A DNA stretch of 32,000 bases from Promethearchaeia archaeon. GTDB lineage: Archaea > Asgardarchaeota > Lokiarchaeia > Sigyniarchaeales > SOKP01. Positions 1 to 32,000 of this stretch are shown in pieces (within the stretch, counting starts at the first letter, position 1; the number at the start of each line of letters is the position of its first letter). Both the position numbers and the translations under genes were made by a program. The stretch is taken from contig JAWOFX010000061.1 of NCBI GenBank assembly GCA_046497275.1, positions 1 to 32,000 on the forward strand, in the 5' to 3' direction. The notes below the pieces were generated by a model that searched no databases, had not been told where the DNA came from, and worked only from the letters and a program-made list of their open reading frames with translations.

Positions 1-317
1 TCAATATAATTAATTTCTGGGATTATAGCTTTTTCTTTTTCTATTAATCCTGGTGATGTTTCGTATTTTTGGATAGGTTTTAAGAATTGACTATACATAT
101 CTATGTGTTGCGGATAATTAATAACTTCAACACCTGCATCGACTTTCATTCTAAAAGAAGATATTATGGGATTAATTACATTATTCTGAATTCCCCTATG
201 AGATTGGATATCAATATTATTTAAGATAGCAGAATAAGCACTCCAATAGGAATTTTCAAAGATTTCTCTGTTTATGTTTACAGGTAGTGGGAAACTTCCA
301 ACATCATCAAATAGCAG
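1..317 (-). CDS. Partial (3' end runs off window) cobalamin-independent methionine synthase (MetE C-terminal)-like family protein; probable CTG start
   Basis: Missing from the ORF track. Manual translation gives LLFDDVGSFPLPVNINREIFENSYWSAY...FRMKVDAGVEVINYPQHIDMYSQFLKPI, with the N-terminal VGSFP and DAG-x-x-x-x-NYPQ motifs of MetE-like archaeal proteins. An AAGGTGAT SD lies 7 nt upstream of CTG at 317-315, with an in-frame stop just upstream. Confidence 0.6.
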   Translation of the reverse strand, partial: MLFDDVGSFPLPVNINREIFENSYWSAYSAILNNIDIQSHRGIQNNVINPIISSFRMKVDAGVEVINYPQHIDMYSQFLKPIQKYETSPGLIEKEKAIIPEINYI

Positions 318-543
318 AAATTATATCACCTTATATATAAAATAAATTAATTGAATACTATTTTTAAGATTCATGAATTAATAAGATTTTTTACATTTAC
401 TTTTACATTCGTTTTCTTATAATTTTTTATAAAGTATTTGAAATATTTCGGGTTATTCCATATAGAACTCCATTTAATGAAGGAATTAGGCTAAGGAGAG
501 GAATCAAACTTTATGATTTGAAAACTAAATAAATCAAAAATTA

Positions 544-1884
544 TCATGAAATTTCGGGGATCAAAATAATAAACTTACTTCCTTTTTTATAGTCCCCTTT
601 AACTCGGTCTTCAACCCATATCTTTCCGTTGAATATCGTGATTATTTTATATACTAGTGATAGTCCTAAACCTAAACCTTTTTGATCAGTTTCTGAATTA
701 AAAGCTCTGGAAAATATCGAATTTTTCCGAAGATCTTCAATTCCTTTCGCATTATCTATAATTTCTATTTTATTATAAGCTTGACCATCTTTAAACGTTC
801 TTCCAACTTTTATAATAATCTCGATTTCGGGACTGGTATTATGTTTAATGGAATTATTTAATAAATTTTCGAATACTTCTCGTATTAATTCATTCGCTTT
901 AATGTAAATTTTATTGAAATCACTTTCTAATTGGATATCAATTTTTCTACTTATATTAAGATTTTTAATTCTTTCTATTGTTCTCCTTATTATTTCTAAA
1001 ATTTCTATTTTTTCAAAGATGATCTCTTGTTCCTTGATTTTTGAAAGTTTTTGCAAATTCTTTACCAAATTAGATCCTCTATGTACTTGATTTTCAATTA
1101 GTTTAAAATATTCTAATTCTTTATCTTCATATTTGCCTTTTTTATCTACTAGAAGAACTTGAATCGCAAATAAGATTACTTGGAGCATGTTATTAATATC
1201 GTGGATGAAAAGATCTTTATAAAATTCTGCACGATTAAAAGATGCTAGGAATTTTTTTTCGGTTTTTTTCATTCTATCTTCGATAGGAGCTGATAATCCA
1301 GTACATAAAAGAGTTGAATAGAGCATAATTTTCATAATATATGCCAATTCCCACGATCCGACTATACCTATATTTTGAAAAACTGAGAATAAAAGAGTAC
1401 AAAAAGAATAATTTACTGTAAATAACATAAAAATATGAGTTATAGATTTCTCCTTATTATACAGTTTCATCATAACGCAAATTATAATTATTAAAAAGGT
1501 CATAAGTGAGGATTGAATTAGGTTTATTAGAGAATTTTGAAGGAATAATAATATAGTTGCCACAAGAATTACTGAGCTAATGATAATAGAGATGATGTAA
1601 TATTTTGATTTAATATTTTGATTTGAAATTACTTTTTGAAAATATTCTGATAAAATTGAAGAACCTAAGAGAATTGCGGTCAAAAAATAAAATATATTTC
1701 CAATCATGCGAAAATCAGGATTAATATGGCGAAACATAAAAGTAACCGAAGCCACTCCCAATGATATAGATGCAATTATCCAAAATTTAGGATAAGCACG
1801 CTTTTTATACATGATAATTAGGGTGAAAATAGTTACAAATGAGTAAACTGCTAGTATTAGATCAAGAAAATTTTCCTCAAGCAT
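544..1884 (-). CDS. Membrane-bound sensor histidine kinase (about 7 TM, HisKA-like plus HATPase_c)
   Basis: Hydrophobic N-terminal half, H-box FIHDINNMLQ, N-box VFENLLNNSIKH, G1 IIDNAKGI, G2 GLGLGLSLV. No response regulator in the window. Confidence 0.93.
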   Translation of the reverse strand: MLEENFLDLILAVYSFVTIFTLIIMYKKRAYPKFWIIASISLGVASVTFMFRHINPDFRMIGNIFYFLTAILLGSSILSEYFQKVISNQNIKSKYYIISIIISSVILVATILLFLQNSLINLIQSSLMTFLIIIICVMMKLYNKEKSITHIFMLFTVNYSFCTLLFSVFQNIGIVGSWELAYIMKIMLYSTLLCTGLSAPIEDRMKKTEKKFLASFNRAEFYKDLFIHDINNMLQVILFAIQVLLVDKKGKYEDKELEYFKLIENQVHRGSNLVKNLQKLSKIKEQEIIFEKIEILEIIRRTIERIKNLNISRKIDIQLESDFNKIYIKANELIREVFENLLNNSIKHNTSPEIEIIIKVGRTFKDGQAYNKIEIIDNAKGIEDLRKNSIFSRAFNSETDQKGLGLGLSLVYKIITIFNGKIWVEDRVKGDYKKGSKFIILIPEIS

Positions 1885-2052
1885 TATTAATCCCTATTAT
1901 TGCACTATTTTCAAAATATAAGAACAAAATTTGTATTTAAAAATATATAGATTTACAAAAAATAGGACTGAAACATATTGTATGAATTTTTATTCATACT
2001 TTAAATAGAATAAATACAAATCTATATTATTGCTTTTTGGAGTTAATTTGCT

Positions 2053-2895
2053 ATGGAAAAACGATTTAAAATATCATTGATAATATCAATAATTTATATC
2101 ATAATTATTCTATTTCTTCAATTTGGACTTCCCCTAATAACTGGAGGAGGTTTGAGTGGTGATATTATTCCTATAATACCAGGAGGTGCAATTACTGATC
2201 TATTGATATCAATATCGATTCCTTACATTTCGATGTTAATTGTACTCTTTATTGGACCAACTTTAGGATTAATTTTTGTATATTTTCATAGATTAATGAG
2301 ACTAAACAAGTATGATTACTTTAAGATTTCTTTTAATAAGAAAATGCCCGCGAGTAGAATATTATTACGTGTAATATTTCCAGGATTGCTCGCAGTTAAT
2401 ATTGCCATCTATTTAAGTTTATATGGAACATTTAATCCACTTTTTGCTGAAGATGGAGGAAACCCTCAGAATTTACCTATAGTGATTGAATGGATTTCGA
2501 TAATTATTGGAGCTCCTATCGCATCTTTGGTCATATTACCTCTTTGGATGTTAGAATCATCTGGTTTAATGTGTAGAAAAAAAATTGAGTTATATAACCG
2601 ACCTGTTAGCCCTGATATAGAAAGTGTTGGAAAATTTTATAGTAAATTATTGAAAGGTTTTGTTGGGATCTCCACAGTGACCACATATGGATTGATCTTG
2701 TTTGAGTTTTTTACTACTACAGCCGAATTCTTCACCATTTTCATAGTTTTTATCGATCCTGTCGTAATCATATTTGCTTTTACACCAATTTCTCTATTCG
2801 TGGAATTAAGATCTCCTAAGATAAATGAGCGTATGAATTCACATTATGAAAAATTAAATATCGATATCACACCAAAAGAGATTAAAATAGAATAA
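2053..2895 (+). CDS. Hypothetical multi-pass membrane protein
   Basis: 280-aa ORF with about 6 hydrophobic segments and host-like codon usage; no family recognised. Confidence 0.75.
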   Translation: MEKRFKISLIISIIYIIIILFLQFGLPLITGGGLSGDIIPIIPGGAITDLLISISIPYISMLIVLFIGPTLGLIFVYFHRLMRLNKYDYFKISFNKKMPASRILLRVIFPGLLAVNIAIYLSLYGTFNPLFAEDGGNPQNLPIVIEWISIIIGAPIASLVILPLWMLESSGLMCRKKIELYNRPVSPDIESVGKFYSKLLKGFVGISTVTTYGLILFEFFTTTAEFFTIFIVFIDPVVIIFAFTPISLFVELRSPKINERMNSHYEKLNIDITPKEIKIE

Positions 2896-2945
2896 CTAAT
2901 TTTTTTCTTCTTTTAGGACTTTAATTAAAAAAAAATAACTAAATA

Positions 2946-2962
2946 CTTGAGTTACTTAGTTA
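2946..2962 (+). repeat. Left terminal inverted repeat of IS (preceded by TSD AAATA at 2941-2945)
   Basis: CTTGAGTTACTTAGTTA, 16/17 match to the reverse complement of 4984-5000. Confidence 0.9.
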
Positions 2963-3217
2963 CTATTTTTTATCCTATTTTAAATCCATCACTTATCCCT
3001 TGAGAGCCGACAATAGCGGGTGATTGACAAAATGATCCCGACATAATTTTATTATTAATCTTCTTATTCGGGGTTGTTCTTTCTTAAAAATTCGATCCTA
3101 TTTTCGTTCGGATCCTGTCGTGATCCCCTACCGATATGGGAATATTCCGTTAGTAAAAAAGGCATTAAGTCAGTCTGACCGAGAGACTTAAATACATGTG
3201 ATCCCTATATTTATATA

Positions 3218-4873
3218 ATGGTACATTTAGCAAAAAAGAAGAAAAAAGGAAAAGTTTATCTCTATTTACAAGAAACGGGGAGGATAAACGGTAAATCTCG
3301 AAGGCTTTGGCAGATTTATTTGGGTCCAGAGCATCGATTTAAAGAACAATCCCAGATGATCACGATCCCCGATGTCACAACGGAAACAATAGAATTTGGA
3401 CTGATAGCTGCCCTTCTGAAGACTGCTCGAAAACTGGGGCTCGTTGAGATCATCGATAAATTCACGGAAAAACGAAACCAAGGATTGAGCGTGGGTGAAC
3501 ACATGCTCATTGCCGCGATTAACCGCTGTGTGGAGCCCGTATCCAAGACCCAATTAAAGAAGTGGGTTGACTCAACTATATTACGATCACTCTACCCTGA
3601 CCCCGGCTCCGCTCTTGACTCACGGGCCTATTGGACCCATTCACGTTATTTAAGCGAGGAGAATATCGAAAAAATCGGGAGGGAACTCGCTCGAGCTGCC
3701 ATGGAGCGCTTCAATGTGTCTTTTGAGGATCTTTTATTTGATCCCACCAACTTTTTCACCTATATTAACCCCAAACACCCCAATCAAACGATACCCCGAC
3801 ACGGGTATTCAAAAGAGGGGCGTCATACGCTTAATCTCGTCAATCTTTCCTTATTTTGTGCCCTCGACGGCGGGGTTCCATTTCTTCACTTAATTTATCC
3901 GGGAAATGTGAACGACTCCACCCATTTTAAGAGGGCTTTAAAGAAGCTTCAGAAGCGCGTGAAAAAGTTAGGGATCTCTCAGTCTAAAATTACGCTCACT
4001 TTTGATAAAGGAAACCTCTCGAAAGAGGCGTTTACATTTATCGATGAGGAGGGTTTTGAATATATTGCCTCAATACGCCCTTCCACTCAAAAAGATATTC
4101 TCGGCATCCCTCCCGAGGAATTTTGTGTGAAAACGCTTCCTAACGGGAAGAAAATCGGGCTTAAGGAATTTACACGCAAGATATATGGGAAAGAGCGTCG
4201 ACTCATCGGAGGATACAATCCAAATCGGGCTAAGATGGCAGCAAAAAATTTTGAAGAGAAATTGGACAAAAAGATCGAGAAGATCGAGAATTTTTTTAAG
4301 GAACGGCTCAATACGCCCCGCTGGTCCGAACAAACGCAAATACGTGAGAAATGCCACAAAATATTAGGATCAACGCGATTTAAGAAGGCAGTAAGAATCG
4401 AATTTAGCGATAAGGAAGGAACGTTATCTCTTTCGATCTCGAAAGACAATGAGAAGATCCAAGAATACCTCCACACGTTAGGGAAATCGTTTTTGATGAC
4501 GAATCGCACCGATCTTACCCCTTTGGAAATAGTGTGGTCATATCGGCAACAATACCTCGTAGAACACGCCTTTAAGCTCTTAAAGAACCCCGCTTTCTTA
4601 AGTATCCGCCCGATGTATGCCCATACAGACCCCAGTATAAGGGCGCATTGCTTTATTTGCTTTATCGCTTTACTGTTATTATCTTTATTGGTTCGCGATG
4701 TAATTCAATATAAGATCCCCATGAGCATTCCCAAAATTATTGGGCTTTTGGAAAAAATCCGCATCACACGGATTCATATTCCTGGCAAGAAACGACCTAT
4801 AGAGAAAGTCGATATAGTGAAAAAAGAAGCACGAAAAGTTTATAACGCCCTTAACTTAGAGGAATTTCTCTAA
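3218..4873 (+). CDS. IS1634-family DDE transposase
   Basis: N-terminal KKKKKGKVYLYLQETGRINGKSR typical of IS1634. Catalytic-like LLFDPTNF, LTFDKGN and QQYLVEHAFKLLK motifs, C-terminal RAHCFICFIALLL. Intact 551 aa. Confidence 0.92.
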   Translation: MVHLAKKKKKGKVYLYLQETGRINGKSRRLWQIYLGPEHRFKEQSQMITIPDVTTETIEFGLIAALLKTARKLGLVEIIDKFTEKRNQGLSVGEHMLIAAINRCVEPVSKTQLKKWVDSTILRSLYPDPGSALDSRAYWTHSRYLSEENIEKIGRELARAAMERFNVSFEDLLFDPTNFFTYINPKHPNQTIPRHGYSKEGRHTLNLVNLSLFCALDGGVPFLHLIYPGNVNDSTHFKRALKKLQKRVKKLGISQSKITLTFDKGNLSKEAFTFIDEEGFEYIASIRPSTQKDILGIPPEEFCVKTLPNGKKIGLKEFTRKIYGKERRLIGGYNPNRAKMAAKNFEEKLDKKIEKIENFFKERLNTPRWSEQTQIREKCHKILGSTRFKKAVRIEFSDKEGTLSLSISKDNEKIQEYLHTLGKSFLMTNRTDLTPLEIVWSYRQQYLVEHAFKLLKNPAFLSIRPMYAHTDPSIRAHCFICFIALLLLSLLVRDVIQYKIPMSIPKIIGLLEKIRITRIHIPGKKRPIEKVDIVKKEARKVYNALNLEEFL

Positions 4874-4983
4874 ACCATATTATTTTTTAGTCTGTTTTTT
4901 TTATGTGATCCCCCCCATCTTTCATACTCTTCTTGTAGAGGGTTATTTAGCTATGAAAAATAAAAAGAATAATAATCAATTCA

Positions 4984-5000
4984 TAACTTAGTAACTCAAG
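4984..5000 (-). repeat. Right terminal inverted repeat of IS (followed by TSD AAATA at 5001-5005)
   Basis: TAACTTAGTAACTCAAG, inverse of the left end. Confidence 0.9.
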
Positions 5001-5167
5001 AAATAAGATATATTGAAGGTTAATTTTCATATCCAAAAGATAGAGAGATTCAGATGAGAAATTATAAATTCATCTAAGATTTTAATGAGTAAAAACAAAG
5101 CGTTTTTAAAAATCTGAAAATTCAGGATTATTCCTCCATGGCAATTTCTAAAAACAAATTTTTATTG

Positions 5168-5194
5168 TAAGACTATTTAATAAAATTAGTCTTA
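5168..5194. promoter_or_regulatory. Possible operator: 8-bp inverted repeat upstream of the ABC operon
   Basis: TAAGACTA-N11-TAGTCTTA, a perfect dyad 64 nt before the first permease start. Function is inferred only. Confidence 0.3.
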
Positions 5195-5258
5195 ATGGAA
5201 TATTTTTGAAAAAAGAAATTTTATAAAAATAGATTCTTATAATAATTTTAAATTTATT

Positions 5259-6413
5259 ATGCAATTATCAGGTCTTATTAGAAAAGAGTTCGGGAGGATT
5301 CGGAGTGATAAACGCACGCTTATTTTATTATTTGCAATCCCACTTATCTTGATAATTGTGTTTGGATTAACGTCTGGGGGAGGTCCTACGCAGTTCTTTA
5401 ATGTTTCTATAATTTCTAAAGATAGTATGCCTACTTATGGAGATTTTCCCAATAATTCTTCTACATATGAACAAGATTTTATCTCCGTATTTGAAGGAAA
5501 TTTATCTTCCTTTGGATTTAAAGGATATGTAAATGTAACTTCAGAAGTAGAATATGAAGAAGCTAAGAATGTCTATATCGATTGGTTAAAGAACGATATA
5601 ATTGATATGTTTTTAGTGCTTCCTGAAAATTTTTCTGAGACAATTGAAAATAATACAGATATTTCTATCATTTATTATATTGATGCATCAAATACCGCAT
5701 CTGTGAGTGCTATTAATGTTACTATGTTGGAACCCATAGCTCAATTTAGAATTAAAATAGGTAAAACTGCAAACTTTACATATATAATTCCCTACTTAGA
5801 ATTCGAAGTGCCATTCTGGGAATCTCAGATTCTGAATTATGCTTTTGCTCTGACTATTCCTCTAATAATTATTGGAACTACTATGAATTTATCCTGTTTA
5901 TCTATTGTATCAGAAGGGCCATTACCTCGTATGCTGATTACACCCACCTCCAAACGATCGATCATCTTAAGTAAACTTATAGCAAATTCAGCAATAATGG
6001 CAATCCAAGTGGCTGAGATTTTTATTGCTACGGCAATATTTGGTCTATATAGTCTCGGTTCATTATTTGATTTATTTCTTGTCCTTCTTGCTGTTGGATT
6101 TTGTGGAGTATCAATAGGATTATTTATATCCTCAATAAGTGGGACAGATCAGCAAGCAAATCAGTTGTATATGGTATTTTTTATAGTAATATTGATGTTT
6201 TCGGGAACGTTCATTAGTTCTGAGAATTTACCTGGATTTATGCAAGCTATTATTTATTCATTTCCATTATATCATGCTATTCCTTTAGTTTTAAATATTA
6301 CCTTTAAGGGTTTACCATTAGATATATTCTCACTATTTAATTTATTATTAATTTCATTTGTATATATTGGATTAGCATATATTGCATATATGTTTAAAAA
6401 GGTGGAGGTCTAA
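5259..6413 (+). CDS. ABC-2 type transporter permease
   Basis: N-terminal KEFGRIRSDKRTLILLFAIP TM, extracytoplasmic domain with N-glycosylation sequons, then about 5 C-terminal TMs and the SENLPGFMQAIIYSFPLYHA motif. Confidence 0.92.
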   Translation: MQLSGLIRKEFGRIRSDKRTLILLFAIPLILIIVFGLTSGGGPTQFFNVSIISKDSMPTYGDFPNNSSTYEQDFISVFEGNLSSFGFKGYVNVTSEVEYEEAKNVYIDWLKNDIIDMFLVLPENFSETIENNTDISIIYYIDASNTASVSAINVTMLEPIAQFRIKIGKTANFTYIIPYLEFEVPFWESQILNYAFALTIPLIIIGTTMNLSCLSIVSEGPLPRMLITPTSKRSIILSKLIANSAIMAIQVAEIFIATAIFGLYSLGSLFDLFLVLLAVGFCGVSIGLFISSISGTDQQANQLYMVFFIVILMFSGTFISSENLPGFMQAIIYSFPLYHAIPLVLNITFKGLPLDIFSLFNLLLISFVYIGLAYIAYMFKKVEV

Positions 6414-7642
6414 TGGCTAAAAATAATAATTCACATAAAAGAAAATCTCTTAAAAGTGGTATTAGAGGATTTAAGAGAAGCCTCTTTCGCCTAATTAAAC
6501 AAGTTAAAAAAGAATTTAGACTTTTAAGAACTGATCCTTGGAATTTAGTAATAGCATTATTATTACCTCCAGGCATAATCATGTTATTTTCTTTTATGAA
6601 TCAAGAATCAGGAGCCCCTGCTGCATTCCCAGTTGTTGTTGTTTCCAATGATTCAAATACTTTTGTAAATCCCAATAATTATACAGAAACCACATGGGAT
6701 AATTACACTCTTTCTTATGTTGATTCTGTAAATAAAACAAACTCTTTAGATTTAATAGCCTTTTATAACACGACTAAAGAAGAGGAAATGTACGCGATGG
6801 AGGTTGCTAGAAATCTTTTATTAAATGGGGAAATTCGTTGCATCATTGTTGTTCCATTAGAATTTAGTGAAATGTTAGAGTTTGGATTACCTGCAATGAT
6901 TGAATGTATTCCAGACTCATCCAGGATAGCTGAGATTCAGAATTTGCTAAATTCGGTTTATGATTCTATTGCAATGTTTAGACAAGCTAATAATTTAACG
7001 CCCCAAATTATCCTTGAAGCAAATGAAGAATTCTCAATACCTTCTAATTTTAATGCAAAATTAAATTCAAGTTTAGTTATGATTTTACCTTTAATGATAT
7101 TTGGTATCGCATGTGTTTTGACAATTTTAGTTATAGTTAAAGAAAAACCAATAGCCCGACTATTGCTGACACCTGTAAAACGAGCGGAGGTTCTTTTATC
7201 GAAATATATCACCTATTCGGTTGTTTTATTGATACAGAATCTGCTTATAATCATAGCCTCCATTCTTGGTGGACTCTATCTAAGAGGATCCTTGTTTGAC
7301 TTCTTTATCTCAGTATATATTATAGGATATACGGGAGTTAGTCTTGGATTATTTATTAGTTCTCTTAGTAAGTCAAAAACTGAAGCAAATCAATTGTTTT
7401 TCGCTTTCTTTGTGATTATTATACTTTTGAGTGGTATATTTGTGCCACTTGGAAATATGCCTACTTATTTACAATTCTTTGCTAATATTCTGCCACTTTC
7501 CCATGGAAGTCCGATGGTTAGTGCGATCTTAGTAAAAGGTAAGTCCGTTTTCGGATTCCATTTCTTAAGTTTATTAAGTTTAAGTATAGTTCTCAATATA
7601 TTAACATTTATAATTTTTTACAAACGGAGGTATGAGGTTTAA
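6413..7642 (+). CDS. ABC-2 type transporter permease
   Basis: KKEFRLLRTDPWNLVIALLLPP, LLLTPVKRAEVLLSK, LSGIFVPLGNMPTYLQFFANILPLSH. Start overlaps the upstream stop (TAATG). Confidence 0.92.
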   Translation: MAKNNNSHKRKSLKSGIRGFKRSLFRLIKQVKKEFRLLRTDPWNLVIALLLPPGIIMLFSFMNQESGAPAAFPVVVVSNDSNTFVNPNNYTETTWDNYTLSYVDSVNKTNSLDLIAFYNTTKEEEMYAMEVARNLLLNGEIRCIIVVPLEFSEMLEFGLPAMIECIPDSSRIAEIQNLLNSVYDSIAMFRQANNLTPQIILEANEEFSIPSNFNAKLNSSLVMILPLMIFGIACVLTILVIVKEKPIARLLLTPVKRAEVLLSKYITYSVVLLIQNLLIIIASILGGLYLRGSLFDFFISVYIIGYTGVSLGLFISSLSKSKTEANQLFFAFFVIIILLSGIFVPLGNMPTYLQFFANILPLSHGSPMVSAILVKGKSVFGFHFLSLLSLSIVLNILTFIIFYKRRYEV

Positions 7643-7769
7643 TAAATTAAGATATAATTTGCTTTTAAGTTTAAATTTAGAATTAAATATTTAAAAAAAC
7701 ATATAAAAAAAATTTGATATAAATTAGTAAATATGATAAATTATTTGCATTTTGAGGAGGATATTGATT

Positions 7770-8827
7770 TTGAATCAAGTATCTGTTGATGTTAAGAATC
7801 TTAATGTGTTTTTTGGTGATTCTCAAATTATTCATGATGTATCTTTCAATGTTAAAGAAAAGGAACTAATTGGATTATTTGGAATATCTGGAGCTGGAAA
7901 GACAACTATAATTAGAGTTCTAACTTGTCAAATCAAGAAAAATAATTGGTCAGGTGATGTAATGGTCACTGGTCTTAATCCTGCTAAGAAGAGAAATCAC
8001 TCTGAGATATTGAGTAATATTGGTTATGTTCCACAGTTAGAATTACTAAATCTCTATTATGAACTTTCCCCACTCGTAAATGTGGAAATATTCGGATCAA
8101 ATTATGGGATGACAAAAGAGGAAGCAAGAAAACGTGCTAGAGATTTATTTTCTATACTTGATATTCCCGAAGATACATGGAAAAACCCACTAAAAAGTCT
8201 TAGCGGAGGGGAAAAAAAGAGAGTCTCAATGGCAATAGGGCTTATTCATAATCCGGGCGTCTTATTTTTAGATGAACCTACCACACAAATTAATTATCTC
8301 AATTAATTTGGATAAAAGGTGTAGACGCCAATAAAAGATATGATATCTTAAATTATCTTAAGAAACTTAACAAAAAACTGGGAACTACAATGTTTATTAT
8401 CACACATGACCTTGAAGCGGCTCTGGTATGTGATAAGACGGCCATATTAAGAGAGGGACAATTATTAGACTTTGACACACCTCAAAATTTAATTTCATCC
8501 CTACCTAGCAATGGCTTATTAGCTAGATTATCAATCGATAACCTTACGGGAGAGATCATTGATATTATAAAGGATTTCAAATATTGTGCGGAAGTTTCAC
8601 GAGTAGGGAATGATGTAGTTGAGATATTTTTAGAAGATTTTGAAGAACATCTCCTTCCGCTAATAGATTACTTACTAGAAAAAGAGATCAAGATTATTGC
8701 GATGAGTAGGGATGTCGCGAATTTTAGAAGGTATTTCCAAATTAGGATTAAAATCGAAGAAGATAAAGAAAAAAGACAATTAAGACAAAATAATTTGAAT
8801 ATTGATAAACTAGGTGAAAAAAAATAG
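7770..8827 (+). CDS. ABC transporter ATP-binding protein interrupted by a 32-nt insertion; join(7770..8284,8317..8827) gives 341 aa
   Basis: Track ORFs 7752-8306 and 8390-8827 are two halves of one ATPase. Walker A GISGAGKTT, signature LSGGEKKR and Walker B VLFLDEPTT precede the insert; GVDANKRYDIL...IITHD (D-loop and H-switch) follow it. GAGGAGG SD at 7754-7760 favours a TTG start at 7770. Confidence 0.88.
8285..8316 (+). other. 32-nt hairpin insertion, candidate bulge-helix-bulge (BHB) mRNA intron
   Basis: A-CAAATTAATT-ATCTC-AATTAATTTG-GATA-AA, containing a perfect 10-bp stem with a 5-nt loop. Removal gives ACC ACA GGT (T-T-G) in frame. The insertion is certain from the sequence; splicing is inferred. 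Confidence 0.6.
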
Positions 8828-11800
8828 ATAGAAAGAAAAAGCGTCGAATTATATATTTTTTATTAATTATTGGCCTTTTTATAGGCGAATTAATTGTTTT
8901 AGGAGTAATCAATATTCCATTTATCGAATATTTTAGTGAAGATCAAGTAAAAACTTATAAAAATGATATGGCTTATTTTTCAGGAACCCATCAAAATCCT
9001 ACTAATCGTCTCTTTATCGAACCGACCATAGATATAAATTATAAGGCAGTTGGTTCGCTAAATATTTCAAGTTCCTCATTTAATGATTCAAGTTTAATAA
9101 ACCCAAGGAATAATTCTAATTTAAGAGAAGGGCAATCACAATTTTTCTTAGATTATTTATTTGATAAACAAAATCCAGATGGATCGTTTTCTGATATTGG
9201 TGGTTTAGGAGATATGTATTCGACCTTTAAAGTTGTACAGACTATTGATGCTTTAAATAATAGCTATTTGGATGATCCCGAACACCAATCCAAGATAAAT
9301 AAAATTATAGATTATGTTAATAATTCCTTAGATGACGGGGGATATGGATATAAGAACAATGATCAAGCTCCTGAAGCTGATATTGTTTCAACTTATTATG
9401 CGATAAAATTGGCAAAACGATTAAATGCGAATTCTATATTAAAAAATAATAATGACACCATCATAGAATATATAGAATCATTGGGGAATTATACAGTGGA
9501 TTTTTCAGGTACTTATCGATTTTCTAATAATAGCTATATCATTACTGCCGAAACAACATATTTTGGTATCCGATCATATTTAGAAATGAATGAAACTTAT
9601 ACAAATTTCGAGGAATTATCAATAGAAATATTTTATTATAATCTTTTTAATATTGATGGTGGATATAGTTCCGCATTACTAAGTTCTATTTCAGATATGA
9701 GTGCCACTTTTTATTCCATGTGGATTTTATATTATTTTAATAACCATAGCGTAATTCCTTCTCAAACACAAAACTATATTCAAAATTGTAGTAAATCTGA
9801 TGGTGGTTTTGGTCCAACACCATATTTGAATTCAACCTCAAATTTCAATTCAGGCTGGGCAGCAATGAAATCAATCTCTCTTTTAGAAATTAATGAGACA
9901 GATGTAACTATTAGATTCAACAGTTCTTATAAATTGAACTATTATGACTGGTTATATGGATATCAAGCTATAAATGGATTATTTGGACAAATATCACTTC
10001 AAACTAATTATCTTGGAGTATTGGCGCTTTATAATTATAATTCAGAGACCTTTAACGAGAATATTGATATGAATAAGATCTTAAATTTTGCAAATTCTTG
10101 CTATAATCCAGAAGATGGGGGATTTGGTTCTGAACCTTTTACAAACTCTTCCATATTTTCAACTTACTGTGCTGTTTTTCTGTATCAAAAATTCGAACCT
10201 TACACTTTGCAAAAACTCCCTAACACTACCGCAACCGTAAATTTTTTGGTAAGATTACAGAACCCTGATGGGGGATTCAAATTAGGAGAAGACCTTAATG
10301 TTATCTTATCATATTTCGGTCCAGCATATGAATTATTCCTCGATTTTATCAATACAAATATTTCCACAACAGAGAGTACATATTGGGCTATAAAAAGTTT
10401 AGATGAATTAAATTCGCTTAATTTAATAAATCAATTTACTATTACACATTGGATATCTTCAGGGCAAAACGCAGATGGAGGATTTTCTATAATTCATGGA
10501 TTTCATTCTGATGTGATCTCTACTTATTATGGTTTGGAAATTCATAAAATACTTAATATAAAACCTTTATCTAGAATCGCGGCTATAGAATTCTTGAAAG
10601 GAGCTCAATCTGAGGATGGTAGCTTTACTATTATTCCTTTTCTTTCAATTCTTATTGAAGTCCCTTCATCATTTATAGCAACATATTTAGGTTCAATAGC
10701 TCTTTATGAATATCGTTCACAGCCAGAAAATATCAAAACTTTAACTATATGGTACAGAAATTGCATAAGTCAAAAAACAGGAGGGGTTGGAGATATTCCA
10801 AATTTTGGAGGAGATTTACGCAACACTCCTTATGGTTTAGTTATTATAGACGAAATTCGATTTGATCAAGCTTTTGATCCACAACCATGGAATAATCTCC
10901 TTATATGGTTAATGATCTCGGAAGTTTTAATTTTAGTTGCTTTTATTGTTCTCAGCCTAATTTCTTATTTAAACACAAGAGTTATCAAATTCCTTAAATC
11001 CTTAATCGGAATGGCTGAAAAATTAAATATCAATTATCTAAAAAAATTTCCTGCTGTTTATTGTGAAAATTTAAATATTTATATCGGTAAGAAATTAATA
11101 GTTGATGGAGTGTCACTTGAATTGCAGCATGGAGAAATTTTAGGTGTCTTAGGAGAAAGTGGTGCGGGAAAATCAACTTTTGTTAAAAGCTTATTAGGAA
11201 TGCGAAAATATACAGGGATTTGTGAGTTATACGGGATGGATGTTAAAAAGAATAAAAGAAAGATGAGACCCATTTATGGATATGTCCCCCAAGATCTTGG
11301 AAAAATTTATACCAACTTTACGACCCTTCAAAATTTGATTTATTTCGGAAAACAATATGGATTAACTGAAAAAGAAATTGTTAGTAGGGCAAAAAGGCTT
11401 CTAAGAAGTCTAGAAATTGAAGACAAAATGAATGAATTAGTAAAAAATTTATCCGGTGGGCAAAAGCGTAGAGTGAGTATTGCGATGGGCTTAATTCATA
11501 ATCCAATCTTTTGCATTCTTGATGAACCTACATCAGGTTTGGACCCGCTGATAAGAGAACAATTGTGGCTATCTCTTACACAAATCAATGAAAAATATAA
11601 TACTACTTTAATCGTAATTAGTCATTATCCAGAAGAATCAAGATTTTGTAATAAAGTTGTTGTGTTCGGAAGAGGTCGAGGTATGATTGATTTTGGAACA
11701 CCTGAACAGTTATTATCGCAATTACCTGGGGGTGGAAGAACGATTGAACTCTATTTTTATGATAGTCAAGAAAATGCCTTAGAGAGATTAGAAAAGATAC

Positions 11801-11994
11801 CAGGTATCGAAGAAGCACTTGAAAATAAGGCAGGGACAGATTTTGCGATTTTAACAGATCTTAATCTTAATGAAGTCAGAGTGGATTTAGAGAAAGAATT
11901 TGGGGAAAATAGTATTCTTGGCCTAAAACAATCTGATACTGTGATGGAGCAATACTTCAGATATCGAGCTATGGAGGTGCCCGAGATTGAGTAG
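8824..11994 (+). CDS. Fusion protein: N-terminal TM, extracellular prenyltransferase/squalene-oxidase-type repeats, TM, ABC ATPase; probable start ATA 8824 (track start 8968 is internal)
   Basis: The frame is open from 8818 (IDRKKKRRIIYFLLIIGLFIGELIVLGVINIPF = basic patch plus TM). About 10 QNxDG(G/S)F-type repeats, each followed by an S/T-x-(Y/F) helix. TM near 10900-10970, then intact Walker A GESGAGKST, LSGGQKRR, CILDEPTSGLDP and VISH. Confidence 0.85.
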   Translation: MDRKKKRRIIYFLLIIGLFIGELIVLGVINIPFIEYFSEDQVKTYKNDMAYFSGTHQNPTNRLFIEPTIDINYKAVGSLNISSSSFNDSSLINPRNNSNLREGQSQFFLDYLFDKQNPDGSFSDIGGLGDMYSTFKVVQTIDALNNSYLDDPEHQSKINKIIDYVNNSLDDGGYGYKNNDQAPEADIVSTYYAIKLAKRLNANSILKNNNDTIIEYIESLGNYTVDFSGTYRFSNNSYIITAETTYFGIRSYLEMNETYTNFEELSIEIFYYNLFNIDGGYSSALLSSISDMSATFYSMWILYYFNNHSVIPSQTQNYIQNCSKSDGGFGPTPYLNSTSNFNSGWAAMKSISLLEINETDVTIRFNSSYKLNYYDWLYGYQAINGLFGQISLQTNYLGVLALYNYNSETFNENIDMNKILNFANSCYNPEDGGFGSEPFTNSSIFSTYCAVFLYQKFEPYTLQKLPNTTATVNFLVRLQNPDGGFKLGEDLNVILSYFGPAYELFLDFINTNISTTESTYWAIKSLDELNSLNLINQFTITHWISSGQNADGGFSIIHGFHSDVISTYYGLEIHKILNIKPLSRIAAIEFLKGAQSEDGSFTIIPFLSILIEVPSSFIATYLGSIALYEYRSQPENIKTLTIWYRNCISQKTGGVGDIPNFGGDLRNTPYGLVIIDEIRFDQAFDPQPWNNLLIWLMISEVLILVAFIVLSLISYLNTRVIKFLKSLIGMAEKLNINYLKKFPAVYCENLNIYIGKKLIVDGVSLELQHGEILGVLGESGAGKSTFVKSLLGMRKYTGICELYGMDVKKNKRKMRPIYGYVPQDLGKIYTNFTTLQNLIYFGKQYGLTEKEIVSRAKRLLRSLEIEDKMNELVKNLSGGQKRRVSIAMGLIHNPIFCILDEPTSGLDPLIREQLWLSLTQINEKYNTTLIVISHYPEESRFCNKVVVFGRGRGMIDFGTPEQLLSQLPGGGRTIELYFYDSQENALERLEKIPGIEEALENKAGTDFAILTDLNLNEVRVDLEKEFGENSILGLKQSDTVMEQYFRYRAMEVPEIE

Positions 11995-13702
11995 AAACAA
12001 AAATCAAGAGTTGGATTTACTTCGACAGAAAATAATAGAAGCAATTCGATTTTCTGAGAAATATTGGATGATTTACAGACAAAACACATTTGGTTTAGCC
12101 ACTGTTCTGGATTTAGAGTATAAAAGAAGTTTTATTGAAGTATTGTTCTTTACAAATAAGGATGTATTAGAAAAAGGAGTACCATTATTAAAAATTAATA
12201 CTCCTATTGAAACGAATGTAGATTTTAATGAAATTCTCGTTGAGCCAGATTTTGGAGAAGATGGATTGATAAGTCCAAGAAAAGTTATCCAGAGAATTGA
12301 TAAACTAATCGAGAGAGAATTTCAGCATCATTTAGAAATATTGAATAAGGAGATGGAATTATTAGAAAATGAATTTGAAACTAACCAAGTTGATCAAATT
12401 CCCTATCACCGAAAGATAATAATTTATTTTCCAAGATTTAACATTGATTTAACTGTTAATTTTGAAAATTATCCACTCCGACCCATTTTTGGTTTCTCAA
12501 GATTCCTTGAACGTATTATAGCTTTGAAAGAATTATTAGAAATGAATATTATGAAAGAATGGGATGATCTTAATCCTCCTCATATAGTAGATGTTATTGA
12601 GAAATTAATTGAGAAGATTATATCAATTCTAAAAATTAGAGATTATTTTAAGAACTTTCAACACTTATTATTAAAAAATGTCTCCATCAGTAAAGATTTA
12701 GAAGATATCAGCTTTAAATTAACAAGAGGACAATCAATTGGAATATTATATGAAGGACTACCTGATTCAAGCAAAGAACAAATTAATATTATGAGATTAT
12801 TTTCCGCTATTGCTGGAGAAAATGATCAATTTTCTGGCACAATAAAAATATTCGGGAAATTTGTCCAACTAGCCTCAGAAGCTGAATTAGCCCCGATATT
12901 CATAATTCCTGAAGCAATTGATTCTAAAATGGCAAATATGAAGATTAAAAAAGCAGTGAAACATGAAGTTAAAATTAAAATAACAGATAAAACTAGTAAA
13001 GAAGATTTTTTACAAATTTTGGAAGATGCAGATTTAACAACTCTAATTGATGAATGGATGGTAAAAGGACCATTTTGGAAGAGTCTCTCAATTTTAAAGG
13101 ATTATAGAGATAAAAGAGCCCTCAGAATAAAAGTTCTGAAGATAACGGGCTTATATAATAAAAGGAAATTAATGGTCTCGGAATTAAAAGCTCTTGATTA
13201 TTTTCTTTTTTGCATTGCACGTGCCCTTATTCAATCGCCAGATATTATTATGTTTTCTCTCCCTAAAGGAATTTTAAATAGATTGCAGTTTGAAAAATTT
13301 AAAAAATATTTAAAAAATATTAAAAAGACATTTCATGTTGCTATTTTAATTCATGGTCCTGAAAATATTATTTCTGAATGCGATAAAATATTGACCATTA
13401 CAGAGAAAGCAGTAGAAAGTGGAACGAAAAAAGAATTGATTGATAAGATCCCTCAGTCGGGTGAATTAATATCGGTTGAATTGAATTATCCTCATGAAGA
13501 GGCAATTCAAGAATTATTTAAATTAGAATCAGCAATAGTTATTGAAGAAAGAAAGAATGAAAAATACAAGTTATTTCCTAAAGAAGATCCGGATAAATTG
13601 GTAAAAAAATTAATTCATTTATTTGGACCGGATCTATATAGCTTTAAAAGATATAGAGCGAGTTTAGGAGAGTTTGCCCAATTTTTAGAAATAACACATT
13701 AA
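11987..13702 (+). CDS. Degenerate ABC ATPase-like protein with N-terminal UEV/RWD(E2)-like region
   Basis: TTG start after GGAGGTG. The C-terminal part follows the ABC layout (LEDISFKLTRGQSIGIL..., IARALIQSPDIIMF, ILIHG) but lacks GKS/T, LSGGQ and the Walker B DE. N-terminal IDLTVNFENYPLRPIFGF...EWDDLNPPHIVDVIEKL resembles non-catalytic E2 folds. Confidence 0.7.
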   Translation: MSRNKNQELDLLRQKIIEAIRFSEKYWMIYRQNTFGLATVLDLEYKRSFIEVLFFTNKDVLEKGVPLLKINTPIETNVDFNEILVEPDFGEDGLISPRKVIQRIDKLIEREFQHHLEILNKEMELLENEFETNQVDQIPYHRKIIIYFPRFNIDLTVNFENYPLRPIFGFSRFLERIIALKELLEMNIMKEWDDLNPPHIVDVIEKLIEKIISILKIRDYFKNFQHLLLKNVSISKDLEDISFKLTRGQSIGILYEGLPDSSKEQINIMRLFSAIAGENDQFSGTIKIFGKFVQLASEAELAPIFIIPEAIDSKMANMKIKKAVKHEVKIKITDKTSKEDFLQILEDADLTTLIDEWMVKGPFWKSLSILKDYRDKRALRIKVLKITGLYNKRKLMVSELKALDYFLFCIARALIQSPDIIMFSLPKGILNRLQFEKFKKYLKNIKKTFHVAILIHGPENIISECDKILTITEKAVESGTKKELIDKIPQSGELISVELNYPHEEAIQELFKLESAIVIEERKNEKYKLFPKEDPDKLVKKLIHLFGPDLYSFKRYRASLGEFAQFLEITH

Positions 13703-13737
13703 TATAATATGTATTGTAAAATATATGGTGAAAAATA

Positions 13738-14538
13738 TTGATTAAAAGTATTTATATATTAAAAAGAAATGGACTTTTATTATATTCGAAAAATTTTATG
13801 GAAAATCCTTATGACGACAATATTTTAATAGGGTTTTTTGCATCAGTTGCAAACTTTAGTCGTGAAGCTTTAGAAAGTGTAGTTAAATTTGTAGATCTCG
13901 GTGAGGATAACAAATTAATACTCGAACCTAAAACAGAGGAGAAGATTTTCGGGGCAGCAATAGTCAGTTCAAAAGATAATAACGAATTAATTAGTAAAAT
14001 GCTTAAAGATGTCTTACAAGATTTTATTGACGAATTCTCACCCGATTATGAACTAGAAACCATAAAAAGAAGCAATATGGACGAAATTCTGAATAATAAT
14101 ATTAAACGTTATACGACTTTTTCTCTTCCAATAAGGATTACTTTGACGTGGGTTATCTTAATTCCTTTGGCGATTTTTCTAACGATTTTGAATTTATTAG
14201 CAACTCAATATTTTATCCTGTCGGGTCTTCCAGAATTTTTTACAATACAACAAATATTAAGAAGAACAATTCCACAAATTGTTTTAATTTCATTTATAGA
14301 ATTATTTATTGTATTTGGAATAGCAAATTTCATTTCCGGATATCTTTCACTAAATTTAAAAGTTGCTTCATTTAATGCATTGATATATTTCATAATAATT
14401 CTGATATCATATTTTCTTTCCATCCAACCAGTTCTTGTGTTTGTAATTATATCTTTCTTGCCATTCATAATTATAGCATCCCTGGGTGGAGCATATTCTG
14501 GTCATAGAATTGCTGTTAAAAGAAGGATCGTGAGATAA
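13738..14538 (+). CDS. Longin-like domain protein with C-terminal multi-pass membrane region
   Basis: IKSIYILKRNGLLLYSKNF...NILIGFFASVANFSREAL is the typical Asgard longin-like N-terminus, followed by about 4 TM segments. TTG start after GGTGA. Confidence 0.72.
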   Translation: MIKSIYILKRNGLLLYSKNFMENPYDDNILIGFFASVANFSREALESVVKFVDLGEDNKLILEPKTEEKIFGAAIVSSKDNNELISKMLKDVLQDFIDEFSPDYELETIKRSNMDEILNNNIKRYTTFSLPIRITLTWVILIPLAIFLTILNLLATQYFILSGLPEFFTIQQILRRTIPQIVLISFIELFIVFGIANFISGYLSLNLKVASFNALIYFIIILISYFLSIQPVLVFVIISFLPFIIIASLGGAYSGHRIAVKRRIVR

Positions 14539-14548
14539 TTCGAGGAAA

Positions 14549-15382
14549 ATGCCATCTAATTCAGTTTTCAAAATTGATCTTCATCTACATTCATATCATT
14601 CTGATTGTGGAGGTCAATCTGTACGACAAATTTTTTCTCAAGCTAATAAAATGGGATTAGATGTTATATCCTTAACGGATCATAATACTTTCTCTGGTGT
14701 GATGAAATCCTTGGAATTAGGAGAAATTTTTGGAATTAAAGTAATCCCTGGAGTAGAACTTTCTACAGGAATTAACATTTCTGATAAAAAGATAATAGAA
14801 AGGCGAGATGTTTTGGTGTATTTTCCAAATGTGGAAAGATTTAAAATATGGGCAGAAAAAGGTTTTGATCGCACTACTCAAGATATTTTTTCAAGCGCTA
14901 ATGATAGAGAACATGATAAATATCTATGGGGTAATCTTCCAATTGAGGAAGCTTTCCAATGGGCCAGAAATAATAATGGTACAACTATTTTAGCGCACCC
15001 AGGTTATTATAATGAAGAAACTCCAGAGAAATTAATGAATCTTTTTAGAAAAGGACTTAATGGATTAGAAATTTTTAATTTGAAGTATAATAATTATCAA
15101 CATTATTCTAAGAAGTCTCTAACCGAAGTAATGTATTATTTTTTAAATAAATTGAAGGAAATTGAGAAAAATATATCATTCAATAAAAAACCAATAGCTA
15201 CAATCGGAACTGATTCTCATACACCCGATTCGATAGGATATCTCAATATTAATGAGCAATTTATAATAGATTTTTTGAGCTATTATAATAATTCAAAACG
15301 AGAGGAACTCAAAAATAGTTATGATGATCTTTTTAGCGCGATGACTAAAAAAATAATAAATTTATTAGATTTTAACGGATAA
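14549..15382 (+). CDS. PHP-domain metal-dependent phosphoesterase
   Basis: IDLHLHSYHSD, SLTDHN, IPGVELS, LAHP, GLEIFN and GTDSH metal-ligand motifs. Confidence 0.9.
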   Translation: MPSNSVFKIDLHLHSYHSDCGGQSVRQIFSQANKMGLDVISLTDHNTFSGVMKSLELGEIFGIKVIPGVELSTGINISDKKIIERRDVLVYFPNVERFKIWAEKGFDRTTQDIFSSANDREHDKYLWGNLPIEEAFQWARNNNGTTILAHPGYYNEETPEKLMNLFRKGLNGLEIFNLKYNNYQHYSKKSLTEVMYYFLNKLKEIEKNISFNKKPIATIGTDSHTPDSIGYLNINEQFIIDFLSYYNNSKREELKNSYDDLFSAMTKKIINLLDFNG

Positions 15383-15445
15383 AAAAAATATTTAAATGAA
15401 AAACCAATTCAAGAAAGAGTTAATTTACTTATGAGAAAGATTAAA

Positions 15446-16744
15446 TCAATTTCCTTTTAAATGTCTAATAATGTGTTTTGAAATTTTATAGGAAGTACTA
15501 ACTGCCAAGCCTAAGCCTGTTCCATATATTATTTCAAAGTCTTCATCAAGACTCCTAATAAATGAATGAGAGGCAGCCCCACAAACGAATAAGTTAGATC
15601 TTTTTTCATTTTTTGTATAGACTATTTCAAAATATTCTGTTAGGTTATTAGGAACACTTATACCTAAATTTTGAAACGTCTTTATGAAATCTTGTTTTTC
15701 TTCAAATAATCCTGTTTGAAATAATGTACCCATTGCTAGTATTACATATTTCGATTTAATTATTTGAATTTCGTTTTTCGCGTTTCTAAAACTTAATTCC
15801 CATATTTTTTCTTCTGTGTCTTCATTTATTTTTAAATCCGATAATTGAAATCTTTTATTTATTTTTATTGAATTATTTTTTAAAATATCATCAAAGACTT
15901 CCATAAATCTTCTTGACATTAAAGAAGGAGAAAAAGCTACTAACTCATTACATTCAATATCAAGGAGATTTTTCAATTTTTCTAATATTTGAAAATTATT
16001 TTTAATTCCAAGAATTGGTGGAAATAGCAGAAATTTTACTTGTTCTTTTTGTATTTCTGGATATTGTTTCTGTAGTTCTATTATTATATGCTCTGTAAAT
16101 TTTTCTAAATCTTTTAAGTTTTTATCAAAATAATTGCCAATTCTAAAGTCACTTAAATTATCAATATTTGCACTATTTACATCAATTTTCCAATTTCTGA
16201 GGACTTGAGTAAATGATAGCGTGAGAACTTTAAAATCTGATTCATAATTTTCATTTAGAGCTTTAGCAACAAGATCCATCGCACTATTATTGAATTCGTA
16301 AAAATCAATTAAAATAATTCTAGACTCCGGAGTGAATTTGTCAAAATCTTTAAATATTGATCTCCAAATAGCTATACATGGTTTAAAATTTCCAATTAAG
16401 GTTAAAACAGGTTCATTTGAATAATGTCCGTTATCTATAAATTCATGAAATTCTGGAAATGTTGAGAAAAAGTCATTAAATGATGTTTCTATTTCTTGAT
16501 AAGTTAAAAAACAATATGGATGAGTTGGAATATCTTTCTTAAATGAGGTGAAAGCATCTAATAAATTTTTTTCTTGATAATTTAAAAAATCAAATGTACC
16601 AACCCATAACTCTGAAGCTCCATAACCTGCTGTATATATCTCTAATTTTAGATTACTTTTTGCAAGTATTCTAGCTGCATTTAAGCCCGCAAAACCATCC
16701 CCAATTATGCAAACATCAAGAATCTCGCTATTAGGACTATTCAT
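15446..16744 (-). CDS. glpB: Anaerobic glycerol-3-phosphate dehydrogenase subunit B-like
   Basis: FAD-binding DVCIIGDGFAGLNAA, LFPPILG, GTGLGLAVSTS. Translationally coupled to glpA (ATGA overlap). Confidence 0.8.
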   Translation of the reverse strand: MNSPNSEILDVCIIGDGFAGLNAARILAKSNLKLEIYTAGYGASELWVGTFDFLNYQEKNLLDAFTSFKKDIPTHPYCFLTYQEIETSFNDFFSTFPEFHEFIDNGHYSNEPVLTLIGNFKPCIAIWRSIFKDFDKFTPESRIILIDFYEFNNSAMDLVAKALNENYESDFKVLTLSFTQVLRNWKIDVNSANIDNLSDFRIGNYFDKNLKDLEKFTEHIIIELQKQYPEIQKEQVKFLLFPPILGIKNNFQILEKLKNLLDIECNELVAFSPSLMSRRFMEVFDDILKNNSIKINKRFQLSDLKINEDTEEKIWELSFRNAKNEIQIIKSKYVILAMGTLFQTGLFEEKQDFIKTFQNLGISVPNNLTEYFEIVYTKNEKRSNLFVCGAASHSFIRSLDEDFEIIYGTGLGLAVSTSYKISKHIIRHLKGN

Positions 16745-18372
16745 TTCAGGTTTCCTCCCAATAAATACACATATTTAGCTAATTTGATTTGTCTTTTCTG
16801 ATATTCATTAGCAGAAGGTTCGATCTTCCAACGCTTTTTCAGCGCAACTTTTAATTCATTCATAAGTTGTTTATGAGATTTATCTGTCCATTTAGCTTCT
16901 AAATTTGCTAGTTTATAATAACAAAATTGTCCTTGACACGGACCCATACCTTGCCTTGTCCTCCTCCGATAATCATCTAGAACTTTTACCATTAGATTTT
17001 TATTCGTCCATGATAATTCTGGCTCTGTTACATTCTCACATTCACAAATCGTCCGAGGCTTATCCAGGGCAGAATAGGAATTTAGACATGTTTCGCAAAG
17101 ATTAAGGATTTCATCATAAAAGGTACCCCATTTATATTGCATATCAAAAGCTGTTTTTTCATCTACAGATAACTCATCTTGAAAAATCTTCTTTGAAATA
17201 ATTTGCTCACCCCCTGGCAACGGTTTTTCCATTGTCTGACATTCTGCTTCAAAATCTAACTTTTCACATATCATATCAGCGGTTTTCTCTGCCATTAACC
17301 TATATGTCGTTAATTTCCCTCCAAAAATAGTTAAGAAACCAGAATATCCTTCATTTTCATAATCTATTATATCAAATTGTCTCGATGCTTCCCTTAACGG
17401 AACTCCACTTGCAATAAGAGGTCTCGCCCCCGAATAGAACCGAATAAGTCGATGATTCCTTATCGAGGGGATTAAATATTCCCCAAGATCTAAGAGATAT
17501 TCTATCTCTTTCTTATCTGGGAGTAAATTATCTAGTTTTTCCAATTCAACCAATGTTGAGGTGGTCCCCAAAATAATTGATTTGTGACTTGGTACAATAA
17601 TATCTCCATCGCCAGGTTCTCTTAAACGATTTATAAGATGCGAGACTAACCGATCTTTGATTACAAGTAAAGTTCCCATTGTGGGTGCAATTTTTAAATT
17701 CTGCTCTAACTCAAGATCCTTCTCTAAATAGGCTGCCCAAGGTCCAGTAGCATTAACTACAATTTTTCCATAAATCTCATAGTTGGAATTATTTAGTTTA
17801 TTAAAACATTTTACCCCAATAATTTCATTATTTTTAAGAATTAGATCTTTTGCTTTTGTGTATGTCCGAATTTCAGCACCATGAATTTTGGCATCGTACG
17901 CATTATATATAGTTAGTAAGAATGGATCAATATACCCATCATTTACCTTGAAAACACGCTTGACATTAGTATTACAATTTGGTTCATTTTTAATAAATTC
18001 TTTAGGTGAAATTTCCTCACAATATACTTTTGCTTCCTTACAACTTTCCTGAAAAATATCTCCATATTCAGCATCTTCCTCATCCACTGCGATGAAATAT
18101 CCTCCACATAATTCTGTGATATGGGGAGCTATTTCTACTAAGATTTTGCTTTCCTCAGTACACTCGGTTGCTGCAATCTTATCAGTATAAACATAACGTC
18201 CCCCAGAATGTAACATTGCATGACATCTTCCTGTAGTGCCTTCACTAAGATCATTTTTCTCAATTAAGCATACCTTCAACCCTCTTAGACTTAAATCTCT
18301 TGCGATCCCCGCTCCTGTGGCTCCACCTCCTATTATGATAGAATCAAAGTTAGCATCATTCATAATTTTCAT
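16741..18372 (-). CDS. glpA: Anaerobic glycerol-3-phosphate dehydrogenase subunit A
   Basis: IIGGGATGAGIARDLSLRG, GTTGRCHAMLHSGGRY, YSGARPL, GGKLTTYRLMAE, and a C-terminal BFD-like ICECE...RRRTRQGMGPCQGQFC. Confidence 0.92.
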   Translation of the reverse strand: MKIMNDANFDSIIIGGGATGAGIARDLSLRGLKVCLIEKNDLSEGTTGRCHAMLHSGGRYVYTDKIAATECTEESKILVEIAPHITELCGGYFIAVDEEDAEYGDIFQESCKEAKVYCEEISPKEFIKNEPNCNTNVKRVFKVNDGYIDPFLLTIYNAYDAKIHGAEIRTYTKAKDLILKNNEIIGVKCFNKLNNSNYEIYGKIVVNATGPWAAYLEKDLELEQNLKIAPTMGTLLVIKDRLVSHLINRLREPGDGDIIVPSHKSIILGTTSTLVELEKLDNLLPDKKEIEYLLDLGEYLIPSIRNHRLIRFYSGARPLIASGVPLREASRQFDIIDYENEGYSGFLTIFGGKLTTYRLMAEKTADMICEKLDFEAECQTMEKPLPGGEQIISKKIFQDELSVDEKTAFDMQYKWGTFYDEILNLCETCLNSYSALDKPRTICECENVTEPELSWTNKNLMVKVLDDYRRRTRQGMGPCQGQFCYYKLANLEAKWTDKSHKQLMNELKVALKKRWKIEPSANEYQKRQIKLAKYVYLLGGNLK

Positions 18373-18592
18373 TCATTTATTCTATTACACTTTCAATTTT
18401 TTAGAAAAGGAATAAATCTATTTAAATCTAAATCGAATAATATAAAAGATTTGCAATTTAAAAGTGAGATTTTTAATTTTTATAGAAGGATGAAAATCTG
18501 AGAATTCTTGATAATGAATAATTTTATATTATAAAAAGTTGATACTAATAAAATTAAAAAAAAAATTAAACTCTACTTTATGAGATATTATA

Positions 18593-19045
18593 ATGTCCGA
18601 AAAAAAACAAGAAATTCAATTGATGGGATTCTTTATAGGATCACTTATTATTAATTCAATCGCAGGTATTTTGATCCTTGCAACAGATTTTGGCGGATTC
18701 TATTATGAAAGCGGATCTCTAAAAATTTGGGAATATCTTTCATTACTTCACCCGATTTCCGGACCTATTATAGCAGTGGTTGCTGCGTGTTTCTTTTATA
18801 GCGTGTATTTTAGTCTCATGAAATTACTAAATAAAGAAGATTTAATACCCTCAATAGGTCTGAAGTTAGGTTTTTATCTGTCTATAGTAGCTCTTACATT
18901 GGTGGTTTTAGGAACTATTGCAGTGATCGCGGTTGGTGTCGGAGCTTATGATTGGTGGTTTGATGCGGGGTTTTATGCAGGTATAATTGGATGTATTCTT
19001 AATCTTGTCTTCTACATACTCATTATAAATCAAAAAAAAGCATAA
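18593..19045 (+). CDS. Hypothetical 4-TM membrane protein
   Basis: 150-aa ORF with four hydrophobic segments. Confidence 0.75.
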   Translation: MSEKKQEIQLMGFFIGSLIINSIAGILILATDFGGFYYESGSLKIWEYLSLLHPISGPIIAVVAACFFYSVYFSLMKLLNKEDLIPSIGLKLGFYLSIVALTLVVLGTIAVIAVGVGAYDWWFDAGFYAGIIGCILNLVFYILIINQKKA

Positions 19046-19396
19046 ATTGATTAATATTTTTCTTTTTTTTATGATAAAAAAACATTTCTTTAATTCATTT
19101 CAGTTTAAAAAATCAATAAAACAGTTTTAAATGAGTTCAAAAGCATTTATTTCCTCATATATCAAAAAAAGTAGAATATCTAAAGAATTTGGATTCAATT
19201 CTTCAAAAATACGCTACTTGGTTTTTATAAGTAAATCCCGTGATCGCCTTTTAAAAATTCATCATTGAAATTATAATAAACGATTGACCTTTTTATTCAA
19301 AAGATAGAAGAAAAATTAAAATTAAGTTATTAATTCTTCAAAATAACTTTAATATTTTATAATACTAACTACAAAAAAAAGAAAAAGCTGAAAAAT

Positions 19397-20884
19397 ATGA
19401 GTTATAAAGCACCAACCGAAAAAGATCTAGAAGCAATGATTGGAATCGTGGGTAAGCAGTACGCAACGAATGATAAGGCGATAACTGCTTCCTATCTTTC
19501 TAAATCTGTCATGGGTTTAGAAAGCCAAATTCCCGATATTGTCGTGCGACCAAAATACGTCGAAGAAGTTAGAAAAGTCTTACTTTATTGCTCAGATGAG
19601 AAGATTGCTGTATCTCCTGTTTCAGCGGGGCTATCTGGAGGGTTTGCATGCCCAACCATCAAACCAGCGGGAGTCATGCTAGATATGAGTCGAATGGATA
19701 GAATCCTTGAAATTGATGAGGATAACCGATATGCGGTTGTAGAACCCGGAGTAACCATCGGGCGATTATGGGCTTATATGCATAGGAATCATCCTGATTG
19801 GGCGCCACCTGTACCAGATGGGGCACCACCCGCTTCTACAGTTATGGGTGATGCGATTGATAGAGGATTTTCTCTCTATACTTCAAGCGTCGGACCTCAA
19901 GGAGATAATTTCATGTGTGCAGAAGTAGTATTTCCCAATGGAGATATTGTAAAGACAGGATCATGGGCTCTTCCCGGTGCTAAACCGTTCTATAAATATG
20001 GAATAGGTCCGGATATGTGGTCATTCTTAATGGGCAGCCAAGGAGCATTAGGTGTCATTACTAAAGTTGCAGTAAAGATTTATCCCCATCCTGAATTTAA
20101 AACTGTAATCGCATGGGGAATGTCAAATCCTTATGATATGCAAGACTTAACATTGGAAGTTCAAAAACAAGAATTTGGAATCGCTCATAATACAGTTATG
20201 GTTCAAGGTGGTAATTATCCTTTAGTCATGACTCGTTGGCCTAAAGATAAAGTCCCTCATAATTATGAGTTTTATGAAAAGCTTGGGATTTCTAAATGGT
20301 GGATGAATTTTGAATGCTGGGCGCAGACTCAAGAAGAGTTGGATTATGTGACTAATCGAATTGACAAAATGGCAGAAGATTATAAAAAGAACAGAGCGAA
20401 AGACCCTGATTCCATCAATAAACAACAATTACATCCTAAGCAAATCGCCAGCCGATTGAAGAAACCTAACAAAATCGCCATTCCTTATAGTTTCTGGGAG
20501 GCAGGATTTCTATTCATAACTTGGTATACCCCTTGGAATGAGTGTGCACATTTCTCTGAAATGTATTGTGAGAAAATGGAGAAATATGGATTCCCTCCTG
20601 TGATGTGGGTTGCATCGATTGAGCGTGGCAGACAGGCGATATGTATGCCTATTGTTTGCTTCGACTCGACAGATCCAAAAGATTTTGAAAAAGTACAAGA
20701 TCTTAACAGAGAAACAACAGAGTACGGATTAGAACAAGGATGGCTTAATTACAGGCCTGATCCGTATATTCACGCGCCATTAATGTATAGTAGAGCAGGA
20801 ATGTACTGGAAATATTTGAGAGCATTCAAAAAGCTTGTTGATCCTAATATGATAATGCATCCTGGAAGGTTAGCGCTTCCATAA
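19397..20884 (+). CDS. FAD-binding oxidoreductase, VAO/PCMH (FAD_binding_4 plus FAD-oxidase_C) superfamily
   Basis: PDIVVRP, YAVVEPGVT, GDAIDRG, CAEVVFPNGDIVKTG, KYGIGPD, GSQGALGVITK, and C-terminal VDPNMIMHPGR. Confidence 0.88.
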   Translation: MSYKAPTEKDLEAMIGIVGKQYATNDKAITASYLSKSVMGLESQIPDIVVRPKYVEEVRKVLLYCSDEKIAVSPVSAGLSGGFACPTIKPAGVMLDMSRMDRILEIDEDNRYAVVEPGVTIGRLWAYMHRNHPDWAPPVPDGAPPASTVMGDAIDRGFSLYTSSVGPQGDNFMCAEVVFPNGDIVKTGSWALPGAKPFYKYGIGPDMWSFLMGSQGALGVITKVAVKIYPHPEFKTVIAWGMSNPYDMQDLTLEVQKQEFGIAHNTVMVQGGNYPLVMTRWPKDKVPHNYEFYEKLGISKWWMNFECWAQTQEELDYVTNRIDKMAEDYKKNRAKDPDSINKQQLHPKQIASRLKKPNKIAIPYSFWEAGFLFITWYTPWNECAHFSEMYCEKMEKYGFPPVMWVASIERGRQAICMPIVCFDSTDPKDFEKVQDLNRETTEYGLEQGWLNYRPDPYIHAPLMYSRAGMYWKYLRAFKKLVDPNMIMHPGRLALP

Positions 20885-20905
20885 TTTAAAAGAGGTTAAA
20901 AAAAA

Positions 20906-22438
20906 ATGTCAAATATAACTGGAATGGATAGATTAAAAGAATTAGAAACAGATATCTACCGATGTATACACTGTAAAGCATGTAAATTTACATATTCTGG
21001 AGATCCCTCTCGTGAAGGAATAGGAGAATATGAAGGCAAACAACAAACCGTATTATACGAGGGAATGGTCGATTCATGCCCTGCCGGAATTGAGTACGGA
21101 TGGGAAGCATTCTGGAATGCGGGAAAGATGTGGATTGCCCGAGCTATTATGTCCGGAGATCTTGAGTTTTCTGAAGAAGTACGGGACGTTTTTATGCCTT
21201 GTATTACATGTGGAATGTGTGCAGTTCAATGTGAGAATAAGGTACAAACAGTTGATATCATTGAGTCTCTTAGAGCGGCCTGTAAAGAAGCTGGTGTTCC
21301 GATGATTGATAAACACCAACTGGTCGATAGATTAGTAAAAGAACTAAATAATCCTTATGGCGGACAAGCAGCCGATCGATTTAAATGGGCAAAAGATGCG
21401 GGACTTGAAAAATACATAGATAAAAAAGATGCACAATATGCCTATTATGTGGGTTGTACCGCGAGCTATCGACAAACAAACATCGCAATTGCCACGTGTG
21501 AGATCTTCGATAAATTAGGGATTGATTTTACTCTTGTAGGTGATGAGGTATGCTGTGGGAGTCCATTCTTCAGGATTGGATCAGTAGATACCGCACAAGA
21601 GTTAATGCAGAAAAACCTTGATAATTTCAAACAATATGATGTAGTCTTTTTCTCATGTGCGGGATGTTATAGAACGTTCTTTGTAGATTATCCTAAATGG
21701 ATGGGTGGAGAAGACCTTCCATTCATAACCAAACATGCGTTTGAGTTGATTTCAGAATTAATCTCAGTCCCTCAGAAGAAAAAAGAATATCCCGATACAA
21801 TCGCTGAGTTAAAGAAGAAACTTGATAAAGATCCAAAGAATAGACGATTAAAAGCACATTTAGAAGCAATAGAGAGAGAGTATGAAAAGATCAAAGACTT
21901 AAAAGGCGAGATCAAATTTAAAGCTAACAAAGAACTTAAGGATAAGGTGGTAACATACCATGATCCTTGCCATACGGGCAGACATTTCTATCTTGATTTT
22001 GAACAAGAAATCATTCGAGAAAGCGATAATTTAATGTTTGATATACGCAAACTCGATGATAAAGTTGAGAAATGGTTTGAAAAGCCCCGTACGATTCTGC
22101 GAAAATTAGAAGAAGATGTGGGGATTAAATTTGAAGAGATGTACAGGATAAAGGAGAATTCAATGTGCTGTGGAGCCGGTGGAGGAGTAAGAGCAGGATA
22201 TCCTGATTTCTCATTGCGAACCGCGAGTTTACGATGCGATGAGGCAAATGCTGTGAAGGCAGATATCTTAACGACTGAATGTCCTTTCTGTTGGCGTAAT
22301 CTCTCAGATGCGAATGAATTATACGATCACGAGTTAGATGTGCTAGGTATTCTTGAAATGATTGACAAGTATGATCTACTTGAAGTTGTAGAGAAGCCGT
22401 CAAAAGAAATAATTGAACTGAACACTAAAAAGGACTAA
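20906..22438 (+). CDS. (Fe-S)-binding oxidoreductase subunit, HdrD/GlpC-like with two CCG domains
   Basis: CIHCKAC...C and CITCGMCAVQC ferredoxin-type motifs, YYVGC, EVCCG, FSCAGC, YHDPCHTGR, MCCGAGGG, ECPFC. Confidence 0.9.
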   Translation: MSNITGMDRLKELETDIYRCIHCKACKFTYSGDPSREGIGEYEGKQQTVLYEGMVDSCPAGIEYGWEAFWNAGKMWIARAIMSGDLEFSEEVRDVFMPCITCGMCAVQCENKVQTVDIIESLRAACKEAGVPMIDKHQLVDRLVKELNNPYGGQAADRFKWAKDAGLEKYIDKKDAQYAYYVGCTASYRQTNIAIATCEIFDKLGIDFTLVGDEVCCGSPFFRIGSVDTAQELMQKNLDNFKQYDVVFFSCAGCYRTFFVDYPKWMGGEDLPFITKHAFELISELISVPQKKKEYPDTIAELKKKLDKDPKNRRLKAHLEAIEREYEKIKDLKGEIKFKANKELKDKVVTYHDPCHTGRHFYLDFEQEIIRESDNLMFDIRKLDDKVEKWFEKPRTILRKLEEDVGIKFEEMYRIKENSMCCGAGGGVRAGYPDFSLRTASLRCDEANAVKADILTTECPFCWRNLSDANELYDHELDVLGILEMIDKYDLLEVVEKPSKEIIELNTKKD

Positions 22439-22543
22439 GGCTTATAAGGTAAAGGAAAAACCATAAATTTTATTTTTTTATTTCTCATTTTTTTATAGAT
22501 ATTGTTTTGCTTTAATATTCATATAGTTCTATTTCAGCAAGAA

Positions 22544-23923
22544 TTATCGAAATGCTAACTCTTTATATTTTTCTAGATATATTTGAAATAATTTATCCCA
22601 TCCAAATTCGTCTCTAACTTTATTAGCATATTTATAATCAAATTTATTGCTTGCTATCTCTTCCAATTGTTTCTTAATAAGGGACTTCAAATTCTCAATA
22701 AAAGAAGGGATCTCTTCCGGCACTGGTTCGTCGATAGATTTCATTTCCGGTAAGGAAAGGAATTGAATTATATTACTCGGACCACATTTTTTAAATAACG
22801 TAGATTTAATTCCCGGCAAATCAGTAATTATTGCCCGACATCCAGAGGACAATGCTTCAAGTAAAACTTTCGGAAATCCATCATAAAAGCTAGGTAAAAC
22901 AAAAAGCTCGCTCTCTCGTAAATAATTAGCAAGTTTTTCTTGGTCGAGTTGTCCTAAGAAAAAGATATTTTCTCCATTTTTTTTTCCCATTTTAATTATG
23001 TTTTCTTTTTGTTTTCCTTTACCAGAACCTATAATGTATAATTGGAGAGGTATTTCTATTTCTTTGGATACTTGTTTGAATGTTTTTATAAGTTCAGGTA
23101 ATCCTTTTGAGTAGCTTAATTTCCCCACATATACTATTTTAAGAGGGGTATTCTTACCAACTATGTTCGTATGTCTTGGGGGTGAAAATATGCGTGTGTT
23201 AATAGCTTGTCCAATATGAAAGAATTTTTCCTTATGAGAAGAATTCCTAGGGAATTCATAAAGATCTTCTATTCGTTTTTGTTGGTTTTCATCAATTACA
23301 GCGATTGCATCAACATCTTGAATTGGTTTTTTTATAAATTCAGTGATGTGGGGGGATAAGACCATTTGTCTGAGTGCTGTATTATGCGAAGTTGCGAGGA
23401 GAGGAATATTTGGGAATAGTACTCTACATAAGGCAGTTATTAACCACAGATGATGAGAATGAATCAAATTAGGTTCAAATTTAAAAATAGCTGCTTTTAA
23501 ATGTTTACTAAAGCCCTCTAAATAGTGTTCGAGCATTTCTTCATTAAAAGTTGAAAACTTTGTTGATTCATAAGGCATCTCATCTGACATGCCAGCAACA
23601 ATAAAAGGAATATCTGTTTCAATCTGAGGATTTTTTGGATTTAAAAAAGTTACGGGAAATATATTTGAAGCATTTATCAGATTATCCATTGGATTTGGCT
23701 CACCAGCAGGTTGTCCAAGGATTATACATTGATCTAATTTATTTTCAATTGTTTTTTGAATGAGATTAACTAAATTTATACCAGAACCTGTGAAATAGGG
23801 GCGTTGACATAATACTCGCAATATTTTAAGTTCAGTAATTTTTTCATCAAATGTGATTTTATCTTTTTGTGCAGAATATGAGAGTAATTTCTTGGAATAT
23901 GGTCCTAGTTTATCTTTGTTCAT
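22544..23923 (-). CDS. Glycosyltransferase family 4 (GT-B); probable start ATG 23923 (MNKDKLG)
   Basis: CQRPYFTGSG N-terminal motif, IHSHHLW, YVGKLSYSKG, and FVLPSFYDGFPKVLLEALSSG (GT4 E-x7-E-like motif, here D-x7-E). Confidence 0.88.
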   Translation of the reverse strand: MNKDKLGPYSKKLLSYSAQKDKITFDEKITELKILRVLCQRPYFTGSGINLVNLIQKTIENKLDQCIILGQPAGEPNPMDNLINASNIFPVTFLNPKNPQIETDIPFIVAGMSDEMPYESTKFSTFNEEMLEHYLEGFSKHLKAAIFKFEPNLIHSHHLWLITALCRVLFPNIPLLATSHNTALRQMVLSPHITEFIKKPIQDVDAIAVIDENQQKRIEDLYEFPRNSSHKEKFFHIGQAINTRIFSPPRHTNIVGKNTPLKIVYVGKLSYSKGLPELIKTFKQVSKEIEIPLQLYIIGSGKGKQKENIIKMGKKNGENIFFLGQLDQEKLANYLRESELFVLPSFYDGFPKVLLEALSSGCRAIITDLPGIKSTLFKKCGPSNIIQFLSLPEMKSIDEPVPEEIPSFIENLKSLIKKQLEEIASNKFDYKYANKVRDEFGWDKLFQIYLEKYKELAFR

Positions 23924-24098
23924 GTGTTTTGTTTTAGAAATACTAATCACTTTTCTTATTTTGATCGGTTTTGTTAGATTCAAGAAGGTTTTTTGTGTGT
24001 ATATATAATACAAGAGATTATTTTTTCTTTTTTATAAAATTTTCAAAGATCTAGTAAAAGAAGTAAAAGTTTTATTTGAATAACTCAAATGTTTAATT

Positions 24099-25253
24099 AT
24101 GAATAGTTTTGAAAGAATGTGGATAGCTTTAAATTTAGAAAAACCGGATCGAATGCCAACACATACGATAAACTTGGATGGGAATGTTGCGGATAAAATA
24201 TTGGGTGCTCCAGAAAGTAATGCATTTGATGTTTTTGATGAGATGGAAGAAAAGTTCCCAGATACCTGGGCAGATAAAATAAATTCCATTCTGAATGATA
24301 TTCAAATTACATTTTTCGCAAAAACGATTAGAGCAGGTCATAAAATAGGCTTTGACGGAGTAGGAGTACAATATATCCCTTTCATTTTAGAAAGTAAAGA
24401 AGAAATGACTGACATTTTTGGGAAAAGACATAAAGTTCGAAATATTGATGGGAATCCTTATCCAGATTATTATGGAGGATACATAAAAGATCGTGAAGCT
24501 TGGGAAGCGTATCCAAAGCCAGATTTAAAAGAAGAATATAAAAAAGCAAAAAAGTTTTGGAAAGGAATCAAGAGAAAATGTCGAGATATTGAAGATGAAA
24601 TCTGTATTGTTGCTCAAAATGCGTTAACATCAGTATTTCCTCCCGTGTGGCAAGGGATGGGGATGGCAAACTTTGCGCGAGCACTTAAAAATGATCCAAA
24701 GCTAATCGAAGAGCGATTTAGATTTACCACTGATTACACTCTCACTACATTTAGAGCATATAAAGATTGTGGAGCGAAAATATTTTTGGAAGGTGGAGAT
24801 TTAGCTCATAGTCATGGACCTATGATTAATCCGAAGGATTTTAATAAATATTTATTACCAAGATACCAAGAGGTCGCTGATCAATTGCATGAATGGGGAT
24901 GTAAATATATATTGCACACAGATGGAGATGTGACAACTCTTTTAGATTTCATTGTTGAATCTGGTTTTGATGGTCTGCAATGCTTAGAACCACCCTGGGT
25001 TGATCCTTATATGGTCAAAAAGAAGGTTGGAGATAAACTCTGCTTATCTGGAAATATCGATACCCGACATGTGTTAGTAAAAGCAGAGAGAAGTGAAGTG
25101 GAAGAAGCCACGAAGGATGCAATCAACGCTTTAGGTCCTGGTGGTGGAGGAATGATTTCTCCAGCGAATTTTCATCCGGAAATGTCTGTGAAACGGCTTA
25201 AATGGATGATTGAGACTGCCAAAAAGTATGGTAAATATCCGTTAAGCCTATAA
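24099..25253 (+). CDS. Uroporphyrinogen decarboxylase (URO-D)/MtaA-like family protein
   Basis: KPDRMP, GGDLAHSHGPMINP, ILHTDG, LSGNID, LGPGGGGMISPAN. Specific activity cannot be assigned. Confidence 0.85.
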   Translation: MNSFERMWIALNLEKPDRMPTHTINLDGNVADKILGAPESNAFDVFDEMEEKFPDTWADKINSILNDIQITFFAKTIRAGHKIGFDGVGVQYIPFILESKEEMTDIFGKRHKVRNIDGNPYPDYYGGYIKDREAWEAYPKPDLKEEYKKAKKFWKGIKRKCRDIEDEICIVAQNALTSVFPPVWQGMGMANFARALKNDPKLIEERFRFTTDYTLTTFRAYKDCGAKIFLEGGDLAHSHGPMINPKDFNKYLLPRYQEVADQLHEWGCKYILHTDGDVTTLLDFIVESGFDGLQCLEPPWVDPYMVKKKVGDKLCLSGNIDTRHVLVKAERSEVEEATKDAINALGPGGGGMISPANFHPEMSVKRLKWMIETAKKYGKYPLSL

Positions 25254-25478
25254 AATGAACATTTATAATTTAAATATTTTTTATTCTTTTTAAAATTGAA
25301 AATAGGAATTTCTAACCTTAAAATGTATCTTTCTCTTTATTCTTTATAATAAATTATTAATTCAAATTTTTTATAAAATTTACAATAATTCTAATCTATA
25401 AAAGAAATATATTTAAATGAAAAAATATCCTTTCCCATAATATAGAGTTCCAATCAATAAGTAGGCGAATTTGAACTA

Positions 25479-27788
25479 ATGAAAAAATTAATCCCAAGTC
25501 TATTATTTGTAGTTCTTTGTTTTTCATTAGTTTATTCCATCGCATTTGTTAATGCATCTGATGGAGAAGAAGAATTTAGTTTTACTACTTCTCTTGAAAT
25601 GAAGGAAAATTATGATGAGAGGGGATCGGAATACAATCAGAATGAAATTAATATAAATCTTCTTTCAAGTTTATCGATAATTCAAGATTTACAAATAAAT
25701 TTTACAGATATTAAATATCCCATTAGAAATATCACCACTATTGAAGATTATACTCCCGATTCAAATACTAAACAAATTAATAAAGTAAATCATGGATATG
25801 CAGTCCAAATAAATCTTAATAAAACAACTACGATTTATGGAGTGCATATTTATATAAAAAATGACAATCCTACTGATCCCTCTCCAAGACCAGTATATGT
25901 AATGATAAAAGGTTTTAATCCTAATGGTAATAAACCAAACGAAACTACTTATGGAGAATCTATTTTACTCAATAAATCAGATTCAAGTGATCCTGGGTGG
26001 TACATTCAAGAATTTCCATCACCAATTATATTATCGGAAGGTAATTACTTTTTAGTATTAGATGGAACTGCAATTGAAGAATGGCCTCAAACTCGAATTG
26101 ATTGGTATTTAAATGATGTTAATCCATCTCATCCGGATTTATATACCTCTCAATTAAATTCAAGTGGATGGTTCGATGGGGAACTAAGTAACCCATTTCT
26201 TTATAAACTTATTTATAAATCAGAAAAAATAGCATTTCCTGAAGAAATAAATATGACTGCCGAGATCAACACAAATAATTATAAAATTATAAATGGAACA
26301 CAAAAAGGGGATGGGATACTTGAGAAAAAGAATATAAATCTGGAAGAAAATGGAGAAATTTTAACAATTAATATTAATAATGAGATAAGCGAAAATCTGA
26401 CTTTTGATTTTAGTTATAAACTTAACGTTTTTGCAGATTCAGCCTTAGAAGCAAACGGAATTGTGCGGCCAAATCAAAATGTTTTATGGACTCTAAATCC
26501 ATTTATTACGAGAAAATCTGAAAACATGACAATAAAATTTAATTATGCTTCAACTTGGACTAATCTTACTGTCTATAAAAATGGTTTAAATGTCTCATCA
26601 GATGTTATTTTTAACCCTGAGGAGAATTATATATTTATTCCTAATGATACAATAGAGGATGGAGCAGATTGGGAGATTACGGCAAATTCCCCAAAATTTG
26701 ATATTGGGTTGAAAACTCCTAAATTAGAATTTAAACCAGGTCAAGAACTTAGGTTTGAACTAAATGCACCCATTCTTGAAGGGAATTATACGTTTATCCT
26801 ATTTGATTCATTCGGTCTAGAAGTTTATAGAATTGTAAAAACAATTCCTCCGGATAACAATATTTTTTCTTATCAAATTCCAGAAAATATGGATGAGGGT
26901 AATTTTACGGCATATGTTTTTTGGAATAGTGATACTGATGCCGGAGTAGCAACACAAGAATTCAAGGTAGTGGTAGCTACAGGATTAGTAGATTCAAACT
27001 TCTTTCTTCCTATTATTATCGGAGTGGTTATAGGAGGCGGATCTATCATAGGATTTTCTTCTGTGGTAGTAATTAAAAAATATAATAAAAGTAAGAAAAA
27101 GGAATTAGAGGATTTTTTAAAAGAATGCTCAGAACTTTTAAATATTAAATCGATAATTGTGACTGAAAAATCCTCGGGAATTGCCTTATATTCTAAATCA
27201 TTTGGAGGGAAAAAACTTGATGGAACACTTTTATCGGGCTTTTTCCAAGCGATTCGCAATTTTGGAGAAGAAGCTTTAGAGGAATTTAAGAATTCTCGCA
27301 CAGTTAAATTAGATTATAAAGAATATGTAGTTTTAATGAATGATTTTGTGAATGTTCGTGTAATAGTAGTAATGAAAGAGCAACCCTCTACAAATTTTCA
27401 ATATACTTTGGATGATTTAACCTATGATATTTATATCAATTATGGACCAAAAATAGATAAATTTCAAGGAGATCTTAAAGAGTTCGTTGGTATTGAAAAA
27501 ATAATTGAAAAAAATATTAATATTGATCTTCTTTATCCATTCAGACTCAATCTTAAACCTAAAATGAAAGTAAAATTAGATGATGATGAGAAAAAAATTA
27601 TTCAAAGAGCCCAGAATTTAATGAGAGATAATAATATGGATTATTTTTATTCAATATATTTATTACCAGAAAATGATTGTGAACCGGAAGATTTTGAAAC
27701 AATTAAAACTCTTATTGAAAAAGATATCTTTCACCCAATAAAAGATCGATCTAAAAGAGACAAAATAAACCCTTTACCTGCTATATAG
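25479..27788 (+). CDS. Large surface-anchored protein: signal peptide, extracellular beta-rich region, TM, cytoplasmic longin-like domain
   Basis: Signal MKKLIPSLLFVVLCF, many N-x-S/T sequons, TM FFLPIIIGVVIGGGSIIGFSSVVVI, then IKSIIVTEKSSGIALYSKSF...LLSGFFQAIRNFGEE (longin-like). Confidence 0.78.
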   Translation: MKKLIPSLLFVVLCFSLVYSIAFVNASDGEEEFSFTTSLEMKENYDERGSEYNQNEININLLSSLSIIQDLQINFTDIKYPIRNITTIEDYTPDSNTKQINKVNHGYAVQINLNKTTTIYGVHIYIKNDNPTDPSPRPVYVMIKGFNPNGNKPNETTYGESILLNKSDSSDPGWYIQEFPSPIILSEGNYFLVLDGTAIEEWPQTRIDWYLNDVNPSHPDLYTSQLNSSGWFDGELSNPFLYKLIYKSEKIAFPEEINMTAEINTNNYKIINGTQKGDGILEKKNINLEENGEILTININNEISENLTFDFSYKLNVFADSALEANGIVRPNQNVLWTLNPFITRKSENMTIKFNYASTWTNLTVYKNGLNVSSDVIFNPEENYIFIPNDTIEDGADWEITANSPKFDIGLKTPKLEFKPGQELRFELNAPILEGNYTFILFDSFGLEVYRIVKTIPPDNNIFSYQIPENMDEGNFTAYVFWNSDTDAGVATQEFKVVVATGLVDSNFFLPIIIGVVIGGGSIIGFSSVVVIKKYNKSKKKELEDFLKECSELLNIKSIIVTEKSSGIALYSKSFGGKKLDGTLLSGFFQAIRNFGEEALEEFKNSRTVKLDYKEYVVLMNDFVNVRVIVVMKEQPSTNFQYTLDDLTYDIYINYGPKIDKFQGDLKEFVGIEKIIEKNINIDLLYPFRLNLKPKMKVKLDDDEKKIIQRAQNLMRDNNMDYFYSIYLLPENDCEPEDFETIKTLIEKDIFHPIKDRSKRDKINPLPAI

Positions 27789-27984
27789 ACGCATGATATA
27801 TGCTATTTTGTTAAATCATATATCCCATTGCATATTATAATTCAAGTTAATATTAAAGTTCAAATATTAATTAATCTGGAAAGATTTATAGATTTGCTGT
27901 TAAGAAACTAAATCTATATATAAACCCATGAATAGATTCTTAAATTTAATTATCTTTTTTATAAAAAAATAACGTAAAGTATGA

Positions 27985-29181
27985 ATGATTTGTATGATTA
28001 AACCCTTTAAATTTGCAAGTATCCCACGAATAATTTTTGGGGCCGGAAAATTAACAGAATTATATGAGATTATCCCAGAATTTGGAAATAATGTATTATT
28101 TGTAATTGGAGGAAAATCTCTAAAGCAATCTGGCACATGGAATGAAATTGTGGAAAATATGAATAAGAAAAAGTACAATTTCTCTCAAGTATCTATCAGA
28201 GAAGAGCCTTCTCCTTCTAGAATTGATGAAATCGCAACAGAATATCGAACTAAGGATTTAGATGTTATAATCGGGATAGGTGGAGGAAGTGTTACCGATG
28301 CTGGAAAAGCTATCTCTGCGATGATCCCACACCAAGACTCAATAATAAATTATTTAGAAGGAGTTGGGACAAAGAAACCTGATGGAAGTAAAATCCCATA
28401 CATTGCAATTCCAACAACTTCAGGGACAGGAAGCGAGGCAACAAAGAATGCTGTAATTAGTAAAGTTGGAGAGGATGGATTTAAAAAATCCCTCCGACAT
28501 GATAATTATATTCCAAATATTGCTATAATTGATCCAGAATTAATCCTTTCTTGCCCACCCTCCATCACAGCAGCATGTGGTATGGATGCATTTACTCAAT
28601 TACTTGAAGCTTATGTTTCAACTAACGCAAGTCCGATGACGGATTCATTAGCATATAGTGGATTACGCTATATGAAAGATAATATTATTCCGGCATGTAA
28701 TATTGGTTCTAATGATATTAAAGTTCGAATAGCAATGGCATATGGTTCATTAATGTCTGGAATTTGTCTTGCAAATGCAGGTTTAGGAATAATCCATGGT
28801 CTTGCATCACCAATAGGAGGATTTTTTAAAATCCCTCACGGAGTGGTTTGTGGAACTCTTCTAGCAGAAGCAACTAAATTAAATATTGAGAAGTTAAAAG
28901 AAAAAGGTCCTGAAGGACGCCCTGCACTTAAGAAACATGCAGAGGTTGGGGCTTTAATAGCTGGGAAAGAAAGTTTTAAGGAGGGAAAAATGTATAAATA
29001 TTTAAATATCTTAGTAAAAACTCTCGAAAAATGGACAGAGAATTTAGAAATCGACAAATTAGGTAAGTATGGAATTTCTGAAGATGATTTTGATAAAATT
29101 ATTCAAAAATCAGGATTAAAGAATAATCCAGTTAGGTTATCTAAAGATGATATTCGCCAAATTTTAAAAAATAGGCTATAA
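27985..29181 (+). CDS. Iron-containing alcohol dehydrogenase (start may be ATG 27994)
   Basis: IFGAG, GIGGGSVTDAGKA, IPTTSGTGSEAT, GMDAFTQLLEAY, HGLA and PHG metal-ligand motifs. Confidence 0.93.
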   Translation: MICMIKPFKFASIPRIIFGAGKLTELYEIIPEFGNNVLFVIGGKSLKQSGTWNEIVENMNKKKYNFSQVSIREEPSPSRIDEIATEYRTKDLDVIIGIGGGSVTDAGKAISAMIPHQDSIINYLEGVGTKKPDGSKIPYIAIPTTSGTGSEATKNAVISKVGEDGFKKSLRHDNYIPNIAIIDPELILSCPPSITAACGMDAFTQLLEAYVSTNASPMTDSLAYSGLRYMKDNIIPACNIGSNDIKVRIAMAYGSLMSGICLANAGLGIIHGLASPIGGFFKIPHGVVCGTLLAEATKLNIEKLKEKGPEGRPALKKHAEVGALIAGKESFKEGKMYKYLNILVKTLEKWTENLEIDKLGKYGISEDDFDKIIQKSGLKNNPVRLSKDDIRQILKNRL

Positions 29182-29204
29182 ATATAACCCTTATTGTTAA
29201 AGTT

Positions 29205-29840
29205 CTATTTAACTTCTGAATTCACTAATGAGACTGCTTTTTCCACTCTACTTTTAATTTCATCAAAATTCTTCGAAGAGATCAAATCCTTTTTGACTAA
29301 CCAGCTCCCTCCACAAGAAAATACATTTTCGAGTTTAAGATATTCGATTAAAGTTTCATTTCCTACGCCTCCAGTAGGCATAAATTTCACATGTGGATAT
29401 GGTCCCGAAAATGTTTTTAGCATATTTATTCCACCCGATAGATTAGCGGGAAAAAACTTAAAATGATTTAATCCTCTTTCAATGCCCCACTCTATAAAGG
29501 AAGGGGAATTTATTCCTGGGCAAATAACAATATCTTTCTTGATACAATAATCAACCACCGTGGGATTGAACCCAGGAGTTACAATGAATTCAACTCCAGC
29601 TTTTATTGCATCTTTTATTTGTTCAATAGTTAAAATTGTTCCAGCTCCAACTAATAGATTAGGAAATTCCTTTCTTAATCTTAAAATAGAATCTGCGGCT
29701 GCTTTTGTTCGGAAAGTAATTTCTACGATTGGAAGACCGGCATCCATGAGAGTTTTTCCGAGTGGAATCGAATTTTCCGAATCCTCAATAACTGCCACAG
29801 GTACAATTTTTAATTCTGTAATTTTTTTGATAATATTCAT
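29205..29840 (-). CDS. eda: KDPG/KHG aldolase (bacterial Eda type)
   Basis: VEITFRT, VGAGT, FIVTPG, FKFFPA (Schiff-base Lys), FMPTGGV, CGGSWL. Confidence 0.92.
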   Translation of the reverse strand: MNIIKKITELKIVPVAVIEDSENSIPLGKTLMDAGLPIVEITFRTKAAADSILRLRKEFPNLLVGAGTILTIEQIKDAIKAGVEFIVTPGFNPTVVDYCIKKDIVICPGINSPSFIEWGIERGLNHFKFFPANLSGGINMLKTFSGPYPHVKFMPTGGVGNETLIEYLKLENVFSCGGSWLVKKDLISSKNFDEIKSRVEKAVSLVNSEVK

Positions 29841-29914
29841 TTTTCATAGAGATTATTTTAAAAATTTTTTTTAGTTTTTAAAGAAAAGATTTTAGACAAT
29901 TAGAAGTAATATGA

Positions 29915-30172
29915 TTAATATAATTTATAAAAGGAAGGCATATAATATTTACATTTTGAAGGGTTCAGATTTTCAGATTCTTTAGGATATTTTTGAACGA
30001 TTTTACAAGAAGATTTCAATGCATAATCATTTTTTTGAGATCCTTCTGAATCTTCATCTAAGATTTTATCAATGTTTTGGATCATCTTCTCACTATTTTC
30101 TATACACGCTCCACAAGAAGAGTTTTTTATAAAATGTGCACAAGTAAAACATTGAAGTTCATTCTGAGACAT
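29915..30172 (-). CDS. Small Cys-rich hypothetical protein, possibly metal-binding
   Basis: 85 aa with CFTC, CGAC and two further Cys; sole long ORF in its gap. Confidence 0.6.
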   Translation of the reverse strand: MSQNELQCFTCAHFIKNSSCGACIENSEKMIQNIDKILDEDSEGSQKNDYALKSSCKIVQKYPKESENLNPSKCKYYMPSFYKLY

Positions 30173-30461
30173 ATTTTTATATTTATTAATCGAAATTTAA
30201 AATTTATAGTTTTTATCTATAAATATCAAAAGTAATTACAAATTGATAAATTTCAATGAGAGAATTTCAAATCAGAATTAAAAGATTAAGAAAGCTATAA
30301 AAAAATTTTAATAGAGTTTCATAGGAATTCAATCAGAATATAATTTGTAGAAATATAAAATATTATAATTAAAAAATCAAGTTTAGTTTCGAATAAAATA
30401 GAGAAATTTTTAAAATATATAATATTTCAAGATATTAAATAAACTGAATGGATTTATAATC

Positions 30462-30575
30462 ATGAAAATACTTGTAAACATCAATAAGAGCAGCATAATG
30501 CATTCAAATTGGGCGCTCTTAAAATCCTTAAGTTTATTGTTATATCTCTTAAACTTGTTTTTATTATTATTATAA
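30462..30575 (+). CDS. Putative leucine-rich leader peptide (37 aa; alternative start ATG 30498, 25 aa)
   Basis: MKILVNINKSSIMHSNWALLKSLSLLLYLLNLFLLLL*, with 13 Leu in the last 19 codons. It ends 95 nt before the leuA/cimA start. Below the ORF-track cutoff. Confidence 0.5.
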   Translation: MKILVNINKSSIMHSNWALLKSLSLLLYLLNLFLLLL

Positions 30576-30670
30576 AAAACCTTCGGATGTTCTGTAAGGA
30601 TAAAAAGTTCTAATTCCTATGAACAAAAGAAGGTGATAAATATAAATTAATCACAAATAGGTAAATTAAA

Positions 30671-32000
30671 GTGACAGAAAAGGAAAATGAAGTAAATGTT
30701 TCGATGATGATGGGAAAATTGAAGAAAAATCTAAATCTTCCTAAGAAAGCGTATTTCTTTGATACCACTCTTCGCGATGGAGAGCAAACTCCCGGAATTA
30801 GTTTTACTCATGAAGAAAAGCTTTCTATTGCTCAAGCTCTCGATAAATTAGGGATAGATGTTATTGAAGCTGGCTTTCCTGTTATTTCTGAAGGAGATTT
30901 TGCAGCTTGTAAAGATATTGCAAAATTAGGATTGAATTCTGAGGTGATTGGTCTAGCTCGCTTGAAAAAATTAGATATTGATAAAGTAATTGACGCAGAT
31001 ATGGATAGCATCCATGTATTTATTGCCACTTCAGACCTTCATATGGATAAAAAATTGAATATGACACGACAAGAAGTCTTGGATAGTATTGAAAACTATG
31101 TTACCTACTCGAAAGAACATTTTGATACTGTGCTATTTTCTGCTGAAGATGCTACGCGATCTGATTTAGATTTCTTGATAAAAGCGAATCAAATTGCTGT
31201 TGAGAATGGAGCAACTCGTATTAATATCCCAGACACAGTTGGAACCATAAGCCCATACGCGTTTGGATACATTGTAAGAAAAAATTATAACGTATTACCA
31301 AAAAATGTACGAATTGCTGTACACTGTCATAATGATTTTGGGCTTGCAGTTGCTAATACAATAGCTGGATTCGAAAATGGTGCTTCAGAAGCACAAATAA
31401 CGATTATGGGATTAGGGGAACGCGCAGGAAATGCTTCATTTGAAGAGACAGCAATGTCTTTGTGTGCTTTATATCAAATTCCAATGAATATAAATTCCAG
31501 ATTAATTTTCCCAACTGCTAAGCTGGTTGAAAGTTACTGTGGAGGAAAAATTAGAATAGGAAGATTAAAACCATTGATCGGTCAGAATGCATTCGCACAC
31601 GAATCTGGAATCCATGCACATGCTATGATACAAGATGCCAGAGCATACGAGCCAATTACACCTGAATTGATAGGAATTAAACGAACGGACGATGTTGAGC
31701 AAATTATAAAAAATTCGATTAGATTGGGAAAACATTCAGGAGGGCATGCGCTCAAAGCAAAATTAAAAGATTTAGTTATTCAAACTACTGGAGATCAGTT
31801 TAAAAAAATCTTCGAGCATGTGAAAAGTTTTGGAGATAAGGGGCATGAAGTTCAAGAAGAGGATTTTTTAGCAATTGTAAAAGATGTGATGGGGGAATTA
31901 CCGAAAAAGGAGCAATTTGTAATTCTGGATGAACTTACTGTTTTAACAGGATCTGTTACCCCCACTTCTACTGTTCGTTTGAAAATACGAAATAATGGAA
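30671..32000 (+). CDS. leuA: 2-isopropylmalate synthase/(R)-citramalate synthase family (LeuA/CimA), partial at 3' end
   Basis: Missing from the track. Translation from GTG 30671: FDTTLRDGEQTPG, IEAGFP, SAEDATRSD, IPDTVG, VHCHNDFGLAVAN, GLGERAGNA, FAHESGIH, LGKHSG, then the start of a C-terminal regulatory domain. LeuA versus CimA cannot be resolved. Confidence 0.85.
   Translation, partial: MTEKENEVNVSMMMGKLKKNLNLPKKAYFFDTTLRDGEQTPGISFTHEEKLSIAQALDKLGIDVIEAGFPVISEGDFAACKDIAKLGLNSEVIGLARLKKLDIDKVIDADMDSIHVFIATSDLHMDKKLNMTRQEVLDSIENYVTYSKEHFDTVLFSAEDATRSDLDFLIKANQIAVENGATRINIPDTVGTISPYAFGYIVRKNYNVLPKNVRIAVHCHNDFGLAVANTIAGFENGASEAQITIMGLGERAGNASFEETAMSLCALYQIPMNINSRLIFPTAKLVESYCGGKIRIGRLKPLIGQNAFAHESGIHAHAMIQDARAYEPITPELIGIKRTDDVEQIIKNSIRLGKHSGGHALKAKLKDLVIQTTGDQFKKIFEHVKSFGDKGHEVQEEDFLAIVKDVMGELPKKEQFVILDELTVLTGSVTPTSTVRLKIRNNG

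Follow-up and report, generated by a model that had tools for sequence, protein, structure and literature searches.

How can a gene for an ABC ATPase give rise to a complete protein if an insert of 32 nt shifts its reading frame and brings a stop codon into it? The gene lies in a window of 32,000 nucleotides, by which we mean the whole stretch of DNA that was analysed (contig C59:1-32000 in the numbering used here), from a genome of 3.85 Mb with 30% GC and a completeness of 98.9% (G000). The relatives of this organism are Promethearchaeota, in agreement with the Asgard-like host assumed in the original prediction. The upstream frame of the ATPase opens at 7752 and ends with a stop at 8306, and the C-terminal half, which includes the D-loop (GVD), the H-loop (ITHD) and the C-terminal domain, is in the +2 frame and extends to 8827. 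Automated gene calling rendered the gene as two fragments. When the 32 nt from 8285 to 8316 were deleted, a single open frame of 347 aa was obtained, with the protein sequence ...LFLDEPT/TGVDANKRY... at the junction. Exon 1 (7752 to 8284, plus strand) encodes Walker A, the signature motif and Walker B up to DEPT plus the AC of the following Thr codon, and exon 2 (8317 to 8827, plus strand) supplies the third base of this codon, GVDANK..., the D-loop, the H-loop, a C-terminal regulatory-type domain and the stop codon. The N-terminal half matched the Pfam profile ABC_tran over positions 2 to 136 of 137 (E = 4.6e-24). The spliced junction, 8284 to 8317, reads ...CCTACCAC/AGGTGTAG... at the nucleotide level. 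We conclude with high confidence that 8285-8316 is a genuine bulge-helix-bulge (BHB) intron of an ABC-2-type transporter ATPase and is cut out of the mRNA at the BHB sites, because its removal restores the frame, orthologs carry an insert at the same site, the helices covary, exon codons are constrained, the RNA is spliced and the DNA carries the intron, the cut is canonical, EndA and RtcB are encoded in the genome and the insert is unique.

The ATPase gene is part of a cluster of genes on the plus strand (5259 to 15382). Upstream are two ABC-2 permease-type genes (5259-6413 and 6413-7642, plus strand), and downstream is a fusion of a prenyltransferase-type alpha/alpha toroid with an ABC ATPase (8968-11994, plus strand; 1008 aa), after which an ORF of 571 aa was seen (stretch 8968-13702). 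The TTG codon at 7752 is the start of the longest ORF. A Shine-Dalgarno-like run, GAGGAGG, is found inside the first codons (7754-7760), and in-frame TTG codons are present just after it, at 7764 and 7770. Since the run is internal and the ATPase orthologs align only from residue 5-12 onward, 7752 seems to be too early, and TTG 7764 or 7770 is the more probable start. In some relatives (L004 of G003:C22, P0002 and P0003), the orthologous frame has ~530 aa rather than the ~340 aa of the others; these frames may be extended at the N-terminus or fused to a neighbouring gene.

On the plus strand, the insert folds together with its flanks into an hBHBh' motif. The outer helix h is made by ACC in exon 1 (8276-8278) and GGU in exon 2 (8318-8320), and the central 4-bp helix H by UACC of exon 1 (8279-8282) and GAUA at the 3' end of the intron (8311-8314). 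The inner helix h' (8286-8310) is a perfect 10-bp stem (8286-8295:8301-8310) with a loop of 5 nt. The 5' bulge is ACA (8283-8285), with the cut at 8284/8285, and the 3' bulge is AAA (8315-8317), with the cut at 8316/8317. Read from its 5' end, the intron comprises the third base of the 5' bulge, the whole hairpin of 25 nt, the intronic strand of the central helix and, from the 3' bulge, bases one and two. The elements follow each other as exon helix, exon/intron central helix and intron helix; the 5' bulge borders on the intron hairpin, the 3' bulge on the exon helix. This order is the topology of canonical tRNA introns. It also agrees with the description in a census of Asgard tRNAs (bioRxiv 10.64898/2026.10.13.758758). 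Of the four pairs between the bulges, three are formed in G000 and G002, the only copies with a C·A mismatch (8281:8312 in G000), and all four in the other 10 intron-bearing orthologs. A region of 86 nt folds with an MFE of -21.4 kcal/mol (z = -3.86), which was reached by 0 of 200 shuffles. In the isolated motif, the BHB fold of the G000 copy lies 3.2 kcal/mol above the free MFE; across the 12 intron-bearing copies, the difference is 0.3 to 3.2 kcal/mol. All coordinates and pairings given for insert, helices and bulges in the original prediction were correct to the base, and the expected in-frame ACC ACA GGT was indeed obtained upon removal of 8285-8316.

In Rfam, no family covers the intron; a sub-threshold match to PsrR1 on the minus strand (8182-8265) was taken as chance. 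The 45-nt motif had no other match of more than 18 nt in the 3.85-Mb genome and no duplication flanks the 32-nt insert. Being unique in the genome, the insert is not a repeat element, and a MITE or transposon footprint, the features of which had already been noted as absent in the original prediction, was rejected on the same two findings.

Orthologs were searched with the exon-2 protein as the query, first in 61 relatives and, in a second round, in the complete set of 135 genomes of the family. Exon-2 orthologs were present in 68 of the 135 genomes, and the 73 orthologs counted in the following are those in which both halves could be placed exactly. An insert of 31 to 34 nt was found at the identical position and in the identical phase in 12 of the 73, G000 included, and 61 were uninterrupted, with the site reading ACN ACN GGN. 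The intron-bearing orthologs are spread over six genera within one family (G000, G002, G008, G017, G010, G076 and six species of genus g2). In orthologs from outside the family, the insert was absent in 7 of 7. The inserts are not copies of each other: two sequence types exist, which follow the two main gene clades, and the hairpin of G010 is unrelated in sequence and richer in GC, with the same architecture kept. Indeed, an inner stem of 9 to 10 bp is kept in all 12 species, the 5' bulge ACA is invariant in all 12 sequences, and the 3' bulge is always 3 nt long with a variable sequence (AAA, AAU, UCA, UGA, UUA or UAA).

Covariation was scored on nine pairs that were anchored from the ends of the motif. 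In these, 99% of the cells were paired compared to 84 ± 2.4% in shuffles, and 0 of 500 shuffles reached the value of the real alignment. When the partners were slid by one to three columns as a control, the paired cells fell to 12 to 54%. Double-sided changes occurred in five of the nine anchored pairs, and all three helices covary. The outer helix is paired in 100% of the cells and alternates between ACC:GGU, GCC:GGC and GCC:GGU, its first pair being A-U five times, G-C five times and G-U once. The central helix alternates between UACC:GGUA and (A/G)ACU:(A/G)GUU, with changes on both sides in two of its four pairs. A BHB intron in a protein-coding mRNA, as originally proposed, is therefore supported by covariation in 12 orthologs as well as by the RNA contigs described below.

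The exon bases concerned occupy third positions in the codons for Glu, Pro, Thr and Gly. The third positions of the Glu and Gly codons can pair in 12 of 12 intron-bearing genes versus 34 of 61 intronless genes, and for Thr, ACC or ACT is used in 12 of 12 versus 29 of 61. For this difference in codon constraint, Fisher's test gave a p of 0.003, which is only indicative because the relatives are not independent. As judged from these codons, synonymous exon positions appear to be constrained only where the intron is present. A further helix of 7 bp between the two exons, GGCGUCU:AGACGCC (8256-8262:8323-8329, plus strand), had also been predicted. It is present and is part of the MFE fold, but it was found only in G000 and its nearest relative G002 and in none of the other 10 intron-bearing orthologs; it was therefore rejected as a general feature and is not part of the conserved motif. 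Since the two copies that have this helix are also the only ones with a weakened central helix, one may speculate that it compensates for the C·A mismatch.

The public runs that contain this stretch include DNA runs as well as metatranscriptomes; of these, three metatranscriptome runs of one study (X23, X11 and X24) and one independent DNA run from other samples (X2) were aligned over 7700-8900, with assembled contigs as the RNA evidence. Each of the RNA runs contained one contig in which 8284 is joined to 8317 and the 32 nt are skipped. These contigs have lengths of 455 nt (7950-8436), 410 nt (8106-8547) and 151 nt; the skipped segment has the ends AC..AA, the junction has an ambiguity of 1 nt (A/A), and elsewhere there were 0 mismatches to the window. 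The DNA run yielded one contig (7733-8886), in which the insert was kept, with 0 differences. On the contigs of this one RNA study, the 32 nt are excised behind nucleotide 2 of each bulge, and thus at the canonical site, between residues 2 and 3, that had been postulated. An unspliced RNA contig was not found in the three RNA runs, although contigs cannot give ratios. There was no indication of regulated splicing in the RNA contigs of the three runs, and we infer that splicing of the ATPase mRNA is constitutive. The idea that splicing "gates" the expression of the transporter found no support: the spliced form was the only one among the RNA contigs, and no finding points to regulation.

If an intronless allele of the same species existed in the salt-lake samples, its DNA or RNA could account for the spliced form in the RNA libraries, and the intron-bearing copy would remain unspliced. 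RNA libraries can contain DNA, the DNA run came from other samples, and the presence of the intron does differ between close relatives, the intron-bearing L017 being nearly identical to the intronless L065 (branch lengths of 0.014 each). However, the RNA contigs agree with the window at 100% identity over as many as 455 nt, and the insert is kept in the DNA examined and in the sister species G002. Furthermore, when the closest intronless ortholog was used as the query against 5.8 billion proteins, none of the best 120 matches, which were also subject to length rules, was full length and more than 78% identical to the spliced product; an intronless allele of this species was thus not apparent. 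Finally, covariation and exon codon constraint speak for selection on the RNA structure, which makes no sense unless the RNA is processed. We therefore consider an intronless allele improbable as the source of the spliced contigs and prefer removal of the intron from the RNA.

The skip of 32 nt could also have been produced by template switching during reverse transcription or by the assembly, or the insert could be bypassed by the ribosome. A reverse transcriptase can skip strong hairpins and the evidence consists of contigs, but the skip extends beyond the hairpin (8286-8310), by 1 nt on the 5' side and by 6 nt on the 3' side, up to the BHB cut sites, and this lack of coincidence with the base of the hairpin argues against skipping by the enzyme. 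The repeat at the junction is only 1 nt, the junction is identical in three runs and the skipped product is the sequence of the intronless orthologs. Ribosomal bypass cannot by itself explain the data, as the insert is already missing from the RNA; a programmed frameshift or translational bypass was rejected on the same RNA contigs. Taken together, this makes an artefact or a bypass very unlikely, and splicing of the mRNA is the reading that we retain.

Which enzymes could remove the intron? The genome carrying the window has two EndA genes (L021:1168-1770 and L022:1216-1815), coding for proteins of 201 and 200 aa, each with an N-terminal PF02778 domain and a catalytic PF01974 domain (102.9 and 70.3 bits for the latter). 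The paralogues are 28% identical, and pairwise alignment revealed a His in L021 that has no counterpart at that place in L022. We take this residue to be the catalytic His. The two paralogues suggest a heterotetramer of the (αβ)2 type. As published, (αβ)2 EndA accepts relaxed BHB motifs (PMC5829648), and most Asgard genomes carry two EndA paralogues and are rich in tRNA introns (bioRxiv 10.64898/2026.10.13.758758). Two genes for RtcB were also found (PF01139 at 571 and 553 bits), and the host thus encodes both EndA and an RtcB-type ligase. On the basis of these gene assignments, EndA and RtcB would be the enzymes that act on the ATPase mRNA. Since their role is deduced from sequence, the intron could be real and removed by some other machinery. 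This is highly unlikely: a group I or II ribozyme would need far more than 32 nt; the geometry, the cut positions and the covariation are those of EndA substrates; and EndA and RtcB are each present in two copies. EndA and RtcB remain our candidates for the splicing reaction.

That the gene is a decaying pseudogene hit by a small palindromic insertion or a transposon footprint, a reading suggested by the frameshift, the stop codon in the insert and the two fragments returned by gene callers, is extremely unlikely, since both halves of the gene are intact and conserved, 12 species of six genera have the insert at the identical site with compensatory changes, and the insert is without a second copy in the genome and absent from the RNA.

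We propose the following course of events. The ATPase gene would be transcribed together with the rest of the ABC-2 cluster, and the transcript would fold such that ACC-UACC of exon 1 pairs with GGU of exon 2 and with GAUA at the 3' end of the intron. This fold would leave two bulges of 3 nt on opposite strands, 4 bp apart, above the 10-bp intron hairpin. EndA, probably an (αβ)2 enzyme built from the two paralogues, would cut after the second base of each bulge (8284/8285 and 8316/8317), and an RtcB-type ligase would then join the exons to ...ACC AC/A GGU..., which encodes DEPTTGVD. Translation of the spliced mRNA would yield the full ATPase. On unspliced RNA, translation would end seven codons into the insert and give an ATPase of 184 aa without D-loop, H-loop and C-terminal domain; because the unspliced product would be such a fragment, splicing should be needed for a working ATPase.

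In a maximum-likelihood tree of the 73 proteins, the presence of the intron requires 10 changes, at least 8 of which are forced by well-supported branches. Intron presence was no more clustered on the tree than random labels (76 of 500 shuffles were as low). Since the sequence type of the intron follows the gene clades, we favour an intron that was acquired once, early in the family, and then lost precisely on many occasions. The unrelated sequence of the G010 hairpin hints at repeated gain at a site that offers the exon half of a BHB. For the cbf5 intron, loss via a cDNA of the spliced mRNA has been suggested (PMC2738675, Yokobori 2009). The genome carrying the window contains two reverse-transcriptase (RVT_1) domains in open frames of ~1025 aa (G000:C81:1063-1812, minus strand, and G000:C10:2966-3724, plus strand), and these could be relevant to cDNA-mediated intron loss.

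Does the ATPase gene stand alone in its genome? The genome scan for genes split by BHB introns that had been recommended brought up two further cases, but the scans were noisy and gave no reliable genome-wide count. The second candidate is an insert of 30 nt (G000:C111:36426-36455, minus strand; L092:727-756) with the bulges AAA and AGA and a 9-bp hairpin. It splits a gene of the UbiA family of prenyltransferases, with Pfam UbiA positions 3-48 matched by exon 1 and 53-231 by exon 2, and the junction reads ...DIYDVEID/KINRPERP.... The third candidate, of 31 nt with the bulges ATT and AAA (G000:C46:5373-5403, plus strand; L093:324-354), is in a cdhA-like gene, where it joins a frame of 85 codons to a Prismane/CO-dehydrogenase frame of 710 codons (...PFYMPICD/MCCLCTFGKC...). 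Exon 2 alone was confirmed by Pfam; since exon 1 gave no Pfam match, this case stays a candidate.

Structure alone cannot find such introns in a genome of 30% GC. A descriptor that used only structure (ACA...AAA bulges, 4-bp helix, hairpin) had 122 matches in the genome and 119 to 184 in decoys of the same composition, that is, there was no enrichment. When BHB motifs were combined with the joining of ORFs, thousands of matches were obtained, dominated by chance fusions of adjacent genes on the same strand, and only three cases were convincing. A test for inserts spanned by paralogues gave 28 candidates, mostly weak structures beside short frames, and probably including frameshifted pseudogenes. 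ARAGORN called only 25 tRNA genes in G000, 13 of them with introns, a set too incomplete for a comparison of tRNA and mRNA introns. Many tRNA genes of this genome are probably hidden by multiple or noncanonical introns, as has been reported for Asgard archaea (bioRxiv 10.64898/2026.10.13.758758). The evidence for widespread splicing of mRNAs in this analysis consists of three genes of G000, that is, the ABC ATPase, the UbiA-family gene and the cdhA-like candidate. On balance, we lean towards the view that mRNAs are routinely spliced throughout the genome by the tRNA-splicing machinery in Loki-type Asgard archaea, with dozens of BHB introns of ~30 nt in unrelated genes, a fast turnover of these introns by repeated loss or gain, precise and at fixed sites, and exon codons that coevolve with the intron structure.

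The known BHB intron of a coding sequence is the one in the cbf5 pre-mRNA of Crenarchaeota (Desulfurococcales and Sulfolobales), reportedly described by Watanabe in 2002 and by Yoshinari in 2006. Like the ATPase intron, it is short, of the BHB type and placed at a motif that matters for catalysis. It is associated with a hetero-oligomeric EndA of the (αβ)2 type, its cuts fall between the second and third bulge residues (PMC2738675), and it has a patchy distribution, which was explained there by gain and secondary losses (PMC2738675). The host genes differ: cbf5 codes for an RNA pseudouridine synthase and is interrupted at the codon of a catalytic Asp in Crenarchaeota, whereas the gene studied here codes for an ABC ATPase of Promethearchaeota (Asgard). 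The sequences of the two introns are unrelated, and descent from the cbf5 intron family was rejected in view of host gene and host. Also, the evidence for cbf5 comes from RT-PCR or in vitro cleavage and that for the ATPase intron from sequence comparison and metatranscriptomes. With the BHB introns of archaeal tRNAs and rRNAs, the ATPase intron shares bulges of 3 nt, placed on opposite strands of a 4-bp helix, the flanking helices h and h' and the same predicted enzymes. The hBHBh' motif of those introns is said to have been defined by Marck and Grosjean in 2003. The difference is that the host RNA is an mRNA, so that the bases in question have to serve both the code for the protein and the structure of the RNA. 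In Haloferax volcanii, a BHB element in the HVO_1309 mRNA is processed by EndA according to circRNA sequencing and in vitro cleavage (Schwarz et al. 2020, PMC7714728), but this intron has 46 nt and lies in the 5' UTR, where it leaves the reading frame uninterrupted, whereas the ATPase intron splits the coding sequence. According to the same 2020 paper, cbf5 was the only such mRNA case before the Haloferax 5'-UTR intron (PMC7714728), and a structural paper on EndA from 2025 still refers to the cbf5 papers alone. Full-text searches of the literature revealed no report of BHB introns in protein-coding genes of Asgard archaea.

With the ATPase intron, the kind of element known from cbf5 is extended to another gene and another phylum. 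As far as we found, published splicing of a coding sequence by the endonuclease in archaea is limited to cbf5, with the 5'-UTR case of Haloferax in addition. The ATPase intron is the second case, in an unrelated gene and in the phylum closest to eukaryotes, with covariation in 12 species and an exact RNA junction. Gene callers will split or discard genes that are interrupted in this way, which affects annotations and metabolic reconstructions of Asgard archaea. The coding bases of an mRNA can be constrained twice, by the protein that they encode and by the BHB structure. The ATPase intron with its flanks also offers a simple test substrate of ~90 nt for the two-subunit EndA of Asgard archaea. 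Gain or loss of BHB introns in messages is so frequent that the spread and disappearance of prokaryotic introns can be studied with them. If splicing of messages is indeed routine in these organisms, the closest archaeal relatives of eukaryotes would already depend on the posttranscriptional removal of introns from their messages.

Follow-up and report, generated by a model that had tools for sequence, protein, structure and literature searches.

The question raised by this locus is whether an archaeon may gauge its leucine supply with a ribosome that translates a short, leucine-rich reading frame ahead of leuA. Ribosome-based gauges of amino acids have been described to date in bacteria only, and judged by its sequence the leuA leader of Asgard archaea looks like one. 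In the literature searched we found no published leader-peptide sensor from archaea. Archaeal attenuation or antitermination was stated not to be known (Blombach et al. 2021), and archaeal attenuation goes unmentioned in a 2026 review of termination signals. The window, i.e. the whole stretch of 32,000 nucleotides that was analysed, is the first 32 kb of its contig; for the scans the genome of 3.85 Mb with 30.4% G+C was used.

The profile matches indicate that the gene at 30671 is a LeuA-type 2-isopropylmalate synthase. Its product of 538 amino acids reaches 562.9 bits with the NCBIfam model NF002085, for which the cut-off is 517; it also has matches to the Pfam families HMGL-like and HCS_D2 and to the LeuA_dimer regulatory domain. 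The gene starts with GTG at 30671 on the forward strand and ends at 32287, beyond the window; the GTG aligns with ATG in the relatives, and the N-terminus is conserved. Since the neighbouring gene downstream lies on the opposite strand, leuA is monocistronic. The same genome has two shorter leuA paralogues, both without the regulatory domain. On its other side, the leader shares an intergenic region of 498 nt (17-25% G+C) with a divergent, Cys-rich ORF of 85 amino acids (CxxC...CxxC; 29915-30172, reverse strand) that has no Pfam match. Further along the same contig, 2.8 kb past leuA, a thiamine-diphosphate enzyme resembling the acetolactate synthase large subunit is encoded (35057-36844, forward strand).

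The initial annotation had noticed a Leu-rich ORF directly upstream of a gene for leucine synthesis, and this description holds. Among the last 19 codons of the ORF 13 specify Leu (9 TTA, 2 CTC, 2 TTG), the reading frame closes with TTA TTA TTA TTA TAA (30561-30575), and the LeuA-type start lies 95 nt downstream of it. Two ATGs had been considered as possible starts, of which the first, at 30462, is favoured by the relatives. A -1 frameshift into the leuA frame could be ruled out, since this frame is closed at 30611-30613. The worry that Leu-rich short ORFs might be common in the AT-rich spacers of this genome proved unfounded. After masking of ORFs of at least 100 amino acids, we ranked the ATG ORFs of 20-99 amino acids, which lie mostly in the remaining 682 kb (n=2,464), by the maximum number of Leu in a window of 19 residues. 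The leader came first with 13, followed by a runner-up with 11, and it was also at the top in Leu among all 18,075 small ORFs of the genome. The features of the locus are collected in Table 1.

Table 1. Features of the leuA leader region, listed in the order of their positions in the window.
Feature	Position	Strand	Basis or remark
Promoter-like TATA-type element AAATTTTTAAAA; BRE-like, A-rich bases on its 5' side	30404-30415	+	kept in relatives
Helix P0, 5' strand: 5' UTR of the leader with the weak RBS GGAT	30438-30455	+	minimum free energy (MFE) fold
Leader ORF, 37 codons (MKILVN...LFLLLL, stop)	30462-30575	+	homologues in relatives
Leu-rich sensor window (putative), 13 Leu in 19 codons	30516-30572	+	four TTA at 30561-30572
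Helix P0, 3' strand, within the leader ORF (K-S-L-S-L-L codons)	30522-30538	+	pairs with 30438-30455
Leader stop TAA	30573-30575	+	3 nt upstream of the hairpin base
Conserved hairpin, 56 nt	30579-30634	+	dG -15.1 kcal/mol, z -3.2
A/T-rich spacer with the leuA Shine-Dalgarno AGGT (30659-30662)	30635-30670	+	AGG invariant in alignment A1
leuA, with LeuA_dimer regulatory domain	30671-32000, continuing to 32287	+	profile matches, N-terminus conserved

The relatives that carry the leader belong to the Promethearchaeota (Promethearchaeia), i.e. to the Asgard archaea. A leuA orthologue was found in 28 of 41 related genomes. Two families, f1 and f2, together comprise 22 loci with a short ORF that ends in 4-7 Leu and lies about 80-130 nt upstream of leuA. 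The leader is missing in five loci, of which f4 contributes three and f2 and f3 one each; their LeuA identities are 58-67%. When one genome per species was scanned, the leader was present in all 47 loci of Promethearchaeota for which 500 nt or more of upstream DNA were available; in the same scan, no leader was found at the loci of Hydrothermarchaeota, Hadarchaeota, Methanocella, Bathyarchaeota and Nitrososphaeria. After removal of identical sequences 55 distinct leaders were counted, and the Leu-rich ORF with synonymous variation for which the initial annotation had proposed to search in relatives is thus present in 55 distinct Asgard loci. At one locus (L022) a run of N and a duplicated 5' segment of leuA part the leader and the hairpin from leuA by 297 nt, which is probably an assembly artefact.

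In 53 of the 55 loci the leader comprises 26-41 codons (median 36). Their peptides share a conserved N-terminus of the type MK(M/T)LQ and always end in the Leu run, and the stop codon (TAA in 40, TAG in 8 and TGA in 7 loci) follows directly after this run or one residue later. An SD-like 4-mer is found at -16 to -4 of the leader ATG in 30 of the 55 loci, compared with 11% of background windows; leaders without such a 4-mer mostly have TGGAT or GTGAT. The retained ATG and length, the SD-like motif, the use of three stop codons and the synonymous exchange of Leu codons all suggest that the leader is translated.

With regard to the composition of the Leu run, we found 7-15 Leu in the last 20 codons of the 22 leaders examined, while Leu makes up 9.7% of the proteome. 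The pooled last 20 residues of these leaders contain 241 L, 15 I, 12 F, 7 V, 3 A and 3 M, which indicates that the conserved trait is Leu as such and not generic hydrophobicity. At homologous Leu positions TTA, TTG, CTT, CTC and CTA replace one another. The share of TTA among Leu codons is 65% over the last 20 codons and about 68% in the terminal runs, compared with 48% in genes, and hence the run does not consist of rare codons. The tract of this genome includes a T5 run, which is not conserved across the 22 terminal runs listed, and leaders of family f2 have CTT CTT CTT in the terminal run.

Directly behind the leader stop we identified a conserved hairpin. It had previously been assumed that only weak pairings such as CCTTC/GAAGG are present at this place and that no strong hairpin follows. 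This turned out to be wrong, as the two segments form the base of the covarying hairpin at 30579-30634. The base stem P1 (30579-84 with 30629-34) is followed by a middle stem (30588-92 with 30621-25) and an apical stem (30597-600 with 30615-18). In all 55 loci the gap between stop and hairpin is 0-6 nt. The hairpin has a length of 40-61 nt (median 55) and a median dG of -19 kcal/mol in these loci, its z against dinucleotide shuffles ranges from -2.2 to -6.8 in 22 loci, and in 51 of the 55 loci it ends 30-41 nt ahead of the leuA start.

The arms of the hairpin vary in sequence and stay complementary, e.g. GCCTTC/GAAGGC, CCCTC/GGGGG, ATCTCTCT/AGAGAGAT and GCCTCTTA/TAAGAGGC. RNAalifold returned no pairs for the MAFFT alignments A1 and A2, because the arms are out of register in these alignments. 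A covariance model was therefore built from five seeds, comprising the Leu run and the hairpin. Among 16 loci aligned to the model, with an alignment that is fitted to the model and sequences that are related to each other, 88.1% of the pairing cells were able to pair, compared with 71.7% after shuffling of partners and 44-57% after sliding. Both sides vary in each of the 19 pairs, with 52 compensatory cells where 16.6 were expected, and none of 500 shuffles reached the observed values. For the search of the genome, a model of the hairpin alone (R1) gave antisense matches too, so that a model of run and hairpin (R2, E<0.008) was used instead. R2 finds a single copy in this genome, at the leuA leader.

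Comparable leaders were not found before 14 candidate leuB, leuC, ilvB-like and cimA-like genes of this genome. Likewise, none of its seven enzymes resembling the acetolactate synthase large subunit has a leader ORF, and none reaches the cut-off of TIGR00118. ARAGORN reported only 13 tRNAs for the genome, with tRNA-Leu(UAA) not among them, and is uninformative in this respect. A genome-wide scan for runs at ORF tails was noisy. On another contig, outside the window, an ORF of 27 codons (C76:2642-2725, reverse strand) ends in EVVVVVLL before its stop. A 58-nt hairpin with a G+C-rich base of 10 bp and a dG of -19.9 lies 5 nt downstream of it, in a layout like that of the leuA leader. The sole ORF behind this hairpin has 45 amino acids and is preceded by a strong RBS (AAAGGAGG); it is not obviously connected with valine.

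A second helix, P0, which the initial annotation had not noted either, lies further upstream and pairs the region of the leader RBS with the middle of the leader. The duplex has a mean z of -2.45 against dinucleotide shuffles, and 40 of 52 loci fall below -1.5. The complementary sequences are specific for individual clades, for example CUAAGGA/UCCCUUAG, AAGAAGGAAA/UUUUCUCUUCUU and ACAAUUCUAUUGG/CAUUAGAAUUGU. P0 and the hairpin behind the stop both covary. The Ser-Leu-Ser/Gly-Leu motif of the peptide is conserved because of the pairing in P0. Once formed, P0 would be expected to close the leader RBS. The idea of a 'one-ribosome cage' bounded by P0 and the hairpin was considered as well and was rejected, since the unpaired gap between them is too variable in the MFE folds.

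The initial annotation had pointed to TATA-like sites at 30435-41 and 30453-59. These are not the conserved ones, as the element that is kept in the relatives lies at 30404-30415. Most relatives have the motif (A)AATTTTTAA about 50-62 nt upstream of the leader ATG, and the promoter-like sequence common to the leaders, AAATTTTTAA, stands at this distance. Judging from the usual archaeal distance between TATA and start, the transcript would begin at about 30436-30440. Across this genome the starts show an enrichment of AGGT, GAGG and GGTG between -14 and -8, and the AGGT of leuA, at -12 to -9, takes the usual position of a Shine-Dalgarno sequence. The hairpin spans -92 to -37 relative to the leuA start. 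As the interval from the hairpin to the Shine-Dalgarno sequence is too short to accommodate a promoter, and this sequence is at its usual position, co-transcription of leader and leuA from the leader promoter appears to be the economical reading of the sequence. A leuA promoter located in either the spacer or the loop of the hairpin was dismissed: TATA-like strings are ubiquitous here, and such a promoter is incompatible with the conserved Shine-Dalgarno sequence at -12 to -9.

Transcripts of leuA were found in 11 metatranscriptome runs from salt lakes. In Logan contigs of the runs X1, X2, X3 and X5, leuA is covered from 30687, 30693, 30708 and 30713 onwards. The stretch 30150-30682 is uncovered in those contigs, which are assembled, and it is AT-rich, so that neither its absence from the RNA nor a transcript start follows. 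The 5'-most ends of the RNA contigs, from four metatranscriptomes of two studies, lie 16-42 nt inside leuA, and the end at 30687 bears an adapter.

A leader of unrelated sequence was found in a second phylum. Of 30 leuA loci of Altiarchaeota, 14-15 (L113-L117, L121-L127, L131, L133 and L140) have a leader that ends in ...NP(I/L/V)x(L)LLLLL(L)RLR(A/E/V) before its stop. Here, too, a covarying hairpin is present, with 35-45 nt, a dG of -15 to -22 and a z of -2.6 to -5.0. It begins 0-5 nt past the Leu run, with the leader stop lying within its 5' arm. Moreover, the 5' end of this leader (GGUUCC) pairs with GGGAACC just upstream of the run. Since a Leu run with an adjacent hairpin is common to both phyla, the shared layout points to a common logic that has arisen twice.

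How might such a leader act on leuA? A scan for terminators gave no sites, and no consistent T-run is found downstream of the hairpin in the relatives. Pairing of the mid-leader or the Leu run with either half of the hairpin was no better than in dinucleotide shuffles, and complementarity between the hairpin halves and the leuA RBS region likewise did not exceed that of shuffles (mean z -0.5 to +0.6 and 21 loci in both cases). For a duplex of the Leu run with the spacer and the leuA Shine-Dalgarno sequence the mean z was 0.11, and one of 21 loci fell below -1.5. As neither a terminator U-tract nor conserved antiterminator or anti-SD pairing was found, the element is not a classical attenuator with a terminator/antiterminator switch. 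A search of 29800-31000 with Rfam cmscan at E up to 10 gave matches at chance level only, with no Leu_leader or other leader family.

We also calculated the cost of opening the Shine-Dalgarno sequence and AUG of leuA. The medians were 3.0 kcal/mol for the free RNA, 2.3 when the stall site was masked and 3.2 under the control mask (n=54, Wilcoxon p 6e-5); the gain from the stall mask is small, with a median of 0.5 kcal/mol, and the 54 loci are phylogenetically non-independent. At the locus studied here the cost falls from 4.1 to 1.6 kcal/mol. When the run of the Altiarchaeota leaders was masked in this way, no gain in RBS opening was obtained for 14 loci.

The comparison with known systems shows which parts of the layout are familiar. 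As in leuL of the enterobacterial leu operon and in the other attenuators trpL, hisL, ilvL and ivbL, a short ORF with codons for the amino acid of the pathway precedes the first committed enzyme, and the leader has its own RBS, which base-pairs with a segment further downstream and is thereby sequestered. In contrast to them, the Asgard leader has no U-tract terminator, no antiterminator and no Rfam match, and its Leu run is located at the extreme C-terminus, followed by the stop and then by one stable hairpin. Termination at hairpins is not known for archaeal RNA polymerase.

For the polycysteine short ORFs of mycobacteria and for ermC/cat, the proposed action is that of a stalled ribosome on RNA structure in its vicinity. 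These systems resemble the Asgard leader in that a run of one residue ends a short ORF and no terminator is involved, and the polycysteine ORFs, which are leaderless, are described as a case of Cys-responsive translational attenuation (bioRxiv 10.1101/834739). However, the structure in these cases sequesters the RBS of the next gene, whereas the Asgard hairpin excludes the leuA RBS. The LEU element of Actinobacteria likewise places a Leu-run leader and a compact, conserved RNA structure before leuA and has no obvious terminator; its base stem is formed by the Leu run with the leuA Shine-Dalgarno sequence, and a pseudoknot is possible (PMC1262725). In this point the Asgard leader differs, as the complementarity between run and RBS is no better than in shuffled sequences (z 0.11). 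Mutation of the Leu codons in the LEU element led to the report that it does not work by classical attenuation (PMC1262725), and a conserved Leu run is thus no proof of function.

In E. coli's tna operon, where tnaC and Rho are the partners, alternative hairpins are unnecessary as well, and a ribosome arrested at the end of the Asgard leader would similarly mask RNA from a termination factor. In that case aCPSF1/FttA would be the factor, and hungry Leu codons would take the place of arrest by a nascent peptide and Trp as the signal. The layout alone fits masking from an aCPSF1/FttA-type factor, with the U-rich run beside the leader stop. The geometry of a short-ORF shunt is also present, with a gap of 0-6 nt, a stem of 40-61 nt and then 30-41 nt to the leuA start.

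Overall, we consider it likely from the comparative evidence that the region 30404-30670 is a cis-acting leader of leuA that gauges the supply of leucyl-tRNA via the translating ribosome. The central proposal of the initial annotation, control of leuA by a leader with Leu codons, is strongly supported by the comparison of 55 loci, while the effector suggested along with it has received no specific support: the U-rich Leu tract might itself be an oligo-U terminator, which is a possibility. In the mechanism that we propose, one promoter would transcribe leader and leuA jointly, and a ribosome would load on the leader RBS during RNA synthesis. P0 would then pair the leader RBS with the mid-leader and limit further loading. 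The ribosome would read 13 Leu codons among the last 19, the final four or more of them consecutive. Since 0-6 nt separate the stop from a stable hairpin, the ribosome would have to open the hairpin base in order to finish. When leucine is scarce, it would be held on the Leu run beside the hairpin; when leucine is plentiful, it would terminate and depart. The occupancy by the ribosome would thus set the output of leuA.

For the last step we prefer, tentatively and by analogy, a parked ribosome that would shield the U-rich run, which is single-stranded, and the hairpin base from cleavage or termination by aCPSF1/FttA, or from 5'-to-3' decay. The exposed RNA would be the OFF state and the parked ribosome the ON state, so that low leucine would lead to more full-length leuA mRNA. 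Precedents for shielding of this kind are tnaC/Rho and the stabilisation of ermC mRNA. Our second choice, to which we give less credit still, is that the stalled ribosome would loosen weak base pairs of the U-rich run with the A-rich spacer, where the leuA RBS is located.

Other explanations have to be weighed against a leucine gauge. The best of them, which we nevertheless regard as improbable, sees an element that acts through RNA only, where P0 and the hairpin would form the site of a regulatory protein or a signal for processing or stability, and the ORF with its Leu codons would be a by-product or of minor importance. Such an element would account for the covariation of both helices, P0 explains the Ser-Leu-Ser-Leu part of the peptide conservation, alternative structures were not found, and the LEU element, for which such a minor role of the ORF has been proposed, offers a precedent (PMC1262725). 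However, neither helix includes the terminal Leu run, which is nevertheless the most conserved feature. It is maintained through synonymous changes, the frame, the start and a stop right after the run are kept with the use of three stop codons, and an unrelated leader with a Leu run precedes leuA in a second phylum.

The ORF might also be an independent gene for a small hydrophobic membrane peptide, with the hairpin as its 3' end or terminator and leuA being expressed separately. It has a promoter-like element and an RBS of its own, and the C-terminal half of the peptide is hydrophobic enough for a membrane helix. Against this, the segment is nearly pure Leu with scant Ile, Val, Phe and Ala, which is unlike membrane helices in an AT-rich genome, and the peptide has no Pfam match. 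In addition, the leader is always tied to leuA at a fixed distance, no T-tract is found downstream of the hairpin, and the space between hairpin and leuA Shine-Dalgarno sequence is too small for a promoter. We judge this explanation to be very unlikely.

We attach just as little weight to a eukaryote-like uORF, where ribosomes would cross the stem base and reinitiate at leuA, or where the uORF would damp leuA without sensing leucine. Plant pararetroviruses use a ribosome shunt via a short ORF and a stem, and the geometry fits, with the stop 0-6 nt before the stem and the leuA start 30-41 nt after it; moreover, the hosts are Asgard archaea. But with reinitiation a shortage of Leu would lower the yield of LeuA, the opposite of what is expected of a biosynthetic gene, leuA has a normal Shine-Dalgarno sequence of its own, and neither the identity of the Leu codons nor the restriction to leuA would be explained. 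Finally, a chance ORF in AT-rich intergenic DNA, although TTA repeats are easily generated in a genome of 30% G+C with TTA as the commonest Leu codon (48%), is refuted by the first rank in Leu among 2,464 ORFs, the fixed geometry in 55 loci and the covariation.

With the leucine gauge as the preferred reading, a more general proposition can be made, which we regard as evenly balanced between true and false: archaea would have ribosome-mediated attenuation in response to amino acids without a terminator/antiterminator switch, it would rely on a Leu run placed directly ahead of a stable hairpin and in Asgard archaea also behind a helix closing the leader RBS, this layout would have originated independently before leuA in Asgard archaea and Altiarchaeota, and the dwell time of the ribosome would be converted to leuA output via cleavage/termination or decay. 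For annotation, a short ORF that contains a homopolymeric amino-acid run, followed by a hairpin and located before biosynthetic genes, may serve as a signature. If the leader responds to leucine, its 55 Asgard and about 15 Altiarchaeota variants would provide a short, defined test case, rich in phylogenetic variation, for the crosstalk of translation with transcription, termination or decay in those prokaryotes that are most closely related to eukaryotes. Leader-peptide stalling as an amino-acid sensor would then not be restricted to bacteria, and such sensing would be able to operate under archaeal, eukaryote-like transcription and in an arrangement other than that of the textbook.
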